DNA of 64,000 nucleotides from Obrimoposthia wandeli (taxonomy: Eukaryota). The stretch is taken from assembly GCA_977020255.1 (NCBI GenBank), contig CDROCS010001674.1, forward strand, positions 1-64,000, given 5' to 3'. Below, one piece after another: positions 1 to 64,000 of the stretch (the first letter of the stretch is position 1; each line of letters opens with the position of its first letter). Under the pieces are notes generated by a model, which searched no databases, had not been told where the DNA came from, and was given only the letters and a program-made list of their open reading frames with translations. Position numbers and translations under genes: made by a program.

Positions 1-774
1 TCATAGTCGGATCTCCACATTCTGTTCTTTTAAGTACTGCTTAAGTTCACCAATATTGATGATTTGTTTGTGGAAAACGGAAGCGGCAAGTGCACCGTCC
101 ACATTGGCTTTTTGGTAGGCATCTGCAAAGTGAACCATTTCACCCGCGCCACCAGAAGCAATTAAAGGCACATGGCAAACTTCACGTACCATATTCAATT
201 GCTTTAGGTCGTAGCCGTTACGAACGCCATCTTGGTTCATCATGTTTAATACGATTTCACCAGCGCCACGTTTTTGCACCTCTTGCACCCAATCTCGGGT
301 TTCCCACTGGGTGGCTTTAGTGCGCGATTCATCGCCAGTAAATTGATACACCTGGTATTTACCTGTTTCAGCATCAAAGTATGAATCAATACCCACCACA
401 ATACATTGCACGCCAAACTTATCAGCAAGTTCTGTGATAAGTGCAGGGTTGGCAAGAGCAGGAGAGTTTATCGACACTTTATCTGCGCCGTATTGCAATA
501 TACGGCTCGCGTCTTCGACAGATTTAATGCCACCAGCAACACAGAAAGGAATATCAATCACTTCAGCAACCCGAGCGACCCAGCTTTTATCAACCACACG
601 ACCATCACTTGATGCGGTAATATCATAAAAAACCAGCTCGTCAGCGCCTTCTTCTGCGTAGCGTTTCGCTAAAGGGACAATATCACCAATAATTTCGTGA
701 TTACGAAACTGTACCCCTTTTACAACTTGACCATCTCGAACGTCTAAACAAGGAACGATTCGTTTAGCTAACAT
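1..774 (-). CDS. hisF: Imidazole glycerol phosphate synthase cyclase subunit HisF
   Basis: [12 protein letters not shown]...[11 protein letters not shown]...DGVRNGYD motifs. The ATG at 774 is preferred to the ORF-track start at 819. The stop at 1-3 overlaps a minus-strand ATG at 2-4 (ATGA), presumably hisIE outside the window. Confidence 0.97.
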
Positions 775-793
775 AATTAATTGACTCCTTGTT

Positions 794-1514
<721 letters not shown>

Positions 1515-1734
1515 CCAACTTTTTGATGATGGGATAATTTCAACCTAAATCAGCATTCGGATCATTTTGCTGATTAAATTGATAATAACAGCGCGAAATC
1601 TATAATTAGAACTACTTGTTATCTTAATTTGTCTTGTTCAACTATTTTTCAGCAACTTTATGACCATTTACTTATCCAGATTGGTATAAATCACTTTCTG
1701 TGAAAAACATTTGGTTAGTCAGAATATACTGTTA

Positions 1735-2358
1735 CTCCTAAGAAGGCTCCAATCAGTTGAACCCGTTTCTGCTCGAACAAAACTCAGATGGAAACTGTAC
1801 ACTGCACAATTACCACTTTGAATTGCCGCACTAAAAGGCTGACCGTATTCACATTACTGATGGTGACCAAAGCACTTCGCAGACATCACATTGCGCATGG
1901 CGAAGAAAATAGAAGTAACTGCCTGCTGGAATCCCCTGAAATAATGGATGATTGTCAACTGGCGTAATCGTATTCCAACCCATGTGAGGCAGGGGTAAAT
2001 CACCTGTCTTCAATTTTTTTATTGGGGCGTCGCAAAGGTTTAAACAAGGAACAAGCTCTTTTCCGTTTTGTCCTTGTTCTTCAGATAACGCACCCAATAA
2101 TTGTACCTGGAACATAGATACCGTTAATGGTTTATCGTAATCGTTTGACGAGTTGACCAAATCTCGCTCTGCAGTGTCTTTCTATCGCTTCACCAGTACG
2201 CCTACGCCGGGAAGAAATAACTTATCCGCATTTAGCACAACGCTTGTTTCTTTACTTATCGTAACGGCGTAACCCAAGCGTTCAATCGCAAAGCGAACAG
2301 AAGATACATTGGCGCAGCCGGTATCAATGATGACAACTTTTTGATCTTCACTCGCCAT
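1735..2358 (-). pseudogene. hisH: HisH glutamine amidotransferase subunit, apparently frameshifted (probably artefact); 3' end approximate
   Basis: Starts [30 protein letters not shown] at 2358, overlapping the hisB stop. Later fragments read LPLPHMGWNTI, GSYFYF and EYGQPFSAAIQSGN in shifting frames. Confidence 0.88.
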
Positions 2359-3443
2359 TACAGAACTCCTTTACTGCTTGGTAGTTCATTACCGTCAACA
2401 CGGATTGCTTGGCGTAATGTGCGACCAAATGCTTTGAACAAGCTTTCTACAATGTGGTGATCGTTATGGCCTGTCGATGAAAGATGCAAGGTACACGCCA
2501 GCGTATCAGTAAGAGAGCGGAAGAAGTGCGATACCATTTCAGTTGAAAGATCGCCAACCTGATCGCGTCCAAACTCAGCTTCAAACTTTAAATAAGGGCG
2601 ACCTGATAAATCTAATGCGCATTGTGCTAAGCATTCATCCATTGGCAAGCTAAAGCCAAAACGACCAATACCGCGCTTATCACCCAGTGCTTCTTTGAGT
2701 GCTTGCCCTAGTGCGAGGGCTGTATCTTCAATGCTGTGGTGATCGTCAATGTGTAAATCACCTTTCACATTAACTTGCATTTGAAAGCCACCGTGTGTCG
2801 CGATTTGATCGAGCATGTGGTCAAAAAAGCCCAAGCCCGTCTTAATAGAGTTGCCGCCAGTTTCATCTAAATTCACCTTAACGCGAATGTCAGTTTCTTT
2901 GGTAGTACGAACAACTTCAGCAATACGAGGGTTTGTTGTTAGGTCTTTTACAATCTGCTGCCAGTTCAAGCTGCTCTTATCGGTAGGGCATGGATTGTAT
3001 TGAATACCTTTGATAGCCATATTTTCAGCTAACTGAAGATCGGTTTGGCGATCGCCTATCACCGCTGATGTGGCAAAATCAACACGACCTTGCTGCAGGT
3101 AACTTTTCACTAAACCTAGCTTGGGTTTACGGCAGCTGCAGTTGTCTTCATTGAAGTGTGGGCAAATTAAGACATCATCAAACTTAACACCTTGTGACTC
3201 GAAGATTTCCATCATCATGTTTTGCGGCGCATCGAAATCCGCTTGTGGGTAGCTATCTGTTCCTAAACCGTCTTGGTTTGTCACCATCACAAGTTTGTAT
3301 CCTGCATCTTGCAGCGTTAATAGTGCTGGAATGACAAACGGTTCTAACTTGAGTTTATCTAATCGATCAACTTGAAAATCAACCGGTGGCTCTACAATTA
3401 AGGTGCCATCACGATCAATAAATAGGATTTTTTCTTTGCTCAC
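2358..3443 (-). CDS. hisB: Bifunctional histidinol-phosphatase / imidazoleglycerol-phosphate dehydratase HisB
   Basis: HAD motif FIDRDGT, and IGPD motifs DDHHSIED and NDHHIVE. Confidence 0.98.
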
Positions 3444-3460
3444 AATGTACTTCCTTGTGC

Positions 3461-4600
3461 TTAATTAGATGCGTTTAATTTACCATTATTTGTTGATGCA
3501 TTACTTTTTGATACATTGCTCTGTGGTGCACTGTCTTGTGATGAATTGCCTTGCGATGCGATATGGGCGCGAATAAAGGCGAGTGTTTTTTCACACTCGT
3601 CACGATTACCGACACTAATACGAATGCAGTTTTCGATAGGAGAGCGTCGTAAAATAATGCCGTGATTCCATAATGCTGTGAATAAGGCATCCGCTTGTGG
3701 GAATTTCACCAGTAAATAATTACCATAGCCATCGTAAACAGTAATACCTGGCAGCATCCCTAAGCCTGCTTGTAAGTAAGCGCGATTTGCACTGATGTCG
3801 AGAACTTGATATTTCGTTTTAGCACGACCTGCGACAGACAACGCTTGAACGGCTATATCAGCGACAGGTACTGGTACAGGGTATGGTGCAATGACCTTTA
3901 ACAATAAGTTAATAACATCAGTGTTGGCTAGCGTAAAACCACAACGTAAACCTGCTAATGCAAATGCTTTTGATAGCGTGCGAAGAATCACTAAGTGTGG
4001 ATACTTGGCGAGTAGATCTACCGTTGATGTTTCAAGGCAAAAGTCGATGTATGCTTCATCAACAACCACAAGTGCTTTGTCTGTGGTCATATCAAGTAGC
4101 TTTTCGATATCTCGGCGCTTCATGACGTTACCGGTAGGATTGTTAGGGCTACATACGAACACTAACTTAACCCCATCGAGGTTACTTTGAATTGAAGGCA
4201 GGTCTAATTGCCATTGTGGTGTTAATGGTACTGTTTTCGTTTTGATATCAAACGTTTCTGCGCTGATAGCATACATGCCATAAGTTGGTGGACAGTACAG
4301 AATACTGTCTTGGTTTGGTTCACAAAATGTGCGGATTAATAATTCGATACCTTCGTCGGCACCGCGCGATGTTAATACTTGCTTGCTATCAACCCCAGCA
4401 TAATCAGCATAAGCCTGAATCAGGTCGGCTGGTTGGCATTCACTATAGCGGTTTAGGCGACTACAAGTGACGCTATACTCATTAGCAAAAGGGGATTCGT
4501 TTGCGTTTAACCAAATATCACCACTGCCACCTAAACGACGTGCCGATTGATAAGGCGTAAGTTCGCGTACTGTTTTACGCGCCAGTTGTTCAATGCTCAT
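3461..4600 (-). CDS. hisC: Histidinol-phosphate aminotransferase HisC with Ser/Asn-rich C-terminal tail
   Basis: [20 protein letters not shown] and [15 protein letters not shown] (PLP lysine). Confidence 0.97.
3491..3550. repeat. Four degenerate 15-bp tandem units encoding the HisC tail
   Basis: Forward units tgttgatgcattact / ttttgatacattgct / ctgtggtgcactgtc / ttgtgatgaattgcc. Confidence 0.55.
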
Positions 4601-4602
4601 AA

Positions 4603-5934
4603 TTACGCCTCTTTCTCTTCAATTTGTTGTGCTTTCAATATTGCTTGCTGTTGTAACTTCTCGATGCGGATAGTAACGGCACGTTTATGCGCATCGAGCC
4701 CTTCCGCTTCTGCCATGGTAACCACTGTAGGTGCTAAGGTTTTTAGGCCATCTGCGGTGAGTTCTTGTACTGTCATGCGCTTAGAAAAATCAGCAAGACC
4801 TAAGCTTGAATAGGTACGGGTGTAACCATAGGTTGGTAATACGTGGTTAGTGCCAGAAGCGTAGTCACCCACCGATTCAGGTGACCAATCACCGAGAAAA
4901 ATTGAGCCAGCATTATCCAATAAAGGCACTAACTCTCGTGGTTCACGCGTCTGTACAATTAAGTGTTCAGGACCGTAGTGGTTAGAAATCGAGATACACT
5001 GTGTAATTGTTTCCGTAACGATTAAAATACTTGAACCCAAGGCTTGGCGCGCAATATCGGCACGAGGTAATACTTTCAGTTGCAGTTGAATCGCATCTGC
5101 TACACGATCAGCAATGCTTGGTTCTGGTGTTAGTAAAATAACTTGAGAATCAGGTCCGTGTTCTGCTTGGCTTAATAAATCAGCGGCGATGAAATCAGGA
5201 TCTGCCGTTTTATCCGCAATGACTAATACTTCTGAAGGGCCTGCTGGCATATCAATAGCCGCACCACGAAAATCATTACTGACTTGGCGTTTAGCTTCTG
5301 TAACAAATGCATTACCGGGTCCGAAAATCTTATCGACTCTTACGACTGATTTTGTACCATAAGCCATAGCTGCAATAGCTTGAGAGCCGCCAATATTATA
5401 GATTTCTGTAATGCCACATAGCTGGGCCACATATAAAATTTCATCGGCAATCGGTGGCGGTGAGCATAAAACGACTTGACGGCATCCTGCGATTTGCGCG
5501 GGAACACCAAGCATTAATACTGTCGATGGTAATGGTGCACTGCCACCGGGAATGTATAAACCAACAGAATTTATTGGGCGTGTTACTTGTTCACATACCA
5601 CGCCAGGTTGTGTTTCAACACGTAGCGGCTTTATTTTCTGCGCTTTGTGGAATGTTGAGATATTTTGATAAGCCTGTTGCAGCGCCTGTTTCATGTTATC
5701 ACTAAGTCGTGATGAAGCAGCCGTTACTTCCTGTTCAGAGACTCTGATTGAATCAGGACGAACACGATCAAACTTTTCAGTGAGATCTAACAGTGCTTCA
5801 TCACCACGTTGACGGACATCAGCAACCACTTCAGCGACAATGGCGGTAATATTTGCACCTTCAGTTATTGCTGGACGCTGAAGTAAAGACTCTTGCTGGT
5901 TTTCACTGAGAGATTGCCAAACAACCGTTTTCAT
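4603..5934 (-). CDS. hisD: Histidinol dehydrogenase HisD
   Basis: [22 protein letters not shown] and [13 protein letters not shown] motifs. Confidence 0.98.
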
Positions 5935-5938
5935 TGTG

Positions 5939-6835
5939 TTACTCCATCATTTTTTCAATTGGCAGTACTAGAATAGAGCTTGCACCTAATTCTTTTAATT
6001 GTTCCATCGTTTCCCAGAACAGGTTCTCAGTACTAACAAGATGAACGGCTACGCGGTTGTTATCTTGTGATAGTGGCAATACCGTTGGATCTTCAGCACC
6101 AGGTAGCAGCATTTTTATTTGTTCAAGACGATTTGTAGGTGCGTGTAGCATGATGTATTTTGATTCTTTTGCCTGAATGACACCTTGCATACGCGTTAAC
6201 AAACGATCGATTAGCGCTTGTTTTTCAGTACCTAGATCGGCAGTACATTGAATAAGTACGGCTTTAGAACGAAGAATAACAGCAGCTTCTTTTAGTCCAT
6301 TGGCTTCCAGTGTTGCACCTGTTGATACGAGGTCACAAATCGCATCGGCTAGACCTGCGCGAGGAGCAACTTCAACAGAGCCATTTAGCATACAAGGGCT
6401 GAATGTAACGCCTTGCTCGTCCATATAACGCTTAACAAGTTGAGGGTAGGTCGTTGCGATACGCTTACCTTGAAGATCTTGTGGTCCGTTATACGTTTCA
6501 TCTTTGTCGATAGCGATAGATAAGCGACAGCCCCCAAAATCTAAACGACGAAGCTTTTTATAATCAGAAGGTTCATTGCGAGCAGCACGTTCTAATCCCA
6601 CTTCTTCTAGTTCATTCTCACCAATAACACCAAGGTCAACAACGCCATCCATAATAAGGCCGGGAATGTCATCATCACGAACAAGAAGTAGGTCGATAGG
6701 CATATTTTCAGAATGAACCACTAGGCGCTCACCCATCATGTTGAATTTAACACCGCAACGCTTAAGTAAATCTTGGCACTCTTTACTCAGACGTCCTTTC
6801 TTTTGAATCGCAATTCTTAATCGTTGTGTTTGCAT
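5939..6835 (-). CDS. hisG: ATP phosphoribosyltransferase HisG (long form)
   Basis: [19 protein letters not shown] and [25 protein letters not shown]. The ATG at 6835 follows an AAGGA RBS. Confidence 0.98.
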
Positions 6836-6890
6836 GGTCATATTCCTTAATCCAATTCTGTAAAGTTGTACTTTTAAAGCCCTAAAACGC

Positions 6891-6924
6891 AAAAACCCTC
6901 GGAAGTATTGCTCTCCGAGGGTTT
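6891..6924 (-). terminator. his operon attenuator terminator
   Basis: AAACCCTCGGA/TCCGAGGGTTT stem with a U-run on the minus strand, between the leader peptide and hisG. Confidence 0.9.
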
Positions 6925-6997
6925 GAATTCTTTATTTTATCAAACACTGGAAGAGTTTTTGGTTGTCTTCCAGAGTGAGGCGTATCCTCCCGAAAGA

Positions 6998-7045
6998 CTA
7001 GTCAGGATGATGATGGTGATGTAGGTTTACCATTGAGATACGCAT
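6998..7045 (-). CDS. hisL: his operon leader peptide MRISMVNLHHHHHPD
   Basis: 15-codon ORF with five consecutive His codons followed by PD*, upstream of the attenuator hairpins. Confidence 0.95.
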   Translation of the reverse strand: MRISMVNLHHHHHPD

Positions 7046-7285
7046 AATTATTTACTCTGTATAGATAGTTACTTAATGCATTGGTGTGTAATGCTTGGTA
7101 TTCACACTAACGAAGCTCATTAGAATTTGCAACATTAATTTTATGTAAATAGTGAATTCATTATTGATGCTGACTAAAGTGCCTATTTGTACCCGCTTTC
7201 TCACGGAGATACAGAGTATTCCGTGAGGAGGTTCTAGGCTGTATTAACAAAAATGTTGCAGTGTGTGTGCTAGGTGATGACCTTA

Positions 7286-7468
7286 TCAAACATAAATATC
7301 TAATAACCCTTTTTTATGTTTATGGGTCTCTTGTTCTTCGGGTTGATCGGGCGTGTCTTCATGCTTGGGGTCGATCCGCTGATGGCGATCAATGAGCATG
7401 GTTGATTGGGTGACTTTTTTGAGCTGTTTCTGTGCAGTTCGCGGCAGATTGTTGTTGGTATTGATCAT
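7286..7468 (-). CDS. 60-aa hypothetical protein with C-terminal KKGLLDIYV
   Basis: Strong GGAGGG RBS upstream of the ATG and a sigma28-like promoter upstream. Confidence 0.75.
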   Translation of the reverse strand: MINTNNNLPRTAQKQLKKVTQSTMLIDRHQRIDPKHEDTPDQPEEQETHKHKKGLLDIYV

Positions 7469-7502
7469 GTCTTTCCCTCCACGTTTATTATGTATATAAG
7501 CC

Positions 7503-7529
7503 GTGTCGGCACATTAGTGAACAACTTGA
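7503..7529 (-). promoter_or_regulatory. Putative sigma28 (FliA) promoter
   Basis: Minus strand TCAAG-N14-GCCGACAC versus consensus TCAAG/TAAAG-N14-GCCGATAA, 35 bp upstream of the ATG at 7468. Confidence 0.6.
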
Positions 7530-7668
7530 GTGTTTTTTGCTCTATTTTTGTGGGTGTTAATGCAGAGAAGTACTGAGGGCGGGATAAGCAAAGGGACAAG
7601 CAAGAGAGACCAGCTAACGCTGGCCTCATGGACTTTTTAAGACGGATGATGTATTTCAGTTGCTGCGG

Positions 7669-8205
7669 TTATCCGCAACACTTTTTGAATTTTTTACCAC
7701 TGCCACAGGTGCAAGGGTCATTGCGTCCGATGGTTTTGGTGCTTACTGCTGGTTGAATCGCTGGTGGTGTTTCTGTCGTTTCTTCGGCAATGTGGTTTTC
7801 AGGATAATCGCCATCGATATAGAACCATTGCAGTTCTCCATTCACTGTTTCTTGCAGAAAACGTGAACGTTCATGAAGCGTATATTGATCCTTTCCATCT
7901 TGATACATTGCTCTGAATTCAACAAAGCCTTCACCATTGTCTGCGATCTCGCTGTTTATAACTTGAAGCCCAAGCCATTTTGAGTGAACTGAATCTGCGA
8001 TTGCTTCGCGGTGTTGTTCTGCTTCACAGCTTGGGTGATAGGTAGCAACAACAAAATCAACAAGACCTAGAGCGTGCGCACTGTAACGCGCGCGCATAAT
8101 TTGTTCAGGGTGTGTCGCTGTTGTTGCTGATTGATGTATTGGCTGACAACATTCAGCAAGTTGTTTTTTGCTACCACATGGGCATAACGTGATTGGGTTA
8201 GACAT
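7669..8205 (-). CDS. ychJ: YchJ-family protein with SEC-C motifs
   Basis: N-terminal CPCGS, MRARYSA, LHERSRF and C-terminal [19 protein letters not shown]. Confidence 0.92.
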
Positions 8206-8207
8206 GA

Positions 8208-9431
8208 TTATTTGGTCGCTGATGATTTTTCAATAATTGCTGCCCATTTTAATGACTCAACATAGACATCTGCAACGTTTGTTTCATTAATCCCAAGTTC
8301 TTTGCTGTAGAGGGAGACTTTATCCCAATCTGCTTGATCATAAGCGATGGCTAATTTAAGCATTATGCCAAGAGGTCCTGTTTTACTCACTAGCGCAGCT
8401 TGAATGCCAGCACTTAAAGGCAATTGTTCAATTAACTCTTCAATTGATTGATCAAGTAATGAATCAAGTAGTGAAAATAAGCCCGTTAAAAAAGCCTGAT
8501 TACTCACTATTTTTGGGGCTACGAGCACACTTAAACGCTCACAAAAGTTAGCCCTTTGTAAGGAGAGACTATATAACGATTGAGGCTTCTCTGCCAAAGC
8601 ATGAGACGCCGCGACAAAAGAAATAAAGCGGCGTAATTTTTCTTCACCTAAGTAGACTAATGCCTGTTTGAATGATGAAATAGGCTTCGATTTTGACGAT
8701 GTAATGGTGTTTACATGGCGAAGCAATTTGTATGACAGTGATACATCGGTGGCTATAATTTTTTCAACGTTATCAAAGTTAACTTGCGGTAAGCATATTT
8801 CTTGATAGAGCTGCAATGTTGTTAAAGCTGATGGTGTCAGCGACCTACTTTGTATCATTTCGGGCTTACTGAAAAAGAAGCCTTGAAAAAAATCAAATCC
8901 TGCATCACTCGCTTCAATGAATTCAGCATACGTTTCAACTTTTTCTGCTAAAAACTTAATATTATTTTTCTTGTATTTTTGTATAAAAAAGCGCGTTCTA
9001 TCGATTGGTATCGCACGGATATCAAATTTAATAATATGGATGAAAGGTAAAAAACGTAGCCAATCTTTACTTGGAACAAAGTCATCTAATGCCAGTGTAT
9101 AGCCTTTTTGATGGAGCTCAATTACCGCTTCTAGTAATGCATCCGAAGGGGTGCAACTTTCTAATATTTCAATCACAAAGCTTTGTTTGGGAAAAAGAAA
9201 AGGCGTTCTTTGAAGAAGGCTTGATTCTGGGAAATTAACGAAGGCTTTTTTCCCAGCAGTGACTTGTGATGACCCTGAGGTGAAAAAATTATCGATCAAT
9301 AAACGATTAGTTGCGAGTTCATCTTCAACATCGGGGAAGCAGTTATTGGGTCCATCTCGAAAAAGTAATTCGTACCCTACGGTTACTTTGTCTTTATTTA
9401 AAATAGGTTGCCGTGCTAGGTATGAATACAT
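8208..9431 (-). CDS. EAL-HDOD domain protein (YuxH/CdgJ-like c-di-GMP phosphodiesterase)
   Basis: ARQPI, YELLFR, LALDDF, AEKVET and QGFFFSKP, followed by an HDOD segment ([24 protein letters not shown]). Confidence 0.88.
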
Positions 9432-9655
9432 GTGCTTTTCGTATAAACCAATATGAAGAAAATGAATAGGAAGACAATGTTAATTGTACCCATTAATAAC
9501 TCAAGTGAATAGAACCATTTTGATTAGTTATATTACAAATTACTATCAAGGCCCAATGTGATATTCATTACAAATTAAGACAATGATATAGGACAAAGAT
9601 TGATTTCAGACATTAATAGATAATATTTTTTTGTTTTCAACATATTATACCTTAA

Positions 9656-10549
9656 ATGAATATATTTACCTTGCTACAAGCGGGATTGCTTGTAGGAGGA
9701 GGCGTGTTTATTGCTATGCTTTTATCATCATGGCGAAAAAACCGAGCGCATGAGGCGCAAACAAGAATATTTCCCATTGCTTTTATTGGTGGTTTTGCAA
9801 ACTTTTGCGACACATTAGGTGTTGGTAGTTTTGCGATAAAAACGGCAGGTTATAAACATTTTAAACTGATTGATGATCAGTTGTTACCCGGCACGCTGAA
9901 CTGCCAAGCTGTTTTATCAACAGTTGTACAATCGTTGATATTTTTAACGGCTGTAGATGTCGATCCAACGACTTTAGTTAGCCTTGTTATTGCAGCTTGC
10001 TTAGGCGCAACGTGGGGCGCACGTTTAGTGTCGGGCTGGGATCGACAAGTCATTCGTCTTGTAATGTGCATTGCTTTACTTATTGTTGCTGGATTAATGC
10101 TAGCAGGGCAGTTACAGCTGTTTCCTTTAGGCGGAATGAGTTTAGGGTTAACTGGCTGGAAATTAGCCATTGGTATTCTAGGTAACTTCTTATTTGGTGC
10201 ACTAATGACCGTTGGTATTGGTTTATATGCACCGTGTATGGTAATGGTTTATTTACTGGGTATGCACCCGCTGGCCGCTTTTCCTATTATGATGTGTTCT
10301 TGTGCATTTTTAAGCTTTTTCTCTGCCGGCAGCTTTATTTGTATGAACCGTATTAATAGCCGAGCAGCAATTGTTGTCGCAATTACAGGACCAATTGGTG
10401 TGGTTATTGCGGCGTATTTGGTGAAGTCATTAGATATGAATGTGTTGGCGTGGTTAGTGACTGCTGTTGTACTTTATACTTCAGCGACGATGTATCGCTC
10501 ATGGGCAAAAGATCGTGCCAGTTTGCGTACTGAATCATCAGTTGGTTAG
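9656..10549 (+). CDS. TSUP (TauE/SafE-family) permease
   Basis: Multi-TM protein with DTLGVGSFA and GIGLYAP motifs typical of TSUP permeases. Confidence 0.8.
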   Translation: MNIFTLLQAGLLVGGGVFIAMLLSSWRKNRAHEAQTRIFPIAFIGGFANFCDTLGVGSFAIKTAGYKHFKLIDDQLLPGTLNCQAVLSTVVQSLIFLTAVDVDPTTLVSLVIAACLGATWGARLVSGWDRQVIRLVMCIALLIVAGLMLAGQLQLFPLGGMSLGLTGWKLAIGILGNFLFGALMTVGIGLYAPCMVMVYLLGMHPLAAFPIMMCSCAFLSFFSAGSFICMNRINSRAAIVVAITGPIGVVIAAYLVKSLDMNVLAWLVTAVVLYTSATMYRSWAKDRASLRTESSVG

Positions 10550-10576
10550 TGTTAATCGGTTCTAATGTAAAAAGAG

Positions 10577-10604
10577 AAAAGGTACGTTTTGGCGTACCTT
10601 TTTT
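10577..10604. terminator. Bidirectional intrinsic terminator
   Basis: AAAAGGTACG-loop-CGTACCTTTTTT between convergent genes. Confidence 0.8.
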
Positions 10605-10639
10605 ATTGATCTATCGTTGAGATATCTAATGTAGTCACG

Positions 10640-11377
10640 CTATTGTATTTGTTCGCTGAAATCACGTGTTTCAAGTTTACAGCCATCAGGAGTACACACT
10701 AAAACAGAACCATGATGATACCAATCACCTAAAACCGTACGAGTTGCAGCTTTTCCATCAACTTCAATATGGTGTACATCAGGACGGTGAGTATGACCGT
10801 GGATCATATCAACGACGTTTTGTTCAGCCATTAGCCTCACGACTTCATTTGGCGTCACATCCATAATACTGGTTTTTTTTGCTTTATTATTTTTGCTGCT
10901 ACCACGACGGATTTTATCCCCAACTTTTTGGCGATACGATAAAGGTAAACAGAAAAATAGCCACTGAATGAAACGGTTATGGACTCTTTTTCGATAACGT
11001 AGGTAATCTTCATCTTCAATGCAAAGCGTATCACCATGAAGGACTAACGTGGGTGTACCGTAAAGATCGATAACGGTGTGTTCAGGTAATAATGTCATGC
11101 CTGTTTCTTGGCAAAATCGTGAGCCAATTAAGAAGTCACGGTTACCATAAATGAAGTAGCAAGGTACGCCTGAATCTGTAAGCTGTTTGAATGCGTGCTT
11201 GATCTGTTGTAGAAAGGGGGAGTCATCATCATCTCCAATCCACATTTCAAATAAATCGCCGAGTACATACAGCGCATCAATGTTTCTTGCTTCTTGTTGC
11301 ATGAAGTGAAGAAAACAATCGGTGATATCTGTACGTTCAGCGCTGAGGTGCAAATCTGCAATAAAGAGAGTCGTCAT
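10640..11377 (-). CDS. lpxH: UDP-2,3-diacylglucosamine hydrolase LpxH
   Basis: ADLHL, LGDLFE, GNRDF, HGD and HGHTH; downstream of ppiB. Confidence 0.96.
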   Translation of the reverse strand: MTTLFIADLHLSAERTDITDCFLHFMQQEARNIDALYVLGDLFEMWIGDDDDSPFLQQIKHAFKQLTDSGVPCYFIYGNRDFLIGSRFCQETGMTLLPEHTVIDLYGTPTLVLHGDTLCIEDEDYLRYRKRVHNRFIQWLFFCLPLSYRQKVGDKIRRGSSKNNKAKKTSIMDVTPNEVVRLMAEQNVVDMIHGHTHRPDVHHIEVDGKAATRTVLGDWYHHGSVLVCTPDGCKLETRDFSEQIQ

Positions 11378-11417
11378 AATAGAAAGAGGGTGAGCAAACG
11401 CCCACCCTAATCAAAGA

Positions 11418-11915
11418 TTATTCTTCGATTGTTACGTCGTTGATTACAACGTCTTCAACTGGCACGTCTTGGTGAACGTAGCCGCTGTTACCTGTAGAAA
11501 CAGCTTTGATCTTGTTTACAACGTCCATACCTTCAACAACTTCAGCAAATACACAGTAACCCCAACCATCAGGTGTTGCTGATTTAAAGTCTAGGAATTT
11601 GTTGTCATTAACGTTGATGAAGAACTGAGAACTTGCAGAATGCGGTTCCATTGTACGTGCCATCGCAAGGGTACCAATTTTGTTGCTTAGACCATTGCTT
11701 GCTTCGTTTTTGATTGTTTCACGTGTTTCTTTCTCAACCATACCAGAAGACATACCGCCACCCTGGACCATGAAACCATCAATTACACGGTGGAAAATAG
11801 TATCGTTGTAGAAACCGTCACGGCAATATTGTAAGAAGTTTGCACACGTTTCAGGCGCTTTTTCTGTATTAAGTTGGATCTTGATGTCACCAAAAGTAGT
11901 GTGAAGCGTTACCAT
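11418..11915 (-). CDS. ppiB: Peptidyl-prolyl isomerase B (cyclophilin)
   Basis: [19 protein letters not shown] and SQFFIN; divergent from cysS. Confidence 0.97.
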
Positions 11916-12130
11916 GAGATTGTCCTTTAATGGATTGTATATGCTTAGACTTTGAAGTCTAACTTACTAGTACCTATTCATACAAATTTTGATGTTTCAA
12001 ATGGCGGTAATAATACGATGAGCCATTGTACTAGAAGCCAATAAATTCTCCCTGAAACTCGCATCTTGACGCTGTTTGGGTATAATTACTGTTCTTATAT
12101 CGACACCCATTAAATGAGTATGTACGAAGC

Positions 12131-13525
12131 ATGTTGAAGATCTATAACTCACTGACAAAACAGAAAGAGGAATTCAAACCCATTCAGCCTGGTAAAGTAG
12201 GCATGTATGTCTGTGGGGTAACCATTTACGATTTATGTCACATTGGGCATGGTCGTACATTTGTGTCTTTCGATGTTGTTTCTCGTTACCTACGATACTC
12301 TGGTTACGATTTAACGTTTGTTCGAAATATTACGGATATCGATGACAAAATCATCAAGCGAGCGGCTGAAAATGGCGAAAGCTGTGATTCATTAACCGCG
12401 CGTTTAATTGGTGAAATGCATAAAGACTTTGATGCTTTAGGCATGAAGCGTCCTGATATTGAACCGCGTGCAACAGAATTTATCGCTGAAATTATTATCA
12501 TGTGCGAACGCTTAATTGAGCGCGGCTTTGCATACGTGGCGAGCAACGGCGATGTTATGTTCGAAGTAAGCAAGTTTGAAGAGTATGGTCGCTTATCTAA
12601 GCAAGATTTAGATCAACTTCAAGCGGGCGCTCGTGTTGATATTGATATGGCTAAGCGTAGCCCTCTTGATTTCGTATTGTGGAAAATGTCTAAACCTGGT
12701 GAGCCTACTTGGGAATCACCGTGGGGTGCTGGCCGTCCGGGTTGGCATATCGAATGTTCAGCAATGAACTCTGCGATTTTAGGTGACCATTTCGATATTC
12801 ACGGTGGTGGTTCAGATTTACAATTCCCGCATCACGAAAACGAAATAGCACAATCATGTTGTGCAACGGGTTCGCAGTATGTGAACACATGGATGCACAG
12901 TGGCATGGTAATGATCGATCGTGAAAAGATGTCTAAATCATTAGGTAACTTTTTCACTATTCGTGATGTACTCGGTCATTATGACTCAGAGAGTGTGCGT
13001 TACTTCTTGATGTCTGGTCATTACCGTAGCCAATTGAACTACAGTGAAGATAACCTTAAGCAAGCTCGTTCAGCACTAGAGCGTTTATATACGTCATTAC
13101 GTGGTTTGGATTTGACTGCGCAAGCAGAAGGCGGCGAAGAGTTTGTTACGCGCTTTACTGCTTCAATGAATGATGACTTTAATACGCCTGAAGCGTATTC
13201 CGTATTATTTGATATTGCACGTGAAATCAATCGCCTAAAAGCAGATGAAACAGTTGCCGACAACATTGTGCAAGCATCTGCATTGGGTGCGCGTTTACGT
13301 GAGTTGGCTGATATACTAGGTTTATTATCGCAAGACCCAGAAGCTTTCCTTCAAGGTGGTGCTGGTCAAGATGATGTGGCTGAAATTGAAAGTTTAGTTC
13401 AACAACGTCTTGATGCTCGTGCTGCAAAAGACTGGGCTGCTGCCGACTCTGCTCGTGATAAGTTACTTGCCATGAAGATCATTTTAGAAGATGGTCCGCA
13501 AGGAACAACGTGGCGCCGCAAGTAA
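12131..13525 (+). CDS. cysS: Cysteine-tRNA ligase
   Basis: HIGH, KMSKS and [10 protein letters not shown]. Confidence 0.99.
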
Positions 13526-13602
13526 GTGTAGATTGTCAGTTTACACACTCTGTAAGTAATAGTGTGTAAACGTACGCTAATGATGATTTCGCAGCAGAAT
13601 TG

Positions 13603-13632
13603 AAAACCGAAGTATTAACTTCGGTTTTTTTT
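13603..13632 (+). terminator. cysS intrinsic terminator
   Basis: AAAACCGAAGT-ATTA-ACTTCGGTTTT followed by a long T-run. Confidence 0.85.
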
Positions 13633-13789
13633 TGTCTTTTTTTTTATTTTCATCGCTGTTTTTATTGTTGTTTTTGATAAACGGAAGATAAAGGCGATCA
13701 TGAAAAAACAGGATGGAAAAATATAGGCGCACTTTTTTTCATCAAAAAGAGATTTTGATTATGGATCCGGTGTCACCATTCGAAGTCTA

Positions 13790-13809
13790 TATGTTCGATT
13801 TCGAGCGAA
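13790..13809. promoter_or_regulatory. Putative GlpR operator
   Basis: TATGTTCGAT-TTCGAGCGAA. The left half matches the GlpR half-site WATGTTCGWT exactly and the right half is degenerate; it lies upstream of glpQ. Confidence 0.45.
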
Positions 13810-13948
13810 ATTGATCACAGTTAGTATAATGAGTCGAAGCTAAATAGAAAGAAATCTTTATTATTCTTTTCGTGGTTTATCTTACTCATACTTGTTTCCC
13901 CCTTTTAATATCATGAAGGGTAAGTATTGATTATTAAGGAAAATAATA

Positions 13949-15031
13949 ATGAAAAAGCTATGGCTTACCGCTGCTGTTAGTAGCACCTTACTTATGTCCC
14001 CATTTTTTGCTCACTCAGCTTCTGAAACAGATAAAGTCGTTGTTGCCCACCGTGGCGCATCGGGGTATCTGCCTGAACACACCTTGGCTGCAAAGGCGAT
14101 GGCATATGCTATGAAGCCAGATTATATTGAACAAGATGTTGTTATGACAAAAGACGATAAACTTGTGGTGCTTCATGATCATTATCTTGATCGTGTTACT
14201 AATGTCGCGCAAAAGTTTCCAGACCGAGCACGTACAGATGGTCGATATTACGCGATAGACTTTACTCTTGCTGAAATTAAGCAGTTGAGTGTAACCGAAG
14301 GGTTTAATGTAGACAAAAACGGTAAACAAGTTCAAGGTTTCCCTGAACGCTACCCAATCTGGAAGTCTGATTTTAAAGTCCCGACTTTTGAAGAAGAAAT
14401 TGAAATGATCCAAGGTTTAAACAAATCGTTGGGTTATGGCATTGGTATCTACCCTGAAATTAAAGCGCCTTGGTTTCACCGTCATGAAGGCAAAGATATC
14501 AGTAAAGCGGTACTAAAAGTGCTGAAAGAGTATGGATATACCGATAAAGACAGCAATGTGTACCTGCAAACGTTCGATTTTAATGAACTAAAGCGTATTC
14601 ATGACAAATTGATGCCAGCCATGAATATGGATCTTAAATTAATACAATTAATGGCGTACACCGATTGGAATGAAACCATGGTGTATGACAAGAAAGGCAA
14701 TTCACAGCCTTACAGCTATGATTGGATGTTTGAAAAAGAAGGGATGAAGCAAGTTGCGAAATATGCTGATGGTATCGGACCATGGAAACCAATGGTTGTA
14801 TCAGACAAATCCTCTAAAGGTAACATTCAATTAACAGGGTTGGTTAAAGCAGCGCATGCTGAAGGCATGAAAGTACACCCGTACACATTCCGCGCAGACC
14901 AAGGAAGAATTCCAACGTATGCCAATAACTTTGATGATATGTTAGATATTTTCTATAACACAGCCAATGTTGATGGTGTATTCACTGATTTTCCAGATAA
15001 AGCCGTTAATTATCTCGCGACAGAAAAGTAA
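13949..15031 (+). CDS. glpQ: Periplasmic glycerophosphodiester phosphodiesterase GlpQ
   Basis: Signal peptide, VAHRGASGYLPEHT, IEQDVV, YPEIK and GVFTDFP. Confidence 0.95.
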   Translation: MKKLWLTAAVSSTLLMSPFFAHSASETDKVVVAHRGASGYLPEHTLAAKAMAYAMKPDYIEQDVVMTKDDKLVVLHDHYLDRVTNVAQKFPDRARTDGRYYAIDFTLAEIKQLSVTEGFNVDKNGKQVQGFPERYPIWKSDFKVPTFEEEIEMIQGLNKSLGYGIGIYPEIKAPWFHRHEGKDISKAVLKVLKEYGYTDKDSNVYLQTFDFNELKRIHDKLMPAMNMDLKLIQLMAYTDWNETMVYDKKGNSQPYSYDWMFEKEGMKQVAKYADGIGPWKPMVVSDKSSKGNIQLTGLVKAAHAEGMKVHPYTFRADQGRIPTYANNFDDMLDIFYNTANVDGVFTDFPDKAVNYLATEK

Positions 15032-15245
15032 GAAAAAATACATTTGTTTTGATACAAACTGAAAGCTCAGTTTAGTTAACATTTAACGTGAAAATTGGTA
15101 TAAAAAAACAAAAAAGACAATGTTGCCTCTGTGTTTTAGTAACCGTAGGCACCTTGTCTTTTTTTATGTTGCGCTTGTGTTGATTCAACTCTATTTAATT
15201 TTAGCTGTGAAATAAATAAAGACAAACAAATGTGTAACATACACG

Positions 15246-16070
15246 TCATAGATGTTCCGGCAGTTTCGTACCACATTTTTTACAGTATTCCGCATCTGTT
15301 TCATGACCGCTGGTGGCACAGTTTGGACAGCGAATAAACTCGCGGTGCGTTTTCATTTCTTGGCTGAGTTCCGCTGTAATGATGCCTGTAGGTACCGCAA
15401 GGATTGAATAACCTAATAGCATGGTAAGAGAGGCCAGCGCCTTCCCCATAAAGGTGTGCGGGATCATGTCACCATACCCTACGGTGGTTATGGTCACGAT
15501 TGCCCAGTAGATACTCTGTGGAATGCTGGTGAAACCATTGTCGGGTCCTTCGATAACAAACATCAACGAACCAAATACTATCACTAGAATGAGTACTGAA
15601 CTAAAAAAGACGAATATCTTACGTTGTGCTTGTCTTAAAGAACGTAGCAAGATGTTGGAATCTCGTAGATAACGCGCCAATTTAAGTATTCGGAATATTC
15701 GCAATACTCTTATAAGGCGAATAATCAGTAGGTAATTAGAGCCGGGTATGAAAAAGGCAACATAGGCCGGAATAATTGCAAGTAAATCTATGATGCCGTA
15801 AAAACTACGGGCATAAGCAACAGGCTTAGGAGAGCAATACAATCGAGTAATATATTCAATTGTAAATAGTATAGTAAACAGCCACTCTGCATATAATAAC
15901 GTTTCAGGAAAACGTGTTTCTACTGCTGAGACTGACGATAAAATGAGTATGGCTTCAGAGCTTAATATCGCAATGATTAAGGCTATATCGAAGTTTTGAC
16001 CAGCTCGCGTACTAGTACCAAAAATGACTTGATATATCTTTTGTCGTTGAGTAAGTGTGGCCATGGTCAT
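15246..16070 (-). CDS. 6-TM potassium channel with C-terminal Zn-ribbon
   Basis: TVGYGD selectivity filter, S4-like RLIRVLRIFRILK and CxxC...CxxC tail. Confidence 0.9.
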   Translation of the reverse strand: MTMATLTQRQKIYQVIFGTSTRAGQNFDIALIIAILSSEAILILSSVSAVETRFPETLLYAEWLFTILFTIEYITRLYCSPKPVAYARSFYGIIDLLAIIPAYVAFFIPGSNYLLIIRLIRVLRIFRILKLARYLRDSNILLRSLRQAQRKIFVFFSSVLILVIVFGSLMFVIEGPDNGFTSIPQSIYWAIVTITTVGYGDMIPHTFMGKALASLTMLLGYSILAVPTGIITAELSQEMKTHREFIRCPNCATSGHETDAEYCKKCGTKLPEHL

Positions 16071-16251
16071 TCTTCACTAAGCGTTAAAAAAATGATGTTT
16101 TATGACGAAAGGCTATTTAGCGCCCACGATAAGGCATCATTAAAAGGGAAGGGTTATTATAGTATAATGAATAAGTTAAAATTCACCAGATACAAAAAGG
16201 GCTACGTTAATCGATAGCCCTTTTAGAATCAAGCCTGTACTGCACTAACTA

Positions 16252-16890
16252 TTAACTTAAGCCAGGGAGCAGTGCTCTTAAGCCTGTCGCAATAAACTCA
16301 ATGCCTAAAGCCGCTAATATTAAGCCCATAATACGGGTAATAACGTTGATGCCTGTTTGACCTAAGAAGCGGACAATAATGGGTGCTGCTCTAAATAATA
16401 GCCAACAACAGAATGCAAACGCGATAATCGTAGCTGCTATACCAAGCGTATTAGGGATTCCAGGAAAGCGAGATCCGTATACTATTGTTGAACTAATCGC
16501 ACCAGGGCCAGCCATTAGAGGCATGGCGAGAGGGACGACACCAATCTGCTCTCGGCTAGCGGATTCTGATTTCTCTTGCTTGTTCTGTTTATCTTCACCG
16601 AGCTTACCGCTCATCATTGAGAAGGCTATTGTGAGTAATAATAGGCCGCCAGCTACCCGAAAAGAATCAAGTGAAATACCGAACATATCAAGTAGAAATT
16701 GACCCACAAGTAGAGACACGGTCAAAATAACGGTAACAGCAATGTTAGCAGTAAATGCAGTTTTGTTTCTTTCTTCGGGGCCCATGTGAGCCGTTAACGT
16801 AACGAAAATAGGCATGATGCCGATAGGGTTTACCGCCGCAATTAAACCGACGAAAAATTGTAAGAAAATGACGAATTCTAGTGACTGCAT
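16252..16890 (-). CDS. ychE: YchE / MarC-family membrane protein
   Basis: VNPIG, FRVAGG, VPLAMPLMAGPGAIS and TRIMGL; divergent from adhE as in enterobacteria. Confidence 0.9.
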   Translation of the reverse strand: MQSLEFVIFLQFFVGLIAAVNPIGIMPIFVTLTAHMGPEERNKTAFTANIAVTVILTVSLLVGQFLLDMFGISLDSFRVAGGLLLLTIAFSMMSGKLGEDKQNKQEKSESASREQIGVVPLAMPLMAGPGAISSTIVYGSRFPGIPNTLGIAATIIAFAFCCWLLFRAAPIIVRFLGQTGINVITRIMGLILAALGIEFIATGLRALLPGLS

Positions 16891-17452
16891 TGTTTGACCA
16901 TCAGACAAACGTTAATAAAAAAGAAGCGAACTTCTTGCTCATGATTGGTACTTATATTCCCTGTGCATATTTATTAAATTTGGCTTAATAATAGCTAATT
17001 GAAGACATAAGAAAAGAGGGGTAGGAAATGAGTCATTATTTTCTAATGGTGACATACCGAGTCCTTGCCAATAGCAATATTTTAAGCTAAATAAGGCAAA
17101 TCTACCAATTGAAAATTGTTATTTATAGCAATAAACATGGTTATGATTTTCTTCGTTGTTAATAAGCTGTAAATGCAAAGCAAGCTGTATTACTCTTGAT
17201 GGGCAATAAATGTGCTAGTGGGTATGAAACAAAGTTTAATCGATTAGCGGTTAAAAACGTGATTATTGTCACAACTGATAACGTTTTTTACATATTGTGT
17301 AAAAAAATTACGTAATATTTCCGCGTGTTTTAAAGGTTTATTTTATTTCACTTACCTTAAAAGTGGTTACAGGTCGTATATTTGGCTGTAAGTTGTTGAT
17401 TAAATCTTTTTGAGATCAAATTTTGACAATTTTTACTCCTTTTGGATTACAA

Positions 17453-17494
17453 GTGATCTAAATCAAATTAATTCGGGGTGTGAAATTTTATAAT
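17453..17494 (+). promoter_or_regulatory. Class II FNR-type promoter of adhE
   Basis: GTGAT-CTAA-ATCAA (17453-17466, one mismatch to TTGAT-N4-ATCAA) and TATAAT at 17489-17494. This geometry puts the box at about -41.5. Confidence 0.7.
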
Positions 17495-17626
17495 CAGTTT
17501 TGAAAGCAATTTACTAAGTATGTGTGTTGCGGGATTGTAGAAATTATAAATTTCCATCCAGCCGCCTTAAAGGATTTAAGACGTATTCTTACTAAAGAAT
17601 TTTCAATATTAAGTTAGGAGTTAACT

Positions 17627-20326
17627 ATGCCTGTTACAAATATGGCTGAACTAGATGCAATGGTTGCCCGCGTAAAAGTTGCTCAACAAGAGTTTGCAAC
17701 GTTCTCTCAAGAACAAGTTGATAAAATCTTCCGCGCTGCTTCTCTAGCTGCGAACAACGCACGTATTCCTCTAGCTCAACAAGCTGTAGCTGAGTCTGGT
17801 ATGGGTATTGTTGAAGATAAGGTTATCAAAAACCACTTCGCTTCAGAATTTATCTACAACAAATACAAAGACGAAAAAACGTGCGGTATTTTGGAAGAGA
17901 ACGAAGAGTTCGGCACCATGACTATCGCAGAACCAGTAGGTATCATTTGCGGTATCGTACCAACTACGAACCCAACATCTACTGCAATCTTCAAATCTCT
18001 TATCTCTCTTAAAACACGTAACGCAATTATCTTCTCGCCACACCCACGTGCTAAAAACTCAACGAACGATGCTGCTAAATTAGTGCTTGATGCTGCTGTT
18101 GCTGCTGGTGCTCCAAAAGACATCATTGGTTGGATTGACCAACCTTCAGTTGAACTTTCAAATGCATTGATGAAGCATGACGACATTAACCTTATTCTTG
18201 CGACTGGCGGTCCAGGTATGGTTAAAGCGGCTTATTCTTCAGGTAAACCAGCTATCGGTGTTGGTGCAGGTAACGTACCTGTAGTTATTGATGAAACTGC
18301 TGATATTAAGCGTGCTGTAGCATCTGTGCTTATGTCTAAGACATTCGATAACGGTGTTGTATGTGCTTCTGAGCAAGCAGTTATCGTTATGGATGAAGTT
18401 TACGACGAAGTTAAAGCACGTTTTGCTTCTCACAACGGTTATGTACTGTCTAAAGCTGAAGCTGATAAAGTACGTAAAATCTTGCTTATCAACGGTAACC
18501 TAAACGCAGATATCGTCGGCCAGCCAGCAACGAAAATTGCTGAAATGGCAGGTATTACTGTTCCTGCTGATACTAAGATTCTTATCGGCGAAGGCGATGA
18601 AGTTAAGTACGAAGACGAATTCGCACACGAAAAACTATCTCCAACGTTAGGTATGTTCCGCGCATCTTCTTTTGAAAATGCAGTAGAGCAAGCTTGTACT
18701 ATGGTTGATATCGGCGGTATCGGTCACACATCTGGTCTATATACTAATCAAGATGTAAATAAAGATCGTATCAAGTACTTCGGCGACAAGATGAAGACTG
18801 CACGTATTCTTGTGAACATCCCGACTACTCACGGTGGTATCGGTGATCTTTACAACTTTAACGTTGCACCTTCTCTAACTCTTGGTTGTGGTTCATGGGG
18901 TGGTAACTCTATCTCTGAGAACGTAGGTCCTAAGCACCTAATCAACAAGAAAACTGTAGCGAAGCGAGCTGAGAACATGTTGTGGCATAAACTACCTAAG
19001 TCAATTTACTTCCGTCGTGGTAGCCTTGCTATCGCAATGAGCGATCTTGAAGACAAGAAACGTGCATTCCTAGTTACTGACCGTTTCTTATTCAACAACG
19101 GTTATGCTGATGATGTAGTTAAACTACTTAAAGCACAAGGTATTGAAGTTCAAACTTTCTTTGATGTAGAAGCGGATCCAACGCTATCTATTGTTGAGAA
19201 AGGCGCTGAAGCAATGAAGAGCTTCCAGCCTGACGTAATCATCGCGCTTGGTGGTGGTTCTCCGATGGATGCTGCGAAGATCATGTGGGTTATGTACGAG
19301 CACCCAGAAACTCACTTTGAAGAACTAGCAATGCGCTTTATGGATATCCGTAAGCGTATTTACAAGTTCCCTAAAATGGGTAAAAAAGCTGAGCTAGTAT
19401 GTATCACTACTACATCTGGTACGGGTTCTGAAGTAACACCTTTCGCTGTTGTTACAGACGATAAAACGGGTGCTAAGTACCCACTAGCTGATTACGAATT
19501 AACACCTCAAATGGCTATCGTTGATGCGAACTTAGTAATGAATATGCCTAAGTCGCTAACAGCATTTGGTGGTTACGATGCAGTAACTCACGCATTAGAA
19601 GCTTACGTTTCTGTTCTTGCGAACGAATACTCTGATGGTCAGGCTCTTCAAGCGCTTAAGATGCTTAAAGAATACCTACCATCAAGCTACGCAAATGGTG
19701 CTGCTGACCCAATCGCTCGTGAGAAAGTGCACAATGCTGCAACTATCGCTGGTATTGCGTTTGCGAATGCTTTCCTAGGTGTGTGTCACTCTATGGCTCA
19801 CAAACTGGGTGCAGAGTTTCACGTACCACACGGTTTAGCTAACGCATTGTTGATTTCTAACACAATTCGTTACAACGCGAACGATAACCCAACTAAGCAA
19901 ACTGCGTTCTCTCAGTACGCAAGCCCACAAGCTCGTCGTCGCTATGCTGAAGTTGCTGATCACTTGAGCCTATCTCAAGCTGGTGACCGTACTGCTCAGA
20001 AGATTGAACGTCTACTTACATGGTTAGAAGAACTGAAAATTGCACTAGATATCCCGCTATCAATTCAAGCTGCTGGTGTTCCAGAAGCTGACTTCCTAGC
20101 GAAACTAGACCAACTATCAATTGAAGCGTTCGATGACCAATGTACTGGTGCTAACCCACGTTACCCTCTTATCAGCGAGCTGAAAGAAGTACTAACGTCT
20201 GCTTACTACGGTACTCCGTACATTGAAGGTGAAACTTTCGAAGGTACGACTGTAATTAAGAAGTCTGAGCCAGTAGTAATCGTTGCTGAAAAAGTGAAAG
20301 TAAAGAAAGAAGCTGCTAAAGCTTAA
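17627..20326 (+). CDS. adhE: Bifunctional acetaldehyde-CoA/alcohol dehydrogenase
   Basis: PTTNPTST, FDNGVVCASEQ, ALGGGSPMDAAK, TTSGTGSE and HSMAHK. Confidence 0.99.
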   Translation: MPVTNMAELDAMVARVKVAQQEFATFSQEQVDKIFRAASLAANNARIPLAQQAVAESGMGIVEDKVIKNHFASEFIYNKYKDEKTCGILEENEEFGTMTIAEPVGIICGIVPTTNPTSTAIFKSLISLKTRNAIIFSPHPRAKNSTNDAAKLVLDAAVAAGAPKDIIGWIDQPSVELSNALMKHDDINLILATGGPGMVKAAYSSGKPAIGVGAGNVPVVIDETADIKRAVASVLMSKTFDNGVVCASEQAVIVMDEVYDEVKARFASHNGYVLSKAEADKVRKILLINGNLNADIVGQPATKIAEMAGITVPADTKILIGEGDEVKYEDEFAHEKLSPTLGMFRASSFENAVEQACTMVDIGGIGHTSGLYTNQDVNKDRIKYFGDKMKTARILVNIPTTHGGIGDLYNFNVAPSLTLGCGSWGGNSISENVGPKHLINKKTVAKRAENMLWHKLPKSIYFRRGSLAIAMSDLEDKKRAFLVTDRFLFNNGYADDVVKLLKAQGIEVQTFFDVEADPTLSIVEKGAEAMKSFQPDVIIALGGGSPMDAAKIMWVMYEHPETHFEELAMRFMDIRKRIYKFPKMGKKAELVCITTTSGTGSEVTPFAVVTDDKTGAKYPLADYELTPQMAIVDANLVMNMPKSLTAFGGYDAVTHALEAYVSVLANEYSDGQALQALKMLKEYLPSSYANGAADPIAREKVHNAATIAGIAFANAFLGVCHSMAHKLGAEFHVPHGLANALLISNTIRYNANDNPTKQTAFSQYASPQARRRYAEVADHLSLSQAGDRTAQKIERLLTWLEELKIALDIPLSIQAAGVPEADFLAKLDQLSIEAFDDQCTGANPRYPLISELKEVLTSAYYGTPYIEGETFEGTTVIKKSEPVVIVAEKVKVKKEAAKA

Positions 20327-20352
20327 TTCTTAAATAGCGAATCATGATTATT

Positions 20353-20379
20353 AAACCCGCCAAATTGGCGGGTTTTTTT
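20353..20379 (+). terminator. adhE terminator
   Basis: AAACCCGCCA-AAT-TGGCGGGTTT followed by a T-run. Confidence 0.88.
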
Positions 20380-20406
20380 ATGGATGATGCTTTTATAGGT
20401 GCTTGC

Positions 20407-21105
20407 TTATCCCACTTCTGCTTCGATCATCCTTCCATTAAAATAATCATTTGCCACAATATACTCAGCACTTCTTACTATTTCATATTGAAGGTGTTGA
20501 TTTAATAAATTACCTTGCGGATTATTTGCTTCGTTGCTGAAGCACATAGGCACAACCCCGCCAACACGAATATTAAACTCAGCAAGCTCTAATGCCCAAC
20601 TCTGTGTTAAACCAGAAATCATCGCTTTTGAACCAGAGGTGATGGTGGTTTGAGTATTAAATTGATGAGCAGCAAGGTTAATAATTAAACCTTTTGTATT
20701 GTTTTTCCGCATGTAGTTAGCGGCTTGCTTACCAAAAATAAAAAAGGTTGTCGCCCCTTTTGTTAGCGAACGGCTGAATTTATCAACGGCCCCATCACTG
20801 AATAAGCTAGGCAGATCCTCTCCTAACCAATAATTGACGAGTATATCGATTGCCCCAAAATGATTGTGTACATCATTGATGATATGCATGATGGTATTTT
20901 CATCTTTACTTATAAGTAAAAACTGTTCGCAGGCACCCCCAATAGCAAGGCATGCCTCATAGGTTTGTTTTAGTGTAGATGGATTAGTGTCAACTAAAGC
21001 AAGTTGTGCACCAAGGGAGGCAAAGTGCATTGAAATTGCTTTTCCCATCGGACTGCCTGCTGCGGTTATTAAAATAACTGAGTTCACAATATCCATTTCC
21101 ATCAT
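20407..21105 (-). CDS. Atypical SDR-family protein (degenerate catalytic motifs)
   Basis: Rossmann-like ILITAAGSPMGKAI, IDILVN and LAEFNIRV. The YxxxK position reads TSGSK. Confidence 0.8.
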   Translation of the reverse strand: MMEMDIVNSVILITAAGSPMGKAISMHFASLGAQLALVDTNPSTLKQTYEACLAIGGACEQFLLISKDENTIMHIINDVHNHFGAIDILVNYWLGEDLPSLFSDGAVDKFSRSLTKGATTFFIFGKQAANYMRKNNTKGLIINLAAHQFNTQTTITSGSKAMISGLTQSWALELAEFNIRVGGVVPMCFSNEANNPQGNLLNQHLQYEIVRSAEYIVANDYFNGRMIEAEVG

Positions 21106-21304
21106 CCAACTTATAAATTATTAACGTTATTTGAATATATTGACGCTTTTCCAATTGTTTGAATGTGAAAAGGCACGCATATAATGAGGGTCTGTTAATA
21201 AATGTTAGTAAAGTGTGAAGATGCTTCCTTTGGGATATATCAAAGCTATGATGACTGTCACGAAATAAATATATATCTAACGAAGGTTGGAAGAGTAGTT
21301 AGTA

Positions 21305-21814
21305 TTATGCTGAATGATACATTTCAGCATAACGCTTTGATTGTATTAATGATAAATACAAATCTTGTGGTGAAGCTTGAATGGTTGCATCTTCCGTTGG
21401 CGGTAATTTACGGCGTTCGTGACCAGAGAGGTTATGATACAACTCTTCGGGCATACCTTTCGTGCCAAGTGGGGGGAAAGTAAGTGCTGTTGGTTTTAAT
21501 TCATGAAGAAATTGTGAGCTACTTAGGCCACCTTTATGAAAAGCATCTGCTTGAGCGGCTGCTCGGCCGTAACAATATTCAGTACTTGTTAGCGGTTGTG
21601 GGTCGGGTAGTTCAAAATATGCGCGTAGATCTGCTTCTGTTTGTTCTGAAGCTGTTGCTGAGTCTACAGGGGTTCTCTCTAGATGGTCCGGTGATAGAAA
21701 AGCCAGCATTAACGCAAAATCAGCACGGCGACCACCTTCAACCGCATGGTTGAGCTGGGTACCAAACTGCACTTCGTTAATTAACTGTGCTTTATCTAAA
21801 GTATGGACTTGCAT
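21305..21814 (-). CDS. Conserved gammaproteobacterial protein (VC2046/SO_2500-like family)
   Basis: E.Q.G..LN.AV..GRRADFALMLA.LS.D pattern recalled for this family; database search not run. Confidence 0.7.
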   Translation of the reverse strand: MQVHTLDKAQLINEVQFGTQLNHAVEGGRRADFALMLAFLSPDHLERTPVDSATASEQTEADLRAYFELPDPQPLTSTEYCYGRAAAQADAFHKGGLSSSQFLHELKPTALTFPPLGTKGMPEELYHNLSGHERRKLPPTEDATIQASPQDLYLSLIQSKRYAEMYHSA

Positions 21815-21887
21815 CGTTATAAAGAGATTCCTTATTAAAGTATCCCTTTATCGGTCTGTAGTAACAGAACTTTAGTCTAAATATTCA

Positions 21888-23081
21888 TTATTTCTGAAAT
21901 GGTTTAATCGAATTTTTTTCTAGTGTAGCAATGGCGACGCTCATGCGGCGTAAGGCTTCAATAAGCGTTTCATGGGTACAGCCAAAGTTTAATCGTACAA
22001 ATTTTGGATCACCAAAATCTGCCCCAGGAGAAAGGCCAATACCTGCCTGCTCAAAAAATTTAAAAGGACTGGCGACAGGTAATGCTGAAGCATCAATCCA
22101 TGCTAAATAGGTGGCTTCAATGTGCTGAAGCGTTAAATAAGGCATGCTGTTGATGGCTGCTGTTAGCGTGGCACGGTTTTGCCGTAAGTAGGCCAGTTGT
22201 TGCTCTAACCATGGTTGACCGCTTTCATAAGCGGCTTGTGCTGCGGTATAGGCCAGCACATTAACATCAGGCACAATGCCCGCACGTACTTTATTGAATT
22301 TATGTCGCAAAGCAGAGTTTGGAATGATAGCCATTGATGCTCCAAGGCCTGCGATATTAAAGGTTTTACTGGGTGCTATTAATGTGACAGACCGTTGCTC
22401 TGCGCTTTTATTTAAACTTGCAAACGGAATATGTTTTACATCCGTATCTAGAATTAAATCGCAATGAATTTCATCAGAACAGACGTATAAGTCATTTTTT
22501 TCAGCGAACGTTAAAAGTTGTTCTAATTCGTTGCGACGGTATACCGTTCCACCCGGATTTAATGGGTTACAGAACAAAAGAAGCTTGGATTCTGGATTGA
22601 CTTCCATTTGTGTAAAGTCGATTAACCAGCGTTTATCCTGTAACGTTACTGGTGCGAATGAAGCAGTACGTTGCGCTAATTTAATGGATGATACAAATGG
22701 AGGGTAAATAGGCTTTGGCGTAATCACACTTTGATGTGTTTCTGTTAGTGACCGTACCGCGAGATTAAGTCCACATACTAGACCGGGTAAAAAGACAATC
22801 CACTCTGGTTGAATATCCCAGTTGTATAACGTTTTCATACGCTCAACCAGTAATTCAGTTAAGCGAGTAGGGGGCTTACCATAGCCAAAAATACCGTGAC
22901 TGATATGTTCTTGCAATGCTTCTGTTATTTCCTCAGGTACTCGAAAATCACTGTCAGCGATCCACATGGGTAAGATATCTGCATGCTGATACTTATCCCA
23001 TTTTATGCTATTGGTTTGTGTGCGATCGACATGCGAGTCAAATAACGCATTAGAGGTAGCAGCTGACATAGTGAATTCCAT
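21888..23081 (-). CDS. PatB/MalY-family PLP-dependent C-S lyase
   Basis: MWIADSDF, LCNP.NPGG, SDEIH and APSKTFNIAG. The start may be at 23069. Confidence 0.92.
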   Translation of the reverse strand: MEFTMSAATSNALFDSHVDRTQTNSIKWDKYQHADILPMWIADSDFRVPEEITEALQEHISHGIFGYGKPPTRLTELLVERMKTLYNWDIQPEWIVFLPGLVCGLNLAVRSLTETHQSVITPKPIYPPFVSSIKLAQRTASFAPVTLQDKRWLIDFTQMEVNPESKLLLFCNPLNPGGTVYRRNELEQLLTFAEKNDLYVCSDEIHCDLILDTDVKHIPFASLNKSAEQRSVTLIAPSKTFNIAGLGASMAIIPNSALRHKFNKVRAGIVPDVNVLAYTAAQAAYESGQPWLEQQLAYLRQNRATLTAAINSMPYLTLQHIEATYLAWIDASALPVASPFKFFEQAGIGLSPGADFGDPKFVRLNFGCTHETLIEALRRMSVAIATLEKNSIKPFQK

Positions 23082-23334
23082 TTGTTTTGAAAGCGAGTTT
23101 AAAATACTTTTATACTACGTTAATCAATTTCAATGTTAATAAATTTCAATTTGGAGTCTCTAGATCCTCAATTTATCTCCTTGCCTAAAAGCATTTTTAC
23201 TCTCGCTGAACGGATCAGATAATTAATGGATTTGGTCTAATATTATTCGCACATTTTTGAGATATAAAAAAACCCCAGATACTCTCTGAGGCTTAGATAT
23301 TACTCTTAACGTAGATTTAGCTTATCGTGTTTGA

Positions 23335-24309
23335 TTAAAGCGTTGGTTTAGTGCCAAACTGATCGGCGGCATAAGCAACACGTTCTTCTGGTGGTGGCAT
23401 TTTAAATGTCGTACCTAAATGCTCAATATGTTGTAGGCGAGGTAGCAAACCGCAGCCATTGGCAATTTGAATGGCCAAACCTGGTCGTGCATTTAGTTCT
23501 AACACCATAGGACCTTTGCTTTTATCAAGTACCATATCAGTACCCAAATAGCCTAACCCTGTCATTTCCCATGCACTGGCTGCAAGTGTTAATAACTTAC
23601 TCCAATTAGGTACCGCTAATTCGCTTAGCAATCGGTCGGTATCTGGGTGATGTTCAATCGGTTGATTAAATTGCACTGCCCGTACCGCTGTGCCTGTCGC
23701 AATATCGATACCGACCCCAACAGCACCTTGGTGTAAGTTTGCTTTACCATCTGATGCTGCGGTTGAGCAACGCATCATCGCCATTACAGGATAGCCCTTA
23801 AATACGATGACACGTACATCAGGCACACCTTCAAAACTGAAACCATCGAAAACATTATCAAATTGAATCAGGTTTTCAATCATCGCTACGTCGTTTTTAC
23901 CACCCAGAGAGAACAACCCCGCCAGTGTATTGGTAACGTGACGCTCAACATCTTGTTTATTTATCTGTGCACCAGATGGCTTAGTATAAATACCATCTTT
24001 ATGATTAATAATAACAAGAATGCCTTTACCACCAGAACCTTGCGCAGGTTTGATAACAAAGCCAGGCCAGTTTTTAACCATGTCGTGAACACGTTTTACG
24101 AACACTTGGCTATCAATAACGCCAATCAGATCAGGCACTGTAGCACCCGCTGCTTGAGCGATGATTTTCGTTTTTAACTTGTCATCAACTAACGGATAAA
24201 GCGTCCGGTCGTTATAGCGACCAATATAGCTATGATTCCGCTTATTCATTCCCATAATACCGCGATCGCGCAGCTTAAACGGTGAGGTGAACTGTGACAA
24301 TATAGACAT
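23335..24309 (-). CDS. RimK-related alpha-L-glutamate ligase-like ATP-grasp protein
   Basis: DDKLKTK, FVIKPAQGSGGKGI, PDVRV, ANLHQG and LELNARPGL. Confidence 0.9.
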   Translation of the reverse strand: MSILSQFTSPFKLRDRGIMGMNKRNHSYIGRYNDRTLYPLVDDKLKTKIIAQAAGATVPDLIGVIDSQVFVKRVHDMVKNWPGFVIKPAQGSGGKGILVIINHKDGIYTKPSGAQINKQDVERHVTNTLAGLFSLGGKNDVAMIENLIQFDNVFDGFSFEGVPDVRVIVFKGYPVMAMMRCSTAASDGKANLHQGAVGVGIDIATGTAVRAVQFNQPIEHHPDTDRLLSELAVPNWSKLLTLAASAWEMTGLGYLGTDMVLDKSKGPMVLELNARPGLAIQIANGCGLLPRLQHIEHLGTTFKMPPPEERVAYAADQFGTKPTL

Positions 24310-24312
24310 AGT

Positions 24313-25824
24313 TTAGTCCTCCGTTAATGGTTTGAATCGACGAAGTTCGCTTAAACGATAGCCTGTGTAATTACCGAGCACTAGAATGACAGCCATGATA
24401 ATAAGCTGCATACCGATAAAGTTGAATGTAAGGTGACGAATAATCTCATTGGTCATTGCGATGTAGACTAAAACCGCCGTTAACAATGAACCACCGCCTT
24501 GAATGAAGACTTCTTTTGCCCCTTCTTCTTCCCATAGAATTGACATGCGTTCTACAGTCCACGATAGGATGATCATCGGGAAAAACGTAATCGTCAGACC
24601 TTCAACTAAACCAATCTTAAAGGCAACAACGGTAAATACTGAAATAATCAATATCACCGAAATAATAACGGTGGATATTCGGGCGACAAGAAGTAAGTTG
24701 AGCTTAGAGAGGTAGCTACGAATAATCAGACCCGCACCCACAATCAATAAGAAGCCGATAATACCGGTGATCAACTGCGTTTGTACAAATGCGACAGCAA
24801 TCAAAACTGGCATGAATGTACCAGATGTTTTTAGCCCGACGATAACGCGAAGGAAAACAACAATTAGCGCACCAATAGGCACAAGCATGATGGTTTTGAA
24901 CATCGCTTGTTCTTCAACGGGCAGCGTATGAATCGAGAAGTTCAAGAGGTCTTCTGCTTGTACTTTTTCTCTTGTTGCCTGCTGAGGGGTAATATCTTGT
25001 GCAATGATCGAGAAGCTAATGTGTGAGTTACGACCGCCCACAACATCTAATAATGAATGACCTTGCTGATTCCATACTAACACGTCATCAGGGCGGCCTT
25101 CGTTACCAGTTAAAGGATCAAATAGCTCCCATTTTTGCGAGTCGGTATCCCATACTTCAACCATTGGGTTGATGCTTTGGCGGCGGCGACCATCTTCAAG
25201 CTGAAGCCCACCCACCACACGGCTATGAATCTTTTCTAAAGAAAGCAGCCCTGTAATAGCATCCTCACGGGTGAGGTTATTAAGAAGCAAGGCTGCATTC
25301 TGATTTTGTTTATCGTTAAATTGTTTAATCAATTCACGCGTCAAAGTCAGGTTATCAGAAGAACGAGCGCGGGCTTGGTCAAGCAGTGCTGTAGCAGCGG
25401 TTTGTTGTGGATTATCTAAGCTAACAGTAATTGGTTCACCCTTGGGTGGGGTGTCTTTATAATTAGCCTGATCATCGATAAGCATCTGCGTTTTGTAGTA
25501 AAGAATTTGTTGCCCCATTGCTTCACGGATAGACCATTCGGCACGACGACCTTTATCAGTATCGATTAACGCAACACCATAACCTGGTGATGATGTGCTT
25601 TCATCAATTAATGTAAAGCCTTGCTGTGTTTCAGGCGCAGCCATTGAGATTTTTACGGGATCACCAATAGCATCAAATTCAACCCGTGCTTCTACTTCCC
25701 AAACAGCACGATCGGCACCTGGCGTCCACGGTACGCCATACACATCATGACGGTACATGCTTAATGCAATACCTGCAACGACGAGCAATGAAACTATAAT
25801 GTAAAAAGGTATTCTTGACGTCAT
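24313..25824 (-). CDS. Inactive transglutaminase fused to 7-TM domain
   Basis: N-terminal TM, periplasmic region containing WELFDP, C-terminal multi-TM block with GLKTSGTFMPVLIA. The protein has no cysteine. Confidence 0.88.
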   Translation of the reverse strand: MTSRIPFYIIVSLLVVAGIALSMYRHDVYGVPWTPGADRAVWEVEARVEFDAIGDPVKISMAAPETQQGFTLIDESTSSPGYGVALIDTDKGRRAEWSIREAMGQQILYYKTQMLIDDQANYKDTPPKGEPITVSLDNPQQTAATALLDQARARSSDNLTLTRELIKQFNDKQNQNAALLLNNLTREDAITGLLSLEKIHSRVVGGLQLEDGRRRQSINPMVEVWDTDSQKWELFDPLTGNEGRPDDVLVWNQQGHSLLDVVGGRNSHISFSIIAQDITPQQATREKVQAEDLLNFSIHTLPVEEQAMFKTIMLVPIGALIVVFLRVIVGLKTSGTFMPVLIAVAFVQTQLITGIIGFLLIVGAGLIIRSYLSKLNLLLVARISTVIISVILIISVFTVVAFKIGLVEGLTITFFPMIILSWTVERMSILWEEEGAKEVFIQGGGSLLTAVLVYIAMTNEIIRHLTFNFIGMQLIIMAVILVLGNYTGYRLSELRRFKPLTED

Positions 25825-25838
25825 GACATCCTCATCAT

Positions 25839-26615
25839 TTAATTATTAGTCTTTAATGCCACTTCGGGCTGACTCTTTCCTTGGATAAACTGTTTGCCAA
25901 CATCGACTAATGCAATGTCTTTAAAAAATTCACGTCCGAGTAATACGGGATAGGTCATTTGAGTACGATCAGCCAATGTGAATTGTACTTTTTCATGTAA
26001 TGATCCTAATTGAATCCATGCTTCAATAACGGGACGTCGCGCTGCTTCTTCAGAAGTCGATTGACGAACTTTAACCCAACGTACAACTGGCGCTTCAATG
26101 ATTTCCGGCTTTTTGCTCGTTTCATCATTAAGATGACTTAGGTTAAAGCGAACCCATTCTTTACCATCACGCTCGAAAACTTGTAGATCAACCGCATTAA
26201 GTGATGATGTTGTTGCACCGGTATCAATTCGCGCCTTAAAGTGCTGCTTAACAGAATCTAGCCAAATCCATTCTTCTTGACCTAAAACTGCTTTGCCATT
26301 TGCGACTTTAATATCAATGGGTTTAGCTTCTGCTGGAATCGTTATAACTTGTTTTTCTACAACCAGTTTAGGTTGAGTTAATACTTTATGCTTAACGAAC
26401 TTCACATCTTTTGAAACTGATGATAATTCATTTTCCAAATTGGCAATATGTTCATTTTGCTCATTAATTTGTTGAGTCATTGTCTCAAGTTGAATATTGA
26501 CATTATTTCCCATTGTATTAATGGCAATTAAGGTTTCTTCGTGATTTTTTGACTGCGTTAGTGTACAGCCTGAAAGCATGGCTAAAGTGAGTAATATAAA
26601 GCTGCGGCGAAGCAT
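25839..26615 (-). CDS. Lipoprotein with coiled coil and RimB-like retropepsin ('ATP-dependent Zn protease' family) domain
   Basis: Lipobox LSGC, then ARIDTGATTSSL, RRPVI and DRTQMTYPVLLGREF. Confidence 0.87.
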   Translation of the reverse strand: MLRRSFILLTLAMLSGCTLTQSKNHEETLIAINTMGNNVNIQLETMTQQINEQNEHIANLENELSSVSKDVKFVKHKVLTQPKLVVEKQVITIPAEAKPIDIKVANGKAVLGQEEWIWLDSVKQHFKARIDTGATTSSLNAVDLQVFERDGKEWVRFNLSHLNDETSKKPEIIEAPVVRWVKVRQSTSEEAARRPVIEAWIQLGSLHEKVQFTLADRTQMTYPVLLGREFFKDIALVDVGKQFIQGKSQPEVALKTNN

Positions 26616-26704
26616 GGTCTCTCCCAGAAGAACTTCTATTTTTCTATAAGCGACGATAGTTTAGCGTAAAAAAAGGGATGCGAAAAGCATCCCTTTGTCA
26701 GTGG

Positions 26705-27679
26705 TTAGTCAGGATTCCGAGCAACTAAAACAGCGCGTTTAGGTGCAGGGTAACCTTCAATGGTTTTTGTTGGGTCATCAGGGTTTAAATATTCTGGTAA
26801 GGAATTATTTGTCATCCAATCTGTCGACCGTTGCTCATCGGTTGTTGTTACACTTTCATCAACAATACGGACGTCAACAAAGCCACATTTCTCCATCCAG
26901 ACTTTTAATGCTTTTGCTGATGGGAAAAAGTACACGTTATGCATTTGCGCGTAACGGCCTGTTGGCACTAATACAGCGTTTTCGTCACCTTCAATCACTA
27001 AGGTTTCAAGAATCACCTCACCATCTTTACGAAGTTGGTTCTTTAGCTGAATGATGTGGTCGAGTGGCGAACGGCGGTGATAAAGTACGCCCATGCTGAA
27101 AACAGTATCAAATGCTTTCAATTCTGGCAGCTGCTCAATGCCTAAAGGTAATAAAAACGCGCGGTTATCATCACCCATAAGGCGACGTATTGCTTCAAAT
27201 TGGATTAAGAATAGATTAGATGGGTCAATACCGACGGTTAATGCCGCCCCTTCACCTAACATACGCCACATGTGGTAACCGTTGCCACAGCCAACATCTA
27301 ACACTGAACGACCTTTCAGTGGTGAGATATGCGGTAATACGCGATCCCACTTCCAATCTGAACGCCATTCAGTATCAATGTGGATATCGTGTATGTTGTA
27401 CGGGCCTTTACGCCATGGGTGCAATAAACGTAACAAGCTTTCTAAACGTTTTTTTTCACCGCTAGCAATACCATCTTCATAACGAACACTTACTTCGTTT
27501 TTGATATCGATAATATCAGGCTTATCTGTCGGGAATTTTTTCAATGCACGGATCCAACGAGCCATGTCGCCGTGCTCAGCTTCTTCCCAATCACTTAATT
27601 GCTTTGGTAAGGTATTTAGCCAAGGACGTAGGGTTTCGTGCTGGGCGATTAGCTTATAAAACTCAGAAAAACTAAACAT
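26705..27679 (-). CDS. cmoB: tRNA 5-methoxyuridine(34) carboxymethyltransferase CmoB
   Basis: [17 protein letters not shown] and DVGCGNGYH. Confidence 0.97.
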
Positions 27680-27696
27680 AATGAAAATAAAACACC

Positions 27697-28488
<792 letters not shown>

Positions 28489-28607
28489 TCACCCTCTGAA
28501 AGGTCGCGTATTGTAGAGAAAATGAGGTCATTTGTCTTTAGTGAATTAATAATAAAACCATAAACAATCCTGTTCATTGTTCAATTAAACGTAAGAAACC
28601 GCTGTGA

Positions 28608-29498
28608 CTAAAGTAATGTAATTTGGGGGCTTGCTTCTGGTGCGGGAGGTAGTGCTATATCAGGTAAAGATAATGCGCTCTTTGAAACTCGCTGTTGTAA
28701 TTTTTGATATAAACGAATGGCTAACTCTGGCGCTAAAATATTGTCGGGTGTATGAATGAATAAATAGGGTTGTTTCCCATCTGCCATCCACTGAGGTAAT
28801 CGGGTTAGCCAGTTATCGAAGAAAGGGTCGTTACTTAAATCTTCAGGGTGACCAATAAAGCGGATCATTGGCTGCATAGCGGTTGCGATGGCATGCACGG
28901 GTACGTGGGGTTTCTTTTGGTGTGCGTCAATCACCGCTTCAGAAGTTGGTGGGGCTGCAAATACTGGGCGGCTATCCATAATAATACGGTTGGCTTGGTG
29001 TTCGAATAGTAATCCATTTAAGGCTTTTTCTGCTTCGCCTTTATTAAAGAAGGCGTAATGCCTCACTTCAACCCCACAAATAAGGTGTTTAGGTATCTTT
29101 TGTAGGAACTTCTTTAATGCGGGTAGCGCATCAGGACCAAAATTGGCAGGTAATTGAATTTTCCATAATCCCACTTTACTTTCAAGGGGTGCCATAACGT
29201 TTAAAAAATCAGCTAAAAGTTGATCGCAATGCATTAGCTGATTTTGATGGGTAATAGTGCTGGGGAATTTAAAGGTAAAACGAAAATCACTCGGGGTTGC
29301 ATCATGCCATTTTTTTACCGTGGTAATTGCAGGCGTAGCATAAAAAGTGGTGTTACCCTCGACAGTATTAAATACCTCTGCGTATCGCGTTAAACGATCA
29401 CTATTTTTACATCCAGAGCCATATAAACTTTTCTGCCATTGGTTATGAGACCACATGGCTAGGCCGAGAAAAAGAGGCCTATTGGTTGGAATTGTCAT
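28608..29498 (-). CDS. yecE: DUF72 / YecE-family protein
   Basis: VEGNTTFYA, FTFKFP, GVEVRH and YLFIHTPDN. Confidence 0.9.
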   Translation of the reverse strand: MTIPTNRPLFLGLAMWSHNQWQKSLYGSGCKNSDRLTRYAEVFNTVEGNTTFYATPAITTVKKWHDATPSDFRFTFKFPSTITHQNQLMHCDQLLADFLNVMAPLESKVGLWKIQLPANFGPDALPALKKFLQKIPKHLICGVEVRHYAFFNKGEAEKALNGLLFEHQANRIIMDSRPVFAAPPTSEAVIDAHQKKPHVPVHAIATAMQPMIRFIGHPEDLSNDPFFDNWLTRLPQWMADGKQPYLFIHTPDNILAPELAIRLYQKLQQRVSKSALSLPDIALPPAPEASPQITLL

Positions 29499-29847
29499 AA
29501 CAAGCCTCCTTTTAATAATTTAGAACACTGAAATTGAATGATTTTTGAACGTTGATCAAGCACGAATTAATACTGTAAGTCTTTATTGTGAGTACAGAAT
29601 TTGCGTTTGGTCAATGTTATCTGCAAAGAAGTGAGTGTTTTTCCTTGATTTAGGGGGCGGATTTTTCCTACATTGGTTTTTTTGCTTTATAATGTTTCGT
29701 CATTTTTGCATCTTGGCCACACTTAACATCCTAAATTGGATAAAGATTGAGCGGTTAGTGGTCAGGAATGAATCAGCCTGTGCAAGGTAAGTGATTAGCT
29801 TGCTGAAATCGCTCACAGGGTATTAGTAAACAGATCAGGAATTTCTT

Positions 29848-31641
29848 ATGCGCACCCAATATTGTGGTCACCTGAACAAGTCCCTTGAAGGACAAACAGT
29901 AGAATTATGCGGCTGGGTTAACCGTCGCCGTGATTTAGGCGGTCTAATCTTCATCGACATGAGAGATCGTGAAGGTATTGTTCAGGTAGTTGTCGACCCG
30001 GATATGAAAGATGTATTCGAACTGGCTAACCAACTGCGCAACGAATTCTGTATCCGTCTTATCGGTGAAGTACGCGTTCGTCCAGAAAGCCAAGTAAACA
30101 AAAAAATGGCAACAGGTGAAGTTGAAATCATGGCAACAGGCCTTGAAATTATCAACCGCTCTGACGTGTTACCACTAGATTTCAATCAGAATAACTCTGA
30201 AGAACAACGTCTTAAGTTTCGTTACCTAGACCTACGTCGCCCTGAAATGAGCGATCGTATTAAACTACGTGCTAAAGCATCTAGCTTTGTTCGTCGTTTC
30301 CTAGATGGCAATGGGTTCTTAGACATTGAAACGCCAGTATTGACTAAAGCGACACCAGAAGGTGCACGTGATTACTTAGTACCAAGCCGTGTACACAAAG
30401 GCAGCTTCTACGCATTGCCGCAATCACCGCAGCTATTTAAGCAGTTGTTGATGATGTCGGGTTTCGATCGTTATTACCAAATCGTTAAATGTTTCCGTGA
30501 TGAAGATTTACGTGCTGACCGTCAGCCTGAATTCACCCAGATCGATATCGAAACGTCTTTCATGAGCGCCGAACAAGTGCGTGGAATGACAGAGAAGATG
30601 ATTACTGAAATGTGGAAAGAGCTACTTAATGTAGATCTAGACACATTCCCAATTATGACATTTGAAGAAGCAACGCGTCGTTTTGGTTCTGATAAGCCAG
30701 ATCTACGTAACCCTCTAGAATTGGTAGACGTTGCTGACATCTTAAAAGATGTAGACTTCAAAGTATTCTCTGGCCCTGCTAACGACGAAAAAGGTCGCGT
30801 AGCGGTTATTCGTGTTCCTGGCGGTGCATCACTATCGCGTAAGCAGATTGATGAATACACTAAGTTCGTGGGTATCTACGGGGCGAAAGGCTTAGCATGG
30901 ATGAAAGTGAACGATCGTGAAGCTGGCTTTGCAGGTGTTCAATCTCCAGTCGCTAAGTTCCTTAACGAAGACGTGGTTGCTAACCTATTAGATCGTACGC
31001 AAGCAGAAACGGGTGACATCATTCTATTCGGTGCTGACAGCAAGCGTGTTGTTACTGAAGCGCTGGGTGCATTACGTCTTAAGCTAGGTGAAGATCTTGA
31101 ATTGACTGACAAGTCAGTATGGAAACCACTGTGGGTTATCGACTTCCCTATGTTTGAAGAAGATGGTGAAGGCAACCTACATGCAATGCATCACCCGTTC
31201 ACATCGCCATTAGGCATTACAGCTGAAGAATTGGCTGTTAACCCTGCGACTGCAAATTCAAATGCATACGACATGGTTATTAATGGTTATGAAGTGGGCG
31301 GTGGTTCTGTTCGTATCCACAACGCAGATATGCAATCAGCAGTATTCAATATTTTAGGTATTGAAGAAAGTGAGCAGCAGTCTAAGTTTGGTTTCCTACT
31401 TGAAGCATTGAAGTATGGTACGCCACCACACGCTGGTCTTGCGTTTGGTCTTGACCGTTTGGTTATGTTGTTATGTGGTACCGATAACATTCGTGATGTT
31501 ATTGCGTTTCCTAAAACAACAGCGGCATCTTGTTTGCTTACCAATGCACCAAGCTTAGCGAACCCTGAGTCGCTAAAAGAGCTTTCTATTGCAGTTGCGA
31601 TTGCAAAAAAAGAAACAGCTAAAGAAGAAAGTGCTGAATAA
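29848..31641 (+). CDS. aspS: Aspartate-tRNA ligase
   Basis: [28 protein letters not shown] and [12 protein letters not shown]. Confidence 0.99.
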
Positions 31642-31756
31642 AGACCTCGTTCTTTAATTTATCACCGTAATCTATTTGGCCAGTGATTCCACTGGCCAAT
31701 CTTTCATCCTCGTGAAACCTTAAGCCAACAGGCTGACTAAAAATTTCGGAGTATTC

Positions 31757-32500
31757 ATGGCTGGTCATAGTAAATTTGCCAACATTAAACACCGTAAAGC
31801 TGCGCAAGATTCTAAACGTGGAAAAATATTTACCAAATTAATTCGTGAGATTATTGTTGCGACAAAAGATGGTGGTCCAGAAGCTGAAAATAACCCTCGC
31901 TTACGTGCGGCAGTGGATAAAGCTTTATCAAATAATATGACTCGCGATACGATTAATCGTGCTGTTAAACGTGGTGCGGGTGGCGACGGAGAAGCAGACT
32001 TAGAAACGGTTCTCTATGAAGGGTATGGTCCTGCTGGTACCGCAGTTATGGTTGAATGCATGACAGATAACCGTAATCGTACCGTTTCAGGTGTGCGTAA
32101 TGCTTTTAGTAAATCAGGCGGTAACTTAGGCACTGATGGCAGTGTTAATTACCTGTTTGATAAGAAGGGCGTTATTTCTTATGCCGAAGGTACTGATGAA
32201 GATTTAATGATGGAAGCGGCGCTAGAAAGCGGTGCAGAAGACATTGAAACCAACGATGATGGTTCTATTGATGTATACACAACACCATCAGACTTTGGCA
32301 CGGTAAAAGATGCATTAGATGCAGCAGGTTTTGACGCTGTGAATGCGGAAGTCACGCTTGTACCTTCTACGAAAGCTGATTTAGACCTAGAAACAGCGCC
32401 TAAATTGTTGCGTCTTATTGATGCATTAGAAGATTTAGATGATGTTCAAGAAGTTTACCATAACGGTGAAATTACAGATGAAATTGCTGAACAACTATAA
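31757..32500 (+). CDS. yebC: YebC/PmpR-family protein
   Basis: [14 protein letters not shown] and YEGYGPAG. Confidence 0.97.
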
Positions 32501-32537
32501 TGGTTGATGTATTTATCGCTAACGCAGTGACAAACGA

Positions 32538-33059
32538 ATGACGATTATTTTAGGTATAGATCCAGGTTCTAGAATTACAGGCTATGGTGTTATTCGTCAG
32601 GTTGGTCGAAACCTTGAGTATCTTGGTAGTGGCTGTATTAGAACGTCTTTTGAAGATATTCCTGGTCGATTAAAGCAAATTTATGCGGGTGTTTCTGAAG
32701 TGATCACCCAATTCCAACCCGATATGTTTGCGATTGAAGAAGTCTTTATGGGGAAGAATGCCAGCTCTGCGTTGAAACTGGGACAAGCACGAGGCAGTGC
32801 TATTGTTGCAGCGGTCAATGCTGACTTGCCTGTAAGTGAATATGCTGCTCGTCTAATAAAACAGGCGGTGGTTGGTACGGGAGCCGCAGATAAAGCCCAA
32901 GTTCAACATATGGTGTGCTCGGTACTTAAATTGTCCAGCAAGCCACAAGCCGATGCCGCCGATGCATTAGCCGTTGCCATTTGTCATGCTCATACACATA
33001 AAACATTAATTGCTATGTCTGGTAAAGCAAGTAGTGCCCGTCGTGGCCGTTATCGTTAA
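32538..33059 (+). CDS. ruvC: Holliday junction resolvase RuvC
   Basis: [12 protein letters not shown] and DAADALAVA. Confidence 0.98.
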
Positions 33060-33306
33060 GTGATTAATATAACGCAATAATAAGTATTTTATTACGTAGT
33101 GTTAGCCAGATCATAAAAGCAGCCATTGGCTGCTTTTTATTTTGTGGGTGTATTGTTAATTAGCGAGCATAACGTGTTGAAGCATTAAGAGGTTTAGCCG
33201 ACAGTTTAAACGCAGTTGTATCTCTACCGAAAGTGAGTTGATTTTTTAAGACGTAAATAGAATGAATATCATCTCCGCTTTTCTACTCACCTAAAGACAT
33301 AAAGTG

Positions 33307-33322
33307 CTGGATATCCATCCAG
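33307..33322. promoter_or_regulatory. LexA (SOS) box upstream of ruvA
   Basis: CTGGATATCCATCCAG fits CTG-N10-CAG and is nearly identical to the E. coli ruvA SOS box. Confidence 0.9.
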
Positions 33323-33369
33323 CACTTTACTATCCTAGAGCCAATTTCAACTCATACAGAGATAGTGCA

Positions 33370-33990
33370 GTGATTGGCCGACTTAGTGGAACCATTTTAG
33401 AGAAACAACCACCAGAAGTATTAATAGACGTGGGTGGTATTGGTTATGAAGTTCAAATGCCAATGAGTTGTTTCTATGAGCTACCAGATGTAGGTCAGGC
33501 TGCGGTCATTTGTACGCATTTTATTGTCCGTGAAGATGCGCAATTACTGTATGGCTTCAATAAGAAAAGCGAACGAGAGCTTTTTCGTGAAGTCATAAAA
33601 GCCAACGGTGTCGGCCCAAAGCTTGGCTTAGCCATTCTTTCAGCGATGACGGCAAGCCAGTTTGTTTTGAGTGTTGAAAATGAAGATATTACGACATTGG
33701 TGAAAATTCCCGGTGTTGGCAAGAAAACAGCAGAGCGTTTAGTGATCGAAATGAGAGATCGCTTGAAGGGGTGGGGTGAAGGTGATCTCTTCACACCAGC
33801 TTCTGATGCAGCAGCATCCAATGCAGAAGTACAAAAATACTCGAGTGCACGGGCTGAAGATGAAGCGATAAGTGCACTTATTGCTTTAGGGTATAAAGCG
33901 CCACAGGCAGCAAAAGTGGTATCCCAAGTGGTGAAGCCTGAGATGAGCAGTGAAAACATCATCCGTGAAGCATTACGTTCGATGGTATAA
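33370..33990 (+). CDS. ruvA: Holliday junction helicase subunit RuvA
   Basis: GTG start at 33370 (MIGRLSG), GVGPK and [10 protein letters not shown]. Confidence 0.97.
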
Positions 33991-34011
33991 GGCTAAACAG
34001 GCAAACGCATT

Positions 34012-35025
34012 ATGATTGAAGCTGATCGATTAATATCAAATAGTTTTGAAAGCCGCGATGACGAAGTCATTGATCGAGCAATTCGCCCTAAGTTATTAAA
34101 TGACTATCAGGGGCAAGATCATGTTCGAGGTCAGATGGAAATCTTCATTAAAGCGGCTCAGCTTCGTGAAGAAGCCCTCGACCATTTATTGATTTTTGGT
34201 CCTCCAGGGTTAGGTAAAACGACGTTAGCAAATATTGTAGCCAACGAGATGGGGGTCAGTATTCGTACTACGTCTGGTCCGGTATTAGAAAAAGCGGGTG
34301 ACTTAGCCGCACTACTGACCAATCTTGAGCCAAACGATGTACTTTTTATTGATGAAATCCATCGATTAAGTCCACATGTCGAAGAAGTGTTATATCCAGC
34401 AATGGAAGATTATCAGTTAGATATCATGATTGGTGAAGGCCCTGCCGCCCGCTCTATTAAAATTGAGTTACCGCCTTTTACCCTCATTGGTGCGACAACA
34501 CGAGCGGGTTCTTTAACCGCGCCGCTACGTGACCGATTTGGTATTACTCAGCGTTTAGAATATTACAAAGTTGAAGATTTGAAAGATATCGTACAACGCA
34601 GTGCTAATTGCCTTGGTCTTTCAATGGAAGAAGAGGGCGCGTTAGAAATGGCGCAACGTGCTCGTGGTACACCACGTATTGCTAACCGTTTATTACGTCG
34701 AGTACGTGACTACGCTGAAGTGGTGGGTAACGGTATTATATGTTCAGATACCGCAAAGAAAGCCTTAGATATGCTAGATGTTGATAGAAGCGGCTTTGAC
34801 TATATGGACCGGAAACTGCTTCTAGCCATTATCGATAAATTCATGGGTGGGCCTGTAGGGTTAGATAACTTAGCTGCTGCTATCGGTGAAGAAAAAGATA
34901 CGATTGAAGATGTATTAGAGCCCTATCTGATTCAACAAGGTTTCTTACAGCGAACACCGCGTGGACGGATCGCAACTCACCGCGCATATTTGCATTTTGG
35001 TCTTGATATCCCTGAAGCTCGTTGA
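34012..35025 (+). CDS. ruvB: Holliday junction helicase subunit RuvB
   Basis: [17 protein letters not shown] and [13 protein letters not shown]. Confidence 0.99.
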
Positions 35026-35188
35026 GGTACTTGGGTATACATAAATGAGGCTAGGGAGTATTTCTCGTCAATCACTAGCCTCGTTTTACATCACACTGTA
35101 TAAAAATCAAGCGCGATAAATTGCTTTTAATTTTTTATAAAAAAATCTTGATTTTCCTTATCCCAATACAGACAAGGCTTTACCTTAG

Positions 35189-35211
35189 TTATCCACGGAA
35201 ACTGTGGATAA
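35189..35211. promoter_or_regulatory. Inverted DnaA-box pair upstream of uvrB
   Basis: TTATCCACG-GAAAC-TGTGGATAA in a 9-5-9 arrangement; the right box is a perfect DnaA consensus. Confidence 0.75.
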
Positions 35212-35675
35212 CTACGTTGATGGACACTAGAAAAGTAGCATCGATGTATAAATGATTTTTAATGTGAGTTTTTATCGGTATGAAGAATGCTGGATAAATA
35301 CTTGTTATCAGTGCGATTGAAAAAAAAGTATTAAGTTTTAATTGATTATTAGAATAAATATTCTACTTTATTATGTTGTAAATATAGCTGTGAATTGATT
35401 TAAAACAAAAAGAGGACAAGCTGTGGATGGATCAGATTTTTTCTAAAGGAATTAAAGAGAACATCAATGTTTATCTTCAGCAGGAAGCTGAGTAAAAGGC
35501 GAGTATGAGAAACTCTGTGGGCGAGAATAATACGCCGATAAGAAATATCGGTCAATCCCTTGCGATTATTATTTAGGTTTTTCTTCCCTCTTATCCAAAT
35601 AACATCATTAGCATTGACTTTATAATATCTCTCCGCAGAATGGAGGATTGTTGTCTTTGTGTTGGACGCGTCATC

Positions 35676-37700
35676 ATGAGTAAAGTCTTCTCTCTATCTT
35701 CTGGTTTTTCACCAGCAGGTGATCAACCTACAGCAATTAATCAATTATTAGAGGGGCTTGATTCAGGGCTTGCTCATCAGACTTTACTGGGCGTTACAGG
35801 TTCAGGCAAAACGTTCACTATTGCGAATGTAATAGCAAAATCCAATCGTCCTACGTTTATCATGGCGCCGAATAAGACGTTAGCCGCGCAACTCTATGGC
35901 GAGATGAAAGAGTTCTTTCCTGAGAATGCAGTCGAATATTTTGTGTCTTATTATGATTATTACCAGCCTGAAGCATATGTGCCAACAACCGATACTTTTA
36001 TTGAAAAAGATGCCTCTGTAAACGCACATATTGAACAGATGCGACTATCCGCCACCAAAGCATTATTAGAGCGTCGCGACGTTATTATTATTGCTTCTGT
36101 ATCTGCAATCTATGGTTTGGGCGATCCTGATTCCTACTTGAAGATGATGTTGCATGTACGCCGTGGAGACGTGCTAAATCAGCGTGATATTCTCCGTCGC
36201 CTTGCTGAATTACAATATACGCGCAATGACGTTGCTTTTGAGCGTGGGCATTTTCGTGTAAGAGGGGAAGTCATCGACGTTTTTCCTGCTGAATCAGAAC
36301 ATGATGCTATCCGTATTGAACTGTTTGACGATGAAGTTGAGTGTATCAGCGTATTTGATCCTTTAACTGGTGCGATACTGCAAAAAGATTTGCCGCGTTG
36401 TACGATTTATCCGAAGACGCACTATGTAACCCCTCGAGAAAAAATTCTTGAAGCCATTGAAAAAATTAAAGTTGAGTTGGTTGTTCGACGTAAGCAGCTT
36501 CTAGATAGCAATAAGCTTGTAGAAGAGCAACGAATTTCACAGCGTACGCAATTTGATATTGAAATGATGAATGAATTAGGTTTTTGTTCAGGTATCGAAA
36601 ACTATTCTCGTTACTTAAGTGGTCGTGAGGAAGGAGAGCCGCCCCCTACGTTATTTGACTATTTGCCGGCAGATGGATTGCTCATCATCGATGAATCACA
36701 TGTTACAGTCTCGCAAATTGGTGCTATGTATCGTGGTGATCGCTCTCGTAAAGAAAACTTGGTTGAATACGGGTTTCGTTTACCCTCTGCTCTCGACAAC
36801 CGTCCAATGAAATTTGATGAGTTTGCATCATTAGCCCCGCAAACTATTTATGTTTCAGCAACACCGGGTAAATATGAAATAGAGCAATCGGGTAATGATA
36901 TTGCCGAACAGGTTGTTAGACCTACAGGCTTACTCGATCCTATTATTGAAGTGCGTCCGGTTGCAACACAAGTGGATGATCTATTATCTGAAATTCGGAT
37001 CAGAGAAGCGAAAGGTGAGCGCGTGTTGGTAACGACACTGACTAAGCGTATGTCTGAAGATTTAGCCGAATATCTTGCAGAACATAATGTCAAAGTACGC
37101 TACCTTCACTCCGACATCGATACTGTCGAGCGTGTAGAGATTATTCGTGATTTGCGTTTAGGTGTGTTTGATGTGTTGGTGGGTATCAACTTGCTTCGAG
37201 AAGGCCTAGATATTCCAGAAGTGTCTTTAGTGGCTATTCTTGATGCAGACAAAGAAGGGTTTTTACGTTCAGAGCGTTCGTTGATTCAAACAATTGGTCG
37301 TGCGGCACGTAACCTTGAAGGTCGTGCTATTCTCTATGGCGACAAGATCACAGGCTCAATGGAACGGGCAATCTTTGAGACCAATCGCCGGCGTGAGAAG
37401 CAAGCTCTCCATAACGAAAAAAATGGTATTACTCCGAAGGGATTGAATAAAAAGGTGGGTGATATTCTTGAACTCGGCAAGCCAAGTTCTCGTTCCAGAA
37501 CGAATAAAGCAGCGCAGCTCAATCGTGTAGCTGAAAGTAAAGGCACTTATATCAATCTGTCTCCTCAGCAGTTGGAAACTGAAATACAGCGGCTAGAAAC
37601 AGAGATGTATGATTTGGCGCAGAACTTAGAATTTGAAAAAGCAGCTGAAGCCCGTGACAAAATACATACGTTACGCCAGCAGTTTATAATGAACAGTTAA
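35676..37700 (+). CDS. uvrB: Excinuclease ABC subunit B
   Basis: [23 protein letters not shown] and QTIGRAARN. The ATG at 35676 gives MSKVF. Confidence 0.99.
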
Positions 37701-37787
37701 CGATAAGATAACCCCTTTTCGTCGCGAGTAACAAGTCGGTGTTACGTATTATTCGCGACAAATTCCTTTCTTTACCAAATTACAGGC

Positions 37788-37888
37788 AAAAAAAAGCCAA
37801 CCGTAATAGTTTCGGTTGGCACCATTGTTTTAGTGAATTTATTCCACAAACAACGTCAGTTGGCTAGGTTGACTCTACATTAGAGTCA
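37788..37888 (-). ncRNA. qrr1: Quorum regulatory RNA Qrr1
   Basis: Contains CCTAGCCAACTGACGTTGTT (Qrr core), a 5' hairpin and a GCCAACCG/CGGTTGGC terminator with U-run. It is divergent from luxO and preceded by a sigma54 promoter. Confidence 0.95.
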
Positions 37889-37898
37889 ATTGTATTAA

Positions 37899-37915
37899 TG
37901 CATCTCTCGTGCCAA
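37899..37915 (-). promoter_or_regulatory. sigma54 promoter of qrr1
   Basis: TTGGCACGAGAGATGCA (GG-N10-GC); predicted +1 at 37888. Confidence 0.9.
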
Positions 37916-37997
37916 CTTTTTTATAGTGTTTTTTTTGGCATAAACACAGTGTTTAGCGATTAATTTGTCATAAGATCTTGCTATAACACCTGCGTAC

Positions 37998-38012
37998 TTC
38001 GCATTTTGCGAA
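37998..38012. promoter_or_regulatory. Putative LuxO binding site between qrr1 and luxO
   Basis: Palindrome TTCGCA-TTT-TGCGAA, a variant of TTGCA-W3-TGCAA, centred about 117 bp upstream of the qrr1 +1. Confidence 0.65.
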
Positions 38013-38128
38013 TCGTTTTGCGAATTATAATGCAATAGTAATGGTTTTTTGCAAAAAGATAAAAATAACCTTACATAAATTTATGCATTGATTACAATTA
38101 GTTCAGGGAAAAGTATCGGGGAGAGGCA

Positions 38129-39580
38129 ATGGAAAGCGGAATAAAACAAAGACACGTTTTAATGGTGGAAGATACAGCCTCGGTAGCTGCATTGTATAAA
38201 TCTTATCTAAACCCATTGGGACTAAATGTCACGATTGTCGGAACAGGACGAGATGCGCTGAACTTCATGAAAGAGACGGTGCCTGAACTTATCCTGCTGG
38301 ATCTGCGTTTACCTGATATGACAGGGATGGAAGTCCTTGAATTTGTCCGTCGTGACTATAAAAATTTACCTGTCGTTATTATGACAGCCCACGGTTCTAT
38401 CGATGTGGCGGTAGATGCCATGAGGCATGGCGCACAAGACTTTCTGATCAAACCCTGCGAAGCTGATCGTTTACGCATTACAGTGAACAATGCATTAAAA
38501 GATAAAAGTAAAAGTCAGCAATCATCTACATCTAAGCAAGGTGGAGCACAATATCAGGGGTTCATCGGTAATAGTATACCGATGCAAGCCGTATATCGTG
38601 TTATCGAATCTGCAGCGTCGAGTAAAGCAACGGTTTTTGTAACGGGTGAAAGTGGTACGGGTAAAGAAGTGTGTGCAGAAGCGATTCACGCAGCCAGCCC
38701 GCGTAATGATAAACCGTTTGTAGCATTAAATTGTGCAGCTATTCCTAAAGAGCTCATTGAAAGTGAGTTATTTGGTCATGTTAAAGGTGCATTTACAGGT
38801 GCATCGACTGAACGGCAAGGTGCTGTAGAAATGGCTCATAAAGGAACATTGTTTCTTGATGAGCTTTGTGAAATGGATTTGGATTTACAAAGTAAGTTAT
38901 TACGCTTTATTCAAACAGGAACATATCAAAAAGTCGGTTCATCTAAAACGAGCACTGTTGATGTACGTTTTGTATGTGCGACGAATCGTAATCCGTGGAT
39001 TGAGGTTCAAGAAGGACGGTTCCGAGAGGATCTCTATTATCGCTTACACGTTATTCCAATTGCATTACCACCGTTACGTGATCGTAGTGACGATATGATT
39101 GAAATAGCCCATGCTTTATTAGCGTTGATGTCTGTGGAAGAAGGTAAAAACTTTAGTCGTTTTTCTTCCGACGTTATTGAATTGTTTAAGTTACATGCTT
39201 GGCCGGGCAATGTTCGTGAATTACAAAACGTTATACGTAATATTGTCGTTTTAAATTCTGGAGAAGAAGTCACACTTCAAATGGTTCCACCGCCGATTAG
39301 TGAGATATCTGGCGCTGAAATTGCATCCCCTCTAAGAATTGCTTCTGGAGTACAAATAAGTACGATTGCACAGAACGACATTTCACATACAGAACCCATT
39401 GAACGGACTGCAATTGAGCCACTTTGGGTGGTAGAAAAACGTGCAATACAAGCTGCTATTGATGCGTGTGATGGTAATATTCCTCGTGCGGCAGGTTTTC
39501 TCGAAGTTAGCCCATCAACAATTTATAGAAAATTACAAGCCTGGCAAGATGCTGTCGGTAGTAATAGGGAGATCGATTAA
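38129..39580 (+). CDS. luxO: Quorum-sensing sigma54 response regulator LuxO
   Basis: [12 protein letters not shown], receiver [22 protein letters not shown] and C-terminal HTH. Confidence 0.98.
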
Positions 39581-39582
39581 TT

Positions 39583-39942
39583 ATGACTATCAATATTAAC
39601 CATGAAACAATAAAGCGTCTAGCTGATGAAGTAGGTGAAGAAACCGTTTCGATCTTGTTCAATGTATTTAGTGATGAACTAGAGCAATATTTACGTCAAT
39701 TATCAGATCAACCAACGGTAACCCAAATTGGTGACATCAGTCATGCTGTAAAGAGCAGTGCTGCTAGCTTTGGTGCAGATGATCTCGCTCTAATGGCTCA
39801 AGAATGTGAATCGAGAGTGAAGCAAGAGCAAGATCATTGGATTGTCGATCGTCTGCCTGAATTTAGAACGATGGTTGAAGAGACAGCTCATAAATATAAG
39901 CAGTTAGCCAGCAATAATGATCTTATCAATAGCATGCTTTAA
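39583..39942 (+). CDS. luxU: Hpt phosphorelay protein LuxU
   Basis: SHAVKSSAASFGA Hpt motif immediately after luxO. Confidence 0.95.
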   Translation: MTININHETIKRLADEVGEETVSILFNVFSDELEQYLRQLSDQPTVTQIGDISHAVKSSAASFGADDLALMAQECESRVKQEQDHWIVDRLPEFRTMVEETAHKYKQLASNNDLINSML

Positions 39943-40797
39943 CTTTTCTCTATCATGACGCCATTCTTGATTACTAGATGCTAAGTCTTCGATAAGTTGC
40001 TCGTACCGAGGTGCGAGCTCAGGTATCGGCTTATCAGTAATTACTGCATCAATATACTTACCGCCCATCGCTCGCTCACACCAATGTAACATGGTCATGA
40101 GTGACATTTTCCCAGCAGGTCCATTCTCTTGGTCTAAATTCGTAATGAAAACAATTCTGGCATTAGAATCTTTTAATGCGCCAGCAATTTCTTTCAATAA
40201 TAGTGGTGGCATAATGCTGGTTAGAAAGCTGCCGGGGCCCAGTAAAACAATATCTGCTTCATGAATAGCCGTTACCGTTTCTTTGGTTGCAGGTACTAAT
40301 GGCTCAACATACAGACGTTGTGGAACGTCTTGCAGTTCATCGATACTGGTTTCACCACAAATGATTTCACCCGTTAAGGTCAAAGCAGATAAATCGGCAG
40401 GATGCTCTGACATGGGGATAATTTGTGTTTTAACTTTGAGCATATCGCGAATAAGGTTTATTGCTTCTAGCGGGCGCACTGATAGGTTATCGAGTGCGGT
40501 AAGCATTAAATTACCTAAGTTGTGACCATTTAATTCACCGTTACCCCGAAACCTGTATTCGAAGATCATTGAACCGACAGAAGGCTCTGTAATTAATTGA
40601 TTGATGCAATTTCGCATATCTCCCCATGCAATTCCGCCTTGGCAAGCACGAATTCGACCGGTTGATCCACCATTGTCTGTGGTTGTTACGATCCCCGTAA
40701 CTTGAGATCCGTAATCAGACAAGGCAGAAAGTATACGACCTAAACCATGACCACCGCCAATAGCGACGATTTTTGTTTTATTTTGATTATCCGTCAT
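39904..40797 (-). CDS. yvcK: YvcK/YbhK-family gluconeogenesis factor
   Basis: AIGGGHGL, TTTDNGGSTGR and GPGSFLTSI; convergent with luxU. Confidence 0.95.
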   Translation of the reverse strand: MTDNQNKTKIVAIGGGHGLGRILSALSDYGSQVTGIVTTTDNGGSTGRIRACQGGIAWGDMRNCINQLITEPSVGSMIFEYRFRGNGELNGHNLGNLMLTALDNLSVRPLEAINLIRDMLKVKTQIIPMSEHPADLSALTLTGEIICGETSIDELQDVPQRLYVEPLVPATKETVTAIHEADIVLLGPGSFLTSIMPPLLLKEIAGALKDSNARIVFITNLDQENGPAGKMSLMTMLHWCERAMGGKYIDAVITDKPIPELAPRYEQLIEDLASSNQEWRHDREKLKHAIDKIIIAG

Positions 40798-40999
40798 GTG
40801 CAATGTGCAAGCTTTTGTAATCTGTATTTATCCGTGAGTGTATACAAGGCTGCAATATGAATACAAGATCTGGATGTTAATATGCTGCTTGCATCACGCT
40901 TAGTAAGCATTATTGTGTGAAGCTTAAGCGGGTATAAAACGCCTTCAATCATAAAGTAAAAATACACAGCATATTGGGTCGTTATTATCTGTAAGCAAG

Positions 41000-41575
41000 C
41001 TAATGTGATTCTAGCATCATACTCATGAGGTAATCACAGGTATCGAGGCAGTTTGGTGTGTTGAGAAGTAGCTGCTTTTCACTAGCAGGTACAGGTAAAA
41101 TCTCTAGCCAACGTTGGCATAACCAACTCAGGTTATGAAATTCTTTCTTTATGTGTAAATTATCTAATTCAGGGTATTTATCAAACATAATTTGTAATTT
41201 ATCAGCCAACAATTGTTGGTTGTTACGTGCCTTCATTTCAGACCATTGCGGTAGTACCTGATATTCACCAAAGAAAACACCATTATCGTTTTGTTCTAAC
41301 GATTTGATACGGAAGCTTTCGTGTCCATAAACCGTAACGATTAATGCGCCATCTTTTTTAGAGGTATCAAAATCTTCAACCGTTACACGCGTACCGATAT
41401 GAAAAAATTGGTGATTATGCTCACTCCGGTCAAACATACAAACGCCAAATCCTTCTTCAGATGTGACTGCGACTTTAAACGCGTCAGTTTGCGGCCCTGG
41501 AGCGATCCTTATTGGCATTCTACCCGTCGGCAAAACATGACGTTTTTGAAAAAGTAGCGGTAGTAAATTCGTCAT
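41000..41575 (-). CDS. Stand-alone Lon N-terminal (substrate-binding) domain protein
   Basis: LPLLFQKRHVLPTGRMPIRI...FGVCM...RFRI-like...WLCQRWLEILP pattern with no AAA+ or protease domain. A GGAG RBS lies 6 nt before the ATG at 41575. Confidence 0.85.
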   Translation of the reverse strand: MTNLLPLLFQKRHVLPTGRMPIRIAPGPQTDAFKVAVTSEEGFGVCMFDRSEHNHQFFHIGTRVTVEDFDTSKKDGALIVTVYGHESFRIKSLEQNDNGVFFGEYQVLPQWSEMKARNNQQLLADKLQIMFDKYPELDNLHIKKEFHNLSWLCQRWLEILPVPASEKQLLLNTPNCLDTCDYLMSMMLESH

Positions 41576-41618
41576 TGTCGGCTCCATTTCTAAATGTTGA
41601 TGTCTGATAAGGTAGACA

Positions 41619-41636
41619 TTGCAAATGTGATGCCGA
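41619..41636 (-). promoter_or_regulatory. Putative sigma54 promoter of the Lon-N gene
   Basis: Minus strand TCGGCATCACATTTGCAA = GG-N10-GC with CA and TTGCA conserved; predicted +1 at about 41609. Confidence 0.7.
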
Positions 41637-41699
41637 CATTTCGATACCGCTATTTTGTTGTTTTATACCTTCGTTGGTATGAGTGGTAGGGTGCATTTT

Positions 41700-41743
41700 T
41701 TGCATATTGCAAATAGTTCGCTCATCCAAACTGCAAAATGCAA
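41700..41743. promoter_or_regulatory. Two tandem LuxO-consensus enhancer boxes
   Basis: TTGCA-TAT-TGCAA (41700-41712, perfect) and CTGCA-AAA-TGCAA (41731-41743, one mismatch). Confidence 0.65.
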
Positions 41744-41749
41744 AGCACT

Positions 41750-41977
41750 TTATTTCTGATTAGCAATAATACGAAGTGCATTGTCACTGGGTAGCAGTTC
41801 TAAATGCCCTTGGTCGTTAAAATACCAGCCTTTGATAATCCCTTTACTTGCCATGTCACTGAAGCCATCAATAACACTTTGTGCCTGTTGATAAGATGCT
41901 TTTACATCTATGCCGTCTTCTCGCTGCAGATAGAGCGCTATATCGTCAATGGTTGCAGATTCAATAATATTGGACAT
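41750..41977 (-). CDS. 75-aa hypothetical protein
   Basis: MSNIIESATIDDIALYLQRE...KGWYF...LELLPS; purine-rich RBS (CTGGGGG) before the ATG at 41977. Confidence 0.75.
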   Translation of the reverse strand: MSNIIESATIDDIALYLQREDGIDVKASYQQAQSVIDGFSDMASKGIIKGWYFNDQGHLELLPSDNALRIIANQK

Positions 41978-42168
41978 AAAACCCCCAGAATTAGTGAGAA
42001 ATATAAAGAATATTCCCTTTAGTAGTATTGTCGCGATCCGCGCCAAAAGGTAGAATATGGCAATATTTTTTCAGTAACTTGTCAATAAGGCATTTTATCT
42101 GATACTTTTATAATTAGATTAGCTGTTATGTTACTTGCTTCCTAATGAGTCAAGTTGCATAGCTGCCA

Positions 42169-42300
42169 TAACTCCGAGCTTTGGTCACTACGTTTTCTGT
42201 TTTTCTTAAATTCAGAATATATGTGTTCAGAGCCAGTGACATACTGTCACCAGGGTCAATTTAGAAATGAATCGGCCTCCCGTATTTGGAAAGGTGTTCC
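42169..42300 (+). ncRNA. Moco RNA motif (molybdenum cofactor riboswitch)
   Basis: ACTCCGAGC...CACCAGGG...GAAA...GCCTCCCGTATTTGGAAAGGTG directly before the moaA ATG, matching the moaA leader motif. Confidence 0.9.
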
Positions 42301-43308
42301 ATGGCGCAACAATTAGATAATGATCTTCAATTTGAAGATCGCTTTAATCGTAAGTTTTATTACTTGCGACTGTCAGTTACAGATGTCTGTAATTTTAAAT
42401 GTACTTACTGCCTACCTGATGGCTATAAGCCGACAGAAAAAAAGAAACCTTCTTTTCTTACATTGGATGAGATTGAGCGCGTAACGAGGGCTTTTGCTGA
42501 ATGTGGAACGTCAAAAGTACGTATCACGGGTGGCGAACCTAGTTTACGTCGTGACTATACAGATATTATCCGTACTGTTGCGGCTCAGCCCGGTATCACG
42601 AAAGTGGCAACTACCACAAATGGCTACCGCATGGCAAAGAATGTCAAAGAGTGGCGAGAGGCTGGTCTTACTCATATCAATGTGAGTGTAGATAGTTTAG
42701 ATCCTAAGATGTTTTATCAAATCACCGGCGAGAATATGTTTCATAAGGTGATGTCAGGGATCGATGCGGCATTTGACGCAGGTTTTGAACAAGTCAAAAT
42801 CAATACGGTATTGCTGAAAAATCAGAATTCACAAGAGCTACCAAGGTTTCTAGCATGGATTAAAACGCGTCCTATTCAGTTGCGTTTTATTGAACTGATG
42901 CAGACTGGTGAAATGGATTCGTTATTCAAAAATCATCATGTTTCTGGTGTAAGTATTCGTAATCATCTTATTGCTAATGGTTGGCTTTTAAAGATCAATG
43001 GCAAAAATGATGGCCCAGCACAAGTCTTTTGTCATCCCGATTATATGGGTGAAATTGGGCTTATCATGCCTTATGAAAAAAACTTCTGTCAAAGTTGCAA
43101 CCGTTTACGCGTTTCAGCAAAAGGCAAACTTCACCTGTGCCTATTTGGTGATCATGGGATAGAGCTTCGTGATTTACTGTCGACAGATGAGCAACGAAAA
43201 GAACTCATTAGTCGTATTCAAGGTGGATTAAAGGAAAAAGCGGTTAGCCATTTCCTTGATGCTGGAAATACAGGTATGACACCTAATCTTGCTTCTATTG
43301 GCGGTTGA
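42301..43308 (+). CDS. moaA: GTP 3',8-cyclase MoaA
   Basis: CNFKCTYC radical-SAM motif and C-terminal CQSCNRLR...C, ending in IGG. Confidence 0.98.
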
Positions 43309-43449
43309 TTCTTCCGTTTATTCAGTAAGGTGTTAGTCGTAGTACTATGCCTTACTGTACATTCGAATCGCGAAGAACGAAGCCTTACTTCTGAATACAT
43401 TTAGGCATGCCAGAACATTTTTTCATGCCTCTTTATGGAAATAATTTTG

Positions 43450-43944
43450 ATGAATCAACTAACTCATATCAATGCTTCTGGTGAAGCAAACATGGTCGAT
43501 GTGTCAGCTAAAGCTGAAACAGTACGTGAAGCACGTGCAGAAGCATTTGTACATATGGCACCAGAAACGCTAGAACTGATTGTATCAGGTCATAATCGCA
43601 AAGGTGATGTGTTTGCTACAGCACGCATTGCAGGTATTCAAGCGGCTAAAAAGACGTGGGATTTAATACCGCTTTGCCATCCGCTTTTGTTATCAAAAGT
43701 GGAAGTACAGCTTGAAGCAATGCCTGCCACAAATGAAAATGAAACCAATATGGTACGTATTGAATCGTGTTGTAAATTGGCAGGTAAAACGGGTGTTGAG
43801 ATGGAAGCACTAACTGCCGCTTCAGTTGCAGCATTAACCATTTATGATATGTGTAAAGCCGTTCAGAAAGATATGGTTATTAGCCAAGTTCGTTTGCTAG
43901 AGAAAACGGGTGGGAAATCAGGTCACTTTAAGGTAGAAGCATGA
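43450..43944 (+). CDS. moaC: cPMP synthase MoaC
   Basis: [21 protein letters not shown] and TGVEMEAL. Confidence 0.97.
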
Positions 43945-44186
43945 TTAATGTACTTTTCTTTGCTCAAGTTAAAGAGTTAGTTGGTGTAGATTGTTTAGAC
44001 GTTAATGCTGAATATACAACAGCAGAGATGCTACGTGCACATTTGACGGAACGTGGTGATAAATGGCAGTTGGCACTCGAGTCAGGAAAACTATTAGTTG
44101 CGGTTAACCAAACAATTTGTCATTTAGACACTGAAATTAAAGATGGCGATGAAGTTGCTTTTTTCCCGCCAGTGACGGGAGGCTAA
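43941..44186 (+). CDS. moaD: Molybdopterin synthase sulfur carrier MoaD
   Basis: C-terminal FFPPVTGG. Confidence 0.97.
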
Positions 44187-44188
44187 CA

Positions 44189-44638
44189 ATGATTTCGGTT
44201 CAGTTTGATGATTTTTCTGTTGCTGAAGAATATGCACTTTTATCGGAAGGTACTGATGCCGGTGCAGTGGTAACCTTTATTGGTAAAGTGCGTGACTTTA
44301 ATCAAGGTGATGATGTAACAGGGCTATCGCTCGAGCATTATCCTGGTATGACAGAGAAGTCATTAGAAGAAATCGTAGTACAAGCACGCGAGCGTTGGCC
44401 ATTATTAAAAACCCGAGTGATTCACCGTGTTGGAGACTTGGGGTTAGGCGATCAGATTGTGTTTGTCGGCGTAACAAGTGCACACCGTGGTGCAGCATTT
44501 GAAGCATGTGAATTCATCATGGATTTTCTTAAAACCCAAGCGCCTTTTTGGAAAAAAGAGCAAACGAGCACCGAAACGCGTTGGGTAGATGCGAGAGATA
44601 CCGATACTTCTGCTGCAGATCGTTGGCATAAAAAATAA
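44189..44638 (+). CDS. moaE: Molybdopterin synthase catalytic subunit MoaE
   Basis: GAVVTFIGKVR, LEHYPGM, HRVG and APFWKKE. Confidence 0.97.
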   Translation: MISVQFDDFSVAEEYALLSEGTDAGAVVTFIGKVRDFNQGDDVTGLSLEHYPGMTEKSLEEIVVQARERWPLLKTRVIHRVGDLGLGDQIVFVGVTSAHRGAAFEACEFIMDFLKTQAPFWKKEQTSTETRWVDARDTDTSAADRWHKK

Positions 44639-45034
44639 CCTAATATGGATTGTTAGGTAGGTCGAAAAAAGGAGTTAACAGCTCCTTTTTTAATGACAGA
44701 AACAATGGTGTGAAAAGTTAATTACATTTCTCCTTCTGCATGAAATAACATTCCCTCTACATTCTCTTATAAAGTGTACTGATTGGATATTCCTCTTTTT
44801 TATGATTTATATTTAGCTATCGCTAGTTTTTTCATACAGTTAATGATTTTTTGCGTTTGTCTGCTTTTATATAAAGTCAATTTACGGGTTTTTTCCACTT
44901 AGTTTAGTTCGTCATCAGCGCTTAATATTAATACCAAATATGAATTGGATTTGCTTTGGGTATATTGATTTCTTATTGTTGATGTTATTTATAAATGGAC
45001 GTAGAGTTGAATGTGAATAATTAATTGGGTGTTT

Positions 45035-45071
45035 TTTGACCTCTTTTTTGACCTATTTTTAGTTTTTTTGA
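45035..45071. promoter_or_regulatory. ToxR-box-like direct repeats upstream of the porin
   Basis: TTTNA pentamers at 45047, 45057 and 45067 (10-bp phase = TNAAA-N5-TNAAA on the minus strand), plus one more at 45035. Confidence 0.45.
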
Positions 45072-45391
45072 TTTTTTTATTAATAATTTTTATCTTTTTT
45101 TATTGGTTGTTATTCTTTTTAGCTATTAAATTTTATAAAATACCAATTGTGGTTTAAAGAATAATTATTCTTATTGAATTCGGTTCTGTAGAGGTTTTGT
45201 GGTTTTTTATTTAGTTTGAGCGCTTAATAATTCATTTATCGTGTTTTATTCAGGTATTATTTTTCATGTTGGTTGTTTCGGTGGTGTTAATTTTTCGGGG
45301 TTTTACCGTGTTGCGGTGTTTTTTTGTTACTGCTAAGTTCTCTACAGCTCAGGAAGAGTTAAATAATTATAAGTTATTACAGGAATGTAGA

Positions 45392-46474
45392 ATGAAAAAG
45401 ACATTATTAGCAGTCGCAATCCCAACATTACTATTGGCTAACTCAGCGATGGCAGCTGAAATTTTTAAGACAGAAGACGGCACCGTTGATTTTTATGGTC
45501 AGCTTCGAACTGAAGTTAAAAAGCAAGAAAATACAGATGTTACATTAAATGCTGGCTCTTCTCGTACTGGCGTTGATGCTAGATATAAATTAACAGACAC
45601 AACGGATGTGTTTGGTAAAGTTGAATTTGGTTTGAATTATAAAGCAGATGGTTCAGATTATTCGATGAAAAACCGTTTGCATTATATTGGTCTTGATTCA
45701 GAATTTGGTAAAATTACATTTGGTCGTCAATGGATAGTATCAGATGATGCTTACGGTGCAGATTACTCATATTTCTTTGGTGGTTCAGCGCTTCGTTACG
45801 CCACGCTTTCTGGTGCTCGTCATGATTCATTAATTAAATATAATTTTGATGGCGAAGACTTTTGGGTTGCAGCGAACTACGGTCTATCTGAAGATGATAG
45901 TAACCAAGAACTAGCAGAACTCTATGTTGGTACAAGTGTTGGTAGCTTTAACTTGCATGCGGGTGGTGGTCAAAACCGCAATAAGTCACACAAAATTGGT
46001 ACAGAAACAGTAACTCCAACACCTTCTGTGCCAGCTTTTACTCAAGAGAAAACAATTACGGCTGATATCGAAAATATTTATTTTGAAGGTACAGTAGAAT
46101 ATACCGTTGGGGCAGCACTCATTGGCTTTACTTATTACAACGCAGAGCTGTCAGATAAAAATTCTAACCTTTCGATTGATGAAAATGGTTACAGTTTAGC
46201 GGGTACATATAGCTGGGCTGATAACGCAACAGCATATGCTGGTTATGAGTATACAGAACAATCAGCAGATGGTATTGAAGATCAAGATGGTACAGTGTTT
46301 TATGTTGGTTCTGATTACAACGTGAATAGCTGGTTCCGTGTTTACGCTGAATATGGTTACGGCGACGGTGTAACGCTGGGTTACTCGAATAAAGGATCTG
46401 ATTCATCTGTCGGTCCAACTAAAACAAAAGATAGTGAAAGTTCTTTTGCATTAGGTGCACGTGTTTACTGGTAA
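45392..46474 (+). CDS. ompT: Trimeric porin, V. cholerae OmpT / P. profundum OmpH-like
   Basis: Signal peptide from 45392; GTVDFYGQLRTE, SDD.YGADYSYFFGG and QELAELYVG recalled as OmpT-like; C-terminal RVYW. Confidence 0.8.
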   Translation: MKKTLLAVAIPTLLLANSAMAAEIFKTEDGTVDFYGQLRTEVKKQENTDVTLNAGSSRTGVDARYKLTDTTDVFGKVEFGLNYKADGSDYSMKNRLHYIGLDSEFGKITFGRQWIVSDDAYGADYSYFFGGSALRYATLSGARHDSLIKYNFDGEDFWVAANYGLSEDDSNQELAELYVGTSVGSFNLHAGGGQNRNKSHKIGTETVTPTPSVPAFTQEKTITADIENIYFEGTVEYTVGAALIGFTYYNAELSDKNSNLSIDENGYSLAGTYSWADNATAYAGYEYTEQSADGIEDQDGTVFYVGSDYNVNSWFRVYAEYGYGDGVTLGYSNKGSDSSVGPTKTKDSESSFALGARVYW

Positions 46475-46509
46475 TAAATTAGTACACCGATATATCCCTG
46501 CTTTTTTTT

Positions 46510-46533
46510 CCCGGCTCTGGTAGCCGGGTTTTT
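46510..46533 (+). terminator. Porin terminator
   Basis: CCCGGCT-CTGGT-AGCCGGG followed by a T-run. Confidence 0.85.
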
Positions 46534-46695
46534 TATACCTACAACATCCAACTATCTGTTCTACATCATTTAATCAAATACCTCATCAGATGGGTATAGA
46601 GGGACTATGATGATTTACGAGTATTAAAGGCGGTAGAAACTCTAACCCTAACAATAAGGTCGAGAGCGGCTTAGAGCCGCAGCATAAGTATAGAA

Positions 46696-47136
46696 CTAAC
46701 GGTGTGGCTTAGCGGGAATGCTACATCTTTTTGAAAGTGGTTTGCTGTTCTGTTGTTCAAATTTAGTGAGCTGTAAGTAACAGTTTCTTTCTGCAGCATT
46801 TAATTCCATCATTACTGCGTCTATATCAGCCTGCTGCTGTATTAATAATTGTTGGCGGTGTTTTATTGCATTTAACATCTCTTGTTGTTGTTTCTTATTG
46901 CTCTTATTTGAATCGTAAAATTCAAAGAGTTCACTAATATCAAGAAGGCTAAAACCTAAACGTTTTCCTCGTAAAGTTAGCTTTAAACGAGCGCGATCTT
47001 GCTTTGAATATATGCGAACGTTACCTTTACGTGCAGGGGTAAGTAAACCGTGGTCTTCATAAAAACGAATGCTTCTTAGTGTAATACCAAACTCATCAGC
47101 AAGCTGAGAAATCGAGAAAGTATCCTTACTTTCCAT
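46696..47136 (-). CDS. MerR-family regulator (LiuR-like)
   Basis: FSISQLADEFGITLRSIRFYED.GLL.P and RGKRLGFSL. Confidence 0.9.
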   Translation of the reverse strand: MESKDTFSISQLADEFGITLRSIRFYEDHGLLTPARKGNVRIYSKQDRARLKLTLRGKRLGFSLLDISELFEFYDSNKSNKKQQQEMLNAIKHRQQLLIQQQADIDAVMMELNAAERNCYLQLTKFEQQNSKPLSKRCSIPAKPHR

Positions 47137-47352
47137 CTTTATTATCCTTACTCTCTTATAGAACAATATTTTTATTGACTAATCATTCCACAATTAGAGA
47201 CTAATACCAATACTATTTTTCATGAAATTGGTCGCTAGCATGAGGGTTAAAAGAGTGATAATGGGGATGGTGGGCTTGATTTGTGAGTAAAAAAATAGCC
47301 CCTATATAGGCGCTATTATTGTATTGATTACGTAGTATAACTTAGCTATTAA

Positions 47353-47460
47353 TCACTTTTTTTTGTTGTACTGTGGACGGTGTGCCGGTGGTACATAGCC
47401 ATGACGAACACGGGTAGGACTTGGACGAGCGAGACAAGCTGCTGGTTTTGCTGATGCCAT
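47353..47460 (-). CDS. 35-aa Pro/Arg-rich small ORF MASAKPAACLARPSPTRVRHGYVPPAHRPQYNKKK
   Basis: Translated by hand (below the ORF-track cutoff). It is a GC-richer island in an AT-rich spacer with GTGAG upstream of the ATG. Confidence 0.5.
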   Translation of the reverse strand: MASAKPAACLARPSPTRVRHGYVPPAHRPQYNKKK

Positions 47461-47830
47461 ACTAAACTCACAAATGCTAACAGAACAGGAACGGAAGTAT
47501 TGATAAGATCAATCTCGATTGTTGGAATCTAATTAATCAACTCAATATGAAGATAGTAGCGCTATTGCATACCGATAGGTACAGGAAGTTCATTAAAAAA
47601 CAGCGTTGTGAAATATTAATCTATCAGTGCGTTTTTTATACGTTTTTGTTATTAAAATACGTGCTTCAGTCACGAGAAAAAGGCAGATATTACGCATTTA
47701 TAATTTCTATTTTTACGGCCAATAAATACCTGCTTAGGCGCAAACTTAAATTATGTGCCATATTTATTGAGTGTTCTGATAAAAATGTAAATTTTTATCT
47801 ATCTGGTCTTGTTTAACAGCGGAGAGTTAT

Positions 47831-47998
47831 ATGAAACACAGACGTGTAGGCAGCAAAAAAATTAAGCAGATGATGGATGATTTGGGCATTACAGATAATG
47901 CAAAGTTAGATGATGATCAACAGCTTTTATTAGAGCAAAGGCAGCAATCTGTTAGTGACGATAAACAAATTACCCAGTTTGATAGTGAAAACAAGTAA
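47831..47998 (+). CDS. 55-aa small ORF MKHRRVGSKKIKQMMDDLGITD...
   Basis: GGAGAG RBS 4 nt before the ATG, and a CGCCC/GGGCG terminator with T-run at about 48036-48058. Confidence 0.65.
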   Translation: MKHRRVGSKKIKQMMDDLGITDNAKLDDDQQLLLEQRQQSVSDDKQITQFDSENK

Positions 47999-48462
47999 AT
48001 CCCCTTATTTCACTTGTGAACAGATTTTGAATTAGCGCCCTAAAAGGGCGTTTTTTTATGCTTTAAGATCATAGTTTTACTTTTATGTTATTGACTCTAC
48101 TGTCAGATGTTATCTTTGTGAGCATATTATGCTGATTATTTATTCGTTTTGGTGTTTTTATTATTCAGATCGGCACTTTCATTAGCTTTATTGGCGGATT
48201 TTCCTCTGTATGGTGGTTTTTTTAATAGATATATCTAACCGTTTGTTTTTGTCTGGTCATTTGTTCTGCATAATATGCCAATATTAAGAATTATCTAACT
48301 TTTTGTAATGGTTTTGTGGCAAATTGCTTCAATTCCTGTTAATGTTTTGACCAATTCTTCGGTTTGCTATGCATTGTTTAGGACTAACAGTGCATGGGTC
48401 GCAAATTATTATGCCAGCTGAAGAAAGTCATGGACGCTAAGAATTATGTATTGGAGTTATGC

Positions 48463-50120
48463 ATGTATAAGAACAAAATCACTCAAGCACTATTAATCAG
48501 TGCGGGCCTAACGGTTGCAGCCACTTCTTTTTCTACAATTGCTGCTGAAGTACCTGAAGGCGTAAAGCTATCTGCGACACAAGAACTTGTTCGTGGTAAC
48601 GGCACTGAAGTCGAATCACTTGACCCACAAAAAGTATCAGGTGTTCCTGAATCAAACATTATTCGGGATCTATTAGAAGGTCTGATTAACCAAGATTCTG
48701 ATGGTAACCTTGTACCAGGCGTTGCTGAATCGTGGGAAACTGCAGATAACAAAAATTGGATTTTTAAATTACGCAATGATGCAAAGTGGTCAAATGGTGA
48801 CCCAGTTACAGCGGATGACTTTGTGTATTCTTGGCGTCGTCTTGCTGATCCTAAAACAGGATCACCATATGCTTCTTACTTAGAAATGACGACAATGCAT
48901 AATGCACTAGACATCATTAACGGTAAAGGTATCTGTTAAAGAAACATCGTTGGGTGTCGAAGCAATTGATTTATACACGCTGAAAGTATCTCTTGATAAG
49001 CCTGTACCTTACTTTGCTTCGATGTTGGTACATACATCAATGAAGCCAGTAAATCAAAAAGTTGTTGAGAAGTTTGGTGATAAATGGACTGCTGTTGGTA
49101 ACTACACATCTAATGGTGCTTATAAACTGGATAATTGGGTTGTCAATGAACGTATTGTTCTCGCTCGAAATGAGCAATATTGGGATAATAAAGATACCGT
49201 TATTAATAAAGTAACATATCTCCCGATTGAGAACCAAGTAGCTGAAATGAACCGCTTCCTCGCTGGTGAGATTGACGTCACTTATGAAATGCCTAATGAG
49301 CACTTTAAGCGCTTGAATAAAGAATACCCTCAAGATGTAAAAGTAACACCGTATCTATGCTCTTATTACTATGAGTTCAATACAAAGCGTGCGCCATTCG
49401 ATAATGTTAATGTACGTAAAGCACTTTCATACGCTATCGATCGCGACATCATAGCTAAACTTGTTGTTGGTAAAGGTGAAACACCAGCCTATAACTTTAC
49501 ACCATTAGCAACCAATTTTGAAGTTGTAGATGCCTGCTTACTCTAAGCTGACTCAGAAAGAAGGCGTGTAACAAGAAGCAAAAGCACTACTGGGAAACAG
49601 GCTGGTTTTGATTCAAATAACCCACTTAAATTTAGTCTGTTATACAACACTTCAGAGAACCATAAAAAAGTCGCTGTTGCAATGGCTTCTATGTGGAAAA
49701 AAGCACTTGGTGTAACTGCTGTACTTGAGAACCAAGAGTGGAAAAGTTATTTAGATAGTAAGCGTCAAGGTAACTTTGATGTATCGCGTGCGGGTTGGTG
49801 TGGTGATTATAATGAGGCATCAAGCTTCTTGTCATTAATGCAAAGTGGTGGACATTCTCAAAATTACCCTAAATATTCTAGCAAAGCGTATGACAAGGCA
49901 TCATGGATGATGCATTAGCAGCTACATCAACGTCGATGTACGTTCAGCTTTACGCATATAAGCAGAAAGCGTTGCTTGCTGAAGATATGCCGATCGCATT
50001 CTTCCTATTTATCATTACGTAAATGCACGTTTGGTAAACCCTCAGTTGGGTGGATACCCAATGCATAATCCAGAAGACAATATCTTCTCTAAAGACATGT
50101 ACATCATTGCTGACAAATAA
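48463..50120 (+). pseudogene. oppA: OppA peptide-binding protein, apparently frameshifted (probably artefact)
   Basis: Signal peptide after a GGAG RBS, WSNGDPVTADDF, NGAYKL, RAGWCGDYNE and the end HNPEDNIFSKDMYIIADK*. Indel clusters lie at about 48930, 49520-49600 and 49900-50010. Confidence 0.9.
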
Positions 50121-50212
50121 ACAGCAAGATATATAACGCTATAAACGCTGCACCTAAAGGTTTGGGTGTGGCGCTTTTTCTGTCACAGCTATAAAAATAA
50201 ACGGTAGAGTTT

Positions 50213-51133
50213 ATGATTAAATTCATCGCAAAACGGATTTTTGAAGCCATCCCTACGTTATTGGTACTTATTACCATTTCGTTTTTCCTGATGCGCTTTG
50301 CACCAGGCAACCCTTTTTCAAGCGAGCGTCCATTACCACCGGAAGTATTGGCAAACATTGAAGCTAAATACGGGCTAGATAAACCGGTTTCAGAACAGTA
50401 CATCACCTACCTTGGTAATATTCTTCAAGGTGATTTCGGTCCTTCATTTAAATATAAAGACTTCACGGTAAATGAACTGGTTGTTAAAGCATTACCAGTA
50501 TCAGCAAAGATTGGTTTCTTTGCATTTATCTTTGCTTTGGTGATGGGGGTAACCGTCGGAACCATTGCAGCGTTGAAACACAATACCTGGGTTGATTACA
50601 CCATTATGTCGACAGCCATGGCCGGGGTTGTAATGCCCTCGTTTATTTTGGCTCCCATTCTTATCTATATATTCTCAATTAATCTTGGTTGGTTACCTGC
50701 GGGTGGCTGGCAAGACGGTTCAATGAAGTTCTTGTTACTGCCTATGTTTGGCATGTCACTACTCTACGTTGCTACATTTGCGCGTATTACACGTGCCAGC
50801 ATGATTGAAACATTGAACAGTAACTTTATTCGTACCGCGCGTGCGAAGGGCTTAAGTTACCCGTATATCATCATTAAGCATGCGCTAAAACCTGCATTAC
50901 TGCCTGTTGTTTCTTATATGGGACCTGCATTCGTCGGTATTATCACGGGTTCTGTGGTTATTGAAACGATCTTTGGTCTGCCTGGCATCGGCAAACTCTT
51001 TGTAAACGCAGCCTTCAACCGTGATTATTCGCTGGTTTTAGGTATTACAATTCTTATTGGTACGCTAACGATCATCTTCAATGCTGTTGTTGATATTTTA
51101 CTTGCGTATATCGATCCGAAAATTCGTTACTAG
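50213..51133 (+). CDS. oppB: Oligopeptide ABC permease OppB
   Basis: GDFGPSF, RTARAKGL and DPKIRY. Confidence 0.96.
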   Translation: MIKFIAKRIFEAIPTLLVLITISFFLMRFAPGNPFSSERPLPPEVLANIEAKYGLDKPVSEQYITYLGNILQGDFGPSFKYKDFTVNELVVKALPVSAKIGFFAFIFALVMGVTVGTIAALKHNTWVDYTIMSTAMAGVVMPSFILAPILIYIFSINLGWLPAGGWQDGSMKFLLLPMFGMSLLYVATFARITRASMIETLNSNFIRTARAKGLSYPYIIIKHALKPALLPVVSYMGPAFVGIITGSVVIETIFGLPGIGKLFVNAAFNRDYSLVLGITILIGTLTIIFNAVVDILLAYIDPKIRY

Positions 51134-51144
51134 GGGCCAGACAG

Positions 51145-52059
51145 ATGATGCTAACTAAAAAAGAGAATGTAGAAGCTGTCGAAGCGTTTTCAGACAAACT
51201 GGAAATCGAAGGTCGCAGTTTATGGCAAGATGCTCGAACACGTTTTAAACGCAATAAAGCGGCAATGGTGAGTTTAGCGATTTTAACGCTAATAACACTC
51301 GCGGTAATTTTTGGTCCAATGCTAAGCCATTATGCCTATGATGATACTGACTGGTATTCATTACACGCTGCACCAAGTTATGGTATTGAAGGTCACTTTT
51401 TTGGCACTGATAGCTTAGGACGAGACTTGTTTACCCGTACACTTATTGGTGGGCGTATCTCACTGATGGTCGGTGTGTTAGGTGCGCTAGTTGCTGTTGT
51501 TATCGGTACACTTTACGGTGCCACTTCTGGTTTCATTGGTGGGCGTACTGACCGTGTAATGATGCGTATTCTTGAGATTCTTTATTCGATCCCATTCATG
51601 TTCTTTGTGATCGTATTGGTAACGTTTTTCGGTCGAAATATCATGCTGATCTTTGTTGCGATTGGTGCGATTTCTTGGCTTGATATGGCACGTATTGTAC
51701 GTGGACAAACCTTATCACTTCGTAGCAAAGAGTTTATCGAAGCTGCACATGTATCAGGTGTAAGCCGTTGGAGAATCATTACACGCCACATCGTACCTAA
51801 CGTACTGGGTATTGTTGCTGTGTATTCAACGCTGCTTGTACCATCCATGATTCTGACGGAATCTTTCCTTAGCTTCCTAGGCTTAGGTGTTCAAGAGCCA
51901 ATGACGAGTTGGGGCGCACTACTTCAAGAAGGTTCACAAACAATGGAAGTTGCTTTGTGGCAGTTGATGTACCCTGCGGCATTTATGGTGGTAACCCTGT
52001 TCTGCTTTAACTATGTGGGTGACGGTTTACGTGACGCACTAGATCCAAAAGACAGATAA
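51145..52059 (+). CDS. oppC: Oligopeptide ABC permease OppC
   Basis: FGTDSLGRD, EFIEAA and GDGLRDALDP. Confidence 0.96.
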   Translation: MMLTKKENVEAVEAFSDKLEIEGRSLWQDARTRFKRNKAAMVSLAILTLITLAVIFGPMLSHYAYDDTDWYSLHAAPSYGIEGHFFGTDSLGRDLFTRTLIGGRISLMVGVLGALVAVVIGTLYGATSGFIGGRTDRVMMRILEILYSIPFMFFVIVLVTFFGRNIMLIFVAIGAISWLDMARIVRGQTLSLRSKEFIEAAHVSGVSRWRIITRHIVPNVLGIVAVYSTLLVPSMILTESFLSFLGLGVQEPMTSWGALLQEGSQTMEVALWQLMYPAAFMVVTLFCFNYVGDGLRDALDPKDR

Positions 52060-52143
52060 GAATCAGTGATACTTAACTCAGTGCTGTTAATGGTGACATT
52101 CTCACGCAATGGGCTGAGTTAGGTATACAAGTATAAGGAAGTA

Positions 52144-53112
52144 ATGATGAGCTTATTAGATGTCAAAGATCTACGCGTAGAATTTACAACACAAGACGGT
52201 ATTGTCACCGCGGTAAATGATCTTAATTTTTCTCTTAATCTAGGTGAAACCCTAGGTATTGTTGGTGAGTCGGGTTCAGGTAAAAGTCAAACCGTATTCG
52301 CCATTATGGGGCTATTAGCTAAAAACGGCATTATTAGCGGTAGTGCTAAATTTGAAGGTAAGGAAATTCTTAATTTGCCAGAAAAAGAACTGAATAAAGT
52401 TCGAGCTGAGCAAATTGCGATGATTTTCCAAGATCCAATGACGTCACTTAACCCTTATATGAAAGTAAGCGAGCAGCTTATGGAAGTATTAATGCTACAT
52501 AAAGGCATGGGTAAGAAAGAAGCGTTTGAAGAAAGTGTACGCATGTTAGACGCGGTTAAAATTCCAGAAGCCCGTCAGCGTATTACTATGTATCCTCACG
52601 AATTTTCGGGTGGTATGCGTCAACGTGCCATGATTGCGATGGCGTTATTATGTCGCCCTAAGTTGTTGATTGCCGATGAACCAACCACCGCGTTAGACGT
52701 AACTGTTCAAGCGCAAATCATGGAAATGCTGAATGATCTGAAAAAAGACTTTAATACGTCGATCATTATGATCACCCATGATCTAGGTGTGGTGGCAGGT
52801 AGCTGTGACAAAGTGCTGGTGATGTACGCAGGCCGTACGATGGAGTATGGCAAAATCAATGAGATTTTCTATAAGCCAGCGCACCCATATACTGAAGGTT
52901 TACTGCGTGCAATTCCACGTTTAGATACCGAAGGTGAAGAATTACCGACGATTCCTGGTAACCCACCAAACTTATTGCGTTTGCCTGTTGGTTGTCCTTA
53001 TCAAGAGCGTTGTCACCGTGTTTCGAGCCTTTGTAAGCAAGAAGCGCCAGATTTGAAAGCGTTTGCTGACGGTCGTTTACGTGCTTGTTTTTCTGACTTG
53101 GGGACGTGGTAA
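52144..53112 (+). CDS. oppD: Oligopeptide ABC ATPase OppD
   Basis: GESGSGKS, FSGGMRQR and ADEPTT. Confidence 0.96.
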   Translation: MMSLLDVKDLRVEFTTQDGIVTAVNDLNFSLNLGETLGIVGESGSGKSQTVFAIMGLLAKNGIISGSAKFEGKEILNLPEKELNKVRAEQIAMIFQDPMTSLNPYMKVSEQLMEVLMLHKGMGKKEAFEESVRMLDAVKIPEARQRITMYPHEFSGGMRQRAMIAMALLCRPKLLIADEPTTALDVTVQAQIMEMLNDLKKDFNTSIIMITHDLGVVAGSCDKVLVMYAGRTMEYGKINEIFYKPAHPYTEGLLRAIPRLDTEGEELPTIPGNPPNLLRLPVGCPYQERCHRVSSLCKQEAPDLKAFADGRLRACFSDLGTW

Positions 53113-54101
53113 TGAATGCACAAAAAAATCTATTATTAGAGATTAAAGATTTAAAAGTTCACTTTGACATTGCCGCTAAATCAGCATGGCCTTGGACTAA
53201 ACCATTGAAGCTTAAAGCCGTCGATGGCGTTGATATCCGCTTGTATGAAGGTGAAACACTCGGTGTTGTTGGTGAATCAGGTTGTGGTAAATCGACTTTT
53301 GCACGTGCCGTTATTGGTTTAGTTGAAGCTACCGATGGTCATGTTGTTTGGCTTGGTCAAGATTTAACAAAATTAAACCATTCGAATATGCGTGAAAAAC
53401 GCAAAGAAATTCAAATGATTTTCCAAGACCCACTGGCTTCATTGAATCCTCGAATGACCGTTGGCGAAATTATTGCGGAACCATTAAAAGCTTTCTACCC
53501 AGATTTGCACGATGATGACGTGAAAGAACAAGTTAAAGTAATGATGACCAAAGTGGGTTTATTGCCTAACGTGATCAACCGTTATCCTCATGAGTTTTCT
53601 GGCGGACAGTGTCAGCGTATTGGTATTGCGCGTGCATTGGTATTAAAGCCTAAAATGATTATCTGTGATGAACCGGTTTCTGCTCTTGATGTATCGATTC
53701 AAGCACAAGTTGTGAACTTACTAAAAGCGTTGCAAAAAGAAATGGGCTTAAGCTTAATCTTTATTGCGCATGATTTATCGGTAGTGAAACATATTTCTGA
53801 CCGCGTCTTGGTAATGTATTTAGGCAATGCGGTTGAAATGGGTGAAAGTGATGCACTTTTTGCTAATCCAAAGCATCCATATACCAAAGCATTAATGTCT
53901 GCTGTACCTATTCCTGATCCTGAATTGGAAAGGAATAAAGTGATTCAATTATTAGAAGGCGAACTTCCTTCGCCTATCAATCCACCATCAGGTTGTGTAT
54001 TCCGTACGCGTTGTCCAATAGCCTCTGATGAGTGTGCGAAAACAAAGCCAGACTTACAAGGCGGTGATGTTCATGCCGTATCTTGTTTAAAAGCTTACTA
54101 G
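53112..54101 (+). CDS. oppF: Oligopeptide ABC ATPase OppF
   Basis: GESGCGKS and FSGGQCQR; TAATG overlap with oppD. Confidence 0.96.
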   Translation: MNAQKNLLLEIKDLKVHFDIAAKSAWPWTKPLKLKAVDGVDIRLYEGETLGVVGESGCGKSTFARAVIGLVEATDGHVVWLGQDLTKLNHSNMREKRKEIQMIFQDPLASLNPRMTVGEIIAEPLKAFYPDLHDDDVKEQVKVMMTKVGLLPNVINRYPHEFSGGQCQRIGIARALVLKPKMIICDEPVSALDVSIQAQVVNLLKALQKEMGLSLIFIAHDLSVVKHISDRVLVMYLGNAVEMGESDALFANPKHPYTKALMSAVPIPDPELERNKVIQLLEGELPSPINPPSGCVFRTRCPIASDECAKTKPDLQGGDVHAVSCLKAY

Positions 54102-54270
54102 TTCAAGCCTGTGACAGGCTTTAGGCGCGGTGTCAAAACCGCGCTTTTTTTATGTCAAAAAAATGTCATATGTCGTTAATATATAAATGGTTAATTAATA
54201 TTTCTGCATATTGATAATTAAATAAATAACAGTTACATTTTGATATCAAATACAAACAAGGATTGTTTAT

Positions 54271-56406
54271 ATGCGTTCACTTTCTGTGCAATGGAAGATC
54301 ACGCTGATGGCAGGAGTAGGGATACTACTTACAGTATTCGTATTAACTGGGCTGTCATTTTATTTCTCAAGTCAAAACCAGCAACTTGTTAGTGAGCAAA
54401 CGTTCACATCCTTGCGTAACCAATCTGAAGCGCTCGTAAAAATACAATCGGAACGTCAGGCTATATATGTTCAACAGTATATGGATGAAGCCACTTATAG
54501 GGCTGAAATGTTGGCGCAAAGCGTTTTGTTTTTAAAGTTTAATGCTGAAGAAAATTATACAAATAGTGCAGAACTTCGAGGTTCAATTAATGAATTATTG
54601 CGACGTTCGGTCAATAATTTCCCCAATATCTATAGTGCATTTGTGGTATTTGAACCCAATGCGCTAGACGGTGAAGACAATAATTATCATGATGCTAGTT
54701 ATGTCGGTGCTAATAGTACGGGGCGTTTTGCACCCTACTGGTCAAAGTCATTAAACCAGCAAGCCGTTCAACATGTATTTACTGAAGAGCAAATTGTTGA
54801 TACCAGTTTGAATACAGCAGGGCGTACAGCGAATGACATTTTTTCATGCAGTGCACTTTCTCAAAACACCTGTGTAATGAACCCTACTTTTTCAAGTGAA
54901 GAATCAGGACGTCATCTTATTAGTTCAATAACCACGCCTTTGATTGTTGATGGTAAATCTATCGGTATTATGGGAATCGATATTAAATTGAATACCCTTC
55001 AGCCCGTTATTAACGAAGTCGATAACAATTTATTTAATGGTGTCGGTAAAGTTAGTCTATTAAGTAACGACGGTACGATTGTAGCGTGGGACCAAGGTGC
55101 AAATCGATTAGGGGATAGGTACACACAGCAAGATGGATTGCCAGAAATGTTACCCTCTTGGCTAAGTCAGGGAGATGATTTTATTGGTTGGAGTGATAAC
55201 CAACAAACGTTATTAGCGTATACACCTGTAATGCTGGGTAACACCACATGGGGTATTACAGTTCAACTTCCTGCCGAGCAAGTATTAGAAGAAGCAATAG
55301 CATTAGACAGCGCGATTCAAGCCCAGCGTTCTGCATCATCAAATATTCAAATTATCGCGAGTGTACTGATCGGTGGTTTTGGCATTTTAGTGGTGTTATT
55401 TGCAGCATCACGGTTAGTCGCGCCGATTAAACAAGTTGTCGAAAGCCTAAAAGAAATAGCATCTGGCGAAGGCGATTTAACGCAACGTATAGCCGTTACT
55501 CAACAAGACGAAGTTGGGGAGTTGGCAACTTGGTTTAATCGATTCCTTGATAAGCTGCAAAATACCATTGGTCAGGTTGTTGTGACGGTTGAAGAAGTGA
55601 GTAAAACAGCAGGTGAAGCCGCTTATGTTGCCAGCAATACTCGTGATGGTAGTGAATCACAATTTAAAGAAGTTGATATGGTTGCAACTGCATCAGAAGA
55701 AATGACCCAAACATCAGCCCAAGTAGTCAGCCACACTGAAACAGCTGTCGACGCCGCAAAAAAGGCAGATAGTGCAGCGCAAGAAGGGCAGCAAGTTATA
55801 CAGTTATCAGCAGGCTTAATGGCAAGTCTTGTTAACCGTATGGATAGTGCGGTTCCTATTGCTAAAGAGCTAGAAAGCAATAGCGAGAATATCAATGAGA
55901 TATTAAAGGTGATTGAAGGTATTTCTGAGCAGACAAATCTATTAGCATTAAATGCCGCGATAGAAGCTGCGCGTGCAGGCGAACAAGGGCGAGGTTTTGC
56001 CGTCGTAGCTGATGAAGTACGTTTGCTCGCCAGCCGAACAAAAGATTCTGTTGGGCAAATTCATACGGTAATTGACGATTTGCAACAAGGGACGCGCAGT
56101 GTTGTTTGTGCAATTGAAGAAGGAAACCAACTCGCAGGTGATACGGCAGAGCAGGTAAGTAAAGCGGTTGATAGTTTAAGCCAAATTACGGAATCCGTTG
56201 GTGCGATTCAAGCCATGAATGAACAGATAATGCGGGCTGCAGAAGAGCAGCAAGCTGTTTCTGGCGAAGTGAACCGTAATGTATCTAATATTCGCGAGCT
56301 GAGTGAGGGCATCTTAACGCATGCCGAAAGCTCTGCAGATATAGGGCAGCGTTTAACAGAAATTTCAGAACGACAGAAAGCGCTCGCGAGTCAATTTAAA
56401 GTGTAG
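54271..56406 (+). CDS. Methyl-accepting chemotaxis protein (Cache-type sensor, HAMP)
   Basis: Two TM segments, HAMP (GEGDLT...DEVGEL) and [31 protein letters not shown]. Confidence 0.95.
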
Positions 56407-56614
56407 GTATTGTTGTTGGTATATTTACCGTCTTCACCAAAACGTCAGCCTAGCTGGCGTTTTTTATTGCTCAATGCGTTGCTTCTCTGCATGCTTATTA
56501 AGCACAGAGGTGAAGTGTTATTGGAGTAATTAGAGCGAAAGGATAGAATCAAATGTTAATAATAAAGCGCACCAAACTTTTTGTTTGGTGCGGAAATTGA
56601 ACAATTATTGAAGA

Positions 56615-57748
56615 TTAGTCAACGGGATACCAATAACCCATATTGATAAGTTGTGTCAGCATGGCCAAAAATGCGGGGTGATCAAGCTGTTTCCCAAGTA
56701 AAGGCAAACTGACTTGTTCTTCATCACATAGGCATTTAGCTGCTTCTGAACATTCTTCTGGTAGTTCAAACTTGTCACCATTGATGTAAAGAACATTCGG
56801 TTGTTCTGGGTGGTAAAAAGCCCGTAAGCCACCTAAACGTTTGAACTCTTCACCGTCTTCTAAAAACTGATAGGTTTCATTTTTTTGCCAAGGCGGCTCT
56901 GATGAAATGATATCAAGTTCATGACGGCTGTGGCTTAGATGTTCACCCATCCATTGTTTCATTAAATCAGGATGATCCAACAAGCTTCGCATCATTGCTT
57001 CAAGATCATTACATTCCGCTTCTAAGATTGCTCCGTTATTTTGACGCGCAGGCATTGATGGATTGTGGTAATGCACATCCCCAATATCGTTAGAAATAAT
57101 GAAATCAGCAAAGCTACTTAATAATTCTTGTTTCTTTGGTGAACGAAAGCCAACAGAAAAGCTCATGGATGTTTCTATCGCGTAACCGTCGTGCGGAAAG
57201 CCTGGCGGAATATATAAAATATCACCAGGCTCCATTACTTCGTCAATGATTGGCTCAAAGCCTTTAATTTGGCGAAGCTCTGGGTGGCGGAATTCTTCTT
57301 CATAATCATCTTTTTTTGGACCAACTCGCCAATGACGCTTACCTGAACCTTGGGTAATAAATACATCATATTGATCAATATGTGGACCTACACCACCGCC
57401 CGGCGTTGAATAGCTGATCATTAAATCATCAAATAACCAGTTGGGTAATTGACGAAATGGTGTAACTAAGCGAGCTGCACCTTCATGCCAATGATTCGCA
57501 GCTTGAACAATGAATGACCAGTGATCTTCTGGTGTATTATCAAAGGATAAAGGGCCATGACGAACATCCCACTCTTCGCCGTTTCTTGCGACATAACGGG
57601 AATCGACGTCTTCTTCCATCGCTAATCCGGCAAGTTCATCAGGGCTGATTGGGTCGACGAAATCTTTAAAACCACCTTTTATGACAACTGGTTTTTTCTG
57701 CCAAAACTCGGCAAGAAATTCTTCAAATGAGAATGTGAACTGGTACAT
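56615..57748 (-). CDS. roxA: Ribosomal protein uL16 arginine hydroxylase (JmjC/cupin)
   Basis: WQKKP, DDLMIS, GVGPHIDQYDVF and GDILYIPPGFPH. Confidence 0.92.
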   Translation of the reverse strand: MYQFTFSFEEFLAEFWQKKPVVIKGGFKDFVDPISPDELAGLAMEEDVDSRYVARNGEEWDVRHGPLSFDNTPEDHWSFIVQAANHWHEGAARLVTPFRQLPNWLFDDLMISYSTPGGGVGPHIDQYDVFITQGSGKRHWRVGPKKDDYEEEFRHPELRQIKGFEPIIDEVMEPGDILYIPPGFPHDGYAIETSMSFSVGFRSPKKQELLSSFADFIISNDIGDVHYHNPSMPARQNNGAILEAECNDLEAMMRSLLDHPDLMKQWMGEHLSHSRHELDIISSEPPWQKNETYQFLEDGEEFKRLGGLRAFYHPEQPNVLYINGDKFELPEECSEAAKCLCDEEQVSLPLLGKQLDHPAFLAMLTQLINMGYWYPVD

Positions 57749-58041
57749 GTTCAAACTATTAATTATTGAGCTTAGTGCCGATTATAGCGCAAAGCGAACC
57801 GTGCTAGATAAAAAATCATTTAATGATGGGGGTTTATTAAGCTATATCGAAGGTTATGAGGGTGTTGTTTCGTGGATTTGGTTAACAATTTTGTGGCGAA
57901 ATCTCTTTATTTTTTGATATACAGTTTGAAAGCAAATGCCCTTAACCGACGCAAAAAAGAGAGGCATTGTAATGCCTCTCAAAATGAAATCCATTTCTAG
58001 CAGTGATTATCGAAGGGCTGTTTATTTAGCCCTCGTTTTAA

Positions 58042-59187
58042 TTATTCAATTGGCAATAATCTTAACAGTGGGAATGCTGCTTTAAGCTGATTATGGCTTA
58101 CAATGAAGCCTGCGAGGTCACCAGTTGTTTGATTAAAGGCTTTAGCAACTAAACCTTCAGGTTCTTGCTTTACTTCCCACGTTAAATTATCGCTGGTGGT
58201 ATCACCTGATAAATGCAGTGGCAGCCAAGGTGTTTTCACTTTCACTAAACTGGCTGGTAGTTGAACTGGCGTTGGTGACCCGAGTAATGTTTTTGCTAAT
58301 GCCATTGCACTTAACATGGTTGGCTGTAAAAAAGCCCTTACCTTGCCATTTAGCTCGGCACAGTCACCTAACGCATAAATATTGTTTATTGACGTTTGCA
58401 TGTGCTGATTAACCAGAATCCCTTTAGCAACATCAACACCTGATTCCTGCGCTAATTGTGTATTAGGCGCTAGCCCCATAGCAGCAATAATGACATCAGC
58501 GTGTTGATAAGAGTCATCTTGCAGCGTCACAATCAATTCTTGATGGTGGCGGGTAATCGTTTTAACTTCTTTGCCTAGCTTTATATCAACCCCTTTTTCT
58601 TGCATGGTTTGATATAAATTGGCACTAATAAATGACGGTAATAGCGTTGGCATTAGGCTGGTAGCACGATCCAGCAATGTTACCTTTTTACCTGATGTTG
58701 ATAAATCCATCGCGATTTCAGTGCCAATTAATCCAGCACCAAGTACGAGAACAGATTTCGCTGTAGCCAACTTACCTTGCTGCTCTTCATATTCCATTAG
58801 GCTATTCAATGTAACGATCTCGTCTGTCCCATTACCAGAAAATGGTGGAATAAAAGAGGTCGCGCCTGTCGCCAGCACCAAATCAGAGTAGCCGATACAT
58901 TGGTCATTAAAATGAACCACTTGTTCGGCGCTGTCTATCGCCGTAACCCGAGTCTTCGGGATTAAAGTGATGTTATGCGTACGAGCAAAATCGTCTGCTG
59001 TTTGCTTAATCAGATCATTAGCGGTTTGCTGTTTACTGAATACATGGCTTAGATCCGGCTTAGAGTAATCGTCACCCTTATCGGCTGTAATAACCGTAAT
59101 AGGGGTTAGCTCATTTTGTTTGCGTAGTGATTTGACCAATTGATAAGCCGCGAAACCACTGCCAATTATAACAATATGCTTATTCAT
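58042..59187 (-). CDS. norW: NADH:flavorubredoxin reductase NorW
   Basis: IIGSGFA, YSKPDLSH, GAGLIG and ALGDCAE; directly downstream of norV. Confidence 0.92.
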   Translation of the reverse strand: MNKHIVIIGSGFAAYQLVKSLRKQNELTPITVITADKGDDYSKPDLSHVFSKQQTANDLIKQTADDFARTHNITLIPKTRVTAIDSAEQVVHFNDQCIGYSDLVLATGATSFIPPFSGNGTDEIVTLNSLMEYEEQQGKLATAKSVLVLGAGLIGTEIAMDLSTSGKKVTLLDRATSLMPTLLPSFISANLYQTMQEKGVDIKLGKEVKTITRHHQELIVTLQDDSYQHADVIIAAMGLAPNTQLAQESGVDVAKGILVNQHMQTSINNIYALGDCAELNGKVRAFLQPTMLSAMALAKTLLGSPTPVQLPASLVKVKTPWLPLHLSGDTTSDNLTWEVKQEPEGLVAKAFNQTTGDLAGFIVSHNQLKAAFPLLRLLPIE

Positions 59188-59196
59188 ACTATTGCC

Positions 59197-60777
59197 TTAG
59201 TTAATGGGTTCGAATACTTGTTTGCCAATACCACATTCAGGACATAAGAATGAATCGGGTACTTCTTCCCATGCTGTTTTGGGTTCAACACCTTGATTAG
59301 GCTCGCCTAACTCTGGGTCGTATATCCACTGGCACACAGTACAAATTTGTTTCTGTGTTTGGTCTGTGCTGTTAGATGCAGTGGTGCTGGTTACTTCTTG
59401 TTGCACGACTGCCGCTTCATTTGTTGCTGGCTGTGATGTTACAACTGACTGTGTTTCTACAACTGGCTGTGGTGTTACAACTGATTGGGGGGTAACAACT
59501 GATTGTGATGCTACAACGCTGCGAGGTGCAACATTGAGTTCGTTAATAGCGGCGCGTGTAGTCGCTACGGTAGCAAGAGGTTGTAATGCCCATTCACGAG
59601 CAATTTTACGGCCATGTTCGCGACATTCTTCCATTGCATTTGAGTCTGGGCGCCATTTAGTTTTTAACCCGACGGTAGTAAAGAAGCCTGCATCGGTTAA
59701 ACGAGAGTGAATACGATCGACAGCACCACCGTTCCAACCATAACTACCAAATGCACCTGCCTTTTTACCTTTAAAGCGTAGGCCCGTAATTTCTTCTAAC
59801 ATGCCTGCGACTTTTGGCATCATCACATTGTTCATGGTTGATGAACCGACAAGAATACCTTTAGATCCAAATACATTTGTGAGTATTTCATTCTTATCAT
59901 GACGAGAAACATTGAAGATTTTAACCGCAACATTTGGGTCAGTTTCGGTGATACCTTGAGCGATACCATCTGCCATCATGCGCGTGTTATTAGACATTGA
60001 ATCGTAGAAGATAGTGATTTTGTCTTCTTTATATTCATCGGCCCACTTAAGATATTGTTCGATAATCTGAGTTGGGTTATCACGCCAGATAACACCATGA
60101 GATGTCGCAACCATATCAACAGGAAGATTAAAGCTTAAAACTTCATGAATCTTGGCGGTAACAAGCGGGCTAAATGGCGTTAGGATATTGGCATAGTAGC
60201 GTAAGCACTGCTCCATCAGTTCGTTTTGCTCAACTTCATCGTTGAACAAACGTTCGTCACAGTAGTGTTGACCAAAGGCATCGTTACTGAAAAGTACCGC
60301 GTCACCTGTCATGTACGTCATCATGCTATCAGGCCAGTGCAGCATTGGTGTTTCGATAAAGACGAGGGATTTACCATTACCAATATCAATGCTATCGCCA
60401 GTTTTGACTACATTGAAATTCCATTCTGGATGATGGTGGTGACCAGTAATAGAGTCAATGGCATTTTCAGTACAGTAAATCGGTGTGTTTGGAATTTTGC
60501 TAAGTAAAACAGATAAAGCCCCAGCATGATCTTCTTCAGCGTGATTGATGACGATAAGATCAATTTCGTTTAGATCGATTTCTTGTTCTAATTGTTGGAC
60601 GAAATCGTAGCTAAACTTATGATCAACGGTATCAATTAACACGTTTTTACCTTCACGGATCAGGTAACTGTTATAGCTCGTTCCTTTTAACGTTTTGTAT
60701 TCAGTGCCATGAAAATCTCGAACTTCCCAATCGCGCTGACCAACCCAGTGAATATTGTTCTTAACGTGAATAGACAT
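59197..60777 (-). CDS. norV: Anaerobic NO reductase flavorubredoxin NorV with expanded linker
   Basis: H.E.DH (HAEEDH), HWPD, DAFG, flavodoxin domain and C-terminal rubredoxin CTVC...CPEC. Confidence 0.96.
59432..59521. repeat. Five 18-bp tandem units in the NorV linker
   Basis: tgtgatgttacaactgac / tgtgtttctacaactggc / tgtggtgttacaactgat / tggggggtaacaactgat / tgtgatgctacaacgctg, encoding QSVVTP-like hexapeptides. Confidence 0.9.
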
Positions 60778-60799
60778 AATGCCAACCTATAATTTTGAT

Positions 60800-60875
60800 A
60801 ACATGTATTTTTAATGCATGTTATACCCGAGAGTTGGTCGTGGCAACACTAAACATGTATAAATAATACATGTTT
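60800..60875 (-). promoter_or_regulatory. norVW sigma70 promoter flanked by two NsrR-type boxes
   Basis: Boxes AACATGTAT-TTTTA-ATGCATGTT (60800-60822) and AAACATGTAT-AAATA-ATACATGTTT (60851-60875). Minus-strand -35 TTGCCA (60841-60846), 17-bp spacer, -10 TAACAT (60818-60823). Confidence 0.75.
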
Positions 60876-60984
60876 AAGTTATCGTTTTGATTTATATGAT
60901 TTTAAATTTTAAAATGGTTTATTATGATTTCAAGGAGGAAGTGTTTGTTGAAAGACTGCGGGTTACTTAGGTAGAACGTTGACA

Positions 60985-61010
60985 TAAAAAAGGCTGGTCG
61001 AAACCAGCCT
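60985..61010 (-). terminator. purB terminator
   Basis: AAGGCTGGT-CGAA-ACCAGCCTT with a U-run on the minus strand. Confidence 0.85.
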
Positions 61011-61032
61011 TAAAAGAGTCTACACAGCCAGC

Positions 61033-62445
<1,413 letters not shown>

Positions 62446-62485
62446 TTATTTTGAGAATATGAGCAGCGAGAAAAAATAAAAATAA

Positions 62486-63103
62486 TTAACTGCGAGCCAA
62501 TAAAATCTTGGCTTGCTCAACCATTTGCTTCCGGCCGAAAATTAAATGACGACGCTTACCACCGACCTGACGCCATAGCACTGCACCACGAACAGCGGCA
62601 AGTAATAACGCTCGCACTTTATGCTGTACTTGTTGCTGTTGAAGATGTGCTGGCGCACCTGTTACCTGAATACGAGGACCAAGAGGGCTGATAATATCAA
62701 GGTAAATACTGGCGATATTGCTAACCATTTGATCGTCTAATAAATCAAAATGATCTTTCTGACGAATGATGACATCAATGCGGTCACCAAGTTGACCCAT
62801 GCTATCGCGTCGACCTGATAATTTACGTTCAAGTGCCATCACACTCACTAAGTAGCGAGTAATTTCACTGCCTGTTGGTGAGCTATCGATTTCTTGCGAT
62901 AAGGTTTCAAGACCAAGTCGTAGATTGCTCTCGTTACCATAAATCTCAATGGTATTGGAAGGGTTTGTTACAGTAATACTGTTCAAACAAGCTTCTAAAA
63001 TTTCGCGATCACAGTTGCCATTTTGTGCAACTAGCTGAACCAACTTAACTGCTTGGCAGATGCTGGCAAACGCGATTGTTCGGTCATATAAGGTATGTGC
63101 CAC
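62486..63103 (-). CDS. hflD: High-frequency lysogenization protein HflD
   Basis: [12 protein letters not shown] and LWRQVGG.RRHLIF; between mnmA and purB. Confidence 0.95.
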
Positions 63104-63117
63104 GGGTGACGACTCCT

Positions 63118-64000
<883 letters not shown>

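Follow-up and report, generated by a model that had tools for sequence, protein, structure and literature searches.

Does LuxO directly control a protein-coding gene in addition to the small RNA gene qrr1 at its own locus? The question is raised by a gene for a stand-alone Lon N-terminal domain, here called lonN, which lies close to luxO in the window (the whole stretch of DNA analysed, 64,000 nucleotides in length). In Vibrio model species, LuxO has been treated as acting almost only via Qrr sRNAs (PMC10328515). LuxO ChIP-seq in V. cholerae recovered only qrr1-4 and one weak peak, hence a protein-coding LuxO target has little precedent (PMC10328515). A first-pass annotation of this DNA had proposed that the lineage may wire lonN into the LuxO circuit. 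Our analysis of the window and of orthologous loci makes it moderately probable that lonN belongs to the LuxO regulon as a direct, protein-coding target, with LuxO~P activating a true sigma-54 promoter and lonN thereby being a low-cell-density gene.

The gene and its translation signal are positioned as follows:
41000..41575, minus strand: lonN, encoding a stand-alone Lon N-terminal (substrate-binding) domain of 191 aa, PF02190
41580..41585, minus strand: ribosome-binding site GGAGCC, with GGAG 7 nt ahead of the ATG at 41575

The start common to lonN orthologues is the ATG at 41575 and not the upstream ATG at 41587. PF02190 is the sole Pfam domain in the product (E = 1.4e-12, 48 bits against a cut-off of 28.7, residues 7-187 of 191), in agreement with the initial description of a protease-less Lon N-domain gene. 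An AAA+ ATPase module and an S16 Ser-Lys protease domain are both absent from LonN, since the ORF stops at 191 aa with no further Pfam domain. LonN therefore cannot itself be a protease. The AlphaFold model of LonN has a pLDDT of 91 and is structurally closest to 1ZBO and 7CAY, which are themselves stand-alone Lon N-domain proteins; N domains of LonA, including 3LJC, come next. Judged by profile and predicted fold, LonN is a stand-alone Lon N-domain of COG2802 type. Within the Vibrionaceae/Aeromonas LonN subfamily, a WLCQRWLE-LP-P--EKQ-L motif is almost invariant.

The region directly upstream of lonN contains the following promoter features:
41635-41620, minus strand: sigma-54 -24/-12 element CGGCAT-CACAT-TTGCA (CGGCATCACATTTGCA), of the form GG-N10-GC
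41609, minus strand: predicted transcription start, about 12 nt past the GC of the -12 element, placed by sigma-54 promoter geometry
41643..41651, minus strand: conserved block AGCGGTAT(C/G) directly upstream of the -24 GG, in Photobacterium only
41601..41618, unstranded: inverted repeat TGTCTA-N6-CAGACA, directly downstream of the -12 element and across the predicted start

The sigma-54-type element previously reported upstream of lonN is indeed present, with the ATG at 41575 standing 44 nt downstream of it. The spacing from the -24 GG to the -12 GC is exactly 10 nt within TGGCAC-N5-TTGCW, as expected of a sigma-54 promoter, and the lonN leader in Photobacterium is about 34 nt long. Conservation was assessed in 81 loci, namely 80 orthologous loci and the window, covering Photobacterium, Enterovibrio, Grimontia, Salinivibrio and Thaumasiovibrio. 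The pattern NGGCAY-N5-TTGCW is retained in 76 of the 81 lonN loci. An element score of at least 17 occurs in 76/81 (94%) of lonN upstream regions; the corresponding rates are 5.9% for 230-nt windows overall and 2.1% for shuffled sequence. Among 52 non-redundant sequences, information content peaks at GGCA and TTGC only and the rest of the DNA has diverged. As the loci are related by descent, such counts suggest more independent observations than there are. On the minus strand of the 174-bp intergenic region, neither a sigma-70-like promoter nor a terminator was found. The sigma-54 promoter of lonN is presumably genuine and used by RpoN.

The half-sites of the inverted repeat are retained in most Photobacterium species, and the Salinivibrio version reads TCTAG-N4-CTAGA. 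The repeat is a candidate operator for a second regulator. GlrR/QseF-type sites have the form TGTC-N10-GACA, and the repeat was considered as such an activator site. The assignment was rejected because the repeat covers the predicted start and has no extra copies upstream, and it therefore cannot be an activator site.

Further upstream, and on the other side of lonN, the window holds the putative LuxO-type boxes and the genes of the LuxO system:
41700..41712, unstranded: proximal LuxO-type box TTGCATATTGCAA, 0 mismatches to TTGCAWWWTGCAA, the perfect palindromic consensus, centre at about -97
41731..41743, unstranded: distal LuxO-type box CTGCAAAATGCAA, 1 mismatch to TTGCAWWWTGCAA, centre at about -128
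41750..41977, minus strand: small ORF of 75 aa upstream of lonN, conserved in Photobacterium only
39904..40803, minus strand: ybhK/yvcK (CofD family), downstream of lonN
39583..39942, plus strand: luxU (Hpt phosphorelay protein)
38129..39580, plus strand: luxO, with a receiver domain, a sigma-54 AAA+ domain with GAFTGA and a Fis-type HTH
37999-38011: best LuxO box at qrr1, TCGCAAAATGCGA, 2 mismatches
37899-37914: qrr1 sigma-54 element
37787..37889, minus strand: qrr1 sRNA gene (Rfam RF00378, 79 bits), the only Qrr match in the window

Both lonN boxes stand at the distances originally described, with centres 31 bp apart, and the distal box begins 7 nt past the stop codon of the small ORF. In the entire 64 kb, only these two sites come within 1 mismatch of the consensus (expectation 1.43). 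A rough estimate for two boxes within 31 bp, located 60-140 nt upstream of a sigma-54-like match on the correct strand, is ~4e-5 per window. The best box at qrr1 carries 2 mismatches, which makes the earlier claim of a better fit to the LuxO consensus at lonN correct. The end of luxO is separated from the lonN stop codon by 1.4 kb. The 75-aa ORF has no Pfam match and a single NCBIfam match at noise level. A hidden qrr or other sRNA behind the lonN promoter was considered and rejected, with no RNA family match at E<=1 in 41450-41800. Pairing of Qrr1 with the lonN leader in a feed-forward loop found no support, as duplex energies compared with shuffles were inconsistent across 11 species (window z = +0.9).

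Across loci, the 200 bp preceding the lonN element are ~150-fold enriched in LuxO-consensus boxes. Boxes with at most 1 mismatch reach 5.39 per kb in this interval and 4.38 per kb upstream of qrr1, compared to 0.03 per kb elsewhere (891 kb). At least one such box was found in 12/12 loci of Enterovibrio, 5/5 of Grimontia, 3/3 of Thaumasiovibrio, three of the four Salinivibrio loci, and 30/36 of the other Photobacterium. A box at -93 to -99 is retained in many Photobacterium species, and the lonN upstream region of Parasalinivibrio contains three boxes with a spacing of 21-22 bp. Across loci, boxes lie from -72 to -145 in a ladder of ~10.5 bp. With a 10.5-bp period, the helical phase relative to the promoter is 8.6 for lonN boxes and 8.7 for qrr1 boxes, hence the same face. 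The half-site variants TCGCA and TTGCA both occur at each of the two promoters, and the variant used at lonN does not clearly follow that at qrr1 across lineages.

The gene order moaA-(small ORF)-lonN-ybhK-luxU-luxO-qrr1-uvrB is retained in every locus long enough to show order among the 80 fetched. All five loci without the sigma-54 element (L066, L069, L070, L073 and L074) also lack a detectable qrr1, and in two of these (L066 and L069) qrr1 is deleted while luxO is intact. Vibrio stylophorae has no room for qrr1 and only a weak lonN element. Homologues of lonN in Idiomarina and Celerinatantimonas, outside of a luxU/luxO-type neighbourhood, have no sigma-54 element. Core Vibrio and Aliivibrio appear to be without lonN, which would explain why the gene has gone unnoticed. 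The part of the first-pass proposal that connects lonN to LuxO thus gained strong support from the conserved element and boxes, the box enrichment, the phase and the joint loss with qrr1. The restriction to a single lineage did not hold, as the arrangement spans at least five genera. Comparison of the loci indicates that this putative wiring goes back to the ancestor of the Vibrionaceae genera other than Vibrio.

The sigma-54 promoter and the LuxO-type sites are conserved across several genera, which argues that lonN is probably a direct protein-coding LuxO output. We suggest that lonN would be transcribed from the sigma-54 (RpoN) promoter at 41635-41620, and that the neighbouring LuxO, in its phosphorylated low-cell-density form, would activate this promoter from the sites at about -97 and -128. 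The geometry of LuxO~P at lonN would be the geometry used at qrr1. The gene would accordingly be expressed at low cell density and silent at high density. In P. profundum SS9 RNA-seq, counts of lonN (PBPRA1122) and Qrr are low and flanking genes are 10-fold higher. These data give relative read counts only, and lonN coverage in SS9 is too low for a start call. The low lonN and Qrr counts are weakly in keeping with a promoter that is off in dense culture.

An unlikely alternative is that the sigma-54 promoter is real and served by another enhancer-binding protein (bEBP), either a SypG-like LuxO paralogue with overlapping sites or the bEBP serving the Aeromonas promoter, with LuxO having no role or a partial one. 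In Aeromonas veronii and A. schubertii, lonN is preceded by a strong TGGCAC/T-N5-CTGCA element and has no luxO nearby, the neighbours being a FIST sensor, a hybrid kinase and an Hpt protein. Sigma-54 dependence of lonN need thus not be tied to LuxO. Box-like matches ~240-280 nt upstream in Aeromonas fall inside the HTH coding region of a narL-like gene and were treated as a coding coincidence. The boxes are missing from some Photobacterium as well. No box with at most 2 mismatches was found within 220 bp in nine P. phosphoreum-clade loci (0/9), P. damselae and P. jeanii, all of which have luxO, qrr1 and the lonN sigma-54 element intact despite the absence of boxes. The LuxO sites at qrr1 of V. 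fischeri also serve SypG in activating that gene (PMC10162802), and the motif does therefore not identify the binding protein uniquely. Against a different activator, the match of the lonN boxes to the LuxO consensus equals or exceeds that of the qrr1 boxes, at the same density and helical phase. Furthermore, the window contains no bEBP gene other than luxO, synteny of luxO and lonN extends to all Vibrionaceae loci examined, and the lonN element decays where qrr1 is lost. LuxO, rather than a paralogue, probably binds the lonN boxes.

Transcription of lonN might also come mainly by read-through from a sigma-70 promoter of the small ORF, with the sigma-54 element in a minor role. No intrinsic terminator separates the small ORF from lonN, and the SS9 read counts of the two rise and fall in parallel across four samples. 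Read-through transcription may thus contribute. As the main source of lonN transcripts we consider it quite improbable, because the small ORF is absent in Enterovibrio, Grimontia, Salinivibrio and Thaumasiovibrio, which retain the sigma-54 element and the boxes. Public metatranscriptome contigs argue weakly in the same direction. Contigs over the small ORF stop near 41673-41683 and none covers 41564-41672, although these are contigs only. Pieces of the lonN body were found in three studies, and such contigs cannot reveal start or strand. Downstream of lonN, ybhK has a 5' UTR of its own of 13 nt in SS9.

LuxO could furthermore bind the boxes without activating lonN; the sites would then titrate LuxO, as a sink or decoy, or have a repressive or architectural function within the lux locus. 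In favour of such a role, LuxO binds DNA for autorepression at its own promoter in Vibrio harveyi, and no output has been demonstrated for the ChIP peak at cspD/clpS in V. cholerae. We regard binding alone as very improbable. The boxes occupy a fixed helical face, invariably 70-145 nt ahead of a conserved sigma-54 element, which is an activation geometry, and a pure decoy needs no -24/-12 element, yet this element is the most conserved feature of the region. A chance co-occurrence of functionless motifs could appeal to the sigma-54-like matches with at most 2 mismatches in the 64-kb window (35 found against 38 expected, a single match alone being not significant), yet it is hardly credible given the cross-genus conservation, the strong box enrichment, the helical phasing and the joint loss with qrr1.

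If activation of lonN by LuxO~P is true, a direct protein output would be added to the low-cell-density state, from a promoter 2 kb from luxO in at least five genera. It would also, for the first time, place the widespread stand-alone Lon N-domain proteins (COG2802), for which structures have been solved, in a regulatory context. The literature searched describes neither a function for stand-alone COG2802 members nor a regulatory link to quorum sensing, and we found no literature connecting LuxO or RpoN to a Lon N-domain gene. LonN might modulate Lon-dependent proteolysis as an adaptor or competitor, which we propose only tentatively and with considerable doubt. Proteolytic turnover of regulators of the LuxR/HapR type is an established influence on quorum-state transitions (PMC12977469), making a quorum-controlled Lon-domain protein a concrete candidate link. 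More speculative, and improbable in our view, is that lonN represents an ancestral direct output of a LuxU/LuxO-type phosphorelay, as old as or older than Qrr, with LonN as a low-density Lon adaptor or anti-adaptor altering the stability of quorum-sensing regulators (e.g., LuxR/HapR/LitR-type). If so, model Vibrio species would have lost a post-translational arm parallel to the Qrr sRNAs. The basis offered for this ancestry is that the sigma-54 lonN of Aeromonas already stands beside an Hpt protein and a hybrid kinase.

Among known proteins, LonN most resembles the COG2802 proteins 7CAY (Xanthomonas campestris Lon NTD protein) and 1ZBO (Bordetella BPP1347). They have the same length class (190-210 aa) and the same fold (TM 0.73-0.82), are matched with profile E-values of 9e-23 and 5.5e-17, and share a degenerate form of the C-terminal W-x3-RW-x-E-x-LPL motif, although identity is only ~17-24%. 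The N domain of LonA (E. coli 3LJC and 2ANE; M. taiwanensis 7CR9) and the Lon-like domain of cereblon have the PUA-like beta-barrel and helical subdomain seen in LonN. This fold recognises substrates in LonA, which differs in having the AAA+ and S16 protease modules. Among regulatory sites, the V. cholerae cspD-clpS LuxO ChIP-seq peak is likewise a LuxO-motif site outside qrr and by a protease accessory gene (ClpS, the ClpAP adaptor), but it is weak, far from luxO and without a sigma-54 promoter or output shown (PMC10328515). In contrast, lonN has a conserved sigma-54 element beside its putative boxes. At qrr1 of V. fischeri, which LuxO and SypG both activate, two LuxO-type sites likewise lie within -60 to -175 of a sigma-54 promoter, the difference being that the target is qrr1 (PMC10162802). 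The closest parallels are the qrr1-5 promoters of Vibrionaceae (LuxO~P/sigma-54; site TTGCAW3TGCAA). Unlike these, lonN would yield an mRNA for a 191-aa protein instead of an sRNA, with no Rfam match in its region, its boxes are nearer the consensus than the qrr1 box of this window, and some clades hold the promoter without boxes. Both classes have in common a -24/-12 element of GG-N10-GC type, preceded at a distance of about 70-145 nt by one to three TTGCA-N3-TGCAA boxes that occupy the same face of the helix. The qrr1 and lonN promoters both lie near luxO, and they are present and lost together.

The gene lonN, which encodes the 191-aa protein LonN, is likely transcribed from a sigma-54 promoter served by an enhancer-binding protein (bEBP), and would be a new protein-coding LuxO target. 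It lies in the following setting, in which luxO is the sole bEBP gene of the 64 kb and encodes receiver, AAA+ (with GAFTGA) and HTH domains.

Features of the window
6887-7022: histidine operon leader (83.8 bits), ordinary
35640-37700, plus strand: uvrB
37889-37787, minus strand: qrr1 (Rfam RF00378, 79 bits)
38129-39580, plus strand: luxO
39583-39942, plus strand: luxU
40803-39904, minus strand: ybhK/yvcK (CofD family)
41575-41000, minus strand: lonN (191 aa), PF02190 (Lon substrate-binding N domain) as sole domain
41635-41620, minus strand: sigma-54 -24/-12 element CGGCAT-CACAT-TTGCA
41700-41712: proximal LuxO-type box TTGCATATTGCAA, centre -97
41731-41743: distal LuxO-type box CTGCAAAATGCAA, centre -128
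41977-41750, minus strand: small ORF (75 aa), no family assigned
42160-42313, plus strand: Moco riboswitch (94.6 bits) ahead of moaA, ordinary
beyond the riboswitch in gene order: moaA

LonN is 95-96% identical to its counterparts in species of the Photobacterium profundum/indicum/frigidiphilum group, and the window DNA is assigned by sequence to Photobacterium of that group. The small ORF, directly upstream of the LuxO-type boxes, is kept in Photobacterium only, apart from Vibrio sp. Of7-15.

The sigma-54 element is followed by a GGAG ribosome-binding site and, 44 nt past the element, by the ATG at 41575. The first-pass annotation had described this element with two boxes centred 31 bp apart, at -97 and -128 from the predicted start (about 41609), and had rated the boxes closer to the LuxO consensus than the box at qrr1. 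These and all its other factual statements hold in the window. The two lonN boxes are the sole matches in the window with at most one mismatch to TTGCAWWWTGCAA (1.43 expected), and the best qrr1 box, TCGCAAAATGCGA, has two mismatches. Sigma-54-like matches number 35 against 38 expected; a single such match is not above chance, and the within-window case rests on the motif combination, for which a rough estimate of chance occurrence is 4e-5 per window.

Scanning species-representative genomes with a LonN alignment yielded 80 loci, which belong to Photobacterium, Thaumasiovibrio, Enterovibrio, Grimontia and Salinivibrio; all those long enough to show it share the gene order moaA-(small ORF)-lonN-ybhK-luxU-luxO-qrr1-uvrB. 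The homologues listed include none of core Vibrio or Aliivibrio origin, V. stylophorae and Vibrio sp. Of7-15 being the sole carriers with a Vibrio name. Both promoter motifs are conserved across orthologues, the boxes in most groups examined and NGGCAY-N5-TTGCW with invariant GG-N10-GC in 76 of 81 sequences (the window included), 33-155 nt before the lonN ATG. Among controls, 5.9% of all 230-nt windows from the loci and 2.1% of shuffles score as high. Across 52 sequences thinned to <85% identity, only GGCA and TTGC stand out from an information content that is otherwise near zero, a pattern that reads as a sigma-54 promoter footprint.

With a box defined as a match to TTGCANNNTGCAA that has at most one mismatch, the 200 bp preceding the lonN element contain 5.39 boxes per kb and the corresponding stretch before qrr1 contains 4.38 per kb, against 0.03 per kb across the other 891 kb. 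Every locus of Enterovibrio (12/12), Grimontia (5/5), Thaumasiovibrio (3/3) and the P. angustum clade (5/5) has at least one box, and so do 3/4 Salinivibrio loci and 30/36 loci of other Photobacterium; Parasalinivibrio has three, 21-22 bp apart. The lonN box centres form a ladder at -74, -85, -96, -107, -118, -128 and -139. Their mean phase on a 10.5-bp period is 8.6 (R 0.50, n=58), against 8.7 at qrr1 (R 0.80, n=44), which places the boxes of both genes on the same helix face with respect to their promoters. Shared ancestry inflates the p-values, and it is the phase agreement that carries the information.

The element is absent in five loci: L066, L069 and L070 (Enterovibrio MAGs from metagenomic runs and Candidatus E. 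escicola), and L073 and L074 (Vibrionaceae MAGs). No qrr1 was found in these same five, the other qrr1-less loci being four cut by contig ends. L066 and L069 have an intact luxO, a luxO-uvrB gap of about 175-187 bp that holds no qrr1, and a lonN element drifted to GG-N11/12-GC. Just LuxO-box remnants are left upstream of luxO (L066 8261-8434, L069 9304-9491). V. stylophorae has luxO, no space for qrr1 and a weak lonN element. In the Veronia pacifica assembly (L086 6896-8337), qrr1 is still there, a frameshift splits luxO before the HTH (residues 1-399 and 429-481 in different frames), and the lonN element is GG-N11-GC. Idiomarina and Celerinatantimonas carry more distant lonN homologues away from any luxU/luxO, and no sigma-54 element was found upstream of them.

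In nine P. phosphoreum-clade loci, P. damselae and P. jeanii, the sigma-54 element, luxO and qrr1 are all retained, and no box with up to two mismatches was found within 220 bp. The P. phosphoreum clade (L048-L058, L072) keeps CGGCAYCAGACTTGCT, with just isolated TTGCA/TGCAA half-sites upstream of lonN, a pattern suggestive of an activator input rewired in this clade. A strong TGGCAC/T-N5-CTGCA stands 37-40 nt before the lonN ATG in Aeromonas veronii and A. schubertii. Aeromonas lonN (L081 4900-5000, L085 3900-4000, L084) is flanked by a narXL-like pair on one side and by genes for a FIST protein, a hybrid kinase, ybhK and a luxU-like Hpt on the other, with no luxO adjacent. Sigma-54 control of lonN would thus be older and wider than recognisable LuxO boxes, and the Aeromonas arrangement may represent an earlier state of the module. 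A LuxO paralogue could also share the lonN boxes, as SypG activates V. fischeri qrr1 via LuxO sites (PMC10162802).

The proposed LuxO/sigma-54 control of lonN is partly supported: the conserved element, and boxes in the same phase as at qrr1, speak for it; the box-less clades and Aeromonas, without adjacent luxO, speak against LuxO as the activator. From sequence comparison, the sigma-54 promoter is very probably real. Phosphorylated LuxO (LuxO~P) would quite probably activate lonN from it in this lineage, and both propositions together are somewhat favoured.

Further features surround the promoter. An inverted repeat TGTCTA-N6-CAGACA (41618-41601), straight after the -12 element and over the predicted start, looks like a candidate operator for a second regulator; most Photobacterium species retain its half-sites, and Salinivibrio has it as TCTAG-N4-CTAGA. 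The Photobacterium-only block AGCGGTAT(C/G) (41643-41651), which precedes the -24 GG by 8-16 nt, matches no recognised known site. Long, conserved Enterovibrio/Grimontia leaders (106-155 nt) contain a conserved GGTATCTAAGYAGTTCCGAT stretch, which may be a cis-regulatory RNA or target site (long-leader loci L044, L052, L055, L059-L064, about 100-155 nt before the ATG).

A minus-strand search of the interval separating the small ORF from lonN turned up neither a sigma-70-like promoter nor a terminator. Public RNA data are metatranscriptome contigs only, which prove little on transcription start: lonN body fragments occur in three studies, no contig spans 41564-41672, and small-ORF contigs stop near 41673-41683. 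P. profundum SS9 RNA-seq counts (PMC3505737, supplementary file 8) are 6-36 for lonN (PBPRA1122), 12-51 for the small ORF, with which lonN co-varies, 0-5.6 for Qrr, 256-316 for luxO and 163-263 for ybhK, which has its own 13-nt 5' UTR. Low lonN and Qrr counts weakly fit a low-density-only promoter.

The top structural matches to the AlphaFold model of LonN (46-sequence alignment; pLDDT 91, pTM 0.86) are two proteins made up of a Lon N domain alone, BPP1347 (1ZBO, TM 0.78-0.82) and a Xanthomonas Lon NTD protein (7CAY); LonA N domains and the cereblon Lon-like domain come next. The almost invariant C-terminal motif of the subfamily, WLCQRWLE-LP-P--EKQ-L, could be a partner-binding surface. A literature search returned nothing linking the COG2802 family, which has no known function, to LuxO or RpoN. 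An adaptor or decoy role for LonN, as had been proposed, is hypothetical only. Useful context comes from V. cholerae, where LuxO ChIP-seq recovered qrr1-4 and a weak cspD/clpS peak beside a protease adaptor gene (PMC10328515), and from SmcR/HapR-type regulators, whose degradation by ClpAP, and under heat stress by Lon, shapes quorum-state transitions (PMC12977469). LonN resembles BPP1347 and the Xanthomonas protein in being a stand-alone Lon N domain; it shares that domain with LonA protease but lacks the ATPase and protease modules.
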